A stretch of 64,000 bases of DNA, taken from positions 161,096 through 225,095 of the forward strand of contig DAIPKA010000004.1 of assembly GCA_036769985.1 (NCBI GenBank), in the 5' to 3' direction. Below are positions 1 through 64,000 of this stretch, piece after piece. Made by a program: the position numbers and the translations under genes. Below the pieces are notes generated by a model. It did no database searches, had not been told where the DNA came from, and saw only the letters and a program-made list of their open reading frames with translations. How positions within the stretch are numbered: position 1 is the stretch's first letter; the number at the start of each line of letters is the position of its first letter. The DNA is from Candidatus Hydrogenedentota bacterium. GTDB taxonomy: Bacteria; Hydrogenedentota; Hydrogenedentia; Hydrogenedentales; SLHB01.

Positions 1-4
1 TAAG

Positions 5-682
5 ATGATGCTCGACCTGAACCACGCCCAGTGCCCTATCGTCTTCACCGACAACGTCTTCTCGGTCAGAATCCGCGAGGATGCCGCCATGGACAACCAT
101 CCCGTGGTCTTGGTCACGTGGTATGGCGCCGTGGCCTACTGCAATTGGCGCAGTCGCATGGAAGGCCTGAAACCCGTGTACAACCTGGAGACCTGGGAAC
201 GCATCAAACCGGCCCCAAACGGCTACCGCCTGCCCACCGAGGCCGAATGGGAACGTGCGGCCGCGTGGGGTCCCGAGCTGGATTGGATAGCCATGCCGGA
301 CGGCACGGCGGGCGGCCATTACATCTACGCCATCCAGAGCGATACCGTCGACACAAGTAGGGCCAACTATATCAAGGCCAATCCAGCCGACCTGGATGCC
401 AACCCGCTGACATCCCCGGTGGGTTTCTTCGAGGCGCAGATGAGTCCTTCGGGCTGCTATGACATGACCGGTAACGCCATCGAATGGTGCGGCGACTGGT
501 ACGGCGCCTACGAAGCCGCCAGCCACGGAAACTACCAAGGCCCGCCCACCGGGTCGAAGCGCGTGGCGCGCGGCGGTGGCTGGAACTCCGACAGCTATAC
601 GGTCCGGGCCTCGGCCCGTGACTCCTACGGTGAGAACACAGCCCAGATCTACATCGGCTTTCGCGTGGCGCGGACGCCCTAG
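5..682 (+). CDS. FGE-sulfatase (SUMF1/formylglycine-generating-enzyme-like) domain protein; 5' end truncated by the window edge.
   Basis: Motifs RLPTEAEWERAA, GNAIEWCGDWY, RGGGWNSD and IGFRVAR are typical of the FGE-sulfatase domain. The ORF runs to position 5 with no upstream stop inside the window. Confidence 0.8.
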   Translation: MMLDLNHAQCPIVFTDNVFSVRIREDAAMDNHPVVLVTWYGAVAYCNWRSRMEGLKPVYNLETWERIKPAPNGYRLPTEAEWERAAAWGPELDWIAMPDGTAGGHYIYAIQSDTVDTSRANYIKANPADLDANPLTSPVGFFEAQMSPSGCYDMTGNAIEWCGDWYGAYEAASHGNYQGPPTGSKRVARGGGWNSDSYTVRASARDSYGENTAQIYIGFRVARTP

Positions 683-739
683 AGACGGCATCCGACACAT
701 CGAGCCGGCGTGACGCCTGCAAGGAGGAAGCCGCAGACC

Positions 740-1894
740 ATGATCGCATTCCAGTGGAACATGCCGACACGGGTCATGCTCGGCAAGAATGCCCTCGACT
801 CCCTCGCCAACGATGATTCGGGGCTGGGCCGACGCCCCCTCGTGGTGACCGGGCGAAGCTCCGCCCGCGCATCCGGCGCACTGGACCGCCTCCTCGCCCA
901 GTGGCCCAACGCCGTCGTCTTCGACAAGGTCGAAGAAAACCCCACCACCGACACCTGTGATCGCGGCGCGGCGGTCTGTCGTGAGAACAGGTGCGACCTC
1001 GTCGTGGCCATCGGAGGCGGCAGCCCCATGGACGCGGCCAAGGCTATCGCCATGCTGGCCTGCAATCCGGGACGGTGCGAAGACTACTTCGGGCGCGACG
1101 TGTTCAAGAAGGGCAATTTACCGATCATTGCCGTGCCGACAACCGCCGGCACGGGCAGCGAGGTCACGCCCTATGCCGTGATCACGGACCACGCACACAC
1201 GTTCAAGAAGACCATCGCCGGGCAAACGCTATTCCCGCAGTATGCTCTGCTGGACCCGACGCTCTCCGTGTCCATGTCCGCCACCATCACCGCCAATACA
1301 GGCTTTGACGCACTCAGCCACGCCGTCGAAGGCATGATCTCACTCAAATCCACTCCACTCGGCGATGCCCTCGCTCTCGAGAGTTGCCGCGTCATCCGGC
1401 AGTGGCTCCCTCGGGCGGTCGAGGCACCGGACGACCTCGAGGCGCGCGGTCAAATGCTCTATGCCGCCATGCTGGCAGGTTGCGTCATCGCTCAGAGCGG
1501 CACCACCGCCATCCACGGCATGGGCTACTACTTCACCCTCGAGTTCGGCCTCCCTCACGGACTCGCCAACGCCCTCCTGCTCATCCCCGCCTTCGAACGC
1601 AATGCACGCTGTCTCCCTGACAAAGTCGCCGCCATCGCCAACGCCCTCGGCCATCCCGCCGCACCAAGTGCTGACCACGCGGGACGCGCCTTCCGCCAGG
1701 CCATCATCGACCTCGCCGGACAGGTGGGCCTTGACTTGTCCGCAAACAACGCCGGCGTGGCAAGGGAGGCCTTGCGGCCATTCGCGGAGAGCATCGTCGC
1801 CGACCGGCCCCGCTTCAAAAACCAGACCGGCGATTGGTCCCTCGAGGACGTGGCCGCCGTATTCGAAGACGCATGGTCCGGCCCCACGGCATAG
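740..1894 (+). CDS. Iron-containing (group III) alcohol dehydrogenase.
   Basis: GGGSPMDAAKAIA and AVPTTAGTGSEVT motifs; an AAGGAGG RBS sits about 12 nt upstream of the ATG at 740. The track ORF starts earlier at 710. Confidence 0.85.
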   Translation: MIAFQWNMPTRVMLGKNALDSLANDDSGLGRRPLVVTGRSSARASGALDRLLAQWPNAVVFDKVEENPTTDTCDRGAAVCRENRCDLVVAIGGGSPMDAAKAIAMLACNPGRCEDYFGRDVFKKGNLPIIAVPTTAGTGSEVTPYAVITDHAHTFKKTIAGQTLFPQYALLDPTLSVSMSATITANTGFDALSHAVEGMISLKSTPLGDALALESCRVIRQWLPRAVEAPDDLEARGQMLYAAMLAGCVIAQSGTTAIHGMGYYFTLEFGLPHGLANALLLIPAFERNARCLPDKVAAIANALGHPAAPSADHAGRAFRQAIIDLAGQVGLDLSANNAGVAREALRPFAESIVADRPRFKNQTGDWSLEDVAAVFEDAWSGPTA

Positions 1895-1958
1895 CCGCGA
1901 CATGCGCACACAATATTTATTGTTAATCACAGTTATCGCAATACAGTCATCCGCCAGG

Positions 1959-1987
1959 TTGACACGGCCCAGGCCAATTCTTACAAT
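1959..1987 (+). promoter_or_regulatory. Near-consensus sigma70-type promoter (TTGACA-N17-TACAAT) upstream of smg-topA-xer.
   Basis: TTGACA at 1959-1964, a 17-nt spacer, then TACAAT at 1982-1987. It lies in an AT-richer intergenic region about 55 nt before the first gene of a co-directional cluster. Confidence 0.35.
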
Positions 1988-2043
1988 ACCCATCATCAAA
2001 CCCCTGCTTCGTGACGACACGGAAGAGGGACAGGAGTATGTTG

Positions 2044-2502
2044 ATGAAGCCACAGATTACGGAACTCGTAGACGTCATTCTCCACATCATCCAAGAATAT
2101 CCGGAGAACTCGTTGACGGAGACGACCGTACGCTCTTGGCTGTCCAACCGTGGATACAAGAAGCGCGACATCGAGGCGGCGATGAAGCTGGTGAAGCCCC
2201 GGTTCGCGTCGTGCAAACCCACCCCGGTGCACCGCCCAGCGTCGATCCGAACCCTTTCGCCGCGCGAGCAACAGCAGCTCTCGCCGGAGGCCCGGAACGC
2301 CTTGGCGCGCCTCGAACTCTACGGACTCCTGAGCCCCTCGGAACGAGAGTTGATCCTTCACCACCTGGACCATTTTGAGGGTGAAGTTGGCGTAGATGAA
2401 TTGGACTATCTGTTGTCGTGGCTGATCTGCGGCGATCGGAACGTCGAGTTCCAGCAAACCGTGGCTAACACATTGGACGACAACCTTCGCGGCCTGCACT
2501 GA
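2044..2502 (+). CDS. smg: Smg-like protein (DUF494).
   Basis: About 150 aa, acidic C-terminus, positioned immediately upstream of topA as in many bacteria. The call rests on local similarity to E. coli Smg (ETTVRSWLSNRGY..., ELILHHLDHFEGE...). An AGGAG RBS lies before the ATG at 2044; the track offers 2011 or 2038 as alternatives. Confidence 0.55.
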   Translation: MKPQITELVDVILHIIQEYPENSLTETTVRSWLSNRGYKKRDIEAAMKLVKPRFASCKPTPVHRPASIRTLSPREQQQLSPEARNALARLELYGLLSPSERELILHHLDHFEGEVGVDELDYLLSWLICGDRNVEFQQTVANTLDDNLRGLH

Positions 2503-2698
2503 GGCGCCCAGGGCGCGCCTCGCCGAGCGGCGGGCGGATGGGCGTCAAGCGTTGATATGACATGTGAAGCCACGAGGGCAAGCCGCCGTCGTATTGCCGT
2601 TTTCCCGCTGGGCGCGCTCGAACGGGGCGCAGAGGCGTTGCCATCCGGAGGCGGGACAGCCGCTGCAGTGAACGAGAGTCTCTCAGGAGTGAATACGT

Positions 2699-5098
2699 AT
2701 GGGCAAGTGCCTGGTAGTGGTCGAGTCGCCGGCGAAAGCGCGGACGATCAGCAAGTTGCTTGGTTCAAACTACGTGGTGCGGGCAAGCAACGGACACGTG
2801 CGCGATCTTCCCAAGAACTCGTTGGGCGTGGACATTGAGAATGGTTTCGCGCCGAAGTACCTTCCCCTCCCGGACTCGGCGGCGGCGATCAAGCACATCC
2901 GCGAGGCCGCGAAGAAGGTGGATCGGATCCTGCTGGCCTCCGACCCGGACCGTGAAGGGGAGGCCATCGGTTGGCACGTGGCCCAACTGCTCAAGCGCTC
3001 GGGCAAACCCATCCAGCGCATCGAGTTCAATGCCATCACCAAACGCAACGTAACCGAAGCCGTCAAGCACCCGCGGGACATCGATCAGGATCTGGTCGAT
3101 GCCCAGCAGGCCCGCCGAATCCTCGATCGCTTGGTTGGATACAAGATCAGCCCTCTCCTCCAATGGCGTGTTCGTCGAGGCCTCAGCGCGGGACGTGTTC
3201 AGTCCGTAGCCGTTCGGATGGTCTGCGACCGCGAGGCCGAGATCCGCAGCTTCGTTCCCGAGGAGTACTGGACCATCGACGCCGTGCTGAAGACCGTGCA
3301 CGAGGAGATGATGACCGCGCGCCTCGCGATGATCCGCGGCGAGAAAGCCCGCGTCGTGAACGAGGCCGGAGCGCGCGCCATTGTGGCCGACCTCGAGAAC
3401 GCCGAGTATCGCGTGGCGAGTGTCGAGCGCAAGGAGGTCCGCCGGCATCCCTATGCGCCGTTCATCACCAGCACCCTTCAGCAAGAGGCGGCCCGAAAAC
3501 TCCGGTTCAGCCCGCGCCAGACCATGCGGATCGCTCAGGTGCTGTACGAAGGCGTGACCGTCGGCGACGAGGGCCAGGTCGGCATTATCACCTATATGCG
3601 CACGGACTCGACCCGGATCGATCCGGAAGCGATCGCCGAGGTCCGCGACTATATCGGCCGGAACTTCGAGCCCACCATGCTGCCCGAAAGCCCCAACGTG
3701 TACCGAAGCAAGCGGGGCGCCCAGGATGCGCACGAGGCCATTCGGCCGACATCCGCATTCCGAACACCCGACTCCCTCGCGGCGTACCTCGACGCCGATC
3801 AGCTCAAGCTGTATACCCTAATCTGGCAGCGGTTTGTGGCATCCCAGATGGCCTCCGCGGTGCTGGACCAGACGACCGTGGACGTCGCGGCGAAGGAGTA
3901 CGTGTTCCGCGCAACGGGCTCCGTGGTGAAGTTCGCCGGATTCACGAAGCTGTATGAAGAAAGCGCGGATGACTCAACCAAGAACGGTCGCGACGCGGAA
4001 GCGGATCGATCCATACCGGCGGTTGCGGAAGGCGAACGACTGTCGGTCCAGGAACTGAGGCCGGAACAGCACTTCACGAAGCCGCCGCCCCGTTACTCGG
4101 AGGCAAGCCTCATCCGAGCCCTCGAAGAGAATGGCATCGGCCGGCCCAGCACCTACGCGCCGACGATCAACACCATCCAGGATCGCGGGTACGTGACGCG
4201 CGAGAAGGCCTATCTCCGGCCGACGGAACTCGGCGAACAGGTCAACGCACTTCTACTCGAGAGCTTCCCCGACATCCTCGACATCAACTTCACCGCCAGC
4301 CTCGAAGAGGATCTTGACCACGTCGAGGAAGGACGGCGGTCATGGTCCGAGTTGCTGGCGGCCTTCTACTCCGGCTTCAGCCGGAATCTCCGAACGGCTC
4401 AGCAGCGGATGGTGGGCGAACAGGCGGAAGGTGATGCGCCGTGTCCGGAATGTGGGAAGCCGATGGAGCTACGGACGGGCCGGTTCGGCCCTTTCTTGGC
4501 GTGTACGGACTACCCAACGTGCCGCGGCTCAAAACGGATCGCCAAGCCCAAGACGGTCGAGGAAACGGGCGAAACCTGCGACCAGTGCGGCGCACCCATG
4601 GTGATCCGGGAGGGCCGATTCGGCCGGTTCATGGCGTGTTCGAAATACCCGGAGTGCAAGAATACGTACAACATCGACGAAAGCGGCAACAAGATCCCGA
4701 AACAGCCCAAGGAACCGCCCAAGAAGACCCAACAGAAGTGTCCTCAGTGCGACGGATTCCTGCTCATCCGCAAGAGCCGCGCCGGCGAGGAATTCTACGG
4801 ATGCGAGCACTATCCCAAGTGCCGCTTCACGAAACCCATGGAGCTGGGCCTGAAATGCCTGCGGCCCGGATGCGACGGCAATCTCGTCACGCGCCGAGGT
4901 AAGGGGCGCCGATTCATCGGGTGCGACAAGTATCCGACGTGCGACTACACAGTCTTCGGGCAGTTGGACAAGGAAACTCCGTGTCCAACGTGCGGCAACG
5001 CGTGGACCGTTATCGCCAAAGAGCGGAATAAGTCGCGCCGGCGCAAGTGTCCTGTGCCGGGATGCCCCTTCGAGGAAGCCCTGCCCGAGGAAGAATAG
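2699..5098 (+). CDS. topA: DNA topoisomerase I with five C-terminal C4 zinc-ribbon modules.
   Basis: The N-terminal Toprim motif MGKCLVVVESPAKARTISKLLG...VRASNGHVRDLP is present. The C-terminus carries five CxxC...CxxC zinc ribbons (CPECG...CTDYPTC, CDQCG...CSKYPEC, CPQCD...CEHYPKC, CLRPGC...CDKYPTC, CPTCG...CPVPGC). An AGGAG RBS precedes the start. Confidence 0.95.
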   Translation: MGKCLVVVESPAKARTISKLLGSNYVVRASNGHVRDLPKNSLGVDIENGFAPKYLPLPDSAAAIKHIREAAKKVDRILLASDPDREGEAIGWHVAQLLKRSGKPIQRIEFNAITKRNVTEAVKHPRDIDQDLVDAQQARRILDRLVGYKISPLLQWRVRRGLSAGRVQSVAVRMVCDREAEIRSFVPEEYWTIDAVLKTVHEEMMTARLAMIRGEKARVVNEAGARAIVADLENAEYRVASVERKEVRRHPYAPFITSTLQQEAARKLRFSPRQTMRIAQVLYEGVTVGDEGQVGIITYMRTDSTRIDPEAIAEVRDYIGRNFEPTMLPESPNVYRSKRGAQDAHEAIRPTSAFRTPDSLAAYLDADQLKLYTLIWQRFVASQMASAVLDQTTVDVAAKEYVFRATGSVVKFAGFTKLYEESADDSTKNGRDAEADRSIPAVAEGERLSVQELRPEQHFTKPPPRYSEASLIRALEENGIGRPSTYAPTINTIQDRGYVTREKAYLRPTELGEQVNALLLESFPDILDINFTASLEEDLDHVEEGRRSWSELLAAFYSGFSRNLRTAQQRMVGEQAEGDAPCPECGKPMELRTGRFGPFLACTDYPTCRGSKRIAKPKTVEETGETCDQCGAPMVIREGRFGRFMACSKYPECKNTYNIDESGNKIPKQPKEPPKKTQQKCPQCDGFLLIRKSRAGEEFYGCEHYPKCRFTKPMELGLKCLRPGCDGNLVTRRGKGRRFIGCDKYPTCDYTVFGQLDKETPCPTCGNAWTVIAKERNKSRRRKCPVPGCPFEEALPEEE

Positions 5099-5101
5099 GC
5101 G

Positions 5102-6106
5102 ATGGCCGAAAACGACAGCGGCGACGACGCCAGCCAGGAAACGCCGCCGTCGCGTATTTCTGCCGACGCTGACGCGTCGCGTGACCGAGACATCGCTCGG
5201 TTCGCCGACTACCTCCGATTCGAGCGCGGGTTCTCCGAGCACACCCTGCGTGCGTATCTCCGCGACTTGGACCAGTTCTGCGACTTCGTGACCTCGGGCC
5301 CGAAAGCCCTCGCCGAAGATGACCGAGCACGGGACGGCGCCACCTTCGCGGCCATTAGGAAGGCGTCGAGAACCTCCGTCCGCGCCTTCCTGGCCCACGT
5401 GCAAACCTCGGGCGGATCCCCGCGCACCTCGGCCCGCAAACTCGCCGCCATCCGCGCCGCCTACAGCTTCTTCGTCCGCGTCGGCGATCTTGAGACCAAC
5501 CCGGCGGCCTCGGTGAGAAGCCCAAAGCTCGGCCACGATCTGCCCGACGTGCTGAGCATCCCCGAAGTCACGGCGCTGCTCGAAGCGCCCAACACCACCA
5601 CGCCCCTCGGCAAGCGCGACCGGGCGCTCCTCGAGGTACTCTATTCGAGCGGCATCCGGGCCAGCGAACTGGCCGGACTCACCCTGGACGCCATGGATCT
5701 CGAGCGCGGCACCATCACGGTACTCGGCAAGCGACAGAAAGAGCGCATTGCGCCGCTCGGCTCCTACGCCGTCAATGCCGTCCTGGACTACCTCGCCGTC
5801 CGCAAATCCCTCGGCAATCCGAATCACGATCGATTCCTGGTGAACCGACTCGGCGGACCGCTAACAACACGGAGCATTCAGCGCGTGGTCGAGCGCTACG
5901 TACTCGAAGTGTTGCCCGGCCGGACTTCCGTTTCGCCGCATACCTTGCGCCATACCTTCGCGACGCACATGCTCAATGGCGGCGCCGATCTGCGCGTGGT
6001 CCAAGAGCTTCTCGGCCACGAGAGTCTCACGAGCACCCAGATCTACACGCATGTCAGCATCGACCGGCTCAAAGAGGTCTATCGCCACGCCCATCCGCAC
6101 GCGTGA
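5102..6106 (+). CDS. Tyrosine site-specific recombinase, XerC/XerD family.
   Basis: N-terminal core-binding region ARFADYLRFERGFSEHTLRAYLRDL. C-terminal catalytic region LRHTFATHMLNGGADLRVVQELLGHESLTSTQIYTHV with R..H..R..Y. It starts 4 nt after the topA stop. Confidence 0.85.
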   Translation: MAENDSGDDASQETPPSRISADADASRDRDIARFADYLRFERGFSEHTLRAYLRDLDQFCDFVTSGPKALAEDDRARDGATFAAIRKASRTSVRAFLAHVQTSGGSPRTSARKLAAIRAAYSFFVRVGDLETNPAASVRSPKLGHDLPDVLSIPEVTALLEAPNTTTPLGKRDRALLEVLYSSGIRASELAGLTLDAMDLERGTITVLGKRQKERIAPLGSYAVNAVLDYLAVRKSLGNPNHDRFLVNRLGGPLTTRSIQRVVERYVLEVLPGRTSVSPHTLRHTFATHMLNGGADLRVVQELLGHESLTSTQIYTHVSIDRLKEVYRHAHPHA

Positions 6107-6112
6107 CGGCCA

Positions 6113-7669
6113 TCACGCGCTCGGCCCCCAGATACTCGTAGGCCCCTCATTGCGCTGCGGCGTGCCGGGCGTGCTGCGGCCGTTCTCGACGTACTGCCCG
6201 AGGAGTCTCGTGAGGCGCTCGACGATCTCCGGATGCTGATCGCAGACATTCAAGGTTTCGGCGACATCCTTCTCAAGGTCGTAGAGCTGGATCGGCGGCA
6301 AACCCATCGTCCGCGCCTCCTGGGGTTTCGGAGGGCTCCAGCCGCCGCTGCCCGAACACAGCTCAAGCTTCCACCGCCCTTGCCGAATCGAGAGCGAACC
6401 GTTGATGGAAGCCTGGACTGTCGCCTCGCGGAGGGGGGCCGCAAGAACCTCGCCGCGCAGGACCGGCAGCAGGCTGTAACTGTCCTCGCCGGCGTTGTCC
6501 GGCAACGTAGCGCCGACGATGGCCGCCGCCGTCCCGAGGAGATCGGTGAGGCAGACGGTCTCAGCGCACATAGCGCCGGCCGGCACCACGTTCGGCCAGC
6601 GAACGAGATACGGAATGCGATGGCCGCCCTCAAAGATATCGGCCTTGTAACCTCGGAACACATAACTTGGATCGTGACCGAGCTTCTCGAGGAGCGGGAA
6701 GTTGGCCTTGGGCGAACAGCCGTTGTCGCTCGTGAAAACGACCAGCGTGTTCTCGGCGAGGCCGTGCGAGTCGAGCGCGTCGAGCACGCGCCCAACCACG
6801 GCATCGACTTCCATCACGAAATCGGCATACGGATTAAGGCCGCTCGCGTCCTTGAACGGCTCGTTCGGCACAATCGGCGTGTGCGGCGCCGTGAGCGGGA
6901 AATAGAGAAAGAACGGCCCACCAGCATCGGCTCGGTCCTGGATGTATTCGACGGCCTTGGCCGTGAGCGTGGGCAGGACATCGTGACAGTCGAAGCCCGG
7001 CAGCGCCTCGCCGGGCCGCCAGAACGCGTAGTCCCCACCGCCCTCGGCGTGGGCCGTCGGTAGGGCCACGCACGCGTCGTCCTCGATATAGACGTAAGGC
7101 GGCATATCGAGCGACGCCGGAATGCAGAAGTTGTAACCGAATCCGAGGTCCCGAGGGCCGTGCTGCACCGGTTTCGCGTAGTCGACGCTGCCATCTTCCG
7201 CCTTGCCCTGGCCTTCCCTAAGCGCCCAGTCCCAGCCGAGATGCCATTTGCCCACGCAGGCCGTGTGGTAACCGTGTTGCTTGAGCAACGAGGCCACCGT
7301 CATCCGCTCCGGCGAAATGAGGTGGCGCGAATAGCCGTCGAGCACGCCCTGTTTGAGCGTCGAGCGCCAGGGATAGCGACCGGTGAGAATGCCATAGCGC
7401 GTGGGCGTGCACACCGCCGACGGCGAATGGGCGTCCGTGAACACCATGCCTTCACGCCCGATGCGATCGATGTTGGGCGTCCGGATCTTCGAGTCGCGAT
7501 TCAGACACGACACGTCGCCGTAGCCCAAGTCATCGGCCAGGATGTAGACGATATTCGGCATGTTCGAAGCCTTCGCCGCAGCCCGGGCGCCCGCGCTGCG
7601 CGCCAGCACCGCCGTGCCACTCGCGGCTGCCGCCCGCCGCAGAAACGCCCGCCGGCTCAGTGATTGCAT
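6113..7669 (-). CDS. Sulfatase (arylsulfatase family) with a twin-arginine signal peptide.
   Basis: TAT motif SRRAFLRRAAAASG. Sulfatase signature CTPTRYGILTGRY (C-x-P-x-R) and the N-terminal metal-binding block IVYILADDLGYGD. A GAGGAG RBS precedes the ATG at 7669; the track ORF extends to 7705. Confidence 0.9.
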   Translation of the reverse strand: MQSLSRRAFLRRAAAASGTAVLARSAGARAAAKASNMPNIVYILADDLGYGDVSCLNRDSKIRTPNIDRIGREGMVFTDAHSPSAVCTPTRYGILTGRYPWRSTLKQGVLDGYSRHLISPERMTVASLLKQHGYHTACVGKWHLGWDWALREGQGKAEDGSVDYAKPVQHGPRDLGFGYNFCIPASLDMPPYVYIEDDACVALPTAHAEGGGDYAFWRPGEALPGFDCHDVLPTLTAKAVEYIQDRADAGGPFFLYFPLTAPHTPIVPNEPFKDASGLNPYADFVMEVDAVVGRVLDALDSHGLAENTLVVFTSDNGCSPKANFPLLEKLGHDPSYVFRGYKADIFEGGHRIPYLVRWPNVVPAGAMCAETVCLTDLLGTAAAIVGATLPDNAGEDSYSLLPVLRGEVLAAPLREATVQASINGSLSIRQGRWKLELCSGSGGWSPPKPQEARTMGLPPIQLYDLEKDVAETLNVCDQHPEIVERLTRLLGQYVENGRSTPGTPQRNEGPTSIWGPSA

Positions 7670-7739
7670 GAGCTCCTCTCCTCTTCTTTCGAGTGCCGTG
7701 ACCACTCCCGCTTATCACCTAGCAGCGAGAACCCCGCTT

Positions 7740-8002
7740 CTGTCATCTCGAGCGAAGCGAGAGATCTCCCTCGACATTCCTTACGCGCGTCCGCAGGAAA
7801 CAGGCACTATCCGTGCCTGTCCGCCGCGGACGGCCCTCCTGACCAGAACACTCTCCTCTGTCATCTCGAGCGGAGCGAGAGATCTCCTTCCGAGATTGCG
7901 TCACCCGAAGACACAGACCCTCCTGCCATCTCGACGCAAGAGGTCCTCTTGGCCAAAGCGAGGGATCCGATTCTGTCATCTCGAGCGAAGCGAGAGATCT
8001 CC
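7740..8002 (+). repeat. Dispersed 29-30 nt direct repeat (c)TGTCATCTCGAGCGAAGCGAGAGATCTCC, three copies plus one degenerate copy.
   Basis: Exact or near-exact copies at 7741-7769, 7859-7887 (one A-to-G change) and 7974-8002, and a degenerate copy at 7923-7948. The spacers (about 88 nt) are unrelated to each other. The repeat contains an internal hairpin ATCTCG-agcgaag-CGAGAgAT and the palindrome GAGATCTC. Confidence 0.9.
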
Positions 8003-8080
8003 TCCGGCATCCTTCACGTGTCTTCGGAAGGGTCAAGACGCCGCTCATTGCCGTGCTGAAGGACGGCCCCTTCCTGTCTC

Positions 8081-8410
8081 TCAACACCGTTCCTCCACTC
8101 CGATCTTAACACCTTGAAACCATCCGTCACTCAGGTCCTTCCATTCCGGATTACAGGCAACCACAAGGCCGTTCTTCTTCTCGCGACGCCATTTCTTGAT
8201 CTGTTTCTCCCTCGCAATCGCGTCGCGGACATCGCCGAATTCCTCATAGTACACCAGCTTATTCACGTTGTATTTCGCGGTGAAGCCACGCACCATTTTC
8301 GCCTTGTGCTCGTAGATCCGGCGATCAATGTCGTTGGTTACGCCCACGTACATCACCCTGTCATTCTTGTTCGTCAGGAGGTAGACATAGTAGCGATGCT
8401 CTCTGCGCAT
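8081..8410 (-). CDS. Small GIY-YIG nuclease family protein (COG2827-like).
   Basis: YYVYLLTNKNDRVMYVGVTNDIDRRIYEHK is the classical GIY-YIG core. AGGAGG RBS; 109 aa. Confidence 0.9.
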   Translation of the reverse strand: MRREHRYYVYLLTNKNDRVMYVGVTNDIDRRIYEHKAKMVRGFTAKYNVNKLVYYEEFGDVRDAIAREKQIKKWRREKKNGLVVACNPEWKDLSDGWFQGVKIGVEERC

Positions 8411-8517
8411 AGGATCCTCCTAGCCGCTCCTCTGCCGGCAGGCCTGTATCGTCGTCCTGAACAAACGTGAGGAGTCGCCGCTCCTTTTACTCCAAACGAA
8501 TGCGAGAAATCGCGGAA

Positions 8518-8546
8518 GGAGATCTCTCGCTTCGCTCGAGATGACA
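8518..8546 (-). repeat. Inverted exact copy of the same 29-nt repeat.
   Basis: GGAGATCTCTCGCTTCGCTCGAGATGACA is the exact reverse complement of the 7974-8002 copy. Together the two bracket the GIY-YIG gene. Confidence 0.9.
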
Positions 8547-8573
8547 GGTGGGGACACCGGCGATTCGGAACGG

Positions 8574-9791
8574 CTATTCCCCGACGTCTCCCAGCGCCGC
8601 GTCGACACGGCCGATGGTCTCGTCGATGTCGCTCTCTTTGTGCGAGTAGTTGACGTAGGGCAGGTTGTAGAACGACACCCCGTGGCCGTAGCAGGCATCG
8701 AAGAAGCTTGCGGCGAAACCGTCGTCGAACTCGAAGATCGCACATACGTCGAGGCCGCGCAGCCGGACGGGCGCCGCGTGCTTCTCAAACACCGCCGTGA
8801 GTCCTTGACGCAGCCGCCCGGCCATGGCCCACAGATGCGCAATCACGTCTTTCTCGCGGTAGAACGAGATCGCGGCCTTGGCGGCGGCCAGGGATAGCGT
8901 CTCGCCGCCGAAGGTGGACGAGATGCCGACGGCCCTGGCACTGTCGATGAGGTCCGCGCGGCCGACATAGGCCGAGATCGGCATGCCGTTGGCCAGGCCT
9001 TTCCCGAACACCGCCATGTCGGGCATGAAGCCGAAATACTCCTGCGCGCCGCCGACGGCCAGCCGGAATCCGGTGACGATCTCGTCCATGATCAGCAGCG
9101 CGCCATACTCCTGGGTGAGTTTCCGCAACGCCGGCAAGAATTCGGCGCCTTTCTCCATGTCGGCGTAATTCGAGGCGACCACCGCCGCGGCGATGTCGTT
9201 GCCGTCTTTCTCGAAGGCGGCCTTCCACGGCTCGATGTCGCCCCAGGGCAACGACGCATGCAACGCGGATATCGCCGCAGGAACGCCTTTCTCGGGCCGG
9301 CTCGCTGCGATGCCGGCCGGCCGGAATCCGCCGGCGCTCAACGTGTTGATCCAGCCGTTGTAGCCGCACTGAAGCACCTTGTTTCGTCCGGTCGCGTTGC
9401 GGGCAATCTTGATGCACGCGGCGATGGCCTCGCCACCGGTCTTGAGAAATCGCACGCGCTCGGCACAAGGCAGGGCCTCGACCAAGAGCTTGGCGACCTC
9501 CCCCTCGAGCGGATGCGGATGACCGAAAATGATGCCGTTCTCAAGCTGCGCCGCGATCGCCGCATTGATCTCCGGCACGGCGTATCCCAGCGTGATCGGC
9601 CCGAGCGAATTGCGGTAATCGATGTACTCGTTGCCGTCGGCGTCCCACACGCGACAACCCTTCCCTCGGACAATCTGGGCGGGCTCGGCACCTTCCAGCG
9701 TCGGCGCCTTCGAGGAGGTGGAACTGCCCTGCGCCAAGGACCTCGTGCTTTCTCGGTACAGGGCCCAGGATTTCGAAACATCGTGGCTCAT
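8574..9791 (-). CDS. Class III (PLP-dependent) aminotransferase, glutamate-1-semialdehyde-aminomutase-like.
   Basis: Class-III aminotransferase fold regions and the PLP lysine region MDEIVTGFRLA. An AAGGGAGGA RBS precedes MSHDV at 9791; the track ORF extends to 9932. Confidence 0.85.
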   Translation of the reverse strand: MSHDVSKSWALYRESTRSLAQGSSTSSKAPTLEGAEPAQIVRGKGCRVWDADGNEYIDYRNSLGPITLGYAVPEINAAIAAQLENGIIFGHPHPLEGEVAKLLVEALPCAERVRFLKTGGEAIAACIKIARNATGRNKVLQCGYNGWINTLSAGGFRPAGIAASRPEKGVPAAISALHASLPWGDIEPWKAAFEKDGNDIAAAVVASNYADMEKGAEFLPALRKLTQEYGALLIMDEIVTGFRLAVGGAQEYFGFMPDMAVFGKGLANGMPISAYVGRADLIDSARAVGISSTFGGETLSLAAAKAAISFYREKDVIAHLWAMAGRLRQGLTAVFEKHAAPVRLRGLDVCAIFEFDDGFAASFFDACYGHGVSFYNLPYVNYSHKESDIDETIGRVDAALGDVGE

Positions 9792-9947
9792 GGCAGATCC
9801 TCCCTTGTCAATGCGGACAACCTGTAGCATAATGATGTCCACGGAAACGCTACGTACGGAGAAGTTTTTAGCAGGTATCGCCGACCACGTCAAGGCGTGT
9901 CGGAGCGCCTGGGCCGATTGGCGAACGGACAATGAGGGGAATGGGGT

Positions 9948-10934
9948 ATGGGTCGACGTGGGTTCACCTTGATCGAGTTGCTCGTCGTCATCGCCATTAT
10001 CGGCATTCTAGCCGCCATCCTGCTGCCGGCGCTGGCACGCGCCCGCGAGGCAGCCCGGCGCTCGAGTTGCGCCAACAACCTCAAGCAATGGGGCGTGATC
10101 TTCAAGATGTACGCGAACGAGTCGCCCGGCGGCATGTTTCCGCCCGTCATGCTCGGCTACCTGCCCGTGGACGACGCCGGCACGTTGGCCATCACCGTGG
10201 ACACCGGCCCGAACGCGCTTGTGGTGTATCCCGAATACCTGACCGATCCGAACATCTGCTTCTGTCCATCGGATGCCGAGGCCATGACGGTCCGCGAGGA
10301 GCAAGCGAAGATCCATGGCGAATGGTGCTGGCACCGCGCCGGCTACGGCGTCGACGAGTGTGGCCGGGCCATCGACACGAGTTACGCCTACCTCGGCGTA
10401 ATCCTCGATCGCTGCGAAGAAACCGATCCCGAACGCCTCGTCATGCCGAACGATGTGATCATCTCCGCCATGAATATCGCCGGCGTGAACTGGAGCATCC
10501 CCGACGGCGGCACGTACTTCCCAACGCAAGGCTACGCCGCCATCCTCGGCATGGTAATGGCTTGCGTCGACGGCTACGGTAACGCGGAGGTATTCAACGC
10601 GGCCCTTGACCGCGATATTGCCCTCTCCGAGGAGTTCTGTGGCCAAGGCCTCGGCACGGGGGGGAGCGACACCATCATGCGCATTCGCGAAGGCGCCGAG
10701 CGATTCCTCATCGAAGATGTCGCCAATCCGGGCGATACCTCGAAAGCCCAGAGCTGGATCTTCGTGATGTGCGACCATGTCAGCACCAAATCCGAGCTCT
10801 ACAACCACGTGCCGGGCGGATCCAACGCCCTATTCATGGACGGCCACGTCGAGTTCATCAAGTTCCCGGGCCGATCGCCGGTGTGCCCCAAAACAGCCGC
10901 CATCTTCACGATGTTCTACGGCGGCGACGAGTAG
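9948..10934 (+). CDS. Prepilin-type N-terminal cleavage/methylation domain protein with a DUF1559 (H-x9-DG) C-terminus.
   Basis: [25 protein letters not shown] is the type IV pilin N-methylation motif. The C-terminal [11 protein letters not shown] matches the DUF1559 tail. This family is massively expanded in Planctomycetota. Confidence 0.85.
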
Positions 10935-10974
10935 GCCGCACCCGTCAGTCCCGACGTCGGAAAGGCAGTAATCC

Positions 10975-12090
10975 ATGACCCTGCGCGAACGCATTCTGGC
11001 AGTCTATCGCGGCGAGACGCCGGACGCGGTCCCGTACATGCTCGACTTGTCGCACTGGTTCTACCACAACCGCCGTATGCCCTGGGATCTGAGTCAGGCC
11101 TATTACGAGCCCGAGTACGCGCTGATCGACTACCACAAGCACATGGGAGCCGGCTTCTATCTCCCCAATCTCGGCTCGTTTATCGAGGTGCGCCACGCCG
11201 ACGACGTACAGGCCTCCGTAACCAAGAGCGACGACGGTCGGGCCATCACCTGGACCTACGAGACCCCGCTGGGCACCATCCGGCGGACGCGAACCTGGGA
11301 AGAACAGACCTACGCTTGGGGCATTCCCGAGTGGGCGATCAAGACCGAGGCCGACCTCCGCGTTCTCGGCTACGCCCTGAGCCGCCGCACCTACGTTCCC
11401 CGCTGGGAGCGCTACAACGCCTGGGTGGATTACGTCGGCGAAACGGGCGTCGTGTGCGCGTTGTCCGGTTACAGCGCCGTCGGCCATCTCCTCAACTACT
11501 GGCTTGGCATCGCCGGCACGGTCTACGCCATGGCCGACTGGCCCGATACCGTGCACGAAGTCGTGGATGCCATCAACGAAAACAACCTGGCCTGCGTCGA
11601 TGCGCTGGCCCGATCGCCCGCCGAGATCGTTATCCTCGGCGACAACTTCTCAAGCGATGTCCAGCCACCTTCCTTTTTCGAGACCTGGTCCAAATCGTTC
11701 TACGTCGAAGCCATCCGCCGCCTTCATAACGCGGGCAAGTGGGTCGCCGTCCATATCGACGGCCGACTCCGCGGCGCCCTGGCCATGATCCGAGATGCCG
11801 GCGCCGATTGTGCCGACGCCGTGACGCCCGCTCCCATGGGCGATCTCGATCCGGAAGCCTGCCGTGATGAGGCCGGTCCCGAGTTCATCCTCTCCGGCGG
11901 CGTTCCGCCGGACGTGTGGCTGCCGAGTGTCGAGCGCGCCGGATTCGAGCGTGTGGTGCGGCGGTGGCTCGAACTCAGGCGACGCAGTCCGCGTCTGATC
12001 GCTGCGGCGGGCGACCAGGTGCCGCCGGGCGCGGTGGAAGATCGCATCGCGATCATGCGAGACTTGGTCGAGAAACACGGCCGGTACTGA
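10975..12090 (+). CDS. Uroporphyrinogen decarboxylase (URO-D) family protein (MtaA/CmuA-like methyltransferase superfamily), paralog 1.
   Basis: N-terminal LRERILAVYRGETPDAVPYMLDL resembles the URO-D family N-terminus. It is similar in organisation to the second paralog at 14779. Confidence 0.7.
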   Translation: MTLRERILAVYRGETPDAVPYMLDLSHWFYHNRRMPWDLSQAYYEPEYALIDYHKHMGAGFYLPNLGSFIEVRHADDVQASVTKSDDGRAITWTYETPLGTIRRTRTWEEQTYAWGIPEWAIKTEADLRVLGYALSRRTYVPRWERYNAWVDYVGETGVVCALSGYSAVGHLLNYWLGIAGTVYAMADWPDTVHEVVDAINENNLACVDALARSPAEIVILGDNFSSDVQPPSFFETWSKSFYVEAIRRLHNAGKWVAVHIDGRLRGALAMIRDAGADCADAVTPAPMGDLDPEACRDEAGPEFILSGGVPPDVWLPSVERAGFERVVRRWLELRRRSPRLIAAAGDQVPPGAVEDRIAIMRDLVEKHGRY

Positions 12091-12114
12091 CCAATTCAGG
12101 CCGAAGGAGATCTC

Positions 12115-12309
12115 GTGCCAAGCATTGCCGGACTGGACAAGCTGCTGCACATCTTCGTGAGTCTCATCGTCACACTCCATGACCCGTGCCTGGCCATCAT
12201 CGCAGGTGTCGGCAAGGAGGTGTTCGACGTGCTACGAGGCAGCTCGGCCGACGTACTGGACCTACTGGCCGACCTCGCCGGCATTCTGCTGGCCGTGGCC
12301 TTTGGATAG
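12115..12309 (+). CDS. Small hydrophobic hypothetical protein (64 aa, GTG start).
   Basis: A GAAGGAGA RBS lies 5 nt before the GTG. High third-position GC, hydrophobic sequence, and it fills the gap between the URO-D gene and hslV. Confidence 0.3.
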
Positions 12310-12356
12310 ACATCGCGAGAAACGGCCAGGGATCGGCCGTGTGCGGAGGTAGCGCC

Positions 12357-12890
12357 ATGGAAATCTTTCGCGGAACAACGGTGCTGGGCGTGCGAAGAGA
12401 AGGCCAAGTCGCCCTGGGCGGCGACGGCCAGGTCACATTGGGCGACACGATCATGAAGGACCGTGCGACAAAGATCCGGCGACTCGAGGAGGGGCGGGTG
12501 CTCGCGGGATTCGCCGGCGCGGTGTCCGATGCCCTCACGCTCTTCGAGCGATTTGAGGCCAAACTGGGCGAGTTCAACCACAGCCTGGTCCGCGCCGCCG
12601 TCGAACTGGGCAAAGAATGGCGGACGGACAAGTACCTGCGCCAGCTCAACGCCCTACTGGCCGTGTGCGATGCCGAGAAGTCATTGGTGATTGCTGGCAC
12701 AGGCGAGATCATCGAACCGGACGACGGCATCCTGGCCATCGGCTCGGGCGGGCCCTACGCACTGGCCGCCGCCCGCGCGCTTGCGAGTCACTCGAACCTT
12801 GACGCCGCCGGAATCGTCCGGGAAGCCCTCACCGTCGCCTCGGGCATCTGCATCTACACGAACACTCACATCACCGTCGAAACGCTCTAG
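12357..12890 (+). CDS. hslV: ATP-dependent protease subunit HslV.
   Basis: [24 protein letters not shown]...[20 protein letters not shown]...[16 protein letters not shown] aligns along its full length to HslV. A GGAGG RBS precedes the ATG at 12357. A short MEIFRG propeptide precedes the Thr-Thr N-terminal nucleophile. Confidence 0.9.
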
Positions 12891-12909
12891 CCAAGACCGG
12901 TCCCCGGCA

Positions 12910-14391
12910 CTACCGAGCATTGACGGTCTGCGAGATCTTGTCGATGATGGCCGTGGTCGACTGCCCTTCGACGCCCGGAATGATGCTGATCCGGCCGCCA
13001 TGTCCTTCCACGACGCGCCGCTCTTCCTGAACAATGGTGTCCAGCGTGTAATCGCCGCCCTTGGCGTACACATCCGGCCGAAGCCGCTTGAGAATGGGCA
13101 CCGTCGTCTTCTCGCCGAAAATCATGAGATAATCCACACACTCCAACGCCGAAAGCACGAGCGCGCGGTCCTTCTCGGCAACCACGGGCCGGTTCGGCCC
13201 CTTGTTCTCGCGCACCGAGGCATCGCTGTTCAAGCCGACCACGAGCACATCGCCGAGCTTGGCAGCTTTCATCAGGTACGTGATGTGTCCGGTGTGAAGA
13301 ATATCGAAACAGCCATTGGTCCAGACCACGGTCTTGCCCCTGTCGTGCAGGTGCCGGACAACAACCTCGAGTTGATCCAGCGTCTTGAGCTTGGCCGGCG
13401 TCGACGTGCCGGCCAGCGCCGCCATCACTTCTTCCCGCGTAACGGTGACGACCATCTCGCGCCCGACGGCTACGCCCGCCGCCGCGTTGCCAACCGCCGC
13501 CGCGTCTCGAAGCGAACCGCCCGCCAGGCGCGTCAAGGTGACCGCCGCCGTTACCGTGTCGCCGGCGCCGGTCACATCGACCACGTTGCACGGTATGATC
13601 GGCACGTTCTCGACCGTGCCGTTCTCGGCGAAGATCGTGATACCCGCCGGCCCGCATGTCACCAGCGCGTTCTTGCAGATGCCCAGCAGTTTTTTCCCGG
13701 CCTCGCGGAGCGACGCATCGTCGACCACGTCCACACCGGCGCCCAGGCCCGCCTCGCGGTCATTGGGCACGATGATGTCGAAACCCTTCAGCGCCCCGGC
13801 ACGCGCTCGCGAGTCGCCTACCGTCAACAGGTTGTGCTTCTTCGCCACGGCAACCACCTCGGCCAGCACGCGTTCCGTGGCCACGGACGATGCCTGATCG
13901 CCTACGACGATGGCGTTCACCTTCGGCGCGAAAGCGCGGATATTCGCGAGGACCTGGGCCTCGACGTCTCCGCTGATGAATGTGGGTTTGGGCGTGTCCG
14001 TTCTCAGAATTTCCTGCACGGGGATGTTGTGGCCGCCGGCCCGGAGCTTCCCGTAGGTGTTGGTCGGACGGTTAGGATCGACGACCAAGCCCGATGCGTC
14101 GACGTTCCGCAACGCGAACTCGCGCCGGACCACATCCGCGTTCATGTCTTCGCCGACCACGCCGACCATGAAGGTCTTCGCCCCAAGCGCGGCGAGATTG
14201 CAGGCCGCGTTGCCGGCCGCGCCCGGATTGTGAAGCCGACGATGCACTTCGTAGACCGGAATCGGCGCCTCGAGACTGATGCCCGTCACCACGCCCTCGA
14301 CATTCTCGTCCAGGTAGATATCGCCCACTACCAACACCCTGAACCCATCGAATCGGTCTATCAGCTTGCGATAACGCTCGACGTCCATCAA
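12910..14391 (-). CDS. hldE: Bifunctional D-glycero-beta-D-manno-heptose-7-phosphate kinase / heptose-1-phosphate adenylyltransferase.
   Basis: N-terminal PfkB-type sugar kinase domain (RVLVVGDIYLDE..., DVTGAGDT). C-terminal cytidylyltransferase domain (VVWTNGCFDILHTGHITYL). Convergent with hslV. Confidence 0.92.
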   Translation of the reverse strand: MMDVERYRKLIDRFDGFRVLVVGDIYLDENVEGVVTGISLEAPIPVYEVHRRLHNPGAAGNAACNLAALGAKTFMVGVVGEDMNADVVRREFALRNVDASGLVVDPNRPTNTYGKLRAGGHNIPVQEILRTDTPKPTFISGDVEAQVLANIRAFAPKVNAIVVGDQASSVATERVLAEVVAVAKKHNLLTVGDSRARAGALKGFDIIVPNDREAGLGAGVDVVDDASLREAGKKLLGICKNALVTCGPAGITIFAENGTVENVPIIPCNVVDVTGAGDTVTAAVTLTRLAGGSLRDAAAVGNAAAGVAVGREMVVTVTREEVMAALAGTSTPAKLKTLDQLEVVVRHLHDRGKTVVWTNGCFDILHTGHITYLMKAAKLGDVLVVGLNSDASVRENKGPNRPVVAEKDRALVLSALECVDYLMIFGEKTTVPILKRLRPDVYAKGGDYTLDTIVQEERRVVEGHGGRISIIPGVEGQSTTAIIDKISQTVNAR

Positions 14392-14621
14392 ACACCACTC
14401 CTCCGCGCCTTCCGGCGCCCATGCTTCGATGACCCGATCGCTTGATCGCGAGAATTGTATCCCATGGGTTCGGGGCGGTCAATCGACGCCAGCGATGCGG
14501 CGCCTCCGGACGGCCCAACGCAGCCAACAACGTCGTGGGCAAAGCCTGGGAGTTATGGGAAGAATGAGAGACATAGAGAGAATAGGACAAACCTCACTGG
14601 TCGGCCGGGTCGGGCAAATCG

Positions 14622-14684
14622 GACCGATCCGACCGATCCGACCGATCCGTCCAATCCGTCCAATCCGTCCAATCCGTCCAATCA
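14622..14684. repeat. Tandem 9-bp repeat, (GACCGATCC)x3 followed by (GTCCAATCC)x4, in a divergent promoter region.
   Basis: Read directly from the sequence: 7 contiguous 9-mers. It lies about 95 nt upstream of the URO-D paralog start at 14779 and about 230 nt upstream of hldE. Confidence 0.9.
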
Positions 14685-14778
14685 TATTTCCCATTCTTCC
14701 CATAGGCCATCCAACAAGCTTGCGCGAACGGAACCGCCCAGTCCAGAATACGGCACTTCTCGGACAGGGAGAAACGCC

Positions 14779-15858
14779 ATGACGTCCAAAGAACGCGTAC
14801 TTGCCGCCATCAACCACGAGCAACCGGATCGTGTGCCAATCCAGACGTATCTCACGCCGGAAATTCACAAGGTGCTGGTCGACCACTTCGGAACCAACGA
14901 CATCCTGCCGATTCTCGGCGTCGACTTCCGTGGCGTCGGCCCAAGGTTCGTCGGCGAACCGAAACCCATTCCCGAGGGATGCCAGTTCGTGGACGAGTGG
15001 GGCACGGGATACAAAACCATCCAGTTCGAGACGGGCGCCTATGAAGAGGCGTCGTACTTGCCGCTGGCGGAACTCGAAACGCTCGATGACGTCGAAGCCT
15101 ATCCGTGGCCGACGGCGGATCAGTTCGACTTCTCAGGCATCGAGGCCCAGTGCGATGCGCTCAAGGACTTCGCCATCTGCTGCAGCGGCGCCGGCACACC
15201 GGACATCGTGAACGGCGTCAGCCGAGGCCGCGGCATGGAACGCGTCATGATGGATATCATGATCGAGGACCCCGTCGGCGTGGCCATCATCGACAAGCGG
15301 TGCGACACACTTTACGAGCGGTGCCGCTGTACGCTCGAGGCCGGAAACGGCAAGATCGACATCCTGTGCACCGGCGAGGATTGCGGATGCCAAGCCGGCC
15401 CCATGTTTCCGCTCGAGGTGTTCGATCGCTTCTTCCGCCCACGCCTCAAACGGTTCTACGACCTCGCCCACGAGTTCGGCGCCAAGGCCATGATGCACTC
15501 GTGCGGCAACACGCGGAAACTCATGCCGCGCTTTATCGAGATGGGCCTCGACGTCCTCGATGCGATGCAGCCGGAACCGCCTGGAATGGTGCCCGAGGAG
15601 ATCAAGGCCGAGTTCGGTGACAAGCTGGCCTTCTGCGGCCTCATCAGCACGCAGCAAACGCTGCCCTTCGGCACCGAAGCGGATTGCCGCGCCGAGGCCC
15701 GCCACCGTCTCGAGGTCATGACGCCCAACGGCGGCTACATCTTCAGTCCGGCGCATTGCATCCAATCCGACACGCCGTTGCGCAACGTCCTCGCCATCTA
15801 CGAGGAAGCCCTCGGCCTAGCGCCGGAGACCCTCCTCAACTACCGGAAGACTCCGTAG
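14779..15858 (+). CDS. Uroporphyrinogen decarboxylase (URO-D) family protein, paralog 2.
   Basis: MTSKERVLAAINHEQPDRVPIQTYL is a canonical URO-D family N-terminus. An AGGGAG RBS precedes it. The track ORF from 14455 includes a translation of the 9-bp repeat (PTDPTDPSNPSN) that I consider non-coding. Confidence 0.8.
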   Translation: MTSKERVLAAINHEQPDRVPIQTYLTPEIHKVLVDHFGTNDILPILGVDFRGVGPRFVGEPKPIPEGCQFVDEWGTGYKTIQFETGAYEEASYLPLAELETLDDVEAYPWPTADQFDFSGIEAQCDALKDFAICCSGAGTPDIVNGVSRGRGMERVMMDIMIEDPVGVAIIDKRCDTLYERCRCTLEAGNGKIDILCTGEDCGCQAGPMFPLEVFDRFFRPRLKRFYDLAHEFGAKAMMHSCGNTRKLMPRFIEMGLDVLDAMQPEPPGMVPEEIKAEFGDKLAFCGLISTQQTLPFGTEADCRAEARHRLEVMTPNGGYIFSPAHCIQSDTPLRNVLAIYEEALGLAPETLLNYRKTP

Positions 15859-17883
15859 CCACGTCTCGTTCGAGGCCTATCTGGTCGAAAGGAATCGACT
15901 GGAAGCCGGGCACGTCGCGAAACACCTCGGAGTCCTCGCGGAACTGGAAGTTCAGGGCCGCCGCGTCGACGAAGCCCGGATCGTGATCCAAGATAGCGTT
16001 GTCCTTGGCTTCCCAATTCCCTTTGACGAAGTCGTCGCAGTTCACCACGACGTTGCGGCACGCGCGGTTGACGCGGGGTTTGTCCGATGGCGTCATGAAT
16101 CCGGCCAGATCCGGATAGCGGTCGAGGTAAGGCGGCTTCGTGATGTCCACTTCCTTAAGCAGGTTGTTCTGCCAGAGATCGGCGGCGACCATCTCCCACC
16201 AGCGATCGTCATCCCACGGCGCTTGACGAATGGCGGCGGAGCACTCGATGAACATGTTGTTCTCAACGAGGTTGTCGTGGCCGCCATGGACGAATACCGC
16301 GCCGAAGTTGCCCCCGGACGCCTTGTAGAACACGTTGCCGAATACCGTCTGCCCGCCGGAGCCGTCGTCGAAGTAGACCGCGCAACTGCCGTGGGTGAAG
16401 GTGCTGCCGATGTGGTGCCAGAAGTTGTAGCGGAGGATACTCCCGCGCTCGGACGGATTCCGGCCCATGTAGAAGGCGCCGCAATCATCGCTATCCTGGC
16501 TGATGTGGTGGATCTCGTTGTACTCGATGACGTGATCGTTGCCAGCGAGGCCAATGGACTGGTGCGGCGCGTCGTGGAGCAGGTTATGGGCGAGCCGCAC
16601 GCCGACGCCGCTCAGATGAACGTGATAGGCGTGCGTCCGCTGCCGCCGCGAGACACGCCAGATGTGGTTGTTGACGGCTTCGTGCCCACACGGCGTCAAG
16701 GTCCGCCGATCCCCGCCGCCAATGCGCAGGCCCGCCGTGCCGATATCGAAGATATCGCAGCCCTCGACGCGGTGCTTGAGCCCGCCGTCGACAATGATGC
16801 CGTCGTGGCCGGTGTTGCGCACGGTGCATCTCGATACCGCGCAGCCTTCGCCGCCTCGGATGCGAATGGCCGTGCCGGCGCACGCCTCGACCGTCAGCCC
16901 GTCGAGGATGACATGTGATGCGCCATCGACGTCAATCACCGGTTCCGTGAGTGTGGACAAGAGGATGCGCGCGTCGGCGAGGGCCGCCGGCGGCCAGAAC
17001 AGGAGCGCACCGGACTCGCGGTCGAGGTAGTATTCGCCCGGCTGATCGAGTTCCTCGAGCAGGTTGACCGCACAATACCGTCTCGGCGCCGGGTTGCCGC
17101 TGCCAAGTCCATAGCAATGCGGCTGCACGAAGGTGATGTGCCGCTTCTCGGTATCGATCTCCGCCACCCGGATCGTCTCGGCGCGCCAGTCGAAGCACCA
17201 GTAGCCGTGAAGCCATACCGCCGGCGCCGTCGTCCAGCGCGACGGCCGGTCGCCCGCGTACTCGAAGGTCCCCGGCTTGTCCGACGCATGGTTGCGCCAT
17301 GGCGCCGGCCCGCTCTCGACAATGCCGGCCACCTCGGCCCAACCCTCGTTCGGCCACTGGGCCAGCATCATCCGCGCGTCGTTGAAAAACAGTTCCGGCA
17401 CGGCGGCCGGCTCACTGAAGGCATCCGGCAGCGCGCCATACTCGGTTACGCCGAGGGCCTTGAGGTCGGCGCCAACGACCTGATCCCGCGCCGCCGGATC
17501 GATCCGCGCCGCGAGCGCTTCAACCGCCACCGGGCCGAACGACCCTGCCGGAATCACCACGCCGCCGACGAACCGCACCTCCTCGCCCGGCGCGGCGCGA
17601 AATACCACCGGCCGATCCGACTCGCCGCTGTCCTCCTCGGACAACCGAAGACTCTCCGACAGCACGTAAGTGCCGCTGTGCAGCCACACCGTCGCCCCGT
17701 CCTCCGGCAGGCCCTCGGCGGTCTTCTTGGCGCGCAACGCGCCTTGCGCCGCCACCAGCGACGCCAACGGCGCGGCCCCCGTCCCTACGGCCTCATCGCT
17801 CCCGCCCGGCGCAACGTGGATATCGAACGCCGCTGCCGCAAACCCCACACCAATCACCGTCAACGCGATGCAGATAGAACGCA
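15836..17883 (-). CDS. Secreted right-handed parallel beta-helix repeat protein (pectate-lyase-fold).
   Basis: Signal peptide MRSICIALTVIGVGFAAAA. Multiple beta-helix rungs (NTGHDGIIVDGG..., IGGGD..., NHIWR..., HNLLHDAPHQSIGLAGNDHVIEYNEIHH). A GAGGAGG RBS. Confidence 0.75.
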
Positions 17884-17948
17884 TGTCGCCTCCTCGATTC
17901 CTGGGTGGCCCGGCCCCATCGTAGCGGCGATACGCGGCCGCGTCAACC

Positions 17949-19361
17949 TCACGAAGCATCGGACAGCCGACGGATGAGGTCGCTCAGTTGCTCTTTGGCA
18001 TCCCCGAAGCAAAGGGTCACGTTCTTCTGCTGATACAAGGGGTTCGCCACACCGCAGTAGCCCGGCTGCGCATCGAGATTGCAGACGATGACATGGCCCG
18101 CTTCGCCGGCGCGCAGCACGGGCATGCCGTAGATGGGAGTACCTTCCGCGGTGGAGGCCGCCGGGTTCACGACATCATTGGCGCCCACGATGATCGACAG
18201 GTCCGCGTCTTTGAAGCTGTCGTTGATGGCGTCCATGTCGAGGAACTTCTCGTAGGGAACATCGGCCTCGGCCAGGAGTACGTGCATGTGGCCCGGCATG
18301 CGCCCGGCCACCGGATGTATGGCAAACCGCACGGTGTTGCCTCGGGCTTCGAGGGCATCGGCAAGTCGCTTCACTTCGTGCTGAGCCTGTGCCAGCGCCA
18401 TGCCGTAACCCGGCACGATGATGACATCCTTGGCGTCGTGCAACACCGAGTCGAGCGAAGGCCGACCAACCGATGCCTCCGCCGTCTGAACGGGCGCGAC
18501 CGATGCCGCCTGCGCGACCTCGTCCGCAGGCACGCCACCGATGGCCGCCACGCCTCGGCCGGTGAGGATAGCGACCAGATCTCGGTTCATCGCCCTGCAC
18601 ATAATCCGCGTAAGAATAAGACCGGAGGTTCCCACGATCGCCCCGGCGGCAACCAGCAGCAGGTCCCCCACCGCAAACCCGGCGATGGCCGCGGCAAGTC
18701 CGGAAAGGGCGTTGAGCAGGCAGATGCCAACCGGCATATCCGCCCCGCCTATGCGAAGGGCAAACACGACTCCAAAACCGCTCACGTTAATCAACAACAA
18801 CAGGGCAGCCCCGAGCGCAAGCCAAGACGACGATCCCAGAATGACGACCGTGAAGATCGCCATCGCCAAGCAAGCCGTGAATGCCCAGATACCGTAGTTC
18901 GTTATCACCACGGGACGCTGCGGGATCCGGCGATCGAGCTTCGCCGCGGCGATGGAGCTCCCCGCAAACGTGAATCCGCCAACGGAGATCGCCAGGGCCG
19001 ACGAAAGCCGGGCCACGAGCGACGGGACCAGCGTCTGCTCATACAGAAGAGACAGCGGGACCAAGGCCGAGGCGGCGCCCCCCAGTCCGTTCAGGAGGGC
19101 CACCAGTTGAGGCATCTGGATCATGGCGACGCGAACGGCCAGCACATAGCCAATGACCGCACCCACCGCCAGCGAGCCGAGAATCACCCCGTGGGTCATG
19201 ACGCCGTGGGTGCCCAGCGTCAGAATGATGGCTCCCAACACAGCCGACGCGCCCAGGAGGTTCCCCGCCACCGCGGTTCGAGGCGAATTCATGAGGCGAA
19301 TACCCATGACCACCCCCACCGCAAGACCAAAAGCGACGATGGTGTGTTCGTCACCCCCCAT
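17949..19361 (-). CDS. pntB: NAD(P) transhydrogenase subunit beta.
   Basis: Multi-TM N-terminus. C-terminal dIII NADP(H) domain: IIVPGYGMALAQAQ...GANDVVNP...GMPVL. Confidence 0.92.
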   Translation of the reverse strand: MGGDEHTIVAFGLAVGVVMGIRLMNSPRTAVAGNLLGASAVLGAIILTLGTHGVMTHGVILGSLAVGAVIGYVLAVRVAMIQMPQLVALLNGLGGAASALVPLSLLYEQTLVPSLVARLSSALAISVGGFTFAGSSIAAAKLDRRIPQRPVVITNYGIWAFTACLAMAIFTVVILGSSSWLALGAALLLLINVSGFGVVFALRIGGADMPVGICLLNALSGLAAAIAGFAVGDLLLVAAGAIVGTSGLILTRIMCRAMNRDLVAILTGRGVAAIGGVPADEVAQAASVAPVQTAEASVGRPSLDSVLHDAKDVIIVPGYGMALAQAQHEVKRLADALEARGNTVRFAIHPVAGRMPGHMHVLLAEADVPYEKFLDMDAINDSFKDADLSIIVGANDVVNPAASTAEGTPIYGMPVLRAGEAGHVIVCNLDAQPGYCGVANPLYQQKNVTLCFGDAKEQLSDLIRRLSDAS

Positions 19362-19374
19362 ACCAGATTACTCC

Positions 19375-19656
19375 TCAGCTTTTCCTGAACATGCGGAGCA
19401 TGCGGTGCGTTACCACGAAGCCGCTCACCACATTCACCGTGGCCAGTATGACCGCCACGGCACCTAGAATGACGCTTCCGGCACGCACGGCGCCAGCCGT
19501 AGCCACCAACGCACCGAGCACGGTGCATCCCGACAGGGCGTTCATCCCCGACATGAGCGGCGTGTGAAGCAGCGGGGGAACGCGGCGCACGGCCCGAGTC
19601 CCGACCAGACCGGACACCACAAAAACCATCAACAACAGGAACGACTCCATGCTCAA
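19375..19656 (-). CDS. pntAB: NAD(P) transhydrogenase subunit alpha part 2 (membrane part).
   Basis: 93-aa three-TM protein lying between pntAA and pntB. This is the typical split-alpha arrangement. Confidence 0.85.
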   Translation of the reverse strand: MSMESFLLLMVFVVSGLVGTRAVRRVPPLLHTPLMSGMNALSGCTVLGALVATAGAVRAGSVILGAVAVILATVNVVSGFVVTHRMLRMFRKS

Positions 19657-20840
19657 CCCGCCGCAGCGTTGGCGCTCATGGCCTCCAGCGCGCCCTCGTG
19701 CACAATGCGCCCCCCCTCCGTAACGAGCGACGAAGCGATAATCTCATCGCTGCGCGCCACGCGCACGACACCCTCTTCAACCAGATATGAAACAAAACTG
19801 AAAATATTGTGGGAAAAGAGCCACGTCGCCGTCAACGGCACCATACCGGGAATATTCTTGATGCCTTCGATCGTGAGGCCGTGCCACTCGATGCACCGGC
19901 CGGGCTCCGTGACGGCACAGTTCCCTCCCTGGTCAATCGCCACGTCCACAATGACGGAACCGGGGGCCATGGCGGCCGCCATGGACTCCGTCACCAGGAC
20001 CGGCGCCACCTTGCCGGGAACCAGCGCCGCGAGGATCAACACATCGGCGCTCGCGACCGGACCGGCCAACGCAGCCTGTTCCTTGAGCAACCACTCCTTG
20101 GGCAAATGCCGGGCATAGCCGCCCTTGCCCTCCGCGAGCTCCGGCGGAATCCCGAGATCGACGACCTTCGCGCCCAGGCTCTTGGCATGCTCGCACGCCT
20201 CGGGTCGGATATCCGCCGCATCGACCACCGCCCCAAGCTTCTTGGCCGTCGCCAAGGCCTGGAGTCCCGCGACCCCGATACCGACCGCCAACACCCGGGC
20301 GGGACGCACCGTGCCCACCGCCGTGCCGACCATGGGCATGAACTTGGGCAGACGATCCGCGGCCATCAGCACCGCCTTGTACCCGGCCACCGTACTCATC
20401 GACGTCAGCGCATCCATGGACTGCGCCCGGGAAATCCTCGGCACCCCGTCCAACGTGAAGGCCGTTACATTGCGTTCCGCCAACAACCTCACCATAGGGT
20501 GGTTCGCAGGAGAGGCCGGGTGGAGGAACGCAATGAGGAACTGCCCCGCCCCCATCATCTCCACCTCGTGTTTCCCATGGCTCGCATTGAACAGGGGCTC
20601 CTTAACCTTCAGGACAAGACGCGCACCGGCATAGAGCCCCTCAACGTCGTGCACCATCTCGGCGCCGGCCTGTTCATAGCCCGAATCGGCCACACCAATG
20701 CCTTCACCCGCGCCACACTCCACAAGCACGCGCGCACCCTCCGCGACCATCTTCGTCACGGTCTCCGGAACCGCCGCCACGCGACGCTCTCCGTCCATAA
20801 TCTCCTTGGGAACGCCGATCGTGAGTCCTTGAAATCTCAT
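19653..20840 (-). CDS. pntAA: NAD(P) transhydrogenase subunit alpha part 1 (alanine dehydrogenase/PNT domain).
   Basis: IGVPKEIMDGERRVAAVPETV... and the Rossmann motif VLAVGIGVAGLQA. It overlaps pntAB by 4 nt. Confidence 0.92.
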   Translation of the reverse strand: MRFQGLTIGVPKEIMDGERRVAAVPETVTKMVAEGARVLVECGAGEGIGVADSGYEQAGAEMVHDVEGLYAGARLVLKVKEPLFNASHGKHEVEMMGAGQFLIAFLHPASPANHPMVRLLAERNVTAFTLDGVPRISRAQSMDALTSMSTVAGYKAVLMAADRLPKFMPMVGTAVGTVRPARVLAVGIGVAGLQALATAKKLGAVVDAADIRPEACEHAKSLGAKVVDLGIPPELAEGKGGYARHLPKEWLLKEQAALAGPVASADVLILAALVPGKVAPVLVTESMAAAMAPGSVIVDVAIDQGGNCAVTEPGRCIEWHGLTIEGIKNIPGMVPLTATWLFSHNIFSFVSYLVEEGVVRVARSDEIIASSLVTEGGRIVHEGALEAMSANAAAG

Positions 20841-20889
20841 CTGCCCCTCCTATGGGATGTCTTCCCGTTCAAACGACGAAACGTGAAGC

Positions 20890-21312
20890 CTATAGGTGGT
20901 AGTCGCCCGAAGCCTCCGGCTGATACACAATCTCCTCGATACACAAGCGGCTCTCACCCTTGGGTACCTTCAACGATACCACATCGCCCAGGCGACGCCC
21001 CAAAATCGCTGCGCCCACGGGAGCCGTCACCGAGATCCGATTCTCCGCGGGGGCGCTCTCGGAAGGATAGACGAGGGTCACGGTCATTTCCGTATTCGTG
21101 TCTACGTTTCGAAGGCGAACCGTGGAACGCATGGTGATCATATCCGACGGCACTTCCCCAGGATCAAGCGCGACGTCCGCGTCGTCGAGCGCCTTGGCCA
21201 ACCGCCGGACGTAATCTAAGTCACGCGTATCCGCTTGCTCCAAGAGCGACTCGAGACACCTCGCCAATCGTTGACGATCCTGGGCCGTGATCAATGCTGT
21301 TTCGTTTGCCAT
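20890..21312 (-). CDS. rnk: Rnk (regulator of nucleoside diphosphate kinase), GreA/GreB C-terminal-domain family.
   Basis: The C-terminus VPSDMITMRSTVRLRN...VYPSE...ISVTAPVGAAILGRRLGDVVSLKVP...EEIVYQPEASGDYHL parallels E. coli Rnk (HDVVTMNSRVKF...YQPEAAGDYLL). Confidence 0.8.
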   Translation of the reverse strand: MANETALITAQDRQRLARCLESLLEQADTRDLDYVRRLAKALDDADVALDPGEVPSDMITMRSTVRLRNVDTNTEMTVTLVYPSESAPAENRISVTAPVGAAILGRRLGDVVSLKVPKGESRLCIEEIVYQPEASGDYHL

Positions 21313-21363
21313 GTCAAGATCTCCGTTGGCTTCGATGGACCGGGGAAGCAAGGAATAGGGACC

Positions 21364-22458
21364 TCACAGGTGGTAGTCGCCGGCGGCCTCTGGCTGATAG
21401 AGAATCTGCTCGATCACACAGCGGCTGTTCTTTCCGGTACCGGGCACAGGAACCTGGAACACGTCTCCCGCTCGGCAACCCAGCATCGCTGTTCCGAGCG
21501 GACTCAGAATAGAGACGTTCTCCTTGTTGGCCTCGAGATCCTTCGGAAACACCAACCGGCACACGGTGTCGTAGCCGGTTTCCACATCAAGCACGCGAAC
21601 TCGCGAGTTCATCGTCACCACATCGGATGGCACCTCGGCGGGATTCGCTATCGTGCCTCCATCCAACTCGGCATCCAGCGCATCCAAGTAAACCTTGCAG
21701 GCGTCCCGCCCGAACACCCGCGCCACCTTGACCAGTTCCTTCAGCCGAGCGAGGTCGAACGACGTCAAGTATATCTTGCGCGAGGTCACCTCCCCGTCCG
21801 TTCTCGCGGCGGCACCTGAGCCAAGCCGGTCCGCACTAAAGCCGTCCAGAAGCACATCGCAGATCTGTCGCGCCACCTGTACGAACGAATCCGACTGTCG
21901 AGGGCCCGACCAGTACCCCATGAAAGTGCCGATGATGCCCTCCAGGCTGCGGGCCACACACAACTCCGAGCTGCTCTTCCGGCCCAACTCACGAAGGTAT
22001 CGGCCAAACAAACCCTCTACATTCCTGAGATACTGTTGGTAGAAACCATTGACGCGCGCGTCCAGTTGCTCCGGACTCGGCTCGATTCCCAGGTCCGGCG
22101 GATAGGAGAAGGTCTGGAAGAACAGCCGATCTTGACTGTAGTTGAGCAGGCGCAGCCGGATGAGGTCCTCGAATGCCTTCTTGGCGTTGTGCCTCACGGC
22201 GAAGACCTGATCGAGCCGGGCCTCCACGCGCTCTCCTATCCGCGTGATGACCTCCGAAAACAAGCTGAGCTTGTCACCGAAAAGGTTGTACAGCGATCCC
22301 ACCGAGTACCCCGCCTCTCGCGCAATATCCTCCATCGTCGCCTGACGATAACTCCGTTGCTGAAACACCCGCGCCGCGGCATCCAACACCATGTCATTCC
22401 GACGCGCCCGTTCTCGCTCTCTGCGCACCTTGGCAGAAGGCTGCACACCATTCAGCAT
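21364..22458 (-). CDS. TetR-family HTH domain fused to an Rnk/GreA-C-terminal domain (364 aa).
   Basis: The N-terminal ATMEDIAREAGYSVGSLYNLFGDK is a TetR HTH signature. The C-terminal 120 aa, VPSDVVTMNSRVRVLDV...LSPLGTAMLGCRAGDVFQVPVPG...IEQILYQPEAAGDYHL, is an Rnk domain. A GGGAGG RBS. Confidence 0.8.
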   Translation of the reverse strand: MLNGVQPSAKVRRERERARRNDMVLDAAARVFQQRSYRQATMEDIAREAGYSVGSLYNLFGDKLSLFSEVITRIGERVEARLDQVFAVRHNAKKAFEDLIRLRLLNYSQDRLFFQTFSYPPDLGIEPSPEQLDARVNGFYQQYLRNVEGLFGRYLRELGRKSSSELCVARSLEGIIGTFMGYWSGPRQSDSFVQVARQICDVLLDGFSADRLGSGAAARTDGEVTSRKIYLTSFDLARLKELVKVARVFGRDACKVYLDALDAELDGGTIANPAEVPSDVVTMNSRVRVLDVETGYDTVCRLVFPKDLEANKENVSILSPLGTAMLGCRAGDVFQVPVPGTGKNSRCVIEQILYQPEAAGDYHL

Positions 22459-22484
22459 GATCGACCTCCCGCATTCGTCGTTTC

Positions 22485-22518
22485 TGAACGATCAATTCAC
22501 ACTGTGAACCCTTGTTCA
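22485..22518. promoter_or_regulatory. Candidate TetR-type operator: the palindrome TGAACccttGTTCA plus an upstream TGAAC half-site.
   Basis: TGAAC at 22485-22489 and 22505-22509, and GTTCA at 22514-22518. They lie 30-60 nt upstream of the TetR::Rnk start codon. Confidence 0.35.
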
Positions 22519-23060
22519 TCCTAGCACAAGACCGACGATGTGTCAACAAGTACCCAAGAGAACACCAATCCACGCAGGCAGGCTCCTTTGCCGCTCGGAC
22601 AGCGCGATCATGGGGGAACCATTTCCCAGAACGGTCATTCACGTAAAACCGCTCCATTACCGGATCTCCGCCCGTGCAACGCTCGAGATGGGCCGTGTCC
22701 GTTGCGGGCAAGAACCCCCAAAGCTTCCGCCGTGCCAGGATGTCCGATCCCCGAACGCGACCACCGCCTCCGCGCTCCCCGCGGCCTCATTCCCCGCATC
22801 CCCAGCACCCCGTGAGTATCGAGCGCCACCGTATACGCCACACCAATCATCGTCAGCATAGTGCCACGGAAACGTATCTCGCCTCCTCGACTCATGGATG
22901 GCCCGGCTCCCTCGTGGCAAGGCCATATCACGCCATCAAGAACGCCTGCATCCACTGTCACACCGCCATGGCAGCGAGACGCGTCGCGCGAGCGCCTTCG
23001 AAACCCGGCCACGTGCAGGATCTGCGGTCGGGCGTTCTCCCCCTTGGGACACGCAAAGCA

Positions 23061-23258
23061 CTACTGCGTTCGCCAGTACCACACGCCTACCGATGCCGCG
23101 GCGAGAACCAACACTGCTGCGCAAAGAACCCACCAGTGCCGCCACCAAGGGATGTTATCGATTCGCTTGCCTTTGTGATTCCAGAGCACCGCCTCTTCGG
23201 GATAGTCGATCTTGAAAGCAGAACGAGGCAGCTCCATGTTCATCTGAGCCGCACTCAT
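23061..23258 (-). CDS. Possible small membrane protein (65 aa, Trp-rich C-terminal TM segment).
   Basis: WWRHWWVLCAAVLVLAAASVGVWYW is a hydrophobic segment. No good RBS; divergent from the FGE gene. Confidence 0.2.
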   Translation of the reverse strand: MSAAQMNMELPRSAFKIDYPEEAVLWNHKGKRIDNIPWWRHWWVLCAAVLVLAAASVGVWYWRTQ

Positions 23259-23346
23259 TCCCTGCGGGTGCCTACCTCGCGACGACGCTTTGTCCTCTCA
23301 AGGCGGATTGGTATACTCGTAGACGAGACTGAGGAGGAGCTCGGAC

Positions 23347-24075
23347 ATGATCGAAAGAATGAGGCTCCCAGCGTTGTGGCGGGCGCTATTCGTCATCGCC
23401 CTGGTTAGCTGGGCAATTCCTACCGCTACGGGAGAGGACACCGCGCCTACACCGCCGCCCGGTATGGTGTATGTGCCGGCCGGCGCATTCATCATGGGCA
23501 GCGAGGCCGGCGACGCCGACGAGCGGCCCAAGCACATCGCCGAAACGGGCGCGTACTTCATTGATCGGTTCGAAGTGAGCAACGCCGAGTTCAAACGCTA
23601 CGACGCGACCTTTGCGTACAAGGAAGACCAGGACAACCATCCGGCGATCGTGACGTGGGAGCAGGCCGCCGCCTACGCCGCGTGGGCCGGCAAGCGTCTC
23701 CCTACGGAGAAGGAATGGGAGAAGGCCGCCCGAGGTATCGACGGCCGGTCCTTTCCCTGGGGCGAATCCTACGATCCCTCCTTCCATGCCTGGGACGAAA
23801 CGTACCCGCGCGGCGGCGCGCAGGCGTGTCCCGAGAGCCCCTACGGCTGCATCGATATGGCCGGCGGCGCCTGGGAATGGACCGCTGACTGGTACCAACC
23901 CTATCCCGGTAACAACGTTCCCTCCGGGGCCTACGGCCAGCAGTACAGAGTCCTCCGCGGCGGAGCAAGCTTCAACGACCAAGCCATGGTGCGCACGACC
24001 CACCGCTACTACCTCCCGCCCAACACGACCGGCGGATACTACGTCGGCTTCCGCTGCATTCAGGATGCGAGGTGA
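23347..24075 (+). CDS. Secreted FGE-sulfatase (SUMF1-like) domain protein.
   Basis: Signal peptide followed by MVYVPAGAFIMGS, RLPTEKEWEKAARG, GGAWEWTADWY, RVLRGGASF and VGFRCI. Confidence 0.88.
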   Translation: MIERMRLPALWRALFVIALVSWAIPTATGEDTAPTPPPGMVYVPAGAFIMGSEAGDADERPKHIAETGAYFIDRFEVSNAEFKRYDATFAYKEDQDNHPAIVTWEQAAAYAAWAGKRLPTEKEWEKAARGIDGRSFPWGESYDPSFHAWDETYPRGGAQACPESPYGCIDMAGGAWEWTADWYQPYPGNNVPSGAYGQQYRVLRGGASFNDQAMVRTTHRYYLPPNTTGGYYVGFRCIQDAR

Positions 24076-24169
24076 GGCTGGAGACGCTGGACGGGAGACA
24101 GGTATAATTCCTCCGTCCGCGGTGCACGCGGCGCAGAAGTCTCCACCGAAAGGACAAGCGTAGCCTCCC

Positions 24170-26086
24170 ATGCACAATGACACGACGTTGGCACGTCTCG
24201 ACGAGTTCCGGACCGAGTATCCCATGAAGTTCGCCTCCGAAGAGGAGGTCTTTAGCCACATTCACCCCGGTGACCGGATCTTTATCGGTACCGGCTGCGG
24301 CGAGCCCCAGTACCTGGTTCGGGCGCTCGTGAGCTTCGTCGAAGCCCATCCGAAGGCCTTTTTCGACGCCGAAGTGATGCACGTGTGGACGCTGGATCTC
24401 GCGCCGTACACCGAGGAGAAATTCAAGTCGAACTTCCGCCACAACTCCTTCTTCATCGGCCGCCAGACAAGAGGCGCGGTCAACCAAGGCGCCGCGGACT
24501 ACACGCCCGTGTTCCTGTCCCATGTTCCGAGACTCTTCTACGACGGCCGTGTGCCGATCGACGTAGCGCTCGTCCAGATGTCCCCGCCCGACGAGCACGG
24601 CTACATGAGCCTCGGCATCAGTGTGGACATCGTGAAGGCCGCCGTCGAGAGCGCTACGCTGGTCATCGCGCAAACCAACGCTCACATGCCGCGCGTGTTG
24701 GGCGACACGTTCTTCCATATCCGCGACATCGACTACATCATCCCCTATGACGAGCCGCTGCTCACCTACGGCAACGAAGTATCAAGCGATACCGCCAACC
24801 GGATCGGAAAATACGTCGCCCGGATCATCCAGGATGGGGACACCATCCAGGTCGGCTACGGCAGCATTCCGAACGCCATTATGGCCAACCTCAGCGACCG
24901 CCGCGACCTCGGCGTGCACACCGAGTTGCTCAGCGACGGACTCGTAGATCTGATCCGCAAGGGCGTGATCACCAATGCCAAGAAGACCGTGAATCGAGGC
25001 AAGACGGTGGCGGCATTCTGCATGGGCAGCGCCTCGACGTACGAATTCATCGACAACAATCCCGGCATCGAGTTCCGCCCGGTCGACTACACGAATAACC
25101 CCCTCACGATCGCGCGCCAAGTCAACATGACCGCGATCAACAGCGTCCTCGAGATGGACCTCACCGGCGAGGCGACGGCGGAATCCATCGGCAAGACCTT
25201 CTATAGCGGCATCGGCGGCCAAGCGGACTTCATGCGCGGCGCCATCATGGCCCCGGGCGGGAAAACGATCATCGCCATGCAGTCCACCGCCGAGAACGAG
25301 TCCGTCTCCCGCATCGTGCCCTTCCTCGCCGAGGGCGCCGGTGCCACCCTCAATCGAGGCGATGTCCATTATGTCGTCACCGAGTTCGGCATCGCGTACC
25401 TCCACGGCAAGAACGTTCGCGAGCGCGCCATGGATCTCATCTCCATCGCCCATCCCAAGTTCCGCCCATGGCTCATCGACGAAGCCAAGAAACTCCGCCT
25501 AATCTACGCCGACCAAGCCTTCATCCCCGGCGAACCGGGCCTCTATCCCGAGCATCTCGAACGCGAGCGCACAACATCGAGCGGCATGCACGTCCTGCTG
25601 CGCCCCGTCAAGATCAGCGACGAACCGTTGCTCAAGGACTTCTTCTACGACCTCTCCGACAAGAGCATCTACCGACGGTTCATGTCCCTCCGCAAACACA
25701 TGCCCCACGAGCGGCTTCAGGAATTCGTCGTCATCGACTACACCAAGGAGATCGTCATCCTCGCCTCCGTCCACGACGAGGGCGGCCGGGAAGAAGTCGT
25801 CGGCATCGGCCAGTACAGCATTGTCGAGGGCACGCACTCCGCGGATGTCGCCTTCGTCATCTCCGACTCCTATCAGAACCGAGGCATCGGATTCGAACTG
25901 CTCAAGTACCTCGCGTACTTGGCCAAGGGCAAAGGCATCCTGGCGTTCACGGCCGATGTGCTCACGGAGAACGTGCCGATGCTCCGCGTGTTCGAAAAGC
26001 TCTCGCCCGATATACACCGGCGCATCGAGGGCGGCGCCGTCGAGCTCCACATCCCCCTATCCTCGAGCAGCGACTACAGCGGATAG
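24170..26086 (+). CDS. Acetyl-CoA hydrolase/transferase family domain fused to a C-terminal GNAT acetyltransferase.
   Basis: N-terminal two-thirds is the CoA-transferase fold (HPGDRIFIGTGCGEPQ, DVALVQMSPPDEHGYMSLG, GIGGQADF). The C-terminal 170 aa is GNAT (QNRGIGFELLKYLAYLA). It is a paralog of 32224-34104. Confidence 0.88.
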   Translation: MHNDTTLARLDEFRTEYPMKFASEEEVFSHIHPGDRIFIGTGCGEPQYLVRALVSFVEAHPKAFFDAEVMHVWTLDLAPYTEEKFKSNFRHNSFFIGRQTRGAVNQGAADYTPVFLSHVPRLFYDGRVPIDVALVQMSPPDEHGYMSLGISVDIVKAAVESATLVIAQTNAHMPRVLGDTFFHIRDIDYIIPYDEPLLTYGNEVSSDTANRIGKYVARIIQDGDTIQVGYGSIPNAIMANLSDRRDLGVHTELLSDGLVDLIRKGVITNAKKTVNRGKTVAAFCMGSASTYEFIDNNPGIEFRPVDYTNNPLTIARQVNMTAINSVLEMDLTGEATAESIGKTFYSGIGGQADFMRGAIMAPGGKTIIAMQSTAENESVSRIVPFLAEGAGATLNRGDVHYVVTEFGIAYLHGKNVRERAMDLISIAHPKFRPWLIDEAKKLRLIYADQAFIPGEPGLYPEHLERERTTSSGMHVLLRPVKISDEPLLKDFFYDLSDKSIYRRFMSLRKHMPHERLQEFVVIDYTKEIVILASVHDEGGREEVVGIGQYSIVEGTHSADVAFVISDSYQNRGIGFELLKYLAYLAKGKGILAFTADVLTENVPMLRVFEKLSPDIHRRIEGGAVELHIPLSSSSDYSG

Positions 26087-26116
26087 CGGCGGATCCTGGC
26101 CTGACTCAACGCGCAA

Positions 26117-26155
26117 CAGCCAGCCGGCAAACGACGGCCGGCTGGCTGTTCAGTA
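26117..26155. terminator. Stem-loop between convergent genes (CAGCCAGCCGGC-aaacgac-GCCGGCTGGCTG).
   Basis: A perfect 12-bp inverted repeat lying between the stop of the CoAT::GNAT gene (26086) and the stop of the MFS gene (26174). Confidence 0.45.
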
Positions 26156-26173
26156 CTCCATCTGGAATCGACG

Positions 26174-27562
26174 TCACGCCTGGCGCGCGCTCGGCGGCCG
26201 CAGAATGAGTGACATTGCGCCGGCCGCCAGGCAGGCAATGCCGGCCACGAAGAAAGCCATCCGGTAGTTGCCCAACTCGAAGGTCTTGGTAACAACCTGA
26301 CCGGCGGCATCCTTGGCCTCGTAAGGAATCTTGTCCACAACCTTCATCAGCTTCGCGGCCAGCAATGGCCCAACGATTCCCCCCGCGCCGTAAGCAGTGA
26401 ACATCCACCCATAGTTCACCCCGATATGCTTCGTGCCGTAGAAGTCCGCCGTGATGGCCGGATAAAGCGCAAGGTATCCACCGAAACACAGGCCGACAAT
26501 CGCCGTGCCCGCCAGATACAGCGGGTACGACCGCAGCCAGTCGAGCCCGAGCATGGCAACGCCACAGAGTACGAACATGAGCACCAGCGTGTTCTTGCGC
26601 CCGAGACTATCCGAGATCTTGCCCCAGAGAATGCGCCCAAACGAGTTGAAAATGGCCAGTATCGAAACCGCCATCGCGGCCGCGGCCCCAATCGCCCCGA
26701 AATCGGAGGCGGAGATCGGCGGCGTCAGCGCAGCAATACTGAACGACTGCCAGATGGGCGAGGCCTTCATAATGACCTGAAGCCCCGCGGTGCATCCCGC
26801 GAAGTAGGTCAGCCACAGCAGCCAGAACACCGGCGTCTTGAGCATTTCACTCGGCGTCAAATCGGCCTTGACACTCTTGGCGCCGGCCGCGGGCCGAGGC
26901 GGAGTCCAACCAGCGGGAACATAGCCCACCGGCGGGTTCTTCAGCAGTTGGGACCCCAAGACTACCGCCACCAGGAAGATCACCCCCAACACCATGAACG
27001 TGTTGAACACGCCAATGCCCGGCAGAGGAAACAGACTCATGCCCAGCAGTTGGTACTTGCCGCCGGTGACCAGCGCTTTGGCCAGCGGCGCGAAAAAGAA
27101 CGCACCCGCGCCGAATCCCGCCACTGCCAGGCCCGTGATCAGGCCTCGCTTGTCGGGAAACCACTTGACGCAGGTCGCAATGGGGCACACGTACGCCGCG
27201 CCGATACCGACCCCCCCCAAGACCGAGAACGTCAAGAGCAGCCAATACAGGGCCAGGTTCGACGGCACACTGCCCGTGAAACGAGCCAGAATGAGCCCCA
27301 ACCCGAGGATGATCCCTCCCGCCGTGCCCACGATACGCGGCCCGAGCTTGTCCTGAATGCGGCCCCCGAAGATGACCGCCAGCGCGAAACTCGCCAAGAC
27401 CAACTGCGCGGGATAGGTGACCTGGGTGACCGTCCAGTCGGGAAACGCAGCCTGAAGAGGCGTCTGGAAAACGCTCCAGATATACACGGCGCCCAAACTG
27501 ACTTGGATCACCAAGGCGCCTGCGACCACCCACCAACGATTCATGACCTTCTCTTGCGCCAT
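26174..27562 (-). CDS. MFS transporter, oxalate/formate antiporter (OFA)-like family.
   Basis: 12 predicted TM segments and MFS-like loops. A GGAGGAGA RBS precedes the ATG at 27562; the track ORF extends to 27628. Confidence 0.85.
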   Translation of the reverse strand: MAQEKVMNRWWVVAGALVIQVSLGAVYIWSVFQTPLQAAFPDWTVTQVTYPAQLVLASFALAVIFGGRIQDKLGPRIVGTAGGIILGLGLILARFTGSVPSNLALYWLLLTFSVLGGVGIGAAYVCPIATCVKWFPDKRGLITGLAVAGFGAGAFFFAPLAKALVTGGKYQLLGMSLFPLPGIGVFNTFMVLGVIFLVAVVLGSQLLKNPPVGYVPAGWTPPRPAAGAKSVKADLTPSEMLKTPVFWLLWLTYFAGCTAGLQVIMKASPIWQSFSIAALTPPISASDFGAIGAAAAMAVSILAIFNSFGRILWGKISDSLGRKNTLVLMFVLCGVAMLGLDWLRSYPLYLAGTAIVGLCFGGYLALYPAITADFYGTKHIGVNYGWMFTAYGAGGIVGPLLAAKLMKVVDKIPYEAKDAAGQVVTKTFELGNYRMAFFVAGIACLAAGAMSLILRPPSARQA

Positions 27563-27640
27563 ATCGACGTCTCCTCCCTTGACGTGAAGAGGCCGGGCGC
27601 GCTGAGCGCGCCCGGCTTTTCTATCCACTCTGCATTCATG

Positions 27641-29632
27641 TTACTGATGCGGACGTCCCTTGACCAGCGCTTCGACCACCGACGGATCCGCCAGCGTCGT
27701 CGTATCACCGATCTTGTCCACTTCGTTCTCTGCGATCTTCCGCAGGATGCGCCGCATGATCTTCCCGGAGCGCGTCTTCGGTAACGCCGGCGCGAACTGG
27801 ATCACATCCGGTGTCGCGATCGGGCCAATCTCGGCGCGCACGTGCTTGATCAGCGCCTTGCGCAGGTCATCGCTCTCCTCGACACCCGCCACGAGCGTCA
27901 CAAACGCATATAGCCCCTGCCCCTTGATCTCGTGCGGCATGGGCGCCACGGCCGCTTCGGCCACCTTGTCGTGACTCACCAGGGCGCTCTCGACTTCGGC
28001 CGTGCCGATACGATGACCGGACACGTTCACCACGTCGTCGATACGGCCCATCAGCCAGAAGTCCCCGTCCACGTCTTTACGGCAACCATCACCCGTGAAG
28101 TACAGGTCGTTGTACATCGTGAAGTACGTCTCAACGAACCGGTCGTGGTCGCCCCACATGGTCCGCATCATGCCCGGCCACGGCTTCTTTATGCAGAGCT
28201 TCCCGCCCTCGTTCGCATCGCACTCACTGCCGTCGTCACGCAGGATGACCGGCTCGACACCGAAGAACGGACGGGACGCGCTGCCCGGTTTCAGCGTATG
28301 CGCCCCCGGCAACGGCGTGATCAGCACGCCGCCGGTCTCGGTCTGCCACCACGTGTCCACAATCGGGCACCGCTTCTTGCCAATGTGCTCGAAATACCAC
28401 ATCCAGACTTCGGGATTGATCGGCTCGCCAACCGTACCGAGAATCCGAAGCGAGCTCAGGTCGTACTTCTCGGGCCACTCGGGGCCCTTCACAATCAGCG
28501 AACGGATCGCCGTCGGCGCCGTGTAGAACACCGTCACCTTATACTTCTCGCACACCTGCCAGAACCGGCCCGAATCCGGATACGTCGGCACCCCCTCGAA
28601 CATAAGCGAGGTCGCCCCATTCGCCAGCGGACCGTACGTGATGTAGCTGTGACCCGTGATCCATCCGATGTCCGCCGTGCACCAGTAAATGTCATCCTCG
28701 TGAATGTCGAAGATGTACTTGTGCGTCAGCATCGTGTGGATCAAGTAACCCGCCTGCGTGTGAACCACGCCCTTGGGCTTGCCGGTCGAACCCGACGTAT
28801 ACAGAATGAAAAGAGGATCCTCCGCATTCATCGGCTCCGGCGCGCACACATCGCTCGCCTCCGCCATGACGTCGTGATACCACAGGTCGCGCCCCTCGAC
28901 CATGTTCGTCTCCTGCTTCACGCGCTCATACACCACCACGTGCTCGATCGACGGCGTGCCCTTGAGCGCCTCATCCGAGATACCCTTCAGAGGAATGTGC
29001 TTGCCCGAACGCAACGACGTGTTGGACGTGACCAGGACTCTGCAGTTCGAATCGTTGATGCGATCCCGGAGCGAATCCGCGCTGAACCCACCGAACACGA
29101 TCGAGTGGATCGCCCCAATGCGCGCGCACGCCAGCATCACGACCGGCAGCTCCACCACCATCGGCATGTAGATGCACACACGGTCGCCCTTGCTCACGCC
29201 CAACGACTTCAGGACGTTCGCAAACTTGCACACTTCCTTGAAAAGCTCTTCGTACGTGAGCTTGACCGCATCCTCTTCCGGCTCGCCCTGCCAGATCAGC
29301 GCGGCTTTCTTCGCCGTCGGCGTGTTCATGTGTCGATCAAGGCAGTTGTACGTCACATTCAGCACCCCATCCTCAAACCACGAGTGCTTGACCGTACGCC
29401 CCTTCGTGTCCCACACGAACTCGCGCGCCTTCGTCGGCTTCTTGAACCAGTCGATCTTCTCGGCCATCTCCAGCCAGAACCCCTCGGGGTCATTCACCGA
29501 CCGCTCATACATCTCCGCGTACTGAGCGAAGGACTTGATGTGAGCCTTCGCCGCGAAGTCCGCGGGAGGCGGGAAGGTCCGCCCTTCGGTCATAAGCGAG
29601 GCCATGCCCTTTTGTTGACCTTCATTACCCAT
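27641..29632 (-). CDS. acs: Acetyl-CoA synthetase (AMP-forming).
   Basis: Full-length match to the Acs architecture, including the AMP-binding motif YTSGSTGKPKGV. A GAGGAGG RBS 9 nt upstream. Confidence 0.95.
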   Translation of the reverse strand: MGNEGQQKGMASLMTEGRTFPPPADFAAKAHIKSFAQYAEMYERSVNDPEGFWLEMAEKIDWFKKPTKAREFVWDTKGRTVKHSWFEDGVLNVTYNCLDRHMNTPTAKKAALIWQGEPEEDAVKLTYEELFKEVCKFANVLKSLGVSKGDRVCIYMPMVVELPVVMLACARIGAIHSIVFGGFSADSLRDRINDSNCRVLVTSNTSLRSGKHIPLKGISDEALKGTPSIEHVVVYERVKQETNMVEGRDLWYHDVMAEASDVCAPEPMNAEDPLFILYTSGSTGKPKGVVHTQAGYLIHTMLTHKYIFDIHEDDIYWCTADIGWITGHSYITYGPLANGATSLMFEGVPTYPDSGRFWQVCEKYKVTVFYTAPTAIRSLIVKGPEWPEKYDLSSLRILGTVGEPINPEVWMWYFEHIGKKRCPIVDTWWQTETGGVLITPLPGAHTLKPGSASRPFFGVEPVILRDDGSECDANEGGKLCIKKPWPGMMRTMWGDHDRFVETYFTMYNDLYFTGDGCRKDVDGDFWLMGRIDDVVNVSGHRIGTAEVESALVSHDKVAEAAVAPMPHEIKGQGLYAFVTLVAGVEESDDLRKALIKHVRAEIGPIATPDVIQFAPALPKTRSGKIMRRILRKIAENEVDKIGDTTTLADPSVVEALVKGRPHQ

Positions 29633-29799
29633 TCTCTGACAACCTCCTCTGCACTATGAGTTGTGACCCTCGGGTTCGCATGGACATCGCCCGCGCCGCC
29701 CACAAACAGACTTCCAACTGTTCACACACGGACGGACACGTCATACCCGGTGGAACCCACCTCCTATAATGTCGCCAATAACACTGGATGTGCCAGGGC

Positions 29800-30060
29800 T
29801 TGGCACAACAAACAACGACTATATCACAGTTTTATGAGTTGATTCAATGCGCACGCCCCAATAAGCCGCAGAATTCATAGGATTATGGTTTCTGAAAAAA
29901 GACCGAAATCCGATTTTTCGCAGTAGAGAACCTAAATACTGTCGCTCCAATAAGATCAGCAAACGCACATATGCCGCTCCATGCTCTCGGCATCGGGGTT
30001 TTCACACTCACTTATATTTAGTTTAAGTATAAAAAATTCTCACCACACCCCTGCTCCGAT
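29800..30060. other. AT-rich intergenic island within the 750-bp acs/fhs divergent region; contains three CCAATAA motifs.
   Basis: The local base composition is visibly AT-rich against a GC-rich background. CCAATAA occurs at about 29775, 29848 and 29946. No ORF is present. Confidence 0.6.
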
Positions 30061-30115
30061 CATCCGCATCCATCCCGTCTTCCGCTCCCCACGAACCGCC
30101 TACCCGAAACGGCAT

Positions 30116-30145
30116 TTGAACAGAACCCGTCCTGCCTTGTAGAAT
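30116..30145 (+). promoter_or_regulatory. Candidate sigma70-like promoter for fhs (TTGAAC-N18-TAGAAT).
   Basis: TTGAAC at 30116-30121 and TAGAAT at 30140-30145. This leaves a leader of about 235 nt before the fhs ATG. Confidence 0.3.
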
Positions 30146-30381
30146 GGAGCCAGTACCTTGCGGGCAGCGCGCGACACGGCCGAGACCCGTCCGGGCACCG
30201 TTCTGGACCTCCGCTACGCGTATCCCACGGCTCGATGGGCATGTTCGGCGGTATCCGCCTGCAACGCTTCCAGTTTTGGCTTGGGCTCATCGTCTCGATG
30301 AATCTCAACGTGGGCCCAAGCCCAAGGGGACACGAGTTTCGGCCTCGTTCGGCCGGCATGCCGCCAGAGGGAGACCCGAGA

Positions 30382-32148
30382 ATGCCTGACCTAGATCCCA
30401 CCCACCTCAAAGACTGGCAGATTGCGGAGGCCGCCGAAAGCGGCATGAAAACCGTGTCCCAACTGGGTTCCGAACTGGGCCTTCGGGAAGAGGAGTTGCT
30501 GCCCTACGGCCGCTACATCGGCAAGGTCGACTTCGCCGCGATTCTGCGTCGGCTGAATGATCGGCCGAACGGGAAGTACATCGATGTCACCGCGATCACA
30601 CCCACACCGCTGGGGGAAGGCAAGTCGACAACGGTCATCGGTTTGGTTCAAGGCCTGGGCCGGTTGGGGAAACGCGTGCTCGGCGCGATCCGCCAGCCGT
30701 CGGGCGGCCCCATGTTTAACATCAAGGGATCCGCGGCGGGCGGCGGACTCAGCCAGGTCCTGCCCCTCACCGAGTTCAGTCTTGGGCTCACGGGCGATAT
30801 CGACGCGATCACGAACGCGCACAACCTCGCCATGGTCGCGCTCACCAGCCGGATGCAGCACGAATTCAACTACGCCGACGCCGTGCTCGATCGCAAGGGT
30901 CTGCGCCGTCTGGACATCGACCCCAGAAACGTAGCGGTGGGGTGGGCCATGGATCTGTGCGCTCAGGCCCTTCGCGAAGTCATCCTCGGCATCGGAAGCA
31001 AAATGGACGGCTTCCTGATGCAGTCGGGATTCCAGATCACGGTGTCCTCAGAGCTGATGGCCATCCTCGCCGTAGCCACCAACCTCGCCGATCTCCGCGA
31101 GCGCATCGGCCGTATGGTCGTCGCCTACGACAAGGTCGGAACCCCCGTCACCACGGCCGACCTCGAGGTGGATGGCGCGATGACAGCCCTCATGAGCCGC
31201 ACCATCAACCCCAACATCGTGCAGACGATTGAGGGCCAGGTCATGCTCGTGCACGCGGGGCCGTTCGCCAACATCGCGATAGGCCAGTCCTCCGTCATCG
31301 CAGACCGCGTCGGGCTGAAGCTAGGCGAGTACCACGTTACCGAGAGCGGATTCGGCGCCGACATCGGTTTCGAGAAGTTCTGGAACCTGAAGTGCCGGTA
31401 TAGCGGCCTTCGACCCGACTGTGCCGTTATCGTTGCCACGATTCGTGCCCTCAAAATGCACGGCGGCGGCCCGGAAGTGGCCCCCGGACGCCCCCTGAAC
31501 GAGGCCTACACCGAAGAGAACCTCCCCTTGCTCGAAAGCGGAATCGAGAACCTGCTCGCCCACATCGACATCGTACGCCAGAGCGGCACCACGCCCGTCG
31601 TGTGCATCAACCACTTCAGCACCGATACCGACGCGGAAGTCGCCCTGGTGCGGCGCGTCGCCGAGGAAGCCGGCGTGCGGGCGGCCGTGTCCAGGCATTG
31701 GCAGGCCGGTGGCGAGGGCGCCCGTGAACTGGCCGAGGCCGTGGTGGACGCGTGCAACGAACCCTCGAGCTTCCGCTTCTTGTACGACCCGGACCTGGCC
31801 CTTCGCGAGAAGGTTGCGCGTATCGCAGAACGCATCTACGGCGCCGACGCTGTGCTCTACCTGCCCCGCAGCGAAGTCGATCTCGCCCAAATCGAAGACG
31901 ATACCAGCCTGGCCGACTTTGGCGTGTGCATGGCAAAGACACACCTGAGCCTCTCGCACGATCCCTCGTTGAAGGGCAGGCCCGAGGGATGGCGGCTGCC
32001 GATTCGCGAGATGCTCGTCTATCGAGGCGCGGGGTTCATCGTCCCCGTGGCTGGCGACATCAAGCTGATGCCCGGAACCGCAAGCGACGCCGCGTTCCGG
32101 CGTATCGACGTGGACACCGAGAGCGGCCGCGTAACGGGCCTGTTCTGA
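30382..32148 (+). CDS. fhs: Formate--tetrahydrofolate ligase.
   Basis: P-loop [15 protein letters not shown] and full-length Fhs similarity. A GAGGGAG RBS precedes the ATG at 30382; the track ORF begins at 30235. Confidence 0.93.
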
Positions 32149-32166
32149 CCATCCTGGATCGCAAAC

Positions 32167-32207
32167 GGGCCGCCGCGTCCACCCGAACGCGGCGGCCCGT
32201 CTTTCAT
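32167..32207. terminator. Bidirectional rho-independent-type terminator between fhs and the convergent CoAT::GNAT gene.
   Basis: GGGCCGCCGCGT-ccacccga-ACGCGGCGGCCC is a perfect 12-bp GC stem. It is followed by GTCTTTC. Confidence 0.6.
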
Positions 32208-32223
32208 GCGGCAATCTCGCTCG

Positions 32224-34104
32224 CTACTCGAGGCTCAACTGGTACGTAAACACGTCGCCTTCCAGCTCGCTCTTGACCTGGAGCCCGCTGTTGTTGAACA
32301 CCTCCTGCATGGCCTTGTTCTCGCGTAGCACCTCCGCCGTGAATCCGGCGATGCCTTGGCGGCGCGCGATGTCCGCAAGGTGCTTCAGCAGGAACGAGCC
32401 GATACGTCGGCTCTGCCACTCGTCAGCCACCACAAAGGCCACTTCGGCGCGGTTCGTGTGAGGATTGAGGTAGTACCCCCCGATGGCAATGATGTCATCG
32501 CCGTCGGCGGCGGGAATGGTCGCCACAATGGACACCTCGTTGCGGTGGTCAATGTAAACGAATTCCTGGACCTGTTTGCGCGGGATGATCCGCATGCGGC
32601 TCATGAATCGGGTATAGATCGATTCGGCCGAGAGCGAATACAGCATCTCGCGCACGCGCGGTTCGTCCGTGGGGTGCACCGGGCGGATGGTAAGTTGCGT
32701 ACCATCATCCAAGAGGAACGACGTGCGCCCGCTCTTGGGACCTACGACGATCTTCTCGCCGAATCCGGCCAGTTCGGCCCGCACATACTTCGTCTCGATG
32801 GCGTCCTTCATGAGCTGGGCACGGAACTTCGGATGGGCGATACTGATCAGCGCAAGAGCGCGTTCCTGCACGCTCTTGCCGTGCAAGTAGGCCACCCCAT
32901 ACTCGGTCACGACGTAGTGCACATCGCCGCGCGTCGTGACCACGCCGGCCCCCGGACTCAGCCGGCACACAATGCGCGAGACCTCGCCGTCGCGCGCCGT
33001 CGACGGCATGGCGATGATCGCCTTGCCGCCTTGAGAGCGCGCGGCGCCCCGATTGAAATCGACTTGGCCGCCGATGCCCGAATAGAACCGCTCGCCGAGC
33101 GAATCCGCGCACACCTGGCCCGTGAGATCCACCTCGAGCGCAACGTTGATCGCCACCATCTTGTGCTGCTGCGCAATGACAAAAGGATCGTTCACGTACT
33201 CGGTAGGATTGAACGAGAATGTCGAGTTGTTGTCGATGTAGTCGTAGAGCCGGCGCGTGCCCACGGCGAAACTGGCCACCACCTTGCCGCGATCGCGCGA
33301 TTTCAGGCGGCCGTTGATCACGCCCGCCTCGATCATGTCGATGATGGCATCCGTGAACATCTCCGTGTGGATGCCGAGGTCCTTCTTATCCTTCAGCGAG
33401 GCCAGCACCGACTGCGGAATTTCGCCGATACCGAGCTCGATCGTCGAACCGTCTTCCACCAGCGAGGCCACGTACTCGCCGATCTCACGCGTCACCTCGG
33501 TGAGCTCGGGCGGCGGCACTTCGAGGATCGGCGCGTCCACCGGCACTAGGAAATCGAGGTCGTACACGTGAAGCATGCTGTCGCCCAAGGTCCGCGGCAT
33601 TTGCGGATTGACCTGGGCGATCACCAACCGGGCGTTCGCGGCTGCGCTCTTCACAATATCGACGGCGACACCCAGGCTGCACATGCCGTTCTCGTCCGGC
33701 GGCGTGACCTGAATCAGCGCCACGTCCAACGAGATCTGCCCCGTGCTGATCAGCCGAGGGATATCCGACAAGAACACCGGCGTGTAGTCGCCCAGCCCTT
33801 CCTGAATGATGTCGCGGACGGCCTCGCCGATGAAAAAGCTGTTGACCGAAAACCGCGCTACCAGTTCCGCCTCAGCGTACGGCGCCTCGCCCAACGTCAG
33901 CAGATCCACAATCTCGGTGTCTGCCAGCGAGTCGGATCGCGCCACCAACGCCCGCACCAGTTCTTGCGGCTGGGCACAGCCCGTCGCGATGAAGATGCGC
34001 TGGCCCGGTTGGATATGCGCCACGGCGTCCTCCGCCGTGCTCACCATTTCCTGATATTCATTCTGCCAATTCGGATCGTAAGAGATACTCGTTTCGTTCT
34101 TCAT
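32224..34104 (-). CDS. Acetyl-CoA hydrolase/transferase family domain fused to a C-terminal GNAT acetyltransferase (paralog 2).
   Basis: It is collinear with 24170-26086: QPGQRIFIATGCAQPQ, DVALIQVTPPDENGMCSLG, and a GNAT C-terminus (WQSRRIGSFLLKHLADIA). Confidence 0.88.
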   Translation of the reverse strand: MKNETSISYDPNWQNEYQEMVSTAEDAVAHIQPGQRIFIATGCAQPQELVRALVARSDSLADTEIVDLLTLGEAPYAEAELVARFSVNSFFIGEAVRDIIQEGLGDYTPVFLSDIPRLISTGQISLDVALIQVTPPDENGMCSLGVAVDIVKSAAANARLVIAQVNPQMPRTLGDSMLHVYDLDFLVPVDAPILEVPPPELTEVTREIGEYVASLVEDGSTIELGIGEIPQSVLASLKDKKDLGIHTEMFTDAIIDMIEAGVINGRLKSRDRGKVVASFAVGTRRLYDYIDNNSTFSFNPTEYVNDPFVIAQQHKMVAINVALEVDLTGQVCADSLGERFYSGIGGQVDFNRGAARSQGGKAIIAMPSTARDGEVSRIVCRLSPGAGVVTTRGDVHYVVTEYGVAYLHGKSVQERALALISIAHPKFRAQLMKDAIETKYVRAELAGFGEKIVVGPKSGRTSFLLDDGTQLTIRPVHPTDEPRVREMLYSLSAESIYTRFMSRMRIIPRKQVQEFVYIDHRNEVSIVATIPAADGDDIIAIGGYYLNPHTNRAEVAFVVADEWQSRRIGSFLLKHLADIARRQGIAGFTAEVLRENKAMQEVFNNSGLQVKSELEGDVFTYQLSLE

Positions 34105-34108
34105 AGTG

Positions 34109-36205
34109 CTACTCGACTCCGGAAATCGTCATGCGCGCATCGGCCACCACCGGCGGGGTGCCCACTTCGCCCACGATGAAAGGATTGATGTCCATCTCGA
34201 CCACCTGCGGGAAATCCGTTACCAACTGACTGATTCGCTGCAGGGCCCCGGCAATCGCCGCCAAGTCTACCGGCGCCTGACCGCGCGCACCCTTCAAGAG
34301 TGCGAACGAACGCGTGCTCGCGAGCATCTGCATGGCCTCGGCGTGCGTCAAGGGAGCCAGGTAGAAACTTACATCTTTCATCACCTCGACAAAAACGCCG
34401 CCCAGCCCAAACATCAGCATCGGGCCGAATTGGGCGTCCCGGTGCATCCCGAGGATGACCTCGCGACCGGGACTACCCATCTTCTCAACATAGACGCCGC
34501 GCAACTGCGCTTCCGGCGCTCGCCGCCCAATCCGAAGCATCATCAGGTCAAAGGCATCGCGCACCTTGGACGCCGTCGACAGACCCAGCCGAACACCGCC
34601 GAAATCCGACTTGTGGATGATGTCCGGAGATACGATCTTCATCGCCACCGGATAGCCCACGCGATCCGCCACCGCCACGGCCTCCTCGGCCGTCCGGGCA
34701 AGCTGGCCGGGCAACACGTGGAAGTCGTAAGCCCGCAGGATCTCTTTGCCCTCGACCTCGCCCACCTCCTTGCGACCAGTGCGCTTCTGCCGCGCCAGGA
34801 TGCGCTCGACGCGCCGGCGGTTGACCGGGAACCGGACCACCACGCGCGGCGGCCGGTTGCGCCAAGCCGCGCAGTCCACCATCGCTTTGAAGGCCGTCGC
34901 CGCCCGTTCCGGTGAGGGGTAATCGGGCACGTTGGCGGCCACAAAAACGGAACGGGCGGCCATCACGTCCTGGCCGCCCATGAAAGAAACAAGCACCGGC
35001 TTCGTGCCGCGACTCGCCTTAATGATCGCCTCGGCCGTGGCCGTCGGATTCGACATGGCCTGCGGCGTGAGCAGTACGAGAATCCCGTCAACGGTGTCAT
35101 CATCCTGGGCCGCATCCAGCGCCAGAACGTACCGCGCCGGATCCGCGTCGCCCAACACGTCGATGGGATTGCCTACGCTGGCCGCGCTCGGAAGCTTCGC
35201 CTTAAGCGCCTCGGCAATGGCCGCCTGCAACGGCTTGACCTTGAGCCCCAGGTTCTCAGCGGCATCGGCCGCCATGATTCCCGGCCCGCCGGCGTTCGTG
35301 ATGATGGCCACTTGATCGCCTTTCGGCAGCGGCTGCATCGCCAACGCCGTCGCGTAGTCGAACAGGGCCTCGAAGTTCTCCGCGCGGATGATCCCGGCGC
35401 GCTTGAACGCCGCGCCGTACGCAATGTCCGCGCCCGCAAGACTACCCGTGTGCGACGAAGCCGCCTTCGTGCCCGCCTGGGTCGTCCCGGCCTTCAAAAT
35501 CACCACCGGCTTCTTCGTGGCCACCGTCTCGGCCACGCGGATAAACTCGTCGCCCTCGGTGATGCTCTCCAGATAACAGGCAATCACCTTCGTCTGGTCG
35601 TCGTCTGCCAGTTCGGCCAGCAGGTCCGTCTCACACAGGTCAGCCTTGTTCCCGATGCTGAGCAACTTGGCCAAGCCAACGCCCCGTCCAATGGACCAGT
35701 CGAGAATGGCCGTGCACAAGGCGCCCGACTGCGAAATCACCGAAATGGCGCCGGGCGTAGGCATCTGCACCGCAAACGACGCATTCATGTCATTCTCGGT
35801 GTTCAGAAGCCCCAGGCAATTCGGACCGAGCATTCGCACTCCCCGCTCACGGCAGTACTGCGCGATCTCCCGCTCCATCGCGGCGCCCTCTTTACCGACC
35901 TCCTTGAAGCCGGCCGTGATCACCGTGATGGCCTTGGCCCCCGCGCGGATCGAGTCCTTGACCGCCTCCAGCACGTACTTCGAAGGCACCACCACCACAC
36001 TCATGTCAATCTTGGTCTTGAGGGTCTTGAGATCATTGCAGCATTCCAGGCCCAGGATCTCATCCCCACTCGGGTTCACCGGGATGATGGCCCCTTTGAA
36101 CCCGGACTTGATCAGATTCGAGAGTACCTCGTATCCGACCTTGCCCGGCGTTCGAGACGCTCCCACCACGGCGACTGTCTTCGGATTCAACAACGCTTCC
36201 AACAT
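34109..36205 (-). CDS. Acetyl-CoA synthetase (ADP-forming), fused alpha/beta (CoA-binding + succinyl-CoA-synthetase-like + ATP-grasp).
   Basis: The N-terminal CoA-binding domain KTVAVVGASRTPGKVGYEV, the histidine-loop region SHTGSLAG and a C-terminal ATP-grasp domain are all present. 698 aa. Confidence 0.9.
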   Translation of the reverse strand: MLEALLNPKTVAVVGASRTPGKVGYEVLSNLIKSGFKGAIIPVNPSGDEILGLECCNDLKTLKTKIDMSVVVVPSKYVLEAVKDSIRAGAKAITVITAGFKEVGKEGAAMEREIAQYCRERGVRMLGPNCLGLLNTENDMNASFAVQMPTPGAISVISQSGALCTAILDWSIGRGVGLAKLLSIGNKADLCETDLLAELADDDQTKVIACYLESITEGDEFIRVAETVATKKPVVILKAGTTQAGTKAASSHTGSLAGADIAYGAAFKRAGIIRAENFEALFDYATALAMQPLPKGDQVAIITNAGGPGIMAADAAENLGLKVKPLQAAIAEALKAKLPSAASVGNPIDVLGDADPARYVLALDAAQDDDTVDGILVLLTPQAMSNPTATAEAIIKASRGTKPVLVSFMGGQDVMAARSVFVAANVPDYPSPERAATAFKAMVDCAAWRNRPPRVVVRFPVNRRRVERILARQKRTGRKEVGEVEGKEILRAYDFHVLPGQLARTAEEAVAVADRVGYPVAMKIVSPDIIHKSDFGGVRLGLSTASKVRDAFDLMMLRIGRRAPEAQLRGVYVEKMGSPGREVILGMHRDAQFGPMLMFGLGGVFVEVMKDVSFYLAPLTHAEAMQMLASTRSFALLKGARGQAPVDLAAIAGALQRISQLVTDFPQVVEMDINPFIVGEVGTPPVVADARMTISGVE

Positions 36206-36654
36206 ATAACCTTATCCACTTGGTTGGCGCGCCGCAGGAATGCAACGCGCATGCCCCATAAAAGAAACAATGAGCAACCTTCATGGTATACCATTTCGAG
36301 GTCGTGGGATTCCAGCATTTCATTGAAGTTTTATATTTTATCTGTATGCACATTATGCTGATTAATCGAATCCCGAAACGCGTGACTGCCGGCCGCGCAA
36401 TCGCCCAGAGCCCGGCCGTCACACCTCATCCCCATCGCCCAGGAACGCTCCTCCACGATCAAACAGACCCTTCGCGTCTTCAGTGCGCAAGACTTCGCGC
36501 GTTGCTATCCCGTTCGTGCAAACACGCGGCGTGAACCACCAAATTCCATCGCGTGCGAGACCGCCGCGCGGGATCCGAGTCCGACCTTGCACGCATGATG
36601 CCGGGAGTGGCATGCTGCCCGGGGACAAGGTGTGTTGCGGAGGATCCAGGCGCG

Positions 36655-36933
36655 GTGTGGTCCGTCATCGACAAGGCGATTCTGGCCGGTCTCGGCATCG
36701 AGGTCGCCGCGTTTGTTGCGTTGCTGGCCTTGGTCCATTGGCGCAAGCGCTTCGGCAAGGTGGCGATCATCGCCCTGGGTCTGGCCATGGTGGCAACGTT
36801 GGCACCGGTGGCACAACGCAGTGACGCCCATGGGTGTCTCCACACCGTCGACGCCTTCGCCCGAGACTACGTCGAGCCGACCCATGCGGGCGCGCCCGGA
36901 CAACCCAGCGAGGACAGCAATGTCGACGGATAA
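36655..36933 (+). CDS. Possible small two-TM membrane protein (GTG start).
   Basis: A GGAGGA RBS lies 10 nt before the GTG. Two hydrophobic helices (ILAGLGIEVAAFVALLALV and VAIIALGLAMVATLAPVA). It overlaps the pdxA start by 14 nt. The start is uncertain; the track ORF begins at 36553. Confidence 0.25.
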   Translation: MWSVIDKAILAGLGIEVAAFVALLALVHWRKRFGKVAIIALGLAMVATLAPVAQRSDAHGCLHTVDAFARDYVEPTHAGAPGQPSEDSNVDG

Positions 36934-37921
36934 GCCGGTTCTCGCGATCACAATGGGCGACGTCAACGGCGTCGGTCCGGAAATACTCGCCAAGGCCCTC
37001 GCCCAAGCCGAAATCCAAGAGCTGTGCCGGCCCGTGGTCGTCGGCTCGGCCGAGATCCTCGAAGCGGCCCGCCGTTTTGCGCCAGCATGTCCCGAGCCCG
37101 TCGAGGTCGACGCGCCCGGGGACCCTGTCGAGCCGGGCGCCGTTGCCGTCCTCCGTACGCCTTTCGCGGGGCCGGCGGTCAGGCCGGGCACGTTGGATGC
37201 CGAGGCCGGCCGTTGCGCCGTCGAGTGGGTCAAGGCGGCCGTGCGCCTATGTATCGACGGCGCGCTCGACGGCATCGTCACATGTCCGTTGAACAAGGAA
37301 GGCATCCACCGGGCGGGCTATGCTTACGCGGGGCACACGGAACTCATCGCCGAGATGACCGGCGCGCGCGACTACCGCATGTGTCTGTTCACGCCGAGCA
37401 TGCGCGTCGTGCATATCACAACGCACTTGGCCTTGCGCGACGCCATCGAGGCCGTCCGCGCGGATCGCATCGCGACGTCCATCCGGATCGGGCACGACGC
37501 CCTTGTTCGGCTCGGCCTACCGTACCGGCGTATTGCCGTGGCCGCGCTAAACCCGCATGCCGGCGAGGCGGGCGCCTTCGGCGACGAGGAGGCGCTCGAG
37601 ATCCGGCCTGCTATCGAGGCGTGTCGTGCCGAAGACATCGCGTGTTCCGGGCCGTATCCGGCGGATACCATCTTCGCCCGGATGCGCGCCGGAGAGTTCG
37701 AGATGGTGATCGCCATGTACCACGACCAAGGCCATGCGCCCATGAAGCTCATCGCCATGGACGAAGGCGTCAACGTGACGCTGGGCTTGCCGATTATCCG
37801 CACGTCGGTCGACCACGGCACGGCCTACGACATCGCATGGACGGGCCGCGCGCGGTGCGAGAGTCTGTGTCACGCGATACGGCTGGCGGCGGAGTTCGCG
37901 GGTGGGAAAGGGACCTCATAA
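36920..37921 (+). CDS. pdxA: 4-hydroxythreonine-4-phosphate dehydrogenase.
   Basis: PVLAITMGDVNGVGPEI..., NPHAGE and HDQGHAPMK match PdxA across its length. A GAGGA RBS. Confidence 0.9.
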   Translation: MSTDKPVLAITMGDVNGVGPEILAKALAQAEIQELCRPVVVGSAEILEAARRFAPACPEPVEVDAPGDPVEPGAVAVLRTPFAGPAVRPGTLDAEAGRCAVEWVKAAVRLCIDGALDGIVTCPLNKEGIHRAGYAYAGHTELIAEMTGARDYRMCLFTPSMRVVHITTHLALRDAIEAVRADRIATSIRIGHDALVRLGLPYRRIAVAALNPHAGEAGAFGDEEALEIRPAIEACRAEDIACSGPYPADTIFARMRAGEFEMVIAMYHDQGHAPMKLIAMDEGVNVTLGLPIIRTSVDHGTAYDIAWTGRARCESLCHAIRLAAEFAGGKGTS

Positions 37922-37928
37922 AACCTAT

Positions 37929-39164
37929 ATGAACAAATCGAGAACACTCGGAATCCTCGTGATCTGTTTCGCCGTTGCCGGCGCATCGGGCGAGACGTTC
38001 ACCAAGCACAAACGCTGGTTTCAGGTCGGGCTGAATCCCGCCGCGATTATTGCGGCGGACCTCAACGGCGACGAGATGCCCGAGATCGTCACCGCCGATA
38101 TCGGCACGCTCACGAATCCGCGCGACGAACGCCCCGCTCATGACCAACTCTCGCTCTTGGTCGCGCGCGGCGATCTCGAATTCGAGCCGCAGCCTCAGCT
38201 CCAGACGGACTTCGCCCCGTACTGCATCGCCGTCGCCAATGTCGACGCGCTCAAGGCGCCGGATCTCGTCGTCGGCAGTTTCCACGCGGTACGGCGGCGG
38301 AACATCTCGCTCTTCCGCAACCTGCGCGAGGACCTGTTCGAACCGGTGCACTTCGCTATCCCCCCAGATCGCGTGCTGCCGTACAAACGCATGCGCGATG
38401 GCGACGACGCGCCCATCTTCACGACGCCAGGTATCACGTCGCTGGTCGTTCGCGACTTCAACGGAGATGCCTTGCGCGACGTGCTAGCAACGGGCTGGTC
38501 CAGCGACGTCCTCATCTTTGTGCCCGGCGAGGCCGAGACCTATTTCGGCGCACCCGTGTTCATCGACGCCGATGGCGGCCCGCGCGACGTGAAGGCCGCC
38601 GATTTTGACAACGACGGGTTCGACGATCTCGCCGTCTCGCTGTACGCCGCCGGCGAAGTCGGGCTCTGGCAAGGCGACGGAAAAGGCGGCTTCGCGCCGG
38701 CCGCGCATTTCGATTCGCGCGGACACCTACCGCACAAGATCCAAGTCGCCGATATCAACGGCGACAAGCAGATCGACCTCGCGGTCTCACATTGCGACAC
38801 GGACGACTCGGTGGTGATCTTCTACGGCGACGGCGGCTTCCGCTTCGGTGTATCGCAGGAGATCATACTCGGACCGGATCGCGATATCCTCGAACACGAG
38901 ATTCGCGATATGCTCGTCACCGACGTCAACGGCGACGACAAGCCGGACATCATCGCCGCATGCTTCGCATCGAGTCAGGTGGTTGTGCTCTTAAACGAAT
39001 CGGCCGACGAGCGCCTGCCGCAGCGGTTTCGGCAGGAGTCATACACGTACAAGGAGGCCCGGCCGAGAAGCCTCTGTGCCGCCGACATGGACGGCAACGG
39101 GACGCTGGATCTCGCGGTCACGCTGTGGGATGCCAACTGCGTGAGTCTGCTCTTGGCCAAGTGA
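37929..39164 (+). CDS. Secreted FG-GAP/VCBS repeat beta-propeller protein.
   Basis: Signal peptide, then six or more calcium-binding-loop repeats of the ADxNGDxxxDxxV type (ADLNGDEMPEIV, DFNGDALRDVLA, ADFDNDGFDDLAV, ADINGDKQIDLAV, TDVNGDDKPDIIA, ADMDGNGTLDLAV). Confidence 0.8.
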   Translation: MNKSRTLGILVICFAVAGASGETFTKHKRWFQVGLNPAAIIAADLNGDEMPEIVTADIGTLTNPRDERPAHDQLSLLVARGDLEFEPQPQLQTDFAPYCIAVANVDALKAPDLVVGSFHAVRRRNISLFRNLREDLFEPVHFAIPPDRVLPYKRMRDGDDAPIFTTPGITSLVVRDFNGDALRDVLATGWSSDVLIFVPGEAETYFGAPVFIDADGGPRDVKAADFDNDGFDDLAVSLYAAGEVGLWQGDGKGGFAPAAHFDSRGHLPHKIQVADINGDKQIDLAVSHCDTDDSVVIFYGDGGFRFGVSQEIILGPDRDILEHEIRDMLVTDVNGDDKPDIIAACFASSQVVVLLNESADERLPQRFRQESYTYKEARPRSLCAADMDGNGTLDLAVTLWDANCVSLLLAK

Positions 39165-39211
39165 CGCAGGGGCCTCGCGGCCGACGCGTGCTGAGGCACA
39201 GCGCCTGGCAC

Positions 39212-40285
39212 CTAACCGTCGATGGGCAAACGAATCTCGAAACAAGCCCCCCCCTCAGCACGGTTCGAGTAGGAAGCGGTGCCGCCGTGGGCGGCGACGA
39301 GGCGCTTGACAATGGCCAGCCCCAGGCCGGTGCCGCCCGCCTTCATGGAGAAGAAGGGCTTGAACAGGTCTTGTCCCGGCCCGAGCTTGATGCCTGGCCC
39401 GTTGTCGAGGACGTCAAACACGACGGCGTCCGCGTCGCGGCGGACATGCACGCACACCTCGCCTCCCTCGCCGACGGCGTCGACGGCATTGTCAATGAGA
39501 TTGGCCAAGGCCTGCCCGATCCGATCCGCATCCGCGCGCAGTTCGATCGCCTCGGCAACGCCTTCCTGAGTCAGGCGGACCCCCTTCTTCGCCGCCTTCC
39601 GTTCACAAAGCAGCAGCGCCCTGGCCAGCACCTGGCTGGCCGAGCACGGCGCCGGCCTCAGATCAAACGGTCGCGCGAACCCGAGGAATCGATCAACCGT
39701 GCGATTGAGGTCCATCACCTCGCGGATAATGGTCTCCGCCTTGGCGCGGCGGGAATCGCCGGGCTCCATATCCCTAAGGATCGTCTCGGCGGCGCCGCTC
39801 ACCACCATCAACGGGTTACGCAGCTCGTGTACCACCGCGCCGACCATTTCGCCCACCTCGGCCAACTGCCGGTGCGTCTCGGCCTCGCGCTCGAGCCGCC
39901 GTAGTTCCGTGAGATCCGTGAACAGAAGAATGGCACCCTCGAACACCACCGGCCCACCGAGGAGCGATGCCGATACGCCGAGCACACGGCCAGGGCCATC
40001 CGCTTCCTCGAGCACAACCTCGCGCCGCGAGACCGACTCGCGGCGGCTCATCACCTCCTTGACCACGTCACCGAAGGCCCCGAGGCCCGCGATGTCCTCC
40101 ATGCGTTCGCCCACGCTCAGCGCGCACTCGTCGAGACCCAAGTAGCGGCGGGCGGCCGGGTTCGCCAACATGACAACACCGTCGGCGTCCAAGACGACCA
40201 CGCCGCTGCCAAGGCTGTTGACAACGTGACTGTAGTAGTCGTTACCCGGCCTCGGGGACGACGCCGACGATTCCTGTTTCATCAT
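39212..40285 (-). CDS. Cytoplasmic PAS-domain sensor histidine kinase.
   Basis: The PAS domain is followed by HisKA (HELRNPL) and HATPase_c (NLIDNAVDA, DNGPGI, GGTGLGLAIV). There is no TM segment. It starts 3 nt after the rsmA stop. Confidence 0.88.
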   Translation of the reverse strand: MMKQESSASSPRPGNDYYSHVVNSLGSGVVVLDADGVVMLANPAARRYLGLDECALSVGERMEDIAGLGAFGDVVKEVMSRRESVSRREVVLEEADGPGRVLGVSASLLGGPVVFEGAILLFTDLTELRRLEREAETHRQLAEVGEMVGAVVHELRNPLMVVSGAAETILRDMEPGDSRRAKAETIIREVMDLNRTVDRFLGFARPFDLRPAPCSASQVLARALLLCERKAAKKGVRLTQEGVAEAIELRADADRIGQALANLIDNAVDAVGEGGEVCVHVRRDADAVVFDVLDNGPGIKLGPGQDLFKPFFSMKAGGTGLGLAIVKRLVAAHGGTASYSNRAEGGACFEIRLPIDG

Positions 40286-40288
40286 CGA

Positions 40289-41194
40289 TCATCCTCCATC
40301 GCCGCGTTGCAGACGATCCCTCTTGTCATCACACCTAGATCGACGTTGGTGCGCCAACCTTCGCGCCAGCGCCGCGAACTCGGCCAGACTCAGCGTCTGC
40401 GGGCGCCGCGCCGCCTCGATACCCGCCTCGCCAAGCGCCTCGTCGACGGCCGCCGCATCGAGGCCGAGCGCGCCCGAGCGCGTCAGCGCGTTGCGCAAGG
40501 TCTTGCGACGCTGTGAAAAGGCCGTGCGAACCACCTGGAACAAGAAACCGCTCTCCACATCGCCGTACAGCGGCTCGCTACGCATCCGAAGCCGCACGAT
40601 GCAACTGTCCACCTCCGGCCTCGGCGCGAAACACGTGCGCGGCACCTTGTGCACCATGTCGACCTCCGCGTAGAACTCCATGGCCAGCGCCAACACACCG
40701 TACTCGCGCGATCCGACAGAGGCCGTCATCCGCAGGCCAACCTCTTCCTGCACCATGACCACCATCCGCGAGAAACGCACCGAAGACTCGAGGAAATGGA
40801 ACAGCACCGGCGTCGTGATGTAATAGGGCAAATTCGAGATCATTTTGTACGACGCCGCGCCGGGAATGAACTCCTCGATCAGTTTGCCCACCTCGTGGTT
40901 CAGGACATCGCCCCGAAACAGACGGACATGCTCCATATCGCCGAACTGGTCTTCGAGACACGGCATGAACGACCTATCGATCTCCACGGCCAGCACCCGG
41001 CCCGCCTGCCGGCACAGGCGCTCCGTCAACGCGCCCAGGCCCGCGCCCACCTCCACCACGGCATCGTCGGACGTTAGCGCCGCCGCCTCCACCATGATCC
41101 GGTTGATGTTGTCGTCCAGGAGAAGGTTCTGGCCAAGGCCCTTCTTGAACTGGATGCCATACTGGGCCACAAGATCTTTAAGGTGCGTGCTCAT
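40289..41194 (-). CDS. rsmA: 16S rRNA (adenine1518/1519-N6)-dimethyltransferase.
   Basis: KKGLGQNLLLDDNI, the SAM-binding VVEVGAGLGALT, and NLPYYITTP are all present. The track ORF extends to 41236. Confidence 0.9.
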   Translation of the reverse strand: MSTHLKDLVAQYGIQFKKGLGQNLLLDDNINRIMVEAAALTSDDAVVEVGAGLGALTERLCRQAGRVLAVEIDRSFMPCLEDQFGDMEHVRLFRGDVLNHEVGKLIEEFIPGAASYKMISNLPYYITTPVLFHFLESSVRFSRMVVMVQEEVGLRMTASVGSREYGVLALAMEFYAEVDMVHKVPRTCFAPRPEVDSCIVRLRMRSEPLYGDVESGFLFQVVRTAFSQRRKTLRNALTRSGALGLDAAAVDEALGEAGIEAARRPQTLSLAEFAALARRLAHQRRSRCDDKRDRLQRGDGG

Positions 41195-41327
41195 ACGCCG
41201 CCTGCCTGCTACTCGGGTACCGTCCGTGCGCCACAATATAGAATGCGCTTGGGGCGATCAAACCGGCGTAGCATCGCATTGACCGCCCGGGGGCTGCCTG
41301 ATATCATCGCGCCAGGAGCGTATGCGT

Positions 41328-42962
41328 ATGGTGGAGTTGGTGATCGAGCAGCCGGGCGAGCCGTCGCGGACGATTCCGCTGATGGGCGCCGACATGCAGT
41401 TCGGCCGCGCCGCCGACAACGATGTCGTCCTCGTGGCCGAGGAAGTGTCGCGCCACCACGCCAGGATCTGCCGCCGAGGCGACGCCGTTGTCGTGATCGA
41501 TCTCAAGAGTCTCAATGGCGTCTTTGTGAACGGTCAGCGCGTCGCCGAGCGCGTCCTCACCGACGGCGACGAAGTCTGGTTCGGCGGGAAGTGCCGCGTG
41601 ATCTTCCGTGATGAGCGAGTGCGCGGTCATGCGCGTCCCCGCAAACATGAACGCCCCTCGACGCTCCAAGACAATCTTGACCAGATCCGGGCGAAGATGG
41701 ACGAAGTGGGGAGCCATCTCACCATGATGGGCACGCAGTTGGTCGACGGCCAGACGCCGGCCGGCTGGAAGGCCAGTCCTCAGGAACTCATGGATATCAG
41801 CCGGGCCTTCCGGCGACTCGAGGCCTTGTACCGCGTGAGCCAGCTCTTCGCATCCGAGTTCGATTTGAGGAAGCGACTCTCCGCGGTGTTGGACACCGTG
41901 ATGGAAGTCCTCGGCGCCGAGCGGGGCTTCGTCATGGTCCGCGACGAAACGACAGGCGCCCTCGAGGTCATCGTCGCGCGGGGCATGGGCAAGGCCCTGG
42001 AGTCCGAGACCCCGAGCATGGGTATCGCGCGAAGCTCCGCCGAAACCGGCGAGCCGGTGCTGATGATGGACGCGGATTCCGACGAGGCTTTCGGGGCGAG
42101 GGAAAGCGTGATCGTCCAGAACATCGTGAGCGCCATGTCGGTTCCGCTCAAGATCGAGGGCCGCGTACTCGGCGCGACGTATGTCGACAGCCGCCGACCC
42201 GGTTTCGCGTTCGACGACGCCGATCTCGAGCTCTTCGCATCGCTGGCTCTCCAATCGGCCATGGCCGTCGAGAACGTCCAGCTCCACCAGCGAATGGTCG
42301 CCGCCGAGCGCAAACGCGCCAACCTCGGCCGCTTCCTATCGCCCGCGATCGTCGACGAGATCATGAAACGAGACTCGACGCTCGAGCTCGGCGGATGGAA
42401 GCGCGTTGTTACCACGTTGTTCTGCGACATTCGCGGATTCACACCGATGACCGAACGGATGGCGCCGGCCGACATCGTCCAACTGCTCAACGAGCATTTC
42501 ACGGCAATGACCGAAATCGTCTTCGAGCATAAGGGCACCCTGGACAAGTACATCGGCGATGAGATCATGGCCGTCTTCGGCGCGCCGCTCTCGGCCGTCG
42601 ACGACGCGGAACGCGCCGTGCGCGCGGCCCTTGCGATTCAAGCGCGAAACACGGCCTTGAATGAGAAACGCCGAAGCAAGGGCCAACCCGAGATCGCCCT
42701 CGGCATCGGCATGGACACCGGCGAAGTCATCGCCGGCTACGTCGGCTCGCCTCAGCGCATGGAATTCACCGTTGTCGGCGACCACGTGAACACGGCCCAC
42801 CGGCTCTGCGACCTCGCGGCCCCCGGTCAGATCCTTATTGGCAAGCCAACCTATGAAGGTATTCAGGACGCCGTGCGCGCCAATTCCATCGGGCCCGTCA
42901 TGCTCGAAGGCAAGCAGAACGCCGTCGAAGCCTTTGAGATCTTCCCCCTCGAAACCGCGTAG
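41328..42962 (+). CDS. FHA - GAF - class III adenylate/guanylate cyclase multidomain signalling protein.
   Basis: The N-terminal FHA domain (MQFGRAADNDVVL...SRHHARI...NGVFVNGQRV), the central GAF domain and the C-terminal cyclase domain (LFCDIRGFTPMTE...YIGDEIMAVFGAP...VVGDHVNTAHRL) are all present. Confidence 0.85.
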   Translation: MVELVIEQPGEPSRTIPLMGADMQFGRAADNDVVLVAEEVSRHHARICRRGDAVVVIDLKSLNGVFVNGQRVAERVLTDGDEVWFGGKCRVIFRDERVRGHARPRKHERPSTLQDNLDQIRAKMDEVGSHLTMMGTQLVDGQTPAGWKASPQELMDISRAFRRLEALYRVSQLFASEFDLRKRLSAVLDTVMEVLGAERGFVMVRDETTGALEVIVARGMGKALESETPSMGIARSSAETGEPVLMMDADSDEAFGARESVIVQNIVSAMSVPLKIEGRVLGATYVDSRRPGFAFDDADLELFASLALQSAMAVENVQLHQRMVAAERKRANLGRFLSPAIVDEIMKRDSTLELGGWKRVVTTLFCDIRGFTPMTERMAPADIVQLLNEHFTAMTEIVFEHKGTLDKYIGDEIMAVFGAPLSAVDDAERAVRAALAIQARNTALNEKRRSKGQPEIALGIGMDTGEVIAGYVGSPQRMEFTVVGDHVNTAHRLCDLAAPGQILIGKPTYEGIQDAVRANSIGPVMLEGKQNAVEAFEIFPLETA

Positions 42963-42981
42963 TTTCTCTCATCCGCCGCGC

Positions 42982-43560
42982 TCAGTCGAACAGGAGCCAC
43001 TTGGCCGTCACGCCAAGCAGCGCCAGCGCCGCTACCACAATCGCCACGTGCTTGCCCCAACGCCGGACAAAGCCGGGCGCTTCCGGCGCCGGTTCGGACA
43101 CGGACGGTCCGCCCGAAGCCACCGGTTCCGGCTCGGCCGCTGACGCATCGGAAGCCTCGGTGGTGGCCTCGGCTTCCGCCGCATCCGCGAGCCGCGCCAT
43201 CTCACGCGCCTTCCGCGCCCACTCGACTTCCTCGGCCCGGTAGTATCCTTCACCCACCCGATTGAGCCCAACCGCCGCGGCCTGTTCCGCCAGACGCCGC
43301 TCACGCGCCCCGGACCACTCGCGCTCGAGCGTGGCCTTGGCGGGATTCACGCGCTTGACCACGGGCTGCGGCGACCACGGCATGTCCAACGTAACGCGGG
43401 CGATCGTTCCGCGTTCCCAGTCCTTCTCGTCGACGAAGCCGTAGATTTTCTCCCCGGTGTCGTTCAACGTGATGACATACACCGGCTCTTCCGGCGCGGC
43501 CAAGGGGTCCTCCGTCTGAGCCAACACATAGCCGATCACGCTCATCAGTAGTGCGTTCAT
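42982..43560 (-). CDS. Hypothetical membrane-anchored protein (N-terminal signal/TM segment, acidic low-complexity middle, C-terminal TM segment).
   Basis: Hydrophobic N- and C-termini. I recognise no conserved motif. Confidence 0.5.
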   Translation of the reverse strand: MNALLMSVIGYVLAQTEDPLAAPEEPVYVITLNDTGEKIYGFVDEKDWERGTIARVTLDMPWSPQPVVKRVNPAKATLEREWSGARERRLAEQAAAVGLNRVGEGYYRAEEVEWARKAREMARLADAAEAEATTEASDASAAEPEPVASGGPSVSEPAPEAPGFVRRWGKHVAIVVAALALLGVTAKWLLFD

Positions 43561-43584
43561 AGCAACATTATAGGCCGCCTCCGC

Positions 43585-44469
43585 CTAGGCATCAACGTCC
43601 CGGGCCAGGCAACCTCTGATCAGATTGCGCTTCGAGAAGTGCCCGCCCGTCACCCAGAACACGCCATCCTCACGACCGAGGAGTCGCCGCGTAATAGCCC
43701 GAGACGACAGTCCCGCCCTTTCAAGATCGCGAGCCCTTTCACGAAGACCCTGTAAGCATTCGAGCTTTTCCGCAAGGGCCGCCTTGCCGTCAGTCACCAC
43801 GCCGCGATGGGCACAGAAGAGCGTCCGGAAGTCGTAGGCGAGGATAGCGCCAAGGCTGCGGACGATCTCGCTGAAGCATTCATCCGCGCGAAGATAGCGG
43901 GGGGCGGTAGCAATATACAGATCGCCCGAGAACAGCCAGCCGCGTGCCGGCTCAATCAGGCAGGCCATATCCCTCGCGTGGCCTTGAACGAAGATGGGCC
44001 GCAGCGTCATTTCCCGGCCGATGCGGATCTCGCTGGGCATGGCCTCGGTGTCAACGGGCTGGGCTGTGCCCCAAAACACGCGTCGGTACAAGTGCATCGG
44101 AAAGCCGTGCCGCAGCCAGTCGCGTTCGGACTCCGGCGCGAATACCGTACACCCATATCGCCGCCGGATTCTGGCGGCATTGCCGCTGTGGTCCTCGTGG
44201 TAGTGCGTCAACACCAGACGTGCCGGCGGCCGCTCATCGAGAAGGCGCCTAACCGCCCCCCACTGGTTCGCCGGTCCCGTGTCGATCAGCACATCGCCGA
44301 TGCGATACAGGATCGCGCTTGTGTTGATCCCGATCCGAAACCGCCCAACGCGGATGCCCTCGACGCCCTCGTATTCGAACCGCTGGAAGACACCCATCCG
44401 CGCGCCGCGCCTCCACTCATGTCGTGTTCCCACGCCATGAGCATATCCGATGCGACCGCCCCCACCCAA
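43585..44469 (-). CDS. MBL-fold metallo-hydrolase.
   Basis: LTHYHEDHSGN is the HxHxDH motif. The start is uncertain; an internal Met at about 44397 is possible. Confidence 0.8.
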   Translation of the reverse strand: MGGGGRIGYAHGVGTRHEWRRGARMGVFQRFEYEGVEGIRVGRFRIGINTSAILYRIGDVLIDTGPANQWGAVRRLLDERPPARLVLTHYHEDHSGNAARIRRRYGCTVFAPESERDWLRHGFPMHLYRRVFWGTAQPVDTEAMPSEIRIGREMTLRPIFVQGHARDMACLIEPARGWLFSGDLYIATAPRYLRADECFSEIVRSLGAILAYDFRTLFCAHRGVVTDGKAALAEKLECLQGLRERARDLERAGLSSRAITRRLLGREDGVFWVTGGHFSKRNLIRGCLARDVDA

Positions 44470-44542
44470 CCGGATATCGTGCGCGTGCGCCGGAACGCAG
44501 GTATAATGCCGCTACTCTGCTCGACACCCCGAGGAACTCGAC

Positions 44543-45382
44543 ATGAAACAGGCAACAGCCACAGCCCTCGGCATCGCACTGGCCGCGCTCGTTGCGCACA
44601 TCGCGGGCGCCGGCGAACCGGAACGTGTCATCGGGTTGCTGGGCGCCTTCGACACCGAGGTGGAACTCCTTGATGCCGCCATGACAAACAAGGAGACCGT
44701 CGATGTCCTCGGCATCCGCTTCACCACCGGCATCCTCAAGGGCCAGCGCGTCGTATTGGCCGAAAGCGGCGTGGGCAAAGTGAATGCAGCCATGACTGCA
44801 ACGGCTTTGATCGATCGGTTCCGGCCGGCCGCCGTCATCTTCTCCGGCATCGCCGGCGGACTCCATCCGGAACTACGCCCGGGCGACATCATTATTGCCG
44901 AAAAAGCCGCCCAGCACGACTACGGCTCGACCGAGGCGGGAGGATTCCGGCGCAAAGGCATTCCGGATCCCGTCAGCGGCAAGCGGAATCCACTGTTCTT
45001 CCTCTCGGATCCGGCACTCGTGGCCTCGGCCGAGGCCGCCGCGGGCGCCCTATCCCTTGTCCCCGTACCCGGCGCAGAAGGTGGCCGCGTCCCTCGGATC
45101 GTGAAGGGCGTCGTCGTAACGGGCGACGTGTTTGTCGCTACCACAGCCAAACGACACGAACTGCGCACGGAACTCGACGCGGATGCGGTCGAGATGGAGG
45201 GCGGGGCCGTCGCCCAAGTCTGCCACCAACTCGGGGTGCCCTTCCTGCTGATCCGGAGCCTCAGCGACAACGCCGACGAGACCGCACACATCGACCTCGA
45301 GCGTTTCTATCGGGTGGCTGCCGAGAACTCGGCCCGCCTCGTGATCCAGACGATCCAGGCATACGATGTGGCCGTTCGCTGA
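44543..45382 (+). CDS. MTA/SAH nucleosidase family (PNP_UDP_1) protein with an N-terminal signal-peptide-like segment.
   Basis: VIGLLGAFDTEVE, IFSGIAGGL, VEMEGGAVAQVC and RSLSDNAD are MtnN/Pfs-family motifs. The N-terminal MKQATATALGIALAALVAHIAG is hydrophobic. Confidence 0.75.
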   Translation: MKQATATALGIALAALVAHIAGAGEPERVIGLLGAFDTEVELLDAAMTNKETVDVLGIRFTTGILKGQRVVLAESGVGKVNAAMTATALIDRFRPAAVIFSGIAGGLHPELRPGDIIIAEKAAQHDYGSTEAGGFRRKGIPDPVSGKRNPLFFLSDPALVASAEAAAGALSLVPVPGAEGGRVPRIVKGVVVTGDVFVATTAKRHELRTELDADAVEMEGGAVAQVCHQLGVPFLLIRSLSDNADETAHIDLERFYRVAAENSARLVIQTIQAYDVAVR

Positions 45383-45393
45383 AGCCGCCCGAC

Positions 45394-46641
45394 TTAGTCG
45401 ACTACCACGTTCCGAGTGCTGACCATCAGACCGCGCTCATCTTGCAGGTTGAAGAAATATGCCCGCGTCCCGCCCGGAATGGCCGCGGTGATTTCGCCAG
45501 CCGCGGCGTCAATGGCCGCCGACGTCGTCTGCCAGGGGCACTTCGTCCAATCCGCGATATCCCCTGCATGGACGAGGACGGCCTCGACGATCGGCGTTGT
45601 CGCCTCGAACTGCACCCAGGCCATGCCATCGCGGGTTCCCTGACCGCGAATGCAGGCCAATGAGGAGCTCCCTTTGAGTTGGCTGTCGGCGTAGGCGTAG
45701 ATCTCCTCCGGCGCCCAGCCATGGACGTGGCTGTGCGGCATGCCGACGTGGACCGAGAGCGTGCGCGGCCCGCGAACAAGATCCGAGGATCGCGCATGAA
45801 GATCGAGCGGCGAAAAGAAGTCGTTGCTGCCGGTGATCCACAGCGTGGGCATCGTCGTATGGACTAGATAGCCCGACGGATCCCACAACGAAACCCATTT
45901 CGCTGCCCGTTCAGGTCCCATCTTGGCACGTTCGCCCGCGAGACTCGAACTCTGGTCGTGGTAGCCGCAGCCATACACCGGAACGGCGAAGCGGAACCGC
46001 GTATCCACCGCCGACACGATGCAGGTGAGAAACCCGCCCCACGAGATACCGGTCAGGCCGATGCGAGCCGCGTCCACTTCCGGCAGCGAACGCAATAGCG
46101 AATGGGCCAGCGCAACATCCGCAACGGCGTGGTACAGCCATTGATCCTCGACGGGACGGTCGATGTCCTCATCGAAAGAAACATGGCCGGGGCCGCCCCA
46201 CTCGTGCCGCGGCCGTTCCCCGGGCTTGCCGCCCGGCCGCGTGCCGGTGAGGTCCATTGCGATGGCCGCGTAGCCGCGTCGATTCCAGACCCGTACCCAT
46301 TCATCGAAGGCCGTACCGCCGCCACCGTGCACCAACACCATGCCCGGCACCTTGCCGTCACCGGTTTCCGGCAAACCGAGCCACGCGAAGACACGCGTCG
46401 GATTGCCTTGCCAGGGCAAGCCCGCATAGAAGAGCGCCTTGACGCCCTCGCCGGTCGAGCGCACCTCGGGATTGGCGTTGGGATCTCCTTCACAATAAAC
46501 TGGCGCATCGAACCTCGGCGGCGCGGTGTAGAGCTTGTCCATATCCCACGACACCGGCAACGCGCCCTCGGCGGCTACCGAGGCCACGCCGAAAGCCAGC
46601 CATGCCACGCTCACAGTCAACAAGTTCTTGCCCACAACCAT
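45394..46641 (-). CDS. Secreted alpha/beta-hydrolase (S9/dienelactone-hydrolase/acetyl-xylan-esterase-like).
   Basis: Signal peptide MVVGKNLLTVSVAWLAFGVASVAA. Nucleophile elbow GISWGG; LVHGGGG. A GAGGAG RBS precedes the start, which lies 8 nt after the upstream TPR gene stop. The N-terminal 132 aa of the track ORF are spurious. Confidence 0.75.
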   Translation of the reverse strand: MVVGKNLLTVSVAWLAFGVASVAAEGALPVSWDMDKLYTAPPRFDAPVYCEGDPNANPEVRSTGEGVKALFYAGLPWQGNPTRVFAWLGLPETGDGKVPGMVLVHGGGGTAFDEWVRVWNRRGYAAIAMDLTGTRPGGKPGERPRHEWGGPGHVSFDEDIDRPVEDQWLYHAVADVALAHSLLRSLPEVDAARIGLTGISWGGFLTCIVSAVDTRFRFAVPVYGCGYHDQSSSLAGERAKMGPERAAKWVSLWDPSGYLVHTTMPTLWITGSNDFFSPLDLHARSSDLVRGPRTLSVHVGMPHSHVHGWAPEEIYAYADSQLKGSSSLACIRGQGTRDGMAWVQFEATTPIVEAVLVHAGDIADWTKCPWQTTSAAIDAAAGEITAAIPGGTRAYFFNLQDERGLMVSTRNVVVD

Positions 46642-46648
46642 GCTCCTC

Positions 46649-47950
46649 TCACACAGCCACCCGGCAAGCGAGTTGCGAAACCACCGCCTTCGACTTGGGT
46701 TTCGGTTTCGGCTTTGATGCCGGTTGCTTGAAGAGGTTGTTGATCTGGCGTTGGGCCTGCCGGGCCTCGGTGGATCCCGGCGCGTCATCGATAATGGCCT
46801 GGTAGGTCCCGAGCGCTGCCTGTACATCGCCGCCTTGACGATAAAGCTGGGCCAGTTGCAGGCGCGTGGCCAGGTTGTTCGGCTGCAAGTCCATGGCCGC
46901 GACCAACTCGCCTTGCGCTTCGGCAATCCGCTGTTCCTGTTGATACGCGCTGGCAAGCTGCCGGCGCGCCGTGGCACTGTCCGGGGCCATGCCGACCACC
47001 GCCTCATACTCTGCCACTGCGGCCCCCCCATTGCCAACGCTCGCGTAGAACTTGCCGAGCGCGCGATGCGCGTCGATCGAGTCCGGAACCTGAGCCACCC
47101 ACGCCGCGAGGACAGCCCCCTGCTGATCGCGCATGTTCAGGCGCTCGTACAGCGCGGCCGTGCGCGGATACGTTGTCAGGTTGCCCTGAGTCATCGCCGC
47201 GAACTGGTCGATCTGCGCGGTGGCATCCTGATCCAGACCCAGACTCTCCAGCAGGGAAGCCTGCTGATAGTACGGCGTCGGATCCTTGGGTATCTCGGCC
47301 ATCCAATCGCGATAGAGCTCACGCTCGGCTTCGCTCAGGCCAAGGGTGTGGTAGACGCGCGCGAGGCTTCGATAGGCATCCCGGTTGCCCGGATCCTTCT
47401 CGATGCTCGCCGTCAGCAGTTCGATAGCCTGCGCGTATTGGCCCTCCACCACCGCATTCTTGGCTGTCTTGATCATCCCGGAAACCTCTTCCTTGAGTGC
47501 CTTATCCTCCTTGTCTTCTTCGTCCTTCTCTTTCCCCTCCCGATCCTTCCTGTCTGGCTTCTTCTCTCGATCCTTCTTCGGTTCCGCAGCCGACCCCACC
47601 GAACCGTTCTCCGACTCGAACGATGACTCGAACAGATCGTCCACGAAGTACTCATCATCGTCTACGTCAGAGAGACCGACGGCACCATCGCCATTCTCGT
47701 CCGATGCGGCCTCATCGGCATTCGCGGGAACCGCACCTCGGTTCCGTGAGGCCGGCGTCAGTTCAGTGTCCCACGCCGTGGGATCATAGCCGAGGACATC
47801 CGCCCTGGGATGCGTGGCCAGTGCGGTCTTGATCGTCTCCACCGACGGCAACGAGCGGTAACGCGACGTGACCTCATGCAGCCGGTAGGTCTGGACCGCC
47901 GTCAAGATCGCCATCGCCGCGGCGATGGGAACGAGCATTCTGGATATCAT
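46649..47950 (-). CDS. TPR-repeat protein with an N-terminal TM anchor and an acidic/lysine-rich linker.
   Basis: TM segment MISRMLVPIAAAMAILTAV. A KKDREKKPDRKDREGKEKDEEDKEDK low-complexity stretch. Multiple TPR-like helices. A GGGAGA RBS. Confidence 0.8.
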   Translation of the reverse strand: MISRMLVPIAAAMAILTAVQTYRLHEVTSRYRSLPSVETIKTALATHPRADVLGYDPTAWDTELTPASRNRGAVPANADEAASDENGDGAVGLSDVDDDEYFVDDLFESSFESENGSVGSAAEPKKDREKKPDRKDREGKEKDEEDKEDKALKEEVSGMIKTAKNAVVEGQYAQAIELLTASIEKDPGNRDAYRSLARVYHTLGLSEAERELYRDWMAEIPKDPTPYYQQASLLESLGLDQDATAQIDQFAAMTQGNLTTYPRTAALYERLNMRDQQGAVLAAWVAQVPDSIDAHRALGKFYASVGNGGAAVAEYEAVVGMAPDSATARRQLASAYQQEQRIAEAQGELVAAMDLQPNNLATRLQLAQLYRQGGDVQAALGTYQAIIDDAPGSTEARQAQRQINNLFKQPASKPKPKPKSKAVVSQLACRVAV

Positions 47951-48159
47951 GATGCATCTCCCAAACCAACGCCTGCCGGGCACGTGCGCCATAGCGACAC
48001 CGAGGTACCGCGCGCCCAAGGAAGGGCTTGCCCAGCCCGGCGCCGACATTCTAGCCCAACCGGATGGCCATTCGGTAGATTCCGCTTGATCCGTCAAGGC
48101 TTCGGTGGTCTAATACCGGTGGGTATCCATTCCGAAACGTGCACAGAAGGAGGACTGTC

Positions 48160-49710
48160 ATGCGCTCTCAACGGAAATGCTCGCTGCACATCGTTGCCAT
48201 CGTCGTTCTGGCATCGGCGTTCAGCGCCGCGGCGGAACTCACCGTTCCAAGTATCATCGGCGACCACATGGTGTTGCAGCAAGGCAAGCGGCTGCCCATC
48301 TGGGGCAAGGCCGACCCCGGTCAGGCGGTCGTCGTGGCCATCGCCGGAAAGGAGGCCAAAGCCGTGGCCGACGATCAAGGCCGCTGGCAGGTCAAGTTGC
48401 CCAAACTCCCATTCGGCGATCCGCTCGAGATGACCATCTCGGCCGGCGACACCTCGTTGACCTTCTCGGACATTCTGGTCGGCGAAGTCTGGATCGGTTC
48501 CGGCCAGTCCAACATGCAGTGGACGGTCCAAGACAGCAACAACGCGGCAGAGGAGATCGCCGCTGCGGCCCATCCCAACCTTCGCCTCTTCTATGTCGAG
48601 CGTACCGTCGCGACGGAACCGCAAGAGAACTGTAACGGCGCGTGGACGGCCTGCACGCCGGAAACGATCCCCGGTTTCTCGGCCGCGCTCTATTACTTCG
48701 GCCGCGATCTGCACAAGGAACTCGGCGTACCCGTCGGGTTGATCCACAGTTCGTGGGGCGGAACACCGGTCGAATCATGGACCAGTCACGCCGCACTCAA
48801 CGCCGAACCCATGGCCAAACCGATTCTCGACCGGTGGCAGGAAACCCTCAGGAACTACCCCGCCGCCGCCGAGGCGTACCAGAAACAAATGGAGGAATGG
48901 AAAGCGGCCGCGGAAAAAGCCAAGGCCGAAGGCAAGGAGGCCCCCGGTCAGCCGGGCGCGCCCACAGGCCCCGGACACCCATGGACCCCATCCGGCCTGT
49001 ACAACGCCATGATCGCACCGCTGGTACCGTATGCCGTTCAAGGCGCGATTTGGTACCAGGGCGAATCCAACGCCGGCCGCGCCTTCCAGTACCGGACGAT
49101 CTTCCCACTCATGATTGAAGATTGGCGCAACGCCTGGAACGACTCGATCTCGTTCTACTTCGTCCAGCTCGCCAATTTCTATGACCGTGACGCCGAGCCC
49201 GTCGAGTCGGAATGGGCCGAACTCCGCGAGGCCCAAACCATGACCCTCGACCTGCCCAAGACCGGCATGGCCGTCATTATCGACATCGGCGAAGCGAAGA
49301 ATATCCATCCCAAGAATAAGCAGGACGTGGGCAAGCGCCTCGCCCTCAACGCGCTCGCCAAGGATTACCACAAGAGCATCCCGTTCTCCGGCCCCATGTA
49401 CGATCGCATGCGCAAGAAGAGCGGCAATATCATCCTGAGTTTCGACCATACGGACGGCGGCTTGAAGGCCATGGGCGGCGAACCGCTCAAAGGCTTCGCT
49501 ATCGCCGGCGCGGACCGAAAATTCGTGTGGGCCAACGCCAAGATCGACGGCAACAAAGTCGTCGTCTCCTCGGACCAGGTTGCGGATCCGATGGCCGTGC
49601 GTTACGCCTGGGCCAACAATCCGGAGTGCAACCTCTACAACGGGGTCGGCCTGCCGGCATCCCCTTTCCGAACGGATGATTGGACGGGCCTCACCATCAA
49701 CGCACGCTAG
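48160..49710 (+). CDS. Sialate-O-acetylesterase-like (SGNH/DUF303) carbohydrate esterase, secreted.
   Basis: Signal peptide. GEVWIGSGQSNMQW is the catalytic Ser block of the SIAE family. An AAGGAGGA RBS. Confidence 0.8.
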   Translation: MRSQRKCSLHIVAIVVLASAFSAAAELTVPSIIGDHMVLQQGKRLPIWGKADPGQAVVVAIAGKEAKAVADDQGRWQVKLPKLPFGDPLEMTISAGDTSLTFSDILVGEVWIGSGQSNMQWTVQDSNNAAEEIAAAAHPNLRLFYVERTVATEPQENCNGAWTACTPETIPGFSAALYYFGRDLHKELGVPVGLIHSSWGGTPVESWTSHAALNAEPMAKPILDRWQETLRNYPAAAEAYQKQMEEWKAAAEKAKAEGKEAPGQPGAPTGPGHPWTPSGLYNAMIAPLVPYAVQGAIWYQGESNAGRAFQYRTIFPLMIEDWRNAWNDSISFYFVQLANFYDRDAEPVESEWAELREAQTMTLDLPKTGMAVIIDIGEAKNIHPKNKQDVGKRLALNALAKDYHKSIPFSGPMYDRMRKKSGNIILSFDHTDGGLKAMGGEPLKGFAIAGADRKFVWANAKIDGNKVVVSSDQVADPMAVRYAWANNPECNLYNGVGLPASPFRTDDWTGLTINAR

Positions 49711-49747
49711 CGGACGGATCCCGTCGGCCAGATACAAGGAGACTGCC

Positions 49748-51637
49748 ATGGATCAGCAAGCGCTGACTGCCGATAGGGCGCGGCGCGCCGCGGCCATTGC
49801 GCAGGCAGGCGGTATCGAAGAGGCCCTCGCGTCCGGCGCCCTTCCCCGCCGCGCGGACATGACCCTGTCCGAGGCTCTCGTACTCGGACTCGTGCGCCAA
49901 GGCGTCCGCGCGTTCGTCGGCATCTTCGGCCACGGCTCGACGGAGGTCGGCGAAGTACTGCGCGTCTACGAAGCGGCCGGCCTCGTCAAGACCTACAACG
50001 TCCGCCACGAAACCGAGGCGACGCACGCCGCGTCGGCGCTGCGCTGGGCCACGGGCGAGAAGGCCGCCGTATTCACGTCCATCGGCCCCGGCGCCCTTCA
50101 CGCCCTCGCGGGATCGCTCATGTGCGCGAGCGACGGCCTCGGCGTCTGGTTCCTCCTCGGCGACGAGACCACCGAGGATGAAGGGCCGAACATGCAGCAG
50201 ATCCCGAGGGCTGAACAAGAACTCTTCCTGCGCCTCTTCGGCGCGATGGGCTCGGCCTACACGCTGCACACCCCCGGCGCGCTCAGCACCGCGCTTCGTC
50301 GCGGCCTGAACACCGTGGATCATCCCTTCCGCGCCGGCCCGTTCTTCCTCCTCATGCCGATGAATACGCAGCCGGCCATGATTCCACAGTTCAACCTCGA
50401 CGAGTTGCCTTCGGAATCGCCGCCGCGTCTCGGCGCGGCCGCCGATGATGGCGCGTATGCCAAGGCCGCCGAGGCCATCCTCGACGCCGAGCGCGTCGTC
50501 GTCAAAGTAGGCGGCGGGGCGCGCGGCGCCGGCGCCGAACTGCCCGACTTTCTCGAGTGGGCCGACGCCGTCGCCGTCACGAGCCCTCTGGTTTCGGGCG
50601 TGATACCCTTCGATCATCCCAGGAACATGACCGTCGGCGGCTCCAAGGGCTCGCTCAGCGGCAACTACGCCATGGACGAGGCCGACCTCGTCGTAGCGCT
50701 CGGCTCGCGGTTCGTCTGCCAGTCGGACTGCTCGCGCACGGCCTATCTCAAGGCCCAGCGCGTCGTCAACATCAACGGATGCATCGACTCGGGCATGCAC
50801 TACCGCAAGACCATCTCGCTCATCGGCGACGTGCCGCTCACCCTCGCCAAGCTCAACGACGTGTTGCGCGAGATGCGCGGCGACGATACCGCCAAGGACT
50901 CGCCGTGGTTCCTCGCCTGCCGCGACAAGCGCCGCGCCTGGGACGCCTTCCGCGCCGAACGCTACGCCACGCCAACGTTGCACGATGAGGCCTGGGGCCG
51001 CGACGTCCTGACGCAGCCCGCCGCCATCAAGGCCGCCGCCGACTGGGCGCGCGCGAACGACGCCGTGTCCTTCTTCGATGCCGGCGACGTCCAGGCCAAC
51101 GGGTTTCAGATCGTCGAGGACGACCGCCTCGGCCGCACCTTCACCGACACCGGCGCAAGCTACATGGGGTTTGCCGCATCGGCCCTGCTCGCCACCGCCA
51201 TCGCCTCGAAGCCATTCTACGGACTCGCCTTCAGCGGCGACGGCTCATTCGCCATGAATCCGCAGATCCTCCTCGATGGCGCCCAGCACGGCGCGCACGG
51301 CTGCATCTTGCTTTTTGACAACCGGCGCATGGGCGCCATCTCGGGATTGCAGGACGCGCAGTTCGGCGCCATCTACGCCACCTCGGACAGCGTCCAAGTG
51401 GACTACGCCGCCTGGGCCAACGCCATCAAAGGCGTTCAAGGCCTCCACGGCGGCTATTCCGTCGCCTCGCTCGTCGACGCCCTGAATCGCGCGAAGGCCC
51501 ACGACGGACTTTCGCTCATTCACATTCCCGTGTATTGGGGGCTGGATCCCCTCGGCGGCATGGGTGTATTCGGCCGCTGGAACGTCGGCAACTGGTGCAC
51601 GGACACGCAGGCGCTACGCCACGAACTCGGTCTCTGA
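49748..51637 (+). CDS. Thiamine-pyrophosphate-dependent enzyme (acetolactate synthase / 2-keto-acid decarboxylase superfamily).
   Basis: The TPP_enzyme_N, central and C-terminal TPP-binding regions are all present. An AAGGAGA RBS. It has an N-terminal extension of about 36 aa relative to the typical family start. Confidence 0.85.
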   Translation: MDQQALTADRARRAAAIAQAGGIEEALASGALPRRADMTLSEALVLGLVRQGVRAFVGIFGHGSTEVGEVLRVYEAAGLVKTYNVRHETEATHAASALRWATGEKAAVFTSIGPGALHALAGSLMCASDGLGVWFLLGDETTEDEGPNMQQIPRAEQELFLRLFGAMGSAYTLHTPGALSTALRRGLNTVDHPFRAGPFFLLMPMNTQPAMIPQFNLDELPSESPPRLGAAADDGAYAKAAEAILDAERVVVKVGGGARGAGAELPDFLEWADAVAVTSPLVSGVIPFDHPRNMTVGGSKGSLSGNYAMDEADLVVALGSRFVCQSDCSRTAYLKAQRVVNINGCIDSGMHYRKTISLIGDVPLTLAKLNDVLREMRGDDTAKDSPWFLACRDKRRAWDAFRAERYATPTLHDEAWGRDVLTQPAAIKAAADWARANDAVSFFDAGDVQANGFQIVEDDRLGRTFTDTGASYMGFAASALLATAIASKPFYGLAFSGDGSFAMNPQILLDGAQHGAHGCILLFDNRRMGAISGLQDAQFGAIYATSDSVQVDYAAWANAIKGVQGLHGGYSVASLVDALNRAKAHDGLSLIHIPVYWGLDPLGGMGVFGRWNVGNWCTDTQALRHELGL

Positions 51638-51684
51638 CGCGCATTCACCGTAGAAACAGCCCATACGAAGGAGAAGTAGTCGAC

Positions 51685-53121
51685 ATGCCGATCCCGAACC
51701 AGATGTACATCGACGGGCAATGGCTGAACGCCTCGGACGGCGGCACCATCGAGGTGGTGAATCCGGCCACGGAAGAGGTCGTCGATGCCGTGCCGAAAGC
51801 CACGGCCGAAGACCTCGATCGCGCCCTCGACGCCGCCGACCGCGCCTGGAAGTCCTGGCGCGAGGTCGATGCGTGGACGCGGAGCGCCGCCGTGCGCCGC
51901 GTGGCCGAGTGGATCCGCGATCACGTCGACGCCATGGCGGACGTCCTTACTGAAGAACAGGGCAAGACGCTCGGCGAAAGCGCCGGCGAGATTCGCGCCG
52001 GTGCGGATCAGTTTGACTGGTACGCCGACGAAGCGCGGCGCCTCTACGGCCGCGTTATCGACGCCCATGCGCGCGACCACCGACTCCTCGTGATCCGCCA
52101 GCCCATCGGACCTGTGGCCGCCTTCGCGCCCTGGAACTTCCCCGTGCTCCTAACCGCCCGCAAGATGGCCCCCGCCATCGCCACGGGATGCTCGGTCATC
52201 GTCAAGCCCGGTGTCGAAGTCCCTCGATCCGCCCTGTTCCTCGCCCAAGCCTGCCACGAGGCCGGCATTCCGGCCGGCGTCGTCAACATGGTGACCGGCA
52301 ACTCGAGTGCCATCAGCGAGCACCTCCTCGCCTCCGACGTGATCCGCAAAGTCTCCCTCACCGGCTCGGTGCCCGTCGGCCAGCGGATCCTCCACCTCTG
52401 CGCCGACCGCATCAAGGCCGTCTCCATGGAACTCGGCGGCCATTCGCCGGTGTTGGTCTTCGAGGATACCGACGTCGACAAGGCGGCCGAGACGTGCGCG
52501 CGCGGCAAGTTCCGCAACAACGGCCAAGTCTGCATCGCCGCCAGCCGCTTCTTCGTCCAGGAGTCCGTGGCCGAGCGCTTCATCGACCGATTTGTAACCG
52601 TCGCCCGCTCCATGAAACTCGGCAACGGCAAGGATCCGAAGACCGATGTCGGCCCCCTTGGCAATCGGCGGCGCCTCGAGGCCACCGAGCACCTGGTGCA
52701 GGATGCCGTAAGCAAAGGGGCCACCGTCCGCTGCGGCGGCAAGCGCCCCGAGGGATTCCGCAAAGGCTTCTTCTTCGAGCCAACGGTCCTCACCGAGGTC
52801 AACGCCTCCATGGCCATCATGACCGAGGAGCCCTTCTGTCCGGTAGCGCCTATTGCCACGTTCACAGACCTCGACGACGGCCTCACCAAGGCCAATGCCA
52901 CCGAGTTCGGTCTCGCCGGTTACGTGTTCACCGACAACATGCGCACGGCATTCCTCGCGTCCGAAGGCATCGAGGCCGGCATGATCGGCGTGAACACACT
53001 GCTCCTCGCCACCGCCGAGATACCTTTCGGCGGCGTCAAGCACTCGGGATTCGGTCGTGAGGGCGGTTCAGAAGGCATTGAGTCGTACACCATCACCAAG
53101 CACGTGAACATCCAGCTATAG
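51685..53121 (+). CDS. NAD(P)-dependent aldehyde dehydrogenase.
   Basis: The catalytic Cys context GQVCIAASR, the Glu in ELGGHSP, and FAPWNFP are present. A GAAGGAGAAG RBS. Confidence 0.92.
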   Translation: MPIPNQMYIDGQWLNASDGGTIEVVNPATEEVVDAVPKATAEDLDRALDAADRAWKSWREVDAWTRSAAVRRVAEWIRDHVDAMADVLTEEQGKTLGESAGEIRAGADQFDWYADEARRLYGRVIDAHARDHRLLVIRQPIGPVAAFAPWNFPVLLTARKMAPAIATGCSVIVKPGVEVPRSALFLAQACHEAGIPAGVVNMVTGNSSAISEHLLASDVIRKVSLTGSVPVGQRILHLCADRIKAVSMELGGHSPVLVFEDTDVDKAAETCARGKFRNNGQVCIAASRFFVQESVAERFIDRFVTVARSMKLGNGKDPKTDVGPLGNRRRLEATEHLVQDAVSKGATVRCGGKRPEGFRKGFFFEPTVLTEVNASMAIMTEEPFCPVAPIATFTDLDDGLTKANATEFGLAGYVFTDNMRTAFLASEGIEAGMIGVNTLLLATAEIPFGGVKHSGFGREGGSEGIESYTITKHVNIQL

Positions 53122-53134
53122 GACGGCCCGGATC

Positions 53135-54820
53135 ATGACGGACAACGGAGCCACCGGCATCAACCGGAACCTGACCAGCTACGGCGACCTCGAATTCAGC
53201 AAGTACATGCGGCGCGCCTTCCTGGCGTCCGCGGGCTATGATCGCGAGGACCTCGCGCGCCCCATCATCGGCATCGTCGACACCTCCTCGGACTACAACA
53301 CGTGCCATCGCCAGATGCCTGAAATGGTCCAGGCGGTCAAGCGCGGCGTCCTCGAGGCGGGCGGCCTTCCCTTCGCATTTCCCACGATCTCGCTGCACGA
53401 GATCAACACGTCGCCCACCACGATGCTGTTCCGCAATCTCGAGGCGATGGACACCGAGGAGATGATCCGCGCCCAGCCCATGGACGCCGTCGTCCTCTGT
53501 GGCGGATGCGACAAGACCGTTCCGGCCCAAGTCATGGGCGCGGTCTCGGCCGACGTGCCGGTCCTCTACGCCATCGCCGGCCCGATGATCACCGGCCGAT
53601 GGCGCGGCGAACGGCTCGGCGCCTGCACTGACTGCCGTCGGTTCTGGGCTCGCCACCGCGCCGGCGAGCTCTCCGACGCCGAAATCCGCGAGGTCGAGGA
53701 GTCGCTCTGCTTCACAGGCGGCACGTGCATGGTCATGGGCACCGCATCGACGCTGGCCTGTCTCGTCGAGGTCCTGGGCCTCATGCTGCCGGGCGGTGCA
53801 ACAGCCCCGCACGCCTCGGGCGACCGCCTGCGCCATTGCGTCGCCACGGGACGCCACGCCGTCGCCATGGCACGCGCGAACCGGCGCCCAAGCACCATCC
53901 TGACGCGCGCATCCTTCAACAATGCCCTCATCGCGCTCACGGCCCTCGGCGGTTCCACCAACGCCATCGTCCACCTATTGGCCATCGCCCGTCGCGCCGG
54001 CATCGCGCTGTCGCTCGACGACTTTGACGCGGTCGCGCGCCGCGTGCCGCTCTTGGTGGACTGCAAACCGGCCGGCGTCGGCTATCAGGAAGACCTACAC
54101 CATGCCGGCGGCGTGCCGACACTTATGAAGGCTCTCGAGACCATCATCGACGGATCGGCCTTGACCCCCACCGGTCGGACTTGGGCCGAGGTACTCGAGA
54201 ATGTCGCCCCGCCCGGCGCGTGGCAAACCACCATCCGCACGCTCGATGCGCCCCTCGGCCCGACTGGCGCGTTGGCCGTATTGCACGGCTCGCTCGCGCC
54301 CGACGGTGCGGTCATGAAGGTGGCGGCCGCAACGAAGACCCTCTTGCGCCATCGCGGCCCGGCGGTGGTCTTCGAGTCGCCCGAAGACACGGCCCGCATC
54401 GACGATCCCGCCCTCGGCATCACGCCCGACCATGTCATGATCCTGCGCAACGCCGGGCCCGTGGGCGCCGGAATGCCGGAAGCCGGTTCCCTGCCAATCC
54501 CGAAGTACCTCGCCGCCAAGGGCGTCAAGGATATGGTGCGCGTGTCCGATGCGCGAATGAGCGGCACCGCCTACGGAACCGTCGTATTGCACTGCTCGCC
54601 CGAAGCCGCCATCGGCGGCCCGCTCGCCCTCGTCCGCAACGGCGACCTCATCGACCTCGACGTCGAAAGCCGCCGCGTCGACCTGCTCGTGGATGAAGCC
54701 GAACTGGAGAAGCGCCGCGACGCGTGGACGCCCCCGCCCAAGCCGGCTCGCGGCTGGCGGCGCCTCTACGCGGACCGCGTGCTCCAGGCAAACCTCGGCG
54801 CGGATCTCGATTTCCTGTAG
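53135..54820 (+). CDS. IlvD/EDD-family dehydratase (sugar-acid / dihydroxy-acid dehydratase).
   Basis: The CDKTVP Fe-S ligand motif, the GGCDK context and an IlvD/EDD C-terminal domain are present. It starts 14 nt after the ALDH stop. Confidence 0.92.
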   Translation: MTDNGATGINRNLTSYGDLEFSKYMRRAFLASAGYDREDLARPIIGIVDTSSDYNTCHRQMPEMVQAVKRGVLEAGGLPFAFPTISLHEINTSPTTMLFRNLEAMDTEEMIRAQPMDAVVLCGGCDKTVPAQVMGAVSADVPVLYAIAGPMITGRWRGERLGACTDCRRFWARHRAGELSDAEIREVEESLCFTGGTCMVMGTASTLACLVEVLGLMLPGGATAPHASGDRLRHCVATGRHAVAMARANRRPSTILTRASFNNALIALTALGGSTNAIVHLLAIARRAGIALSLDDFDAVARRVPLLVDCKPAGVGYQEDLHHAGGVPTLMKALETIIDGSALTPTGRTWAEVLENVAPPGAWQTTIRTLDAPLGPTGALAVLHGSLAPDGAVMKVAAATKTLLRHRGPAVVFESPEDTARIDDPALGITPDHVMILRNAGPVGAGMPEAGSLPIPKYLAAKGVKDMVRVSDARMSGTAYGTVVLHCSPEAAIGGPLALVRNGDLIDLDVESRRVDLLVDEAELEKRRDAWTPPPKPARGWRRLYADRVLQANLGADLDFL

Positions 54821-54996
54821 GCTCGGCACGCGAAGACAAGGACCACAAGGACGACCGGACTGCCTCGAAAAAGCCGGTCATCGACAGTCAACGCCTCCCT
54901 GCGCTCAAACCACGGACGAAATGGACACGATGGACACGAATGCGTGCCATCCGGTGCCCGTCCATCGAGTCCATACCGTCCATAGCCGGACGGCTC

Positions 54997-55458
54997 TCAG
55001 CGGCGGTAGGTACCGATCAGTTCGGCCTCGCCGAGAACATGCCCCTTCATAGCTGCCAGCACATCCTTCTTGGTTGCGCCGGGTGCCAACGCAAGCATTG
55101 CATCCAAGGCATACAGCTTGAAGACGTAGCGGTGCACCGGACCGCGAGGCGGCGCGGGCCCGCCATAGCCCACCTTGCGGAAATCGTTGACGCCTTGCCG
55201 GGTGCCATCCTCGAGCTGCCGGCTCGTCGGCACGGCCTCCGGCAACGCCCGCGCATCGGCGGGTATGTTGAACATGACCCAGTGGATCCACGTGCGCGCC
55301 GGCGCGTCCGGATCGTCGTTCACCAGCGCGAACGACCGGGTGCCTTCCGGCACGTCCGACCACTCGAGTCTCGGCGAGATGTCGGCGCCATCAGCCGTGT
55401 GCATCCTCGGAATCGGCGCACCATGATCGAACATGGGACTGGTCAATCGCAGCGCCAT
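54997..55458 (-). CDS. YbhB/YbcL-family PEBP (Raf kinase inhibitor-like) protein.
   Basis: DPDAP...HWV..NIP...GY.GP.PP..HRY is the PEBP signature. Confidence 0.88.
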   Translation of the reverse strand: MALRLTSPMFDHGAPIPRMHTADGADISPRLEWSDVPEGTRSFALVNDDPDAPARTWIHWVMFNIPADARALPEAVPTSRQLEDGTRQGVNDFRKVGYGGPAPPRGPVHRYVFKLYALDAMLALAPGATKKDVLAAMKGHVLGEAELIGTYRR

Positions 55459-55461
55459 GAC

Positions 55462-55779
55462 CTAATCTCCTTCTTCGATGGGCGGCTCCGGAGGCTGATC
55501 CCGCAAGGCCCGGATCGCCTCGAGTCCGGCCCAGTAGGCAGCGAGTTGTTCGCGTCCGTCCTGCGTGAGCCGATAGTCGGTATGGGGAATCTTGCCGTTG
55601 AAACTCTTCCGCACCTCGATGTAGCCGGCTTTCTCAAGGCGATCCATGTGCGACGAGAGATTGCCTTTCGTCAGACCCAGCGTCGTGCACAGGAACGCAA
55701 AATCAGCCACATCGAGGCCCGACAGGATCGTCAGGATTCGCAATCGCGCCGGCTCATGTATGATACGGTCGAGTTCCAT
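55462..55779 (-). CDS. Winged-helix transcriptional regulator (PadR-like).
   Basis: ARLRILTIL...LGLTKGNLSSHMDRLEKAGYIEVRK...YRLTQDGREQL. The TGATG stop/start overlap with the upstream membrane-protein gene indicates translational coupling. Confidence 0.65.
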   Translation of the reverse strand: MELDRIIHEPARLRILTILSGLDVADFAFLCTTLGLTKGNLSSHMDRLEKAGYIEVRKSFNGKIPHTDYRLTQDGREQLAAYWAGLEAIRALRDQPPEPPIEEGD

Positions 55780-56546
55780 CAGCTCTGGTCTTCGCTTTCG
55801 GCCTCGGCCGTCTCCACAAGCCCTTGACGCACAAGCGCTTTGAGCCGATGCAGGGCATAACGACTGAAGAGGTGGCCCACCAGGATCGCCACCAAGCCGT
55901 AGCCGAACACCGGCACGATCATGTTGAGTATCTCGAGATTCACATCCGTGAACCGGATAGGTACCCCCAGGAGGATCAGCACGGCGTGCAGGCCGTAAAG
56001 CACCGGCCAGATGAACGCCCAGAAGCCCAGCCGCTGCGTGATCGTCATCGCGATGAAGAACGGCACCATATACAACGCCGAAAAGGGTTGCGTGTACTGG
56101 AAGGGAAGATACCGCCCCGCGATCAGCAGCACGCCCAGCAGGTGATACGCCGCCAGGCCAATACCGGCCGCGTACACCCACGACGACGCCTTGATGCTTT
56201 CCCCGCTGCCGCCGAGATAGGCCGCGTATCCTTCCTCGCCGTAAATCCACTGGCTAATCCGGTAGATCCGGTCGCCACCCCATTTCGGCACTATGAACCA
56301 CGCCATCGCCACGATCATGCCGACGATCCCGGCCGCACAGAGCAGAATCCAAAGAACATTCTCGCTTCGGTACGCGCGAAGCGTCAAGAACACGACCGCC
56401 GCGATGAATACCCCCAACATCACAATGCAGATCCATTGGATCAGAAACGGAATCGTGCGATTCTTCGCGTAACGGCCGGCCCATTTCGCAATCTCGCGCG
56501 GATCGGCGAACGCATCGCTGGATCGATTAGGGACTTTGGCCGCCAT
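55779..56546 (-). CDS. Polytopic membrane protein (hypothetical) co-transcribed with the PadR-like regulator.
   Basis: About 7 hydrophobic helices. A GGAGG RBS. Confidence 0.65.
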   Translation of the reverse strand: MAAKVPNRSSDAFADPREIAKWAGRYAKNRTIPFLIQWICIVMLGVFIAAVVFLTLRAYRSENVLWILLCAAGIVGMIVAMAWFIVPKWGGDRIYRISQWIYGEEGYAAYLGGSGESIKASSWVYAAGIGLAAYHLLGVLLIAGRYLPFQYTQPFSALYMVPFFIAMTITQRLGFWAFIWPVLYGLHAVLILLGVPIRFTDVNLEILNMIVPVFGYGLVAILVGHLFSRYALHRLKALVRQGLVETAEAESEDQS

Positions 56547-56611
56547 AGTGGACCTCCATCAATCGGACTCAGGCCAGTGTGTCGCAGTGTTGCAAATGAT
56601 GTCAAGCAGCC

Positions 56612-56896
56612 TCACGGCTCGCCGGCCGCCGGCACCGGCGCGTAGAAGAGCGCCTCGTGATCCGAAAGCTGGCCTTGCTCGATCATCCGCCGGATGCCAC
56701 TGAGGTCCGCATCACGAGGCGTGCCCGCACTCCCCGGAGCCGCCGAGGTCTCCTCGACCACACGGACGAAATGCCCACGCGCGTGATCCACCGACAGCGA
56801 GGCAAAGACCACCGCGCAAAGGATTACCATGAACACGAAGGCCCGCTCATGGGCGCCCCACTCATGCGTCTTCACGGCGATCCTCCTTCGCGCCAC
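56612..56896 (-). CDS. Small single-TM protein (GTG start) immediately downstream of the giant fusion gene.
   Basis: One TM segment (FVFMVILCAVVFASLSV). It overlaps the upstream gene's 3' end by about 35 nt. An AGGAGG-like sequence precedes the GTG. Confidence 0.35.
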   Translation of the reverse strand: MARRRIAVKTHEWGAHERAFVFMVILCAVVFASLSVDHARGHFVRVVEETSAAPGSAGTPRDADLSGIRRMIEQGQLSDHEALFYAPVPAAGEP

Positions 56897-59800
56897 GTCG
56901 GCAGCGATCGCAGTAGATGCAGTCCAACTCGCGGACGGTGCGTACGCCCAAATCGCAGCGCGCCGGCCGCGGCGTCGGTACGTGCCTCCGCCATGGCCCC
57001 AACCCGTTCGCCAACGCCAGAAACGCCCCGGCCGGACACAGATTGCGGCACCAGAATCGTGGGAACACCGCCGAGAGCAAGACGAACAACACCGCCAGTA
57101 CCTCGACGCTCCGTGTCCGAACCGCGCTGAACACGCTGATCAGCGGATCCGCATCGAGCACGTCATACGCGCGCGTGACGGCGAACAGCAGAACCAGCAG
57201 CGCCAGCAACACATATTTTGCAGCGCGGCCGTAACGCCAGACCCCCTTGTCGATGGCGCCCCGGTACCGGGCGGGGCAGAGCTCCCCAACCAACTCCTGA
57301 AGCGCGCCGAAAGGACAGACCTGCCCGCAATAAACATTGCCGAAGAGCACCACCACGGCCGGCACAACCAGCGCCAGGAAGACCGGGCCCGTCGGGCTGG
57401 CCGCATTCACCCGGCCCCCAAGCAACGCCATGACCTGGTGCGTCGAGTACTGAAGGTTAAGGCCGAATCCAAGCACGGCCACCGATGCGAGCAGCATCAT
57501 CCGACGCACCCACGCGTTGGGGCGATACCGTATTCCGATCGCCATGGCCGTGAACGCCGCGAGAATCACGAATTCACGATGCACCTCGCGCCGCGTCTCG
57601 GTCTCCGTTGGGATCTGGCCCAACACCTGGCTCGCGAAATTCCGGCCGGCCGTCTCCAGTGTCCTCAAGATGGCATCCGTGGTTATCGTTGCCCCGGCCA
57701 CGGCATCGACGCCGGCGAAGGGCTGTTTCGCCAGAAGGTTGCGTCCCGCGAGCGACCCCAGCCAACTCGCCAGGCGATCTTCATAGATGGGCGTCTCGTG
57801 CGACTCGACGATGCGGAAGCTTCGGAGTTCGCCGTCGCCCCCAACATACATCGCGAGTATGATCGGCCCGCCGAATCCCATGACGCCCGGCGCCAGTTTC
57901 GGCGTTAGGAACACGTAACCCTTGCCGCACTCTGCCTCGTCCGAAGTCTCGTAATACTCGAGCACACAGCCGTCCGGAAGCACGGCATGCCGCTCGTCCA
58001 CCTCCGTGTCCCCCACGAGCGTCCGCGTGACCTCCCGGGCATGTTCCTCCCGGACCGCGCGGTGGCCGGCCGTGACGACATGCGAGCCGATCAAGCAGCA
58101 AGCCGCAACCCCGACGAGCAGATAGCCACCCGGCCGAGTCCGTCGGTCAAACCAATCGCCAACGGCCTCCCGAGCCGGTGGGAAAGCCATGGCCGGAAGA
58201 TTCGCCACCATCACGAGCGCCAGCACGGCCAGCGTCGGCCCGACGCCCCACAGCGGCAACAGCACCAGGCCCGTCAGTAGCGCGCCAACCGCGCCGCCGA
58301 CGTGATCGAGCGTCTCGAGACCGGCACCTGCCGAGGCGGCCGTCCTTCCGGATGCCGCAAGCCGGTGTACCGCCAAGGGGAAGCACGCGCCCACGGCCGC
58401 ACCGCCAACGCCGAACAACAGCACAAACCACACGCGCGGCACGCCGTCCGGAATCGCCCAGGCAAGCGCCAGCACACCGAGAACGACGGCCGTGAAACAC
58501 GGTAACGCCCAGGGAGGCTCGGACCCGCGTCGATCGAGCAGCCGGGTCGCTACTGCCCCACCGATGCCTGCGCCGGCCATGTACAGCGCCGCGATCACGC
58601 CCACGTGTAGGAACAGCGATCCGAACCGCGCTTGATACACGAACATCAGCGCCACGCTCAGCGCCATACCCACCGCGCCGGACGAGAACACGAGAAACTC
58701 GCCATCGAAGGCGCGACTCCCTAGCCCTCGGCCGCCTCGGAACAGGTAGACACAACGCAGCAACACGTAGAGAATGGCCGGGCAGATCGCCAGAAATAAA
58801 CCCGACGACAACAGCACGCCGAGCTCCTCGCCGACCGAACGCCAGCCCGCTTTTCGTAAGGCCACCAGCAAGCTGAACAAGAGCGCTTTCGGGCTGCCGT
58901 CGGTATTCAGCAGCAAGGCCGGAGTGCTCTCCTCCTGGACCTTCTTGTAGGCGTCCATCTGAAAGGCGATGCGGTCGGCCGGATACAGTCTCGCAACACC
59001 CTCAGGCGGATACACGGCCTCGGCGCCGTCGATCCGCTTGTACCGATTCAGGAGACCGCGCGCGAACATACTCAGGCCATCGCTATCGGACGCAATGAGC
59101 CAACTCTCGCCGCCCGGCTTGAGCACAATGCTCCGGAACACAGAATCGAGCGTCGTCAGCATCGACGCCCCAAGACGCGTCAGCTCACCGCCGAGGTAGT
59201 TCTCACCTCCGGATACGCGCACCGACACGACGCCCCCCTCCGCCAGGATGCCCCGGAGACCCAGGAAGAACTCCTGCGTGCAGTAGCGGTTGAGCACCAA
59301 CGTCGTGACATCGGGCAAATTCACCACCGCAAGGTCGTACCGCGCGTCCGTCGTGTCGATGAACCGGCGCACGTCCACGCCGGGAATGTCAAGGCGACCC
59401 ACCACTTCCGCGTAGTCCGAAGGCAACACCGGCAGCAGCGCCCCGGCAAACTCCGGATCGGAAGGCAGCCACGTCACCCGCTCGACGGACGGGAAGCGGA
59501 TGAACTGCGCGCAGATGCTCAGCGCACCTGGCCCAATCACCAAAACGCGCTTCGCCTCCGGCTGCTGCGCGAGATGGAGCGCGGCCACCTCGGCACCGTG
59601 CTCGCGATCCGGTAGCGCCTCGCACACGCCGCCGCCCGACACGACGACAAACTGGTCCTCACGCGCGCCGAAGAGATACCGCGCCTGGGCCGTGGCGAAG
59701 CAGCCCTGATAGGCCTCGGCGGTCAGTAGCCGGGTCCACTGCGCTCGGTCTCCTCGATCGGCCCAGCGCTCGCCCCCTCCCAGCACAAGGGCCGCAACAC

Positions 59801-60404
59801 AGGCCGCCACCGGTATCCAGCGGACAACACGCTCCGGGCGCGTCGCCGCCACGCCTACCGCCAACACACCCATGGCCACCACCACCACCGTTTCTCCGGA
59901 GACTCCCACCGCCAGCAGAATCGTCACGGCGACGCCGCCTACGCATGCACCGAGCGTCTCGACGACATAGACCCGCGCCACCGGCAACCGCGCATCGCCC
60001 TCGATCCAGCGGCACGCCGCCGTAAACAAGAAGCCCGTGGCCAAGCTGACGGGCACATTCACCACAAAGGCCACGGCCACCATCGGGAGTACCGGGAAAG
60101 CTTCGTAGACCTCGACGGATGCCAGGTCGCGCGCCCGCGCGGTGAGCTCGAGTTGGAGCGCAAACGCGGGAAGGTAGGCCATCGCGAGCCCGTCGACATG
60201 ACGCATGAGACGCGGCCAAACCTCCGCCGCCAGCCGCCCCGCCACGGCGCCCACCGCCACCGAAACCAGCCACGACGCAAAGAACGCGCCCACGCCCAGC
60301 TCATTGCCCTCGAACGCCGTCAGAAACGCACGAAAAAGCACCGTCTGCGCGACCAGCGCGAAGAATCCGAGGCCGAACACCACTGCGGCTTTCCGGAACG
60401 ACAC
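56862..60404 (-). CDS. 1180-aa polytopic membrane fusion: a spermidine-synthase-like (PABS/Rossmann) module with flanking TM bundles, an FMN-binding domain, and a NosR/NapH-like CxxxCP polyferredoxin membrane domain.
   Basis: GTG start with an AGGAGG RBS. Residues 1-220 and about 500-770 are multi-TM. Residues about 260-400 are spermidine-synthase-like (RVLVIGPGALS...YDLAVVNLPD...LRGILAEGGVVSV). Residues about 800-900 form an FMN-binding domain (GVDAVAGATITTDAIL). Residues about 920-1180 are TM helices carrying NVYCGQVCPFGALQE and FWCRNLCPAGAF (NapH/NosR-type), and the protein ends with a CIYCDRC partial ferredoxin motif. Confidence 0.85.
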   Translation of the reverse strand: MSFRKAAVVFGLGFFALVAQTVLFRAFLTAFEGNELGVGAFFASWLVSVAVGAVAGRLAAEVWPRLMRHVDGLAMAYLPAFALQLELTARARDLASVEVYEAFPVLPMVAVAFVVNVPVSLATGFLFTAACRWIEGDARLPVARVYVVETLGACVGGVAVTILLAVGVSGETVVVVAMGVLAVGVAATRPERVVRWIPVAACVAALVLGGGERWADRGDRAQWTRLLTAEAYQGCFATAQARYLFGAREDQFVVVSGGGVCEALPDREHGAEVAALHLAQQPEAKRVLVIGPGALSICAQFIRFPSVERVTWLPSDPEFAGALLPVLPSDYAEVVGRLDIPGVDVRRFIDTTDARYDLAVVNLPDVTTLVLNRYCTQEFFLGLRGILAEGGVVSVRVSGGENYLGGELTRLGASMLTTLDSVFRSIVLKPGGESWLIASDSDGLSMFARGLLNRYKRIDGAEAVYPPEGVARLYPADRIAFQMDAYKKVQEESTPALLLNTDGSPKALLFSLLVALRKAGWRSVGEELGVLLSSGLFLAICPAILYVLLRCVYLFRGGRGLGSRAFDGEFLVFSSGAVGMALSVALMFVYQARFGSLFLHVGVIAALYMAGAGIGGAVATRLLDRRGSEPPWALPCFTAVVLGVLALAWAIPDGVPRVWFVLLFGVGGAAVGACFPLAVHRLAASGRTAASAGAGLETLDHVGGAVGALLTGLVLLPLWGVGPTLAVLALVMVANLPAMAFPPAREAVGDWFDRRTRPGGYLLVGVAACCLIGSHVVTAGHRAVREEHAREVTRTLVGDTEVDERHAVLPDGCVLEYYETSDEAECGKGYVFLTPKLAPGVMGFGGPIILAMYVGGDGELRSFRIVESHETPIYEDRLASWLGSLAGRNLLAKQPFAGVDAVAGATITTDAILRTLETAGRNFASQVLGQIPTETETRREVHREFVILAAFTAMAIGIRYRPNAWVRRMMLLASVAVLGFGLNLQYSTHQVMALLGGRVNAASPTGPVFLALVVPAVVVLFGNVYCGQVCPFGALQELVGELCPARYRGAIDKGVWRYGRAAKYVLLALLVLLFAVTRAYDVLDADPLISVFSAVRTRSVEVLAVLFVLLSAVFPRFWCRNLCPAGAFLALANGLGPWRRHVPTPRPARCDLGVRTVRELDCIYCDRCRRGAKEDRREDA

Positions 60405-60512
60405 GGCGGTTCCTCCTGACGAGTGGAAACGATGGGCTCCATCATAGCATCCGCTGAGAAATGAGGCTACACACGGAGGTTGGCCAATAGGCCCTCTTGG
60501 TCGTGATAGGTC

Positions 60513-62201
60513 CTATTCCTTCTCCCCGAAAACGAGGGCCTCGAAGATGGTGTAGGTGGCGCCCTCACGCCATGCGTCGGCCGGCAGGCCCGCTTTCATG
60601 GAGAGATGGGTGAGCGTCGTGGCAAGGTCCCAACCTTGCTCCGGCGCGACCTGGGGCAAGAACACGGCGCTGCGCCCGTTCTTCGAGAGCACCATCCCGT
60701 GCTTGCCCAGGACGATTTCGTTGTACGAACCCACCGGCACCGGCGCCGTCAACGCGCTAATCTCGAACTCGAGATCCGGCAGTTCCTTGGCCTGGACGCG
60801 ATCAAACCGGTAATCGTTCACGCCCGCATCGATGGCGTGGTCAATCACGGCCTTGTACACCTCGCGGCGCGGCACGATCTCGCCGATGCAGCCACGCAAC
60901 TGCCCGTGCTCGTGCAGCGTCACGAAGGCGCCCATGATCTGCTTCATGCCCTCCGTCACCGGCACGTCAAGATCCTCCGGCGTCGGCGTGTCCTTGTGTT
61001 TGAGGTAGTACTCGAGCGTACGGCGCGCCAGCTTGAGGAGCGCCTGCTTGTCCTCATCCGAGAGTGAAGCCTTCGCCTCGTCGGGCGTCTCCTCATCGAC
61101 AACCGCTTCCCTTTCCGGCCACGCGCCGGTGAACGCAGCGCTGACATAGCTAACGGCATTCGAGTAGTCGCCCGTCATCCGGCCCGAGGAATCGTAGTGA
61201 CACAAGTGGCCCTCGGCATCCGCGGGCAGCATCGCCAGCAGAACACCCAGCGGACACCGGCCGCAGATGGTCGCCCCCGTCCCATCCACGTAACCGAAGA
61301 ACCCCTCCACATCTTTCTTCTCGGCAAAGGCCCAGGCGTCCATGTCGAGTCTCTTGATGCTCTCCGGAACATCGCTCTTGAACGGCGCGTAGCCGAACCT
61401 CGGGCCATAGTGCGTGAAGTCCGTGCTCACGACAACGAGTGTCTCGCGGTCGACCAGGCCGGCCAAAATCCTCCCCATCTCCCGGGCCGTGGCCACGTCG
61501 AGCTGGCCAACGACGATCGGCACCAACGTGAACTCGCCCAAGACGCGCTGCAACAGCGGCAACTCGATCTGAACGCTGTGTTCCTGGGCATGGGCCGCCG
61601 GCTCGCTCCGAAAGACGGTGTGTGTCTTGAGTGCGGCCATGAAACCGAGATCGAGCGCGACCTCTCCGAGCGGCGTCGAGTAGTGCGTGTAGCCCGTCGG
61701 AACACTCGCGGCATTCGACATGGGCACCGAGTGTGTCGGCCCCATGACCACCACGCGCCGGTAGTGCTTGCCCTTGATCGCGCGCAGGCCATAGCCCGCC
61801 GTCGGGCCTGAATACACGTATCCGGCGTGAGGGAGCACCAGTGCGATCACACCCTCCAGCGTGTCGCCCGTGGCCTCCTCGACAAAACCATCGATCTCGG
61901 CCGTCAACAGCGCCGGTTTCGCCTCATACCATCTCCCCGGCAACGGGGATCGAAACACTTGCTTGGTCATGGTTTCCACCTCGGCTTCCGTGGCCGCCGT
62001 TGCGGCTCCTTCCATCCACGCGCGCCCTAACCACGCGCCCAGCCCCACGCCCACACTCAGGAGCGTCACCCAGACTACCACGCGTAGCGCGGATGCTCCC
62101 GCGCACCAACCGGCCGGCGCTACGACCGTGTGTCCGTCAAGGTATCTCATCGCGATCGCCCTTTCCGATGCGAGCCTGCCGAACGCCATCATCCTGCCCA
62201 T
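60513..62201 (-). CDS. Fused AmmeMemoRadiSam system protein B (Memo-like) and protein A (AMMECR1 domain), with an N-terminal TM segment.
   Basis: The Memo signature LPHAGYVYSGPTAGYG and a C-terminal AMMECR1 signature GAFVTLHEHGQLRGCIGEI are both present. An N-terminal hydrophobic segment LRVVVWVTLLSVGVGLGAWLG is also present. The exact start is uncertain (62150, 62192 or 62201). Confidence 0.85.
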   Translation of the reverse strand: MGRMMAFGRLASERAIAMRYLDGHTVVAPAGWCAGASALRVVVWVTLLSVGVGLGAWLGRAWMEGAATAATEAEVETMTKQVFRSPLPGRWYEAKPALLTAEIDGFVEEATGDTLEGVIALVLPHAGYVYSGPTAGYGLRAIKGKHYRRVVVMGPTHSVPMSNAASVPTGYTHYSTPLGEVALDLGFMAALKTHTVFRSEPAAHAQEHSVQIELPLLQRVLGEFTLVPIVVGQLDVATAREMGRILAGLVDRETLVVVSTDFTHYGPRFGYAPFKSDVPESIKRLDMDAWAFAEKKDVEGFFGYVDGTGATICGRCPLGVLLAMLPADAEGHLCHYDSSGRMTGDYSNAVSYVSAAFTGAWPEREAVVDEETPDEAKASLSDEDKQALLKLARRTLEYYLKHKDTPTPEDLDVPVTEGMKQIMGAFVTLHEHGQLRGCIGEIVPRREVYKAVIDHAIDAGVNDYRFDRVQAKELPDLEFEISALTAPVPVGSYNEIVLGKHGMVLSKNGRSAVFLPQVAPEQGWDLATTLTHLSMKAGLPADAWREGATYTIFEALVFGEKE

Positions 62202-62434
62202 CGGCCCGGATGGCCCACTTCACCGGCTGCAAGTCCGGCCCTCGGGCCTGGATAGCGCCTGCCACGCACCGCCTCGACAACGCGCCGCGGCCTCAGGCGC
62301 CCACGCAAAACACCGAGCGCCGCAGCCATCGCCGTCGCTCTGAAGAACGCCCTCCGGTTCATTCAGCGCTCGCCTCCAACATCGCCCTCTCTGCGATCAC
62401 CAGTATACCACCGCATCTCCCCAGACAGGGCCCG

Positions 62435-63406
62435 TCATGTCCATATACCGGCGATCGGAGTGCCGCACTCCGGACAGGCACCGCCTTCCATGCGATTCTG
62501 CCGAACCGTGTAGCCGCGCCGTTCGACCAGCAAGACGCCACAGCCGGGACAATGCGTGTCCTCGCCGCCCGGACGCGCCACATTGCCGATGTACACGAAG
62601 TACAACCCCTCGGCCCGCGCGATCTCCTTCGCCCTCTCCAGTGTATTCTCGGGCGTTGGCGGCAGATTCTTCATCCGATACTGCGGATAGAACCGCGAGA
62701 AGTGAAGCGGCGTGTCGCGGCCGAGATTCTCGGCGATCCAGCGACTCACGCCGCGAAGATCCGCATCCGTGTCATTCAGCGTCGGAATGACCAGGTTCGT
62801 CACTTCAACCCAAACGCCGAGCGACTTCGACTGCACCAGCGTCCGCTGCACCGGCGCCAGCGTCGCATCGCATACATCTCGGTAGAACGCATCCGATATC
62901 GATTTCAGGTCGATGTTCCCCGCGTCCACGTAGGGACATAGCCGCGCCATCGGCTCCTCATTGATGTAACCGGCCGTAACCAGGGCGTTCTTGAGCCCCG
63001 CCTCGCGCACGGCCATGCACGTGTCAAGCGTGTACTCGTAGTACACGAGAGGCTCCGTGTACGTATACGCGACGGACCGGCAGTCGTATTCGCGGGCCGC
63101 CTGCGCCACGAGCGCCGGCGGAAACGGCTTTCCCGGGTAGTCCTCCGGGTTGGCCTGCGAGATCTCCCAGTTCTGACAGTTCTTGCAGTGGAGATTGCAG
63201 CCCACTGTCGCCAACGAGAGAATACCCGTGCCGGGCAGGAAGTGAAACAGCGGCTTCTTCTCGACGGGATCCACGTGCACCGAGCACGGATGTCCATACG
63301 TAACCGCCACCAGCTTGCCGTCCACATTCACGCGGATCCGGCACTCGCCGCTCTGACCCGGCGCGATGATGCATCCCTTCGGACACAATGCGCATTGGAC
63401 ATCCAT
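62435..63406 (-). CDS. AmmeMemoRadiSam system radical SAM enzyme (PflA-like).
   Basis: The CNLHCKNC radical-SAM CxxxCxxC motif is present. An N-terminal Cys cluster CALCPKGC...GEC and a C-terminal CPGC...CPEC zinc ribbon are also present. I favour the ATG at 63406; the track uses a TTG at 63433. Confidence 0.85.
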   Translation of the reverse strand: MDVQCALCPKGCIIAPGQSGECRIRVNVDGKLVAVTYGHPCSVHVDPVEKKPLFHFLPGTGILSLATVGCNLHCKNCQNWEISQANPEDYPGKPFPPALVAQAAREYDCRSVAYTYTEPLVYYEYTLDTCMAVREAGLKNALVTAGYINEEPMARLCPYVDAGNIDLKSISDAFYRDVCDATLAPVQRTLVQSKSLGVWVEVTNLVIPTLNDTDADLRGVSRWIAENLGRDTPLHFSRFYPQYRMKNLPPTPENTLERAKEIARAEGLYFVYIGNVARPGGEDTHCPGCGVLLVERRGYTVRQNRMEGGACPECGTPIAGIWT

Positions 63407-63486
63407 GGCACGGCCCCTGTCGCGATACCCCAATTGTGCGCCCCCGCAATCCCGCCGTCAAGCCTTCCAGACCGTTGCGGAACCCG

Positions 63487-63999
63487 TCATTTCCCCTTCA
63501 TGCCAAGGCGCTCGAGATACTCCCGGGCCGGCGTCGCTTCCGGATTGATCTCGAGGGCACGCTGCCAATCGGCGATGGCCTTATCCGGCATGTCGTGCCG
63601 TTCGTAGGCAAGACCGCGAAGGATATAGGCGCCGGCGTCGTTCGGATCGAGTTCCATGGCACGGTTGACCATGGCCAGTCCCGCCTGGAAATCGCCGCCG
63701 TGGTTGGTCTCGGCAAAGAGCTTGCGGCGGCTCTTTGTAATGAGTGCCTTCGGATTGTCCGGATCCAATTCGAGGGCCCTGTCGCCCTCGGTCTCCATGG
63801 CCTCTTCGTAGGTCGACCCCTTGAATTTCGTGCGCATCATCATCGTGTAGAAGTCGGCCATGATACGGTGCTTCTCGGACGTGTCCGGGAGAGCGCCCAA
63901 GGCTGAGAATCCGGACGCGGCCGCCGCGTCGATCGCTTGGCCCAACTCGCGTTTCTGTGCCGTGTTCGTGTCCGAATGCTCGTACACGTTACGCAGCAA
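63487..63999 (-). CDS. TPR-repeat protein, 5' end beyond the window.
   Basis: TPR-like AYILRGLAYERHDMPDKAIADWQRALEINP. The frame is open to the window edge, and the apparent first codon is TTG. Confidence 0.6.
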   Translation of the reverse strand: MLRNVYEHSDTNTAQKRELGQAIDAAAASGFSALGALPDTSEKHRIMADFYTMMMRTKFKGSTYEEAMETEGDRALELDPDNPKALITKSRRKLFAETNHGGDFQAGLAMVNRAMELDPNDAGAYILRGLAYERHDMPDKAIADWQRALEINPEATPAREYLERLGMKGK

Positions 64000-64000
64000 C

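Follow-up and report, generated by a model that had tools for sequence, protein, structure and literature searches.

The closest described counterpart of the locus analysed here is the Ssn/SRM system (Chenal et al. 2025, Nat Commun 16:2388; PMC11893778). In that system, SsnA of N. meningitidis, a 94-aa GIY-YIG protein of the cd10448 family, binds the oriented NTS hairpin solely as single-stranded DNA and cuts a few nucleotides upstream of it; double-stranded DNA, RNA and the reverse strand are inert, and the RNA form of the motif is not bound. Cleavage is lost in the Y6A, Y17A and E64A variants and is governed by the three nucleotides before the palindrome, and binding is governed by the C after the palindrome. 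In Neisseria, DNA that carries the motif transforms less well when the enzyme is present. For 71% of homologues an SRM was found close to the gene, and for 42% one on either side of it; four Ssn enzymes have been characterised, specificities differ between homologues, and the NTS-ssnA-NTS layout was described as IS-like, with an explicit analogy to REP/RAYT (Chenal et al., 2025). Our literature searches found no publication tying GIY-YIG proteins to REP, REPIN, MITE, TIR, RAYT or UPF0213; the combination of dRS3 and GIY-YIG led to Chenal et al. (2025), to which we found no follow-up paper.

The locus lies in a 64-kb stretch of DNA (hereafter the window) from an uncultured member of the Hydrogenedentes. 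A short gene encoding a GIY-YIG protein stands between a class-III aminotransferase gene upstream and a sulfatase gene downstream, all three on the minus strand, and is bracketed by inverted copies of a short repeat, with further copies on the sulfatase side (Table 1). Five independent metagenome contigs carry the same locus with an identical repeat layout.

Table 1. Features of the GIY-YIG locus, in window coordinates.
Feature	Position	Strand	Remarks
SRM-type hairpin copy	7740-7769	+	exact 30-mer, same orientation as the copy at 7973
SRM-type copy	7858-7887	+	single mismatch in the loop, GGA for GAA (A to G)
Degenerate copy	~7923-7968	+	CTGCCATCTCGA, 25-nt loop, then GAGGGATCC; read from sequence
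3' proximal SRM-type hairpin	7973-8002	+	exact inverted partner of 8518-8547
ssn-like gene	8081-8410	-	109-aa single-domain GIY-YIG nuclease
Shine-Dalgarno AGGAGG	8416-8421	-	the gene's own, 5 nt before the ATG; read from sequence
5' SRM-type hairpin	8518-8547	-	exact 30-mer; TGTCAT on the gene's sense strand

The repeat, CTGTCATCTCGAGCGAAGCGAGAGATCTCC, has four matches in the window at three mismatches or fewer, against 0.00 expected by chance from shuffles. An earlier, sequence-only reading of this DNA had described a 29-nt repeat in three direct copies, an exact reverse complement beyond a 109-aa GIY-YIG ORF, one degenerate copy, an inverted pair enclosing that gene alone, and spacers unrelated to each other. 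As an observation, this is confirmed. The repetition is real, though the unit is 30 nt rather than 29, and the spacers are unrelated only in part: similarity between copies runs about 16 nt past the 30-mer on each side, and the resulting 62-nt copies are 82% and 65% identical. A repeat search extended the inverted arms to 7973-8008 and 8512-8547 (36 nt, 94% complementary), and the unit between and including them covers 7973-8547, or 575 bp. The 5' hairpin reads C-TGTC-ATCTC-GA-GC-GAA-GC-GA-GAGAT-CTCC and ends 111 nt upstream of the ATG; the 3' proximal copy lies 78 nt beyond the stop codon, with its TGTCAT strand on the plus strand of the window, antisense to the GIY-YIG gene. The outermost copy is 35 nt beyond the start codon of the sulfatase gene downstream, an ORF with a GTG start that ends at 7705. 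The degenerate copy has TGCC for TGTC and a stem, ATCTC/GGGAT, with one G·T pair, and its loop holds a small stem of its own, AAGAG/CTCTT; we infer that it is a long-loop site, and long-loop and nested hairpin variants are also present in relatives. A looser repeat pattern gave one extra match in the 64 kb, at 48411, which is chance level, and the window shows no sign of SRM expansion: its four or five copies are all at one locus. The unit looks low-copy, and it looks loosened in that 111 and 78 nt of unrelated DNA separate its hairpins from the ORF.

The product of the gene is a minimal GIY-YIG protein. Pfam GIY-YIG (PF01541) matches residues 7-79 (E = 6.4e-19) and is the sole domain found in the 109 residues, in agreement with the ORF assignment of the sequence-only reading. 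The AF2 model (pLDDT 83) forms one compact domain plus a C-terminal helix; its best fold matches are UPF0213 1zg2, Slx1 and the UvrC GIY-YIG domain, and the nearest solved relatives of the protein are the UPF0213 proteins BH0048 and EF2693. Residues Y10, Y21 and E68, which do not vary among 26 homologues, align with Y6, Y17 and E64 of SsnA. PADLOC and PHROGs returned weak generic homing-endonuclease matches only, and there was no phage match for the gene.

The window protein was compared with the 94-aa SsnA orthologue of N. gonorrhoeae (L221:1489-1773), a gene itself flanked by NTS repeats and used here in place of the assayed N. meningitidis protein CAX49033.1. The two are 43.3% identical over residues 5-91 of the orthologue (93% of its length; E = 2.6e-27), values that fall within the homology threshold of the published study (blastp E < 1e-10, at least 75% query cover). 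Judged by sequence, the window protein is therefore a homologue of SsnA in which the catalytic residues are kept. The resemblance extends to the whole arrangement: like SsnA and NTS, the window locus combines a GIY-YIG protein of one domain, about 94-110 aa long and free of accessory domains, with inverted oriented hairpins on both sides, here within 500 bp of the ORF, and GTC stands just 5' and C just 3' of the palindrome; many gene-less copies occur elsewhere. The active strand is predicted to be the same: only the forward strand was cut in the SsnA study, and in the window hairpin the G·A/GNA features and the wobble bias described below favour the TGTCAT strand. The hairpins differ in build: the window type has a stem of 5 bp, a tandem GA/AG that never varies, an inner stem of 2 bp and a GNA triloop, where NTS has an 8-bp G+C-rich stem. 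The window protein, from an uncultured host and known here from its sequence, is only about 43% identical to characterised enzymes. Taken together, the locus is very probably an Ssn/SRM unit, that is, a GIY-YIG ssDNA nuclease with inverted cognate hairpins and three more copies downstream.

One published yardstick does not fit. The SRM string, HGTCWYN(0-2)YYVSBRHN(0-5)WNVSBRGN(0-2)RNCYNB, has no match in the window and matches none of 203 sites of this hairpin class, whereas the same regular expression does match the Neisseria NTS; the string is an operational search pattern derived from 29 genomes rather than a definition of function. The hairpin class thus lies outside the published search pattern, and membership of the repeat rests on shared architecture rather than on the authors' operational definition. 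What the string misses is a compact and very strongly conserved motif, yTGTC-ATyyC-GA-nn-GNA-nn-GA-GrrAT-CT, and because the search string misses this hairpin class, the published SRM census is probably an underestimate.

The pairing of gene and repeat extends well beyond the window. More than 12 phyla, as named in the records, have homologues at 60-79% identity, among them Patescibacteria, Chloroflexota, Actinomycetota, Nitrospirota, Planctomycetota and Bacillota. A TGTCAT-oriented hairpin lies within 200 nt upstream of the gene in 61 of 73 gene-centred loci and a reverse-oriented hairpin within 200 nt downstream in 62 of 73 (84-85% per side), with hairpins on both sides in 52; these are the orientations of the 5' and 3' copies in the window. 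Annotated C-termini of homologues read ...GWFEISPFGRDDK or ...DPSLRSR followed by the stop, which is the translated reverse complement of the repeat. Gene and repeat are thus physically linked throughout the family. In current annotations, such genes carry the label 'GIY-YIG nuclease family protein' and stand beside spurious ORFs that translate the hairpins (with tails such as ...EISPFGRDDK). More distant homologues (43-64% identity) in N. gonorrhoeae, S. meliloti, Spirosoma and Planktothrix show the same flanking by lineage-specific hairpins. For example, CGTCATTCCCGCGCAGGCGGGAATCT, the neisserial dRS3 repeat, stands on both sides of the N. gonorrhoeae homologue (43% identical). Together with its orientation, the pairing has been conserved in more than 12 phyla, and this conservation, together with the match to Ssn/SRM (PMC11893778), supports the earlier suggestion of a repeat family targeted by the nuclease.

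The sequence-only reading had also called the repeat hairpin-containing, and here folding energy and comparative evidence part ways. Single-copy folding with RNA and DNA parameters predicts the 5-bp stem at z-scores near 0, no better than shuffles. Covariation across related loci, by contrast, is strong. The d(GCGAAGC) sequence is a classic, very stable DNA mini-hairpin to which nearest-neighbour models give no credit. When sites were picked by a pattern that leaves the stem free, around the consensus y-TGTC-AT-nnn-GA-nn-GNA-nn-GA-nnn-AT-CT, the three variable outer pairs were 98-99.5% complementary, with T-A to C-G exchanges, and the two inner pairs 94-95% complementary (C-G, G-C, A-T). Overall, 98.0% of cells were paired (150 distinct sites), as opposed to 85.9 ± 0.5 in shuffles, and 111 cells showed double changes compared with 22.4 in shuffles, a count that none of 500 shuffles reached; slid controls gave 21-61% pairing. 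Selection acts on the hairpin to keep it paired. Only the TGTCAT strand has the tandem GA/AG and the GNA triloop, and T·G wobbles are more frequent than C·A (16 to 6), which points weakly to the TGTCAT strand as the one that folds.

The unpaired flanks are conserved as well. In hairpins picked by their palindrome alone, from loci selected without the motif, the 5' flank is T (.94), G (.98), T (.99) and C (.97) and the 3' flank C (.97) and T (.82), and beyond TGTC and CT these palindrome-selected hairpins have no conserved positions. The 5'-TGTC and 3'-C(T) are thus nearly invariant, and the GTC that precedes the palindrome and the C that follows it, conserved at 97-99%, are the same positions that were found to be critical for SsnA (Chenal et al., 2025).

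Away from the gene, the repeat is widely scattered. A metagenome scan with the 27-mer of the window recovered at least 120 stretches from organisms of 35-70% G+C, and among the matches listed the gene lies within 300 nt of the repeat in only 1 of 80 repeat-first loci. Most of the listed copies are gene-less inverted doublets, a TGTCAT-hairpin, 15-90 nt, and then hairpin'-ATGACA. Gaps between convergent pairs fall into classes of about 19 nt, 28-60 nt and a sharp 297-301 nt, the last enclosing the GIY-YIG ORF, and across 200 loci convergent pairs enclose no gene type other than GIY-YIG. Doublets of one genome share spacers and have therefore been amplified as units. The idea that gene-less doublets are internal deletions keeping the first codons (ATGCC) fits only 6 of 156 spacers, and we set it aside. 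Half-site arrays also occur, in which a unit made of the hairpin's 5' half and some filler is repeated, always with a full site last. The repeats are REP-like dispersed elements, yet they are specifically tied to the GIY-YIG gene family. The sequence-only reading had named generic REP-like elements unassociated with GIY-YIG genes as one outcome that would count against it; the repeats are indeed dispersed, but they are not unassociated.

Extrapolating from the published biochemistry of four homologues, we can propose how such a unit would work. Whenever the TGTCAT strand became single-stranded, in replication, repair, transformation or conjugation, the protein would bind the folded hairpin and hydrolyse the strand a few nucleotides 5' of it, with no action on double-stranded DNA, RNA or the complementary strand. 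The predicted cuts lie just outside 8547 on the minus strand and, on the plus strand, immediately ahead of 7973, 7858 and 7740; because identity to the characterised enzymes is about 43% and the specificities of homologues differ, the exact cut site in the window is a guess. The role is most likely either the processing or restriction of motif-bearing ssDNA, or that of an IS-like element which has been domesticated or is decaying.

Several better-known systems share parts of this architecture. As in REP/REPIN and RAYT systems, a nuclease gene lies between inverted short hairpins, gene-less singlets and doublets are dispersed and amplify within genomes, and an ssDNA hairpin is recognised together with a conserved 5' tetranucleotide. 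However, REPs are species-specific, whereas the hairpin sequence of the window type is conserved across phyla, and the enclosed gene encodes a hydrolytic GIY-YIG protein rather than an HUH/Y1 (IS200-like) transposase, with no covalent intermediate expected; we rejected REP/RAYT membership on the identity of that gene. IS200/IS605 elements are alike in their sub-terminal ssDNA hairpins, cleavage a short distance 5', very small size and lack of need for classic terminal inverted repeats for dsDNA binding, but their hairpins lie on the same strand at both ends, where here they lie on opposite strands, and the transposase chemistry differs; in this comparison, we found no evidence of transposition at the window unit. 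Stand-alone Slx1-like and UPF0213 proteins (1zg2, 1ywl) have the same minimal fold and are the nearest solved structures, and the survey of Dunin-Horkawicz et al. 2006 (PMC1564403) had already described links to methyltransferases, although UPF0213 is a classification without function or repeats. Eukaryotic Slx1 depends on Slx4 and on a RING/PHD domain, and its substrate is branched dsDNA. GIY-YIG homing endonucleases such as I-TevI and Seg share the catalytic domain, and their selfish-element logic is a possible origin, but the window protein has no DNA-binding domain of the NUMOD or IENR1 type. A homing endonuclease was rejected as a candidate: TIGR01453 (group I intron endonuclease) scores 21.5 bits against a cut-off of 56, with no extra domain, and the locus lies in neither an intron nor a phage (phage search without a match).

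The alternative that survives best, compatible with the Ssn assignment and hypothesised as an origin by the Ssn authors themselves, is that 7973-8547 is an active miniature mobile element which transposes or homes via the GIY-YIG protein, with solo sites and doublets as MITE- or REPIN-like derivatives. The conserved inverted-repeat architecture speaks for it, as do the two size classes of pairs (gene-less doublets of about 19 nt and gene-bearing units of about 300 nt), the amplification of doublets with common spacers as units, and the many homologues that sit on very short contigs. The GC content of the ORF is 0.52, compared with 0.64-0.67 in neighbouring genes, and because this is about 12 points below its neighbours the window unit looks horizontally acquired. 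High protein identity across phyla (65-79%) is weak as proof of transfer, the neighbouring aminotransferase being also 60-70% identical across phyla. In addition, the 2006 survey (PMC1564403) describes a recent GIY-YIG insertion in an HsdR gene.

Against such mobility, no target-site duplication is present at 7973 or 8547; the 64 kb contain no second locus; and relatives offer no clean empty site, for in the nearest aminotransferase orthologues (74-78% identical) the gene is absent but synteny is also lost. On these counts, the self-propagating or homing unit suggested by the sequence-only reading is not shown. The unrelated DNA inside the window repeats is likewise unlike the compact units of relatives, for example the 360-bp unit of L006, and the phage search was without matches. 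The mechanism is a further difficulty: GIY-YIG enzymes hydrolyse DNA, and we know of none that rejoins strands.

Another case comes from a type III R-M family, the one family in which an empty site was found; its Res is 85-91% identical across phyla and the Mod-Res junction is polymorphic for presence and absence of the unit, which favours mobility. The junction is empty (a TAATG overlap) in locus L225, holds a Fic gene in L223 and L226, and reads SRM-ssn-SRM in L006, L008, L009, L012, L021, L046, L055, L206-L215 and L224. However, the boundaries of the R-M insert fall beyond the hairpins, by about 100 and about 35 nt. The sequence TAATGGC is present at each end of the insert and could be a target duplication, or a ribosome-site and start-codon context required by Res. 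Weighing these points, we consider active mobility of the window unit unlikely, though it is the strongest of the alternatives.

A second alternative places the function at the RNA level. The hairpins would be cis-regulators, masking the ribosome-binding site at the 5' end and acting as a stabiliser or terminator at the 3' end, and the other copies would be REP-like mRNA stabilisers without a protein partner. The spacing in relatives lends this some appeal: the 5' hairpin ends 12 nt or less from the ATG in 21 of 62 loci, with its 3' arm GGGAGA as the Shine-Dalgarno sequence (3 nt before the ATG in some compact relatives), the 3' hairpin starts 12 nt or less from codon 97 in 23 of 64, overlapping the last codons and supplying the TGA stop, and many solo sites sit directly after the stop codons of other genes. 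The window gene, by contrast, has an AGGAGG of its own, with the hairpin 111 nt off. Rfam gave nothing at the gathering threshold for the whole window, nothing at E <= 10 for 7600-8650 and no match on ten related loci. The hairpins are not followed by a T-tract, and none of the copies was called terminator-like. Moreover, because the 5' and 3' copies lie on opposite strands, the mRNA shows the conserved GA/GNA strand at the 5' copy only, and SsnA did not bind the RNA of its motif (PMC11893778). Finally, the unpaired flanks are invariant across phyla and therefore imply a conserved protein reader. A purely RNA-level role is accordingly quite improbable.

Mere coincidence, with generic intergenic palindromes around an unrelated stand-alone GIY-YIG gene, would accommodate the many exact 27-mer copies that are not beside the gene, but is scarcely credible given the fixed orientation of the hairpin on each side of gene-centred loci, the sharp 300-nt spacing class, the same arrangement with other hairpin sequences in Neisseria, Sinorhizobium, Spirosoma and Planktothrix, and the direct binding and cleavage published for homologues (PMC11893778).

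Elsewhere in the family, ssn units recur inside R-M and DISARM operons. This placement, together with the empty/Fic/ssn polymorphism at one Mod-Res junction, provides material on whether the units are a defence component or a selfish passenger. A broader proposal would be that Ssn/SRM units of this hairpin class are mobile cassettes that seed REPIN-like doublets and lodge preferentially in R-M and DISARM operons, and that half-site arrays are scars of repeated Ssn cleavage and repair; we regard it as doubtful and offer it tentatively. If it were true, the ssDNA nuclease in such operons would complement dsDNA restriction with a single-strand arm, directed against transforming, conjugative or ssDNA-phage DNA. 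Neither the mobile-cassette and restriction proposal nor the half-site-scar proposal is found in Chenal et al. (2025).

On the preferred assignment as an Ssn/SRM unit, the window locus and thousands like it would be annotated as an Ssn-type ssDNA nuclease with its cognate hairpin repeats, and each enzyme-motif pair would be a potential site-specific cutter of single-stranded DNA.

Operons for restriction-modification (R-M) systems emerged as a recurrent home of the ssn-hairpin unit (SRM-ssn-SRM), in which a gene for a single-domain GIY-YIG nuclease of the Ssn family lies between inverted copies of an oriented hairpin repeat. In a gene-centred sample, such operons house the unit in about 18 of 80 loci, either between the type III subunits Mod and Res or adjoining the type I subunit HsdR. 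A further unit lies between an MmeI-type enzyme and the DISARM gene DrmA. The paper on Ssn (Chenal et al., 2025; PMC11893778) makes no mention of an R-M or defence context for ssn genes.

Locations of ssn units and associated features (L numbers denote related loci compared with the window; positions after a colon are coordinates in that locus)
Feature	Loci and positions	Remarks
ssn unit in type III R-M	L006, L008, L009, L011, L012, L020, L021, L046, L055	
ssn unit after EcoEI-type HsdR	L017, L019, L035, L036, L038, L058	
ssn unit in HsdM-HsdS-...-HsdR operon	L030, L042, L048	
ssn unit in R-M operon, further loci	L206-L215	
ssn unit between MmeI-type enzyme and DrmA	L219	Planktothrix agardhii plasmid p1, NZ_LR882964, 18.5-19.4 kb
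Mod-Res slot, empty	L225:4480-4510	TAATG overlap
Mod-Res slot with Fic gene	L223:1266-2641; L226:3361-4501	
Mod-Res slot with SRM-ssn-SRM	L006:5850-6365; L224:3485-4501	
80-aa ORF between Mod and ssn unit	L008:~570-700; L009; L206:1974-2216	
Half-site arrays	L007:1267-1450; L018:2846-2940 and 5524(-); L038:6304-6420; L044:5629(-); L051:6364-7400(-); L052; L055:5821; L080; L219:3685-3760 and 4320-4400	
Truncated ssn 5' fragment	L007:1440-1590; L012:5890-5990	directly upstream of intact copy
Nested hairpins	L017:~1720-1790; L034; L058; L085	upstream and downstream of gene
S. meliloti ssn homologue	L220	pSymB region

In one type III R-M family, whose Res subunits are 85-91% identical across phyla, the junction of Mod and Res is a variable slot. 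It occurs in three forms: empty, with the two genes overlapping; occupied by a Fic gene; or occupied by SRM-ssn-SRM together with an 80-aa ORF. The sequence TAATGGC is repeated at both ends of the inserts, which may represent a duplication or merely the start context needed by Res. The 80-aa ORF, which reads MAKFKVLSDPGFNSPEFEGIKNQAGLNSFILTAKQWIEKTNAIGIKA..RYGGTYAH, has no Pfam match on record; it resembles the beginning of a DNA-binding domain of the KilA-N/Bro type that the hairpin truncates.

In the window, the nuclease ORF has a G+C content of 0.52 (8100-8400), versus 0.64-0.67 in the flanking genes, and GC skew is strongly negative across 7500-8400. A 573-nt metagenome contig (L005; ENA ERZ27257428 k141_1181991) corresponds exactly to the repeat-bounded unit, from the starting TGTCAT to the terminal ATGACA. 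Most likely, its ends arose where the assembly graph of a low-coverage sample broke at the inverted repeat; alternatively, though less probably, the contig may be an excised or inverted form of the unit.

The repeats themselves are also found in partial form. Among the related loci we found 26 half-site arrays, in which the hairpin's 5' half (TGTCATyyCGAnn), joined to a C/T-rich filler of 6-12 nt, is repeated 2-8 times, with a period of 16-28 nt (mode 19, also 21-24), each array ending at its 3' side in one full hairpin. Such arrays may have been left behind where the loop was nicked and repaired, or may stem from slippage at a stable hairpin. False extensions are frequent in database proteins of the family (P0003, P0023, P0037, P0064 and further members of alignment A1): tails at the C-terminus, for example EISPFGRDDK(x)nGRDDN, are translated 3' hairpins and half-site arrays, and N-terminal extensions of 30-45 aa arise from translation through the 5' repeats.

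At two loci, a truncated ssn fragment (the hairpin and codons 1-31) precedes an intact copy and is followed by an unrelated stretch common to both, which speaks for local rearrangement or nested insertion. The S. meliloti homologue (48% identical) has CGTCATCCTCGGGCTTGACCCGAGGATCC on its flanks, at two places in the record, and immediately upstream of it is the 3' end of another copy of the gene; the units are therefore in tandem, between gltA and lpxB. This hairpin may match a known rhizobial intergenic repeat family. Elsewhere, hairpins are nested: TGTCATT..GAGAAATCT sites carry, within their loops, a second site of another stem type (TGTCCCGAGCGGAGCGAGGGA). Cleavage by Ssn survives loop extension (PMC11893778). 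The nested arrangement suggests that hairpin loops tolerate, or attract, insertions.

What the first reader, a model, noticed from the sequence alone, without database searches (positions are those of the whole stretch)
20890..22518. TetR DNA-binding domain fused to an Rnk/GreA-type RNA-polymerase secondary-channel domain, tandem with a standalone rnk and an upstream palindromic operator
Rnk-family domains bind the RNAP secondary channel, as Gre factors do. Here a full Rnk domain (ending YQPEAAGDYHL, like E. coli Rnk) is appended to a TetR-family HTH through a linker of about 130 aa. A second standalone Rnk gene follows immediately.

A TetR repressor carrying its own RNAP-channel-binding domain would be an unusual way of coupling operator binding to direct polymerase contact. 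The palindrome TGAACccttGTTCA, with a third TGAAC half-site 20 bp away, sits 30-60 nt upstream of its start. The pntAA-pntAB-pntB transhydrogenase operon lies immediately downstream on the same strand.
Basis: partly seen in the sequence, partly recalled or inferred. Interest (0 to 1): 0.7.

Follow-up and report, generated by a model that had tools for sequence, protein, structure and literature searches.

The report
TetR repressor fused to Rnk domain
A complete small-molecule-sensing TetR repressor carries, on a short flexible tether, a complete copy of Rnk (a protein that docks on RNA polymerase but has no known job); this rare, conserved and unstudied combination could show what Rnk is for.

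Summary
ORF 21364-22458(-) encodes a 364-aa protein with three parts:
- a complete TetR regulator (HTH plus helical ligand/dimerisation domain, aa 1-207);
- a disordered tether of about 19 aa;
- a complete Rnk module (short coiled coil plus Gre-type globular domain, aa 227-364).

A free 140-aa rnk paralogue and pntAA-pntAB-pntB follow with no predicted terminator.

The palindrome is real. It is the first of two tandem operators that abut the -10 of a sigma70-type promoter, and this layout recurs at 18 orthologous promoters. The gene is therefore very probably autorepressed.

The fusion is rare: about 28-30 clusters among 1.84 billion representatives. It occurs mostly in Hydrogenedentota, with a few MAGs labelled Planctomycetota, Lentisphaeria and Omnitrophota. 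An Rnk-family gene follows it in 13 of 17 cases.

The TetR module and its operators derive from ordinary efflux-pump repressors. The appended Rnk module is what is new. I found no paper describing it.

RNA polymerase contact is inferred from E. coli Rnk and was not tested. The fused module has also lost a hairpin that is nearly invariant in other Rnks. I rate this a new variant of known kinds, of moderately high interest.

The parts
22541..22546 (-). -35 hexamer TTGACA of the promoter of the fusion operon
   Evidence: Promoter scan found TTGACA-17 nt-TAGGAT, 10 of 12 matches, with TG before the -10. A TTGACA-like hexamer occurs at the same distance in most of 18 orthologous promoters.
22518..22523 (-). 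-10 hexamer TAGGAT; its last T is the first base of operator O1
   Evidence: The same one-base overlap of -10 and O1 is seen in most orthologous promoters.
22505..22518 (.). Operator O1, a perfect palindrome TGAAC-AAGG-GTTCA (read on the - strand), 47-60 nt upstream of the ATG. It probably spans the transcription start.
   Evidence: It is the only exact match to TGAAYN4RTTCA in the window. TGArY-N4-RyTCA lies at the equivalent position in 18 of 18 fusion promoters. Exact matches in the 5.7-13 kb loci lie almost only there.
22485..22499 (.). Operator O2-like site TGAAT-TGATC-GTTCA. It is imperfect (5-nt spacer) and lies 5 nt after O1.
   Evidence: Read directly from the sequence. A second TGArY-N4-RyTCA palindrome lies 4-5 nt after O1 in at least 15 orthologous promoters.
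22465..22470 (-). Ribosome-binding site GGGAGG, 6 nt before the ATG
   Evidence: Sequence.
21364..22458 (-). TetR-Rnk fusion gene (364 aa plus stop)
21838..22458 (-). TetR module, aa 1-207: HTH (aa 25-70, nt 22249-22386) plus helical ligand-binding/dimerisation domain
   Evidence: Pfam TetR_N. NCBIfam Bacillus FadR model aligned over aa 21-208. PDB sequence hits 1VI0, 3WHB and 3VPR over aa 21-209. The AF2 model has nine helices at aa 7-206. Foldseek target-normalised TM-scores are 0.69-0.75 to FadR, FasR, PfmR and DarR.
21781..21837 (-). Flexible tether, aa 208-226
   Evidence: pLDDT below 50 for aa 208-224. In 20 homologues the tether is 15-21 aa long, unconserved in sequence and rich in A, G, E and P.
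21367..21780 (-). Rnk module, aa 227-364: short coiled coil (helices 233-249 and 252-266) plus Gre-type globular domain, ending YQPEAAGDYHL
   Evidence: Pfam Rnk_N and GreA_GreB. PRK05753 covers aa 226-363. Foldseek to E. coli Rnk 3BMB gives target-normalised TM-score 0.84, rmsd 2.7 A, 37% identity. Family invariants are kept except the W-x-VP-x-G hairpin.
20890..21312 (-). Free rnk paralogue (140 aa plus stop), 51 nt after the fusion gene. It belongs to a separate orthologous clade.
   Evidence: Pfam GreA_GreB, E 6e-22. PRK05753 scores 107 bits. Independent gene calls give 140 aa. It is 38% identical to the fused module, but 39-53% identical (range) to the free partners of other loci. The free partners are monophyletic.
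17949..20840 (-). pntAA (19653-20840), pntAB (19375-19656) and pntB (17949-19361): proton-translocating transhydrogenase, probably co-transcribed with the cassette
   Evidence: Pfam AlaDh_PNT_N/C, PNTB_4TM and PNTB. The gap after rnk is 49 nt, and the scan found no terminator-like site between the promoter and pntAA (the only two lie inside pnt coding sequence, fewer than in shuffles). The same order occurs in L003/L005, and the fusion is followed directly by pntAA in L013.

Best explanation
This is the first gene of a small, autoregulated operon (fusion gene, free rnk and, in this genome, pntAA-pntAB-pntB).

The protein is a whole TetR-family regulator. By analogy with the family it is a dimer, and it is probably released from DNA by a hydrophobic or acyl-type ligand.

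It binds two tandem palindromic operators, O1 and O2. These begin at the last base of the -10 hexamer and cover the start site and early transcribed region. When no ligand is bound, it shuts off its own operon.

A flexible tether of about 19 aa hangs from the end of the ligand-binding domain and carries a complete Rnk module. Like E. coli Rnk, this module most probably docks on the rim of the RNA polymerase secondary channel, without reaching the active site.

My preferred mechanism is that the operator-bound repressor uses this module to touch polymerase in cis. It would hold polymerase in a non-productive promoter complex, or keep Gre cleavage factors out of the channel so that polymerase cannot work its way past the repressor.

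The co-transcribed free Rnk paralogue would compete for the same site once the operon is induced.

Shown here: the architecture, its conservation, the operators, and the cassette with a free rnk. Inferred: repression, ligand control, polymerase docking, the effect in cis, and competition by the free Rnk.
For: Architecture:
- All three Pfam domains score above their cut-offs.
- The AF2 model has pLDDT 81, with two folded modules and a disordered linker.
- The Rnk module superposes on E. coli Rnk with target-normalised TM-score 0.84. The TetR module matches ligand-binding TetRs at 0.69-0.75.

Selection on the whole protein:
- About 67 clusters at 90% identity and about 28-30 clusters at 50% identity keep both modules down to 35% identity.
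- The fused modules are monophyletic.
- Tether length is held at 15-21 aa while its sequence drifts.

Autoregulation:
- 18 orthologous promoters show a -35/-10 pair followed immediately by two TGArY-N4-RyTCA palindromes 4-5 nt apart.
- Exact motif matches in the loci lie almost only there.

Cassette:
- An Rnk-family gene follows the fusion in 13 of 17 cases, including MAGs labelled as other phyla.

Polymerase docking:
- Gre and DksA globular domains bind the beta-prime rim helices (PMC7527559).
- The fused module keeps most family-wide invariant residues.

Generality:
- An unrelated DNA-binding regulator family, LysR, also occurs with a C-terminal Rnk module.

Plausibility of an anti-Gre role:
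- GreA helps polymerase pass repressor roadblocks and possibly escape promoters (PMC11014978).
Against: - No polymerase contact was tested. The AF2 run was single-chain only.
- The fused module has lost the W336-x-V-P339-x-G341 hairpin, which is 97-99% conserved in 70 free Rnks and present in E. coli Rnk. It has also lost D291, Y300 and E264. Its binding surface may therefore differ.
- It scores 102.7 bits, below the NCBIfam Rnk equivalog cut-off of 109.
- Operators that cover roughly -7 to +26 should exclude an open complex by plain occlusion, so no extra contact is needed for repression.
- The same dual operator, and often the same overlap with the -10, occurs in front of ordinary standalone TetRs that control efflux pumps. 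The promoter geometry therefore says nothing specific about Rnk.
- O2 in this window is imperfect.
- The ligand is unknown.
Confidence: 0.4

Rival explanations
1. Ligand-gated or DNA-sequestered Rnk acting in trans. The protein is mainly a secondary-channel factor. The TetR part parks it on its own operator and dimerises it. When the ligand appears, it leaves the DNA, and its two Rnk modules, together with the newly made free Rnk, occupy polymerase globally and antagonise Gre- or DksA-type factors.
For: - Rnk is proposed to act as an anti-Gre or anti-DksA competitor (PMC4598747, PMC7527559).
- The only operator found in 64 kb is at the gene's own promoter, so there is no sign of a wider DNA regulon.
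- The operon co-expresses a free Rnk.
Against: - An autorepressed regulator is normally scarce, which fits poorly with global occupancy of polymerase.
- If only trans action mattered, the free rnk under TetR control would suffice and the fusion would add nothing.
- The conserved tether length suggests that geometry matters.
Confidence: 0.2
2. The Rnk module is not a polymerase binder here. It is a protein-protein or sensor module, for example binding the free Rnk paralogue or another partner, and it modulates DNA binding by the TetR part in the manner of an anti-repressor partner switch.
For: - Both cassette Rnks are atypical at positions nearly invariant in generic Rnks. The fused module lacks the W hairpin. 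The free partner has N284R and L242C and also lacks W336.
- The two are less alike (35%) than either is to generic Rnks (43% and 40%).
- They are kept as a pair in 13 of 17 cases.
Against: - No Rnk-Rnk or Rnk-other interaction is known to me.
- 4 of 17 fusion genes have no free rnk directly downstream; one of these (L003 fusA) is followed by a second fusion gene that is itself followed by rnk.
- Most family invariants, including YQPEAAGDYHL, are retained in the fused module.
Confidence: 0.2
3. Functionally neutral gene fusion. A TetR repressor became fused to the first gene it regulated (an rnk). The two halves work independently, as a plain autorepressor and a plain Rnk.
For: - The TetR module, its dual operator and its promoter layout are those of ordinary local repressors that sit directly in front of their target operons.
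- Fusion of a regulator with its downstream gene needs only the loss of a stop codon.
Against: - The fusion has persisted down to 35% identity and into MAGs labelled as several phyla.
- The fused module forms a monophyletic clade with its own sequence signature (V245, R247, G250; loss of the W hairpin).
- Linker length is constrained.
- No unfused tetR-rnk pair was found among 120 loci carrying the operator.
- LysR-Rnk fusions arose independently.
Confidence: 0.15
4. Assembly or frameshift artefact joining two adjacent genes.
For: None found.
Against: The identical 364-aa protein is on 12 contigs, shown from two different JGI samples. Dozens of diverged homologues from four data sources keep one continuous ORF.
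Confidence: 0.01

Closest known systems
E. coli Rnk (regulator of nucleoside diphosphate kinase; PDB 3BMB) and the Nitrosomonas homologue 2PN0
   Same: The C-terminal 138 aa have the same two-part fold: a short coiled coil plus a Gre-type globular domain. Foldseek gives target-normalised TM-score 0.84 and 37% identity. The same family motifs are present: D-x-x-R-L, TMNS, LVFP and YQPEAAGDYHL.
   Different: Rnk is a free protein of about 136 aa. Here it is tethered to a DNA-binding regulator. The fused module lacks the W-x-(V/L)-P-x-G hairpin that E. coli Rnk has (HWELPGG) and scores just under the NCBIfam equivalog cut-off. Even for E. coli Rnk, only polymerase binding is known, not a function (PMC4598747).
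Standalone TetR-family efflux-pump repressors of the TetR_C_24 / YsiA-like type, and structurally the acyl-CoA-sensing FadR, FasR and PfmR
   Same: - Full-length similarity over aa 5-215 to standalone TetRs of about 205-230 aa.
- The same tandem TGAAY-N4-RTTCA operators next to the promoter.
- The same nine-helix fold.
   Different: Those proteins end after the ligand-binding domain and sit in front of RND or ABC efflux operons. The fusion family has an added tether plus Rnk module and sits in front of a free rnk instead of a pump.
GreA/GreB transcript-cleavage factors and Gfh1
   Same: Homologous globular domain (Pfam GreA_GreB). [quoted passage not shown]
   Different: There is no long GreA_GreB_N coiled coil. 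The tip motif is R-x-F-G rather than the acidic pair of GreA (D41/E44 in E. coli GreA, per PMC7527559). No cleavage or active-site action is expected.
Other C-terminal Rnk fusions seen here (LysR-Rnk, GNAT-Rnk, unknown 230-aa domain-Rnk, tandem double Rnk)
   Same: Rnk is used as a C-terminal add-on module. LysR-Rnk is a second case of a ligand-responsive DNA-binding regulator carrying Rnk.
   Different: The N-terminal partners differ. GNAT-Rnk and the unknown-domain fusions keep the W hairpin, whereas TetR-Rnk and LysR-Rnk do not. None is characterised, as far as my literature searches show.

Membership tests
TetR family of transcriptional regulators | N-terminal TetR-type helix-turn-helix (Pfam PF00440) | tested here: met
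   aa 25-70, E 6.3e-15, 55.1 bits against a cut-off of 24.
TetR family of transcriptional regulators | All-helical C-terminal ligand-binding/dimerisation domain (about nine helices in total) | tested here: met
   The AF2 model has nine helices at aa 7-206. Foldseek target-normalised TM-scores are 0.69-0.75 to FadR, FasR, PfmR and DarR. Sequence alignment to Bacillus FadR runs over aa 21-208. No Pfam TetR_C model passed on the fusion itself, but the closest standalone relatives hit TetR_C_24 and TetR_C_4.
TetR family of transcriptional regulators | Palindromic operator at or near the regulated promoter, typically its own | tested here: met
   Two tandem TGArY-N4-RyTCA sites abut the -10 at 18 orthologous promoters. 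Binding itself was not tested.
TetR family of transcriptional regulators | Small-molecule ligand releases the protein from DNA | not testable with these tools
   The ligand is unknown. Relatives regulate efflux pumps, and the nearest folds bind acyl-CoA or cyclic nucleotides.
Rnk (regulator of nucleoside diphosphate kinase) family | Gre-type C-terminal globular domain (Pfam PF01272) | tested here: met
   aa 277-341, E 7.7e-16, 58.3 bits against 26.9.
Rnk (regulator of nucleoside diphosphate kinase) family | Short Rnk-type coiled coil (Pfam PF14760) instead of the long Gre coiled coil | tested here: met
   aa 227-266, 24.4 bits against a cut-off of 23.7, which is marginal. The model shows helices at 233-249 and 252-266. 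The whole module superposes on 3BMB with target-normalised TM-score 0.84.
Rnk (regulator of nucleoside diphosphate kinase) family | Score above the NCBIfam equivalog cut-off (NF004396, 109 bits) | tested here: not met
   The fused module scores 102.7 bits and the free paralogue 107.3 bits. Both are just below 109.
Rnk (regulator of nucleoside diphosphate kinase) family | Family-wide invariant residues | tested here: inconclusive
   Kept: R227, D235, R238, L239, TMNS 282-285, LVFP 302-305, G322, G327 and YQPEAAGDxHL. Lost: W336, P339 and G341 (97-99% conserved in 70 free Rnks), plus D291, Y300 and E264.
Rnk (regulator of nucleoside diphosphate kinase) family | [quoted passage not shown] | not testable with these tools
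   Known for E. coli Rnk only (PMC4598747, citing Lamour 2008).
GreA/GreB cleavage factors | Long N-terminal coiled coil (GreA_GreB_N) with acidic tip residues that reach the active site | tested here: not met
   There is no GreA_GreB_N hit. Matches to the greA and greB NCBIfam models are far below their cut-offs and cover only the globular domain. The coiled coil is short, with an R-x-F-G tip.

The most novel reading that the evidence does not exclude
The TetR-Rnk protein would be the first known operator-bound repressor that reaches round to the secondary-channel rim of RNA polymerase. A DNA-tethered channel plug would lock polymerase at, or just after, the promoter by excluding Gre factors. 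A co-expressed free Rnk would act as its competitor, making a switch. This would also give the Rnk family its first function: a portable polymerase-docking module that regulators such as TetR and LysR can recruit.
Probability: 0.2. Interest if true: 0.85.

Novelty: new variant of a known kind. Interest (0 to 1): 0.62.

Why it matters
Factors that bind the secondary channel (GreA/B, DksA, TraR, Gfh1, Rnk) are known as free proteins that find polymerase on their own. Classical repressors and activators touch other polymerase surfaces.

A regulator that is covalently tied to a channel-rim binder would be a different way of coupling a specific DNA site and a small-molecule signal to the polymerase channel.

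It also offers a way into Rnk. According to the 2015 review PMC4598747, Rnk binds polymerase but has no known activity or phenotype, and my searches found nothing later that changes this.

The system is compact: one promoter, two operators, one fusion protein and one free paralogue. It could be rebuilt in vitro with simple truncation controls.

Tried and rejected
- **Frameshift or assembly artefact:** rejected.
- **Recent tandem duplication of rnk:** rejected. The fused and free modules are only 35% identical on average, and each forms its own orthologous clade.
- **The 130-aa linker:** rejected. It is the TetR C-terminal domain.
- **pnt as the conserved target:** only 3 of 17 cases (window, L003/L005, L013), so it is lineage-specific.
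- **Wider regulon in the window:** none. Matches with one mismatch are no more frequent than in shuffles (10 found against 11.6 expected).
- **Operator geometry as special to the fusion:** rejected. The same dual operator precedes many standalone efflux-type TetRs.
- **Unfused tetR-rnk ancestors:** searched for among 120 operator-bearing metagenome loci; no Rnk gene was found.
- **Proteins with two matched stretches in the representatives search:** these turned out to be double-TetR_N or double-Rnk proteins, not permuted fusions.
- **Rfam scan of the window:** no RNA family found.
- **Lamour 2008 paper:** not held.
- **AlphaFold-database fold search:** unavailable.
- **Mapping the lost W hairpin onto Gre- or Gfh1-polymerase structures:** not possible, because no coordinates were available.
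- **Literature searches for the fusion:** nothing relevant.
Full report
**1. What is in the sequence**

The minus strand of window 17949-22546 carries, in order:
- a promoter;
- two palindromes;
- a 364-aa ORF (21364-22458);
- a 140-aa ORF (20890-21312; the ORF listing extends it to a TTG at 21351);
- pntAA (19653-20840), pntAB (19375-19656) and pntB (17949-19361).

In the 364-aa protein, Pfam finds three domains, each above its curated cut-off:

| Domain | Residues | E-value |
|---|---|---|
| TetR_N | aa 25-70 | 6e-15 |
| Rnk_N | aa 227-266 | 4e-5 |
| GreA_GreB | aa 277-341 | 8e-16 |

The NCBIfam Rnk model covers aa 226-363. A Bacillus FadR (TetR-family) model aligns over aa 21-208.

Against PDB sequences, the C-terminal part aligns to E. 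coli Rnk (3BMB) and to 2PN0. The N-terminal part aligns to many TetRs, in some cases along its full length (1VI0, 3WHB, 3VPR).

An AlphaFold2 model built on 20 homologues has mean pLDDT 81. It shows:
- nine helices at aa 7-206;
- a disordered stretch at aa 208-224;
- a short helical hairpin (233-249 and 252-266);
- a beta-rich domain at aa 286-354.

Foldseek places the C-terminal module on E. coli Rnk with target-normalised TM-score 0.84, rmsd 2.7 A. It places the N-terminal module on ligand-binding TetRs (FadR, FasR, PfmR, DarR) at target-normalised TM-scores of 0.69-0.75.

The protein is therefore a whole TetR regulator, then a tether of about 19 aa, then a whole Rnk.

**2. Not an artefact, and rare**

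The identical protein (P0001, named only "GreA/GreB family elongation factor", Candidatus Hydrogenedentes) is called on 12 contigs, shown from two different JGI samples. The neighbouring genes are the same each time: fusion 364 aa, rnk 140 aa, pntAA, pntAB, pntB, then a beta-helix protein.

A word-indexed search of 5.8 billion proteins found about 67 clusters with the same TetR_N plus GreA_GreB architecture, at 36-54% identity. An exhaustive profile search of 1.84 billion representatives (50% clusters) found only about 28-30 full-length members. Below these, the hit list splits into free Rnks and free TetRs.

Among GTDB species representatives, 11 loci held the full fusion:
- 5 are labelled Hydrogenedentota;
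- the others are labelled Planctomycetota or Planctomycetaceae, Lentisphaeria, Omnitrophota or simply "bacterium";
- one is labelled Bathyarchaeia, probably a binning error.

These are MAG labels, which I did not verify.

Both modules are conserved across the family, and 35 columns are invariant across 20 sequences. The tether is 15-21 aa in all 20, with no sequence conservation.

**3. The promoter and operators**

The promoter scan finds TTGACA-17 nt-TAGGAT at 22546-22518 on the minus strand.

It is the only exact TGAAYN4RTTCA in the window. Taken alone, that is not significant: 15 of 100 shuffles gave at least one match.

The weight comes from comparison. In front of 18 fusion genes from different assemblies, a TTGACA-like -35 and a TAnnnT-like -10 are followed at once by TGArY-N4-RyTCA. 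After 4-5 nt a second such palindrome follows. Within each 5.7-13 kb locus, exact motif matches lie almost only there.

In this window the second site (22485-22499, TGAAT-TGATC-GTTCA) has a 5-nt spacer and is imperfect.

The operators should span roughly -7 to +26 relative to a start site about 7 nt after the -10. That is the position of a repressor, not an activator (inference from standard promoter geometry).

The scan found no terminator-like site between the promoter and pntAA; its only two hits lie inside pnt coding sequence and are fewer than in shuffles. The gaps are 51 nt and 49 nt. The fusion gene, rnk and pnt are therefore probably one transcript (inference).

**4. Where the TetR part comes from**

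- In 42 of them, a TetR matching the fusion's TetR module starts within 150 nt; the complete ones are about 205-245 aa.
- None of the 120 loci encodes any Rnk module.
- One short contig, L209, is the promoter of the L013 fusion, cut off by the contig end.

These standalone TetRs sit in front of efflux operons: membrane-fusion protein plus AcrB-type RND pump, outer-membrane factor, or ABC transporter. The closest standalone relative from the first search does the same. Many show a similar overlap of the -10 with the first operator.

The DNA-binding half, its operators and the promoter layout are therefore inherited from an ordinary class of local efflux repressors. What sets the fusion family apart is the added tether and Rnk module, and a free rnk in place of a pump.

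**5. The Rnk parts**

An Rnk-family gene follows the fusion gene directly in 13 of 17 cases. In one genome, two fusion genes lie in tandem before rnk and pnt.

| Comparison | Identity | Source |
|---|---|---|
| Fused modules with each other | mean 50% | |
| Adjacent free partners with each other | mean 55% | |
| Fused module vs free partner | mean 35% | |
| Fused module vs generic free Rnks | mean 43% | |
| Free partner vs generic free Rnks | mean 40% | |

In a neighbour-joining tree the 20 fused modules form one clade and the 5 free partners another. The pair is therefore old, not a recent duplication. A third clade, ending YQPEAAQHWTL, also occurs near some fusions.

The fused module keeps most residues that are invariant across 70 free Rnks from many phyla: D235, R238, L239, TMNS, LVFP, G322, G327 and YQPEAAGDxHL.

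It has lost the hairpin W336-x-V-P339-x-G341, which is 97-99% conserved in the free Rnks and reads HWELPGG in E. coli Rnk. It has also lost D291, Y300 and E264.

It has gained its own conserved V245, R247 and G250 at the coiled-coil tip.

The free partner is also atypical: TMRS instead of TMNS, C242, and no W336. I could not determine whether the hairpin touches polymerase.

**6. What is known about the parts**

[quoted passage not shown] Its coiled coil is too short to reach the active site, a deletion has no phenotype, and its function is listed as unknown. It has been suggested to act as an anti-Gre or anti-DksA factor (PMC4598747, PMC7527559, both citing Lamour et al. 2008, which I could not read).

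The globular domains of Gre factors and DksA bind the beta-prime rim helices (PMC7527559).

GreA helps polymerase pass repressor roadblocks, and has been proposed to help it break contacts during promoter escape (PMC11014978).

Six literature searches found no paper on a TetR-Rnk or LysR-Rnk protein.

**7. Mechanism**

- Well supported: an autoregulated TetR-type repressor, acting on two operators at its own promoter, controls an operon that also encodes a free Rnk and, in this genome, the transhydrogenase.
- Inferred from homology: the tethered module docks on the secondary-channel rim of polymerase.
- Preferred reading (confidence 0.4): the contact is made in cis from the operator-bound state. 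It would hold polymerase in a non-productive complex or exclude Gre factors, and the induced free Rnk would compete.

Arguments against are listed above. Plain occlusion would already repress, the promoter geometry is inherited, and the module has lost a near-invariant hairpin.

Rivals are action in trans after release by ligand (0.2), a non-polymerase partner such as the free Rnk (0.2), and a neutral fusion of a regulator with its target gene (0.15).

An independent fusion of Rnk to LysR-type regulators supports the general idea that DNA-binding regulators recruit Rnk as a module. Fusions to GNAT acetyltransferases and to an unknown domain show that Rnk is a portable module more broadly.

**8. 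Verdict**

The protein passes the membership tests for the TetR family. It is an Rnk-family module by fold and by Pfam, but it falls just short of the NCBIfam equivalog cut-off and lacks one family-wide motif. It is not a Gre cleavage factor.

- Novelty: a new variant (a new combination) of known kinds.
- Interest: 0.62.

Noticed in passing
P0109, P0112 (loci L092/L093 5001-6371): LysR-type regulators (HTH_1 plus LysR_substrate) carry a C-terminal Rnk module. This is a second, independent fusion of a ligand-responsive DNA-binding regulator to Rnk. These modules also lack the W-x-VP-x-G hairpin.
   Followed up: partly
P0089, P0093, P0097-P0105 (GNAT-Rnk); P0070-P0080 (unknown ~230-aa N-terminal domain plus Rnk); P0148, P0197 (tandem double Rnk): Further uncharacterised Rnk fusions. 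The N-terminal domain of about 230 aa in P0070-P0080 has no Pfam hit even at E 0.1. GNAT-Rnk and this family keep the W hairpin.
   Followed up: partly
L003 6001-7077 and 7372-8448 (GCA_964402555.1): Two TetR-Rnk fusion genes lie in tandem. Their Rnk modules are 57% identical, and each has its own promoter and dual operator. A free rnk and pntAA-AB-B follow, and then a bacterial eRF1-like (baeRF) gene.
   Followed up: partly
L007 9321-9572, L010 7799-8221, L012 5159-5626, L014 5211-5639: A third Rnk clade ends YQPE(A/S)AQHWTL instead of YQPEAAGDYHL. It lies near, or directly after, fusion genes in several Hydrogenedentota genomes, so this phylum has an expanded set of Rnk paralogues.
   Followed up: partly
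window 22547-23346: About 800 bp upstream of the fusion promoter have no convincing gene. Independent gene calls place only a 65-aa ORF there (23061-23258, minus strand), with no Pfam hit. There is no Rfam match. GC is 0.60, against 0.635 for the window.
   Followed up: partly
window 24170-26086 (+), and a second copy in L094 1-235: Acetyl-CoA hydrolase/transferase is fused to a C-terminal GNAT acetyltransferase domain. Two such genes flank an acetyl-CoA synthetase-like gene, an MFS transporter and formate-tetrahydrofolate ligase in the same contig.
   Followed up: no
window 15836-17959 (-): A beta-helix protein lies directly after pntB. As listed (707 aa) it overlaps the end of pntB, while independent gene calls start it 64 nt after pntB (682 aa). 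It may belong to the same transcript.
   Followed up: no
L013 (DATKVG010000080.1): A contig carrying a typical Hydrogenedentota-type fusion followed by pnt is deposited in a MAG labelled Candidatus Bathyarchaeia archaeon. This is probably a binning error.
   Followed up: no

Follow-up and report, generated by a model that had tools for sequence, protein, structure and literature searches.

The window, a 64,000-nt stretch of a Candidatus Hydrogenedentota contig (DAIPKA010000004.1), carries a five-gene operon on the minus strand, in the order radical SAM enzyme, small twin-arginine-signal protein, Memo+AMMECR1 fusion, giant membrane protein (hereafter the giant) and tail ORF. The giant is encoded by an uninterrupted ORF (56862..60404, 1180 aa by translation of the window) with a GTG start and an AGGAGGA ribosome-binding site 6 nt 5' of it. 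The first-pass annotation of this DNA had described the frame, start, ribosome-binding site and coordinates in this way, leaving the strand unstated; translated on the plus strand, the interval is full of stops. The AmmeMemoRadiSam partner genes directly upstream on the same strand, as well as the 57-aa ORF and the tail ORF, which are both conserved, were absent from that account.

The first gene (62435..63433, minus strand) was identified as the AmmeMemoRadiSam radical SAM enzyme using TIGR04337 (381 bits vs a cut-off of 220) and Pfam Radical_SAM. It is of the PFL-activase type, RiPP recognition and SPASM domains being absent, and carries no signal peptide; among homologues with a resolvable start, no N-terminal twin-arginine and hydrophobic signal-like segment was seen. 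The second gene (62189..62362, minus strand, 57 aa) is unannotated and has GGAGG 10 nt upstream. In practically all loci, even where Memo-AMMECR1 is missing, it comes after the radical SAM gene. The stop of that gene abuts or overlaps the start of the small ORF, whose own stop overlaps an ATG of the next gene. The protein starts with the twin-arginine signal MNRRAFF, continues with a weakly hydrophobic segment and closes with a basic tail, in which a YPG motif is invariant, and the C-terminus W-x-G; in 28 diverse sequences, R3, R4, F6, G39, W55 and G57 were invariant. Its family comprises 477 clusters, mostly of 60 aa, labelled 'hypothetical' or 'twin-arginine translocation signal domain-containing protein', with no corresponding family in Pfam or NCBIfam. 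In two longer variants (L051 and L084), an insertion separates the signal from the last ~30 residues, and nothing else of the protein is kept.

The third gene (60513..62201, minus strand) encodes AmmeMemoRadiSam proteins B and A as one Memo+AMMECR1 fusion (Pfam Memo 3.8e-55, AMMECR1 5e-48), matched by TIGR04336 and TIGR04335 from residue 87 on. The extra N-terminus of ~85 aa, composed of a charged region, one hydrophobic helix and an acidic linker, is predicted to be a signal anchor, with the enzyme facing the periplasm. An N-terminal hydrophobic segment was present in 63 of 71 Memo-AMMECR1 homologues, and a lipobox-like Cys followed by a P/E/K/T-rich linker was recognised by eye in ~26 of the 71; such signal- or lipobox-like N-termini are absent from the canonical family models. 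Against export, many of the anchors are positively charged on both flanks and only about one third have a lipobox-like Cys. At the other end of the operon, the tail ORF (56612..56896, minus strand, 94 aa, called as an 87-aa gene in the source contig annotation) overlaps the 3' end of the giant by 35 nt in another frame. Its product has a single TM helix, from which a tail of ~55 aa containing the motif IRRMIEQGQLSDHEALFY points outward, and no Pfam family was found for it. A tblastn search of the 80 species-level loci recovered it in 72: it continues the giant's reading frame in 57 and forms an ORF of its own in 15. The extent first given for the giant thus stops short of a last helix and tail that most homologues include in the same protein and that here form a separate overlapping ORF.

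Linkage was assessed in 80 species-representative loci, 78 of them informative. The giant was located directly 3' of the Memo+AMMECR1 fusion in 70/78 (about 90%), and where Memo+AMMECR1 was present the radical SAM gene lay upstream wherever the contig extended far enough. Both genes were found directly upstream on the same strand in 61 of the 80 loci; in 9 more, Memo-AMMECR1 was upstream and the contig ended short of the radical SAM position, and 4 had the radical SAM gene without Memo-AMMECR1. Memo-AMMECR1 and the giant are separated by a median of 21 nt and often abut or overlap. Genes flanking the cassette were otherwise unrelated between loci.

The giant is a member of a widespread, undescribed protein family of uncultured bacteria. 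At least 120 homologous clusters at 90% identity were recovered (98-100% coverage, 35-57% identity), and the family includes >150 clusters at 50% identity, from MAGs in every case. Domains and homologues bore out the earlier proposal that one genuine protein joins a membrane SpeE-like module to an FMN_bind and CX3CP NapH/NosR-type module. The modules had been familiar to that account only as separate proteins; the architecture is not rare, occurring in a large family of MAG proteins under the generic labels '4Fe-4S binding protein' or 'spermidine synthase', and no description of the fusion was found in the searchable literature. The unusual length of the giant and the frame change at its extreme 3' end, where the tail ORF starts, might be taken as signs of an assembly or frameshift error joining separate SpeE-like and NosR-like genes. 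The probability of such an error is negligible, as 4 contigs, one of them 231,723 bp long, encode an identical giant protein, >100 full-length homologues (28-57% identity) come from independent assemblies in several phyla, AF2 modelled the domain junctions with confidence, and the 3' split is found again in 15 species, frequently with an overlap of 4 nt. For the main fusion, artefact joining is refuted by the homologues, the repeat contigs and the modelled junctions.

The structure prediction proposed in the first-pass annotation gave a confident AF2 model (pLDDT 86.9, pTM 0.84), in which a 14-helix MFS fold holds a complete SpeE-fold domain between helices 7 and 8. The two TM bundles reported earlier around the SpeE-like core are thus present but together form one MFS fold, and neither this fold nor the predicted periplasmic site of the SpeE-like domain had been noticed. 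All parts are encoded on the minus strand. TM1-TM7 (residues 3-207, 59784..60398) represent the N-terminal MFS half and one extra helix leading outward; these are followed by the SpeE-fold domain (residues 228-500, 58905..59723), which includes an N-terminal beta domain, and by TM8-TM15 (residues 523-782, 58059..58838), comprising the return helix, the C-terminal MFS half and a helix out to the FMN domain. The last assignment was made from topology, fold and a Pfam MFS_1 match at residues 570-708, which at 23.1 bits is below the cut-off of 33.4. After the MFS core come an RnfG-like FMN domain with a flavinylation motif and a five-helix NapH/NosR/RdhC-type module. Transport by the MFS core is putative.

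Helix counting, the positive-inside rule and the internal repeat led us to infer that the SpeE-like and FMN domains are both periplasmic. Lys+Arg per sequence is far higher in the short loops assigned to the cytoplasm than in those assigned outside, the AF2 model has 8 helices between the two domains, and the N-terminal transmembrane half is homologous to the C-terminal one, with a soluble domain immediately after each. In the homologous PceC, experiments place the FMN domain outside the cytoplasm (PMC5928378). TM7 and TM14 are short in the AF2 model, which counts against the predicted topology. The acidic residues E149 and D700 are conserved at equivalent positions of the two MFS repeats.

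In the SpeE-fold domain, the anticipated Pfam Spermine_synth match was located at residues 276-394, but at 20.4 bits it is just under the cut-off of 22.9. The VLVIGPGALS core reported earlier lies at residues 287-296. GxGSLG stands where SpeE has the GGGDGG loop, and the catalytic Asp of the D-S-x-D-P motif is replaced by Asn (N362) in 34 of 42 family members. The SpeE-like site is not an aminopropyltransferase site, in line with the earlier view of a degenerate glycine loop in a module that may bind rather than catalyse. G291 and D316 are invariant in the giant family alignment, and position 344 is Asp or Glu in 42/42. Aminopropyltransferase motifs are lost and adenosyl-binding motifs I-III conserved; because the class-I nucleotide-binding motifs are kept, the domain probably binds an adenosyl-containing ligand, e.g. 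SAM, SAH, MTA or 5'-deoxyadenosine. Some homologues are named 'spermidine synthase' by their sources, and ornithine decarboxylase and deoxyhypusine-synthase-like genes adjoin the cassette in L087, L032 and L034, as might be expected if the giant were a genuine polyamine aminopropyltransferase in the membrane, with its activity under redox control by the NosR-like module. This is very improbable, given the loss of the catalytic Asp and of the loop selecting dcSAM, scores under the cut-off of every SpeE model tested, and a predicted periplasmic location where no dcSAM is available; moreover, the polyamine neighbours are limited to those three closely related loci.

The RnfG/NqrC-type FMN-binding domain (residues 786-926, 57627..58049, minus strand) is predicted to be periplasmic. 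FMN_bind matched residues 843-919 (E=3.9e-9) and Fer4_5 two stretches further on (E=5.8e-17), both over the curated cut-offs, as anticipated. The GATITT signature was confirmed at residues 904-909, with Thr906 (codon 57687-57689) predicted to be flavinylated. The membrane module (TM16-TM20, residues 943-1133, 57006..57578, minus strand) was recognised from Fer4_5, partial NosR and NapH matches and invariant Cys. Its CX3CP motifs (C1026/C1030/P1031 and C1119/C1123/P1124) are predicted at cytoplasmic helix ends, which, together with the predicted periplasmic FMN domain, agrees with the topology first suggested. Of the two YCGxxCPxGA motifs reported, the first reads YCGQVCPFGA (1025-1034) but the second is WCRNLCPAGA (1118-1127). 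No cofactor is settled for such motifs even in NosR and RdhC, and interaction of the NapH module with quinols is thought likely (PMC5928378). The terminal CxxCxxC (1162-1168) was found as described, within a four-Cys motif, C1150-x11-C1162-x2-C1165-x2-C1168 (56901..56957, minus strand, predicted cytoplasmic), whose Cys are all invariant in 42 sequences and which is a candidate site for one [4Fe-4S] cluster. Scores against the NosR model (47 bits, cut-off 1000) and the NapH model (31, cut-off 213) rule the giant out as a member of either family, so that the NosR/NirI/NapH assignment holds for the type of module and not for the protein. No nos, nap or nir partner genes were found among its neighbours, as the first-pass annotation had stated.

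NosR/NirI is a flavo-iron-sulfur membrane protein accessory to N2O reductase, and RdhC/PceC belongs to organohalide respiration. The giant resembles both in its periplasmic FMN_bind domain with D-x-x-S/T-G-A-T, in the membrane module with two CX3CP motifs after it, and in the presumed role of supplying electrons to an extracytoplasmic enzyme. It has one four-Cys motif, whereas NosR has two ferredoxin-type clusters and RdhC none; no nos or rdh genes lie nearby, the redox module makes up only the C-terminal third, beside an MFS core and SpeE-fold domain, and Memo-AMMECR1 takes the place of NosZ or a dehalogenase as partner. The giant fits the operational definition (PF12801 with an N-terminal extracytosolic FMN-binding domain) of the NapH-like flavinylated proteins, a modular apparatus for extracytosolic electron transfer with different oxidoreductases (PMC8238504, Meheust et al. 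2021). Radical SAM, Memo, AMMECR1, spermidine synthase and MFS all go unmentioned in the main text of that study, and the giant's partner set and fusion appear undescribed there. Membrane-anchored polyamine aminopropyltransferases (PRK03612) and 'fused MFS/spermidine synthase' proteins, on which no literature was found, likewise have a multi-helix N-terminus before a SpeE-fold domain; the giant matches PRK03612 partially (residues 37-396, 35 bits vs a cut-off of 472), differs in the catalytic and dcSAM-selecting residues, and continues with a second transmembrane half and the redox module. Compared with 14-helix MFS proteins or those with an extracellular insert (POT family, SV2A), its hairpin holds a 270-residue enzyme-fold domain.

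The upstream genes correspond to AmmeMemoRadiSam (TIGR04335/04336/04337), with the same three families adjacent, Memo-AMMECR1 fused and all scores over cut-offs; this association and fusion were already known (PMC2034487, Balaji & Aravind 2007). Unlike the canonical system, Memo-AMMECR1 here has a predicted export signal or anchor, and the operon further includes the twin-arginine mini-protein, the giant and the tail ORF. RNA base modification was predicted for the Memo/AMMECR1 system in 2007 (PMC2034487); if Memo-AMMECR1 is exported, RNA bases would be out of its reach here.

The best reading, which we hold with slightly better than even confidence, is that the operon is an extracytoplasmic AmmeMemoRadiSam variant and the giant its transmembrane electron and co-substrate hub. 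The TM7/TM8 hairpin of the MFS core would display the SpeE-fold domain in the periplasm, where ApbE would attach FMN covalently to Thr906. Electrons supplied by the quinol pool or by a donor in the cytoplasm would cross the membrane through the cytoplasmic-face Cys centres (two CX3CP and the four-Cys motif), connected via five helices to the periplasmic flavin, and would serve the membrane-tethered periplasmic Memo (metal centre) and AMMECR1, and/or a Tat-exported partner. The MFS/SpeE-like half may export, hold or present a cationic adenosyl- or amine-type co-substrate. A SAM-type binding fold predicted outside the cytoplasm, with no obvious ligand supply, counts against this reading, which rests on computation, all homologues coming from uncultured MAGs. 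The original interpretation, electron transfer coupled to a substrate-binding module, is partly supported: the module identities stood, the architecture is not rare, and the partner system and MFS fold had been missed. As membrane partner of the enigmatic radical-SAM/Memo/AMMECR1 trio, the giant would offer a new handle on its role.

As the radical SAM enzyme lacks an export signal, the pathway would need to span both compartments, a further point against the best reading. The two compartments would be reconciled in one pathway if the 57-aa protein were the substrate, modified at YPG or W-x-G by the cytoplasmic radical SAM enzyme, exported by Tat, possibly kept anchored by its signal, and matured by periplasmic Memo-AMMECR1 with the giant's flavin electrons into a peptide-derived cofactor or signal. 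This refinement is possible but somewhat unlikely. PQQ, mycofactocin and QhpC would be logical parallels, the gene adjoins the radical SAM gene, residues are invariant, the protein invariably terminates right at W-x-G, Tat is a fitting route for a substrate modified or folded beforehand, and the L051 and L084 variants suggest a tethered functional C-terminal unit. Conversely, a PFL-activase-type enzyme with neither RiPP recognition nor SPASM domain is not what it predicts, the MFS core and SpeE-like domain are left without a role, and the mature part of the small protein has an extreme basic character that is uncommon among exported peptides. To our knowledge, the canonical AmmeMemoRadiSam systems lack a peptide of this kind, so that the present variant would need a different class of substrate.

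A role for every module is offered by a fully periplasmic radical SAM pathway, which we regard as rather unlikely. The 57-aa protein would carry the folded, Fe-S-loaded radical SAM enzyme through Tat by hitchhiking, Memo-AMMECR1 would follow a Sec/lipoprotein route, and SAM would pass through the MFS core to the SpeE-fold domain, which would retain it, with covalent FMN replacing flavodoxin as source of low-potential electrons. The translational coupling of the small ORF to the radical SAM gene, the invariant Tat motif RRxF, the co-occurrence of both genes with the giant even without Memo-AMMECR1 (L021-23, L027), adenosyl-binding motifs conserved in a predicted periplasmic domain, and E149/D700, which fit a cationic substrate, are all consistent with it. 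However, the Tat signal is fused to the radical SAM protein in no homologue, the exact W-x-G C-terminus looks more like a substrate or recognition tag, and we know of no precedent for a periplasmic radical SAM enzyme, SAM export or so small a dedicated Tat escort. Memo contexts were reportedly tied to aliphatic isoprenoid modification by Burroughs and colleagues in 2019. This, and the quinol contact thought likely for the NapH module (PMC5928378), would suit a membrane lipid substrate of isoprenoid or quinone type, reachable from both leaflets, with the giant as MFS-type flippase or holder and redox partner; such a substrate is quite improbable, as no isoprenoid/quinone biosynthesis gene is conserved beside the cassette, and the Tat protein and adenosyl-binding motifs are left without a role.

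The giant also occurs without the cassette, in 4 of the 78 informative loci, which counts against the best reading. In one of these (L019), the neighbouring genes encode an Rrf2 regulator, an FMN_bind protein and a PepSY_TM protein.

The giant ORF at 56862..60404 (1180 codons, GTG start, AGGAGGA 6 nt upstream of the GTG) encodes a membrane protein in which several modules are fused. The first-pass annotation had reported a single uninterrupted ORF here, which was upheld as to continuity and start codon; the coding strand is the minus strand, and the plus strand translates with stops throughout. Pfam scans recovered both redox modules that had been proposed, FMN_bind at residues 843–919 (E=3.9e-9) and Fer4_5 in two stretches (E=5.8e-17). 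Spermine_synth (PF01564) at 276–394 was sub-threshold (20.4 bits vs a cut-off of 22.9), as was MFS_1 at 570–708 (23.1 bits vs a gathering score of 33.4), and NCBIfam gave only partial, far sub-threshold matches to NosR, NapH, RnfG and SpeE models. The giant protein is not covered by any NCBIfam or Pfam model, and its homologues carry only source names such as ‘4Fe-4S binding protein’, ‘spermidine synthase’ or ‘quinol dehydrogenase membrane component’.

An identical protein was encoded on four contigs, one of them 231,723 bp long, and at least 120 clusters (90% identity level) span 98–100% of its length at 35–57% identity. Exhaustive HMMER searching of 50%-identity representatives returned 1591 proteins at E<=1e-30, and the best 150 of these were mostly full-length (1150–1360 aa). 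The fusion is neither an artefact nor rare, the former explanation being given practically no weight. Searching contigs from one genome per species yielded 80 full-length loci (L007–L086) with the family alignment as query and none with the single protein. All 80 genomes were MAGs, with no cultured isolate seen among them, and were labelled Planctomycetota (Pirellulales, Sedimentisphaerales, Phycisphaerae), Hydrogenedentota, Lentisphaerae/Victivallales, Kiritimatiellae or Verrucomicrobia, with some bins labelled Nitrospiraceae, Desulfobulbales, Thermodesulfobacteriota or Pseudomonadota. Near-identical giant proteins were also observed in several bins under conflicting phylum labels, ‘Nitrospiraceae’ being one example. 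The HMMER list included relatives of ~740–760 aa, matching residues 1–730, and of ~950–1000 aa, matching residues 1–935; these may reflect gene calls that were cut short, or true split forms without the NapH-like module. No literature on the family was found, including under membrane or MFS spermidine synthase names.

The structure of the giant protein was modelled with AlphaFold2 from a 42-sequence alignment (mean pLDDT 86.9, pTM 0.84). The chain comprises TM1–6, forming the N-terminal half of an MFS core, followed by TM7, a SpeE-fold domain (~228–500) and TM8, then TM9–14 as the MFS C-terminal half, TM15, an FMN domain (residues 786–926), and TM16–20 with CX3CP motifs at the ends of TM18 and TM20, before a four-Cys tail. 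The SpeE fold, including its N-terminal beta domain, was found in the model with the agreement of Foldseek, and the twelve-helix, two-repeat fold of the MFS was likewise present; residues 5–165 and 568–716 of the two halves are homologous repeats (hhalign E=3.7e-5).

Topology was assigned from hydrophobicity, the positive-inside rule, the AlphaFold2 helices and the repeat rather than from a dedicated predictor. Family-averaged hydrophobicity combined with the positive-inside rule gave a consistent map, on which Lys+Arg per sequence was far higher in the short loops assigned to the cytoplasm than in those assigned outside. In the homologous protein PceC the FMN domain has been shown experimentally to lie outside, and NosR has the same orientation (PMC5928378); by this analogy the FMN domain of the giant protein must lie outside as well. 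The SpeE-like and FMN domains are placed on the same side because eight helices lie between them in the model, and a soluble domain begins just after each of the homologous TM repeats. These four agreeing lines (charge and hydrophobicity, PceC/NosR, the eight helices and the repeats) therefore place the SpeE-like domain in the periplasm, a prediction that we hold with fair confidence. The CX3CP and four-Cys motifs are predicted to face the cytoplasm, an arrangement already described for NapH and NosR.

In the redox module no variation was seen at G904 and A905, and 41/42 family members have T906. The family consensus, D-x-V-S/T-G-A-T, agrees with the flavinylation motif of ApbE; in the window protein the S/T position is occupied by Ala. 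T906 is the predicted flavinylated Thr. All the motifs quoted in the first-pass annotation were present, with two amendments: the second Cys motif reads WCRNLCPAGA, and the terminal CxxCxxC, together with C1150, makes up a four-Cys set. The CX3CP motifs (C1026/C1030/P1031 and C1119/C1123/P1124) are invariant or nearly so, and C1150, C1162, C1165 and C1168 are invariant, with the spacing C-x11-C-x2-C-x2-C.

An FMN_bind domain with the S/T-G-A-T Thr and a membrane module with two CX3CP motifs are shared with NosR (NF046105). NosR, however, has two ferredoxin-type [4Fe-4S] motifs in its C-terminal cytoplasmic domain and RdhC has none (PMC5928378), whereas the giant protein has a single four-Cys motif. 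The NosR model scored 47.1 bits against a cut-off of 1000, with only model positions 433–615 matching, and the NapH models TIGR02163 and PRK09477 were also below their cut-offs (31.2 vs 213 and 29.4 vs 234 bits); the NapH combination of four helices with two C-terminal Fe-S motifs in a nap context is not seen here. Neighbouring genes, both in the window and in 8 annotated contexts, include none of the Pfam families of the nos cluster (nosZ, nosDFYL), and no nap genes lie near the giant gene, in line with the absence of nosZ and nap noted at first pass. From its sequence, the C-terminal module is assigned to the NosR/RdhC/NapH kind and to none of these families as a member.

In SpeE, the Asp of the GGGDGG loop selects dcSAM over SAM, and the Asp of D-S/T-x-D-P is catalytic. 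Compared with solved SpeE enzymes, the giant family has GxGSLG (G291-x-G-S-L-G) in place of the loop, and the catalytic Asp position is Asn (N362) in 34/42 members and Asp in only 3. The hallmarks of the class I SAM-binding fold were all found, namely the motif I glycine and the acidic residues of motifs II and III after beta2 and beta3; G291 and D316 are invariant, and position 344 is Asp or Glu in 42/42 members. Further invariant residues, specific to the family, are T238, Y243, G246, Q251, W312, N402 and W435. The earlier suggestion that this module may bind rather than catalyse aminopropyl transfer is supported by the altered loop and the Asn at the catalytic position, with the nucleotide-binding residues kept; the ligand is probably adenosyl-containing. 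A true polyamine synthase is a very improbable reading. The window protein is below the PF01564 cut-off, which some homologues do pass, and scored 23.4 against a cut-off of 249.6 with TIGR00417.

Directly upstream of the giant gene and on the same strand lie the adjacent genes of an AmmeMemoRadiSam system, a radical SAM enzyme (62435..63433, minus strand; TIGR04337, 381 bits vs a cut-off of 220) and a Memo+AMMECR1 fusion (60513..62201, minus strand; TIGR04336, 207 bits, and TIGR04335, 152 bits, both above cut-off). The same gene order with unrelated flanks was found in four distant giant homologues (38–49% identity). Among the 80 species-level loci, both genes were upstream of the giant gene in 61; Memo-AMMECR1 was upstream in a further 9 whose contigs end before the radical SAM position, the radical SAM gene alone in 4 and neither gene in 4, and 2 had no upstream DNA. 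The gap between Memo-AMMECR1 and the giant gene has a median of 21 nt, and the genes often overlap or abut. This linkage is a finding of the present analysis and is confined to some phyla. Among the exceptions, L019 (4046..7694, Lentisphaerae) has the giant gene without AmmeMemoRadiSam genes, beside an Rrf2-family regulator, HD-domain proteins, a separate FMN_bind and PepSY_TM, and L021–L023 and L027 (Lentisphaerae/Victivallales and one Planctomycetota bin) have the radical SAM gene, the small twin-arginine ORF and the giant gene, with no Memo-AMMECR1 within 8 kb. In L087 (1500..6785), L032 and L034, genes for ornithine/arginine decarboxylase and a deoxyhypusine-synthase-like protein lie divergently beside the cassette; a polyamine-gene neighbourhood was dropped as context, being limited to L087 and these two close relatives.

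Between the radical SAM and Memo-AMMECR1 genes is an unannotated ORF of 57 aa (62189..62362, minus strand), whose start abuts or overlaps the radical SAM stop and whose own stop overlaps an ATG of Memo-AMMECR1. RRxF is invariant in 28/28 sequences and is followed by a weakly hydrophobic segment and a basic tail with an invariant YPG glycine and a C-terminus that is always W-x-G. The Tat consensus S/T-R-R-x-F-L-K followed by a hydrophobic region was recognised, and the product is a predicted Tat substrate. It matched no Pfam or NCBIfam model (Pfam TAT_signal, 7.8 vs a cut-off of 22.7 bits); the family forms 477 clusters, mostly of 60 aa, which are unnamed or called ‘twin-arginine translocation signal domain-containing protein’. 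The ORF is kept where Memo-AMMECR1 is absent (L021–23, L027), and longer variants occur in L051 and L084.

The canonical family models begin at the Memo domain, and TIGR04336 (270 positions) matches the window fusion from residue 87. The fusions of this operon are extended N-terminally by a charged stretch, a helix of hydrophobic residues and a linker. The helix is present in 63/71 homologues, and ~26/71 were judged by eye to have a Cys in a lipobox-like position followed by a P/E/K/T-rich linker. An acidic flank after the helix in the window protein fits an N-in, C-out orientation. We read Memo-AMMECR1 here as a putative periplasmic, membrane-tethered enzyme, with a charge bias that is ambiguous in many homologues. 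Such a signal-anchor or lipoprotein-like N-terminus is absent from canonical Memo and AMMECR1 proteins. Several start codons are possible within the N-terminal ~85 codons, one of them the ATG overlapped by the small ORF's stop.

Three parts of the operon are predicted to be exposed on the periplasmic side: the flavin of a NosR-type conduit, an adenosyl-binding fold carried by a transporter, and Memo, a metal enzyme, in its fusion with AMMECR1. Flavinylated NapH-like proteins are regarded as modular devices through which electron pools of the cytosol or membrane are connected with extracytosolic oxidoreductases (PMC8238504, in which the partner set of the giant protein goes unmentioned). Taken together, these points lead us to propose that the giant protein serves as the hub for electrons and co-substrate in an AmmeMemoRadiSam variant operating outside the cytoplasm, a reading that we favour with some reserve; localisation, cofactors, ligand and electron flow are all predicted. 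Refinements were considered for how the radical SAM enzyme, which looks cytoplasmic, might connect to the periplasmic parts. The small protein may be the substrate of the radical SAM enzyme, exported after modification, which we consider unlikely. It may instead escort the radical SAM enzyme out by the Tat route, with the giant protein supplying SAM and electrons; a fused twin-arginine signal would be direct support for such hitchhiking, but an N-terminal twin-arginine signal with a hydrophobic segment was seen in no radical SAM homologue, and the escort seems distinctly unlikely. More doubtful again is a complete extracytoplasmic radical SAM pathway, in which the radical SAM enzyme, loaded with its Fe-S cluster, would be carried out by the 57-aa escort, Memo-AMMECR1 would act as a lipoprotein in the periplasm, and the giant protein would export and present SAM via its MFS core and SpeE fold and reduce the radical SAM cluster by a covalent periplasmic flavin fed via the NosR-like conduit. 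That a membrane lipid is the shared substrate of the operon is the least probable of these four proposals.

Both the clustering of radical SAM, Memo and AMMECR1 genes and the fusion of the latter two were described as early as 2007, together with a predicted role in modifying RNA bases (PMC2034487). The predicted export of Memo-AMMECR1 would be incompatible with that function, at least in the present operon variant. Burroughs et al. 2019 reportedly drew further connections, to the modification of nucleotide bases and of aliphatic isoprenoids. The literature searched, outside which that work lies, contained no functional study of the system; that work may already mention the gene context reported here. 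Each module is of a known kind; the novelty lies in how they are combined, in the dedicated AmmeMemoRadiSam link, in the export predicted for the system, and in the pair of conserved small genes.

Conservation of AMMECR1 and MEMO1 extends from archaea to humans, in whom both have links to disease. In bacteria and archaea, their relatives make up a three-gene system together with a radical SAM enzyme, the chemistry of which has resisted assignment since at least 2007 (PMC2034487). The operon variant supplies testable constraints on this system: predicted export of Memo-AMMECR1, a predicted dedicated flavin-based transmembrane electron supply, a putative adenosyl-ligand-binding fold on a transporter, and a conserved twin-arginine mini-protein as candidate escort or substrate. 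If the complete extracytoplasmic pathway were true, it would be the first extracytoplasmic radical SAM system, and the molecular function of the MEMO1 and AMMECR1 families would be tied to cell-envelope chemistry. The giant family also widens the known partner range of NapH/NosR-type flavinylated conduits.

The second small gene, a tail ORF of 94 aa (56612..56896, minus strand), overlaps the 3' end of the giant gene in another frame and encodes a single helix and a tail that bears the motif LSDHEAxFY. No Pfam or NCBIfam family covers it, and a database search matched only the ORF itself. Among 78 homologous loci it was fused in frame to the giant gene in 57, separate in 15 and undetected in 6; the window therefore holds the split form, which is the rarer one, of a protein that is longer still. 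Both small genes are systematically missed or unnamed in MAG annotation. Downstream on the same strand are genes for a multi-helix membrane protein of 255 aa that matches no Pfam or NCBIfam family (55779..56546, just after the operon), a small winged-helix regulator (HTH_34, ArsR-like; 55462..55785) and a PEBP/YbhB-family protein (54997..55458). Conservation of these three alongside the cassette was seen only in the closest relative, L007, the one locus with the 255-aa protein downstream of the giant gene (71% identity).
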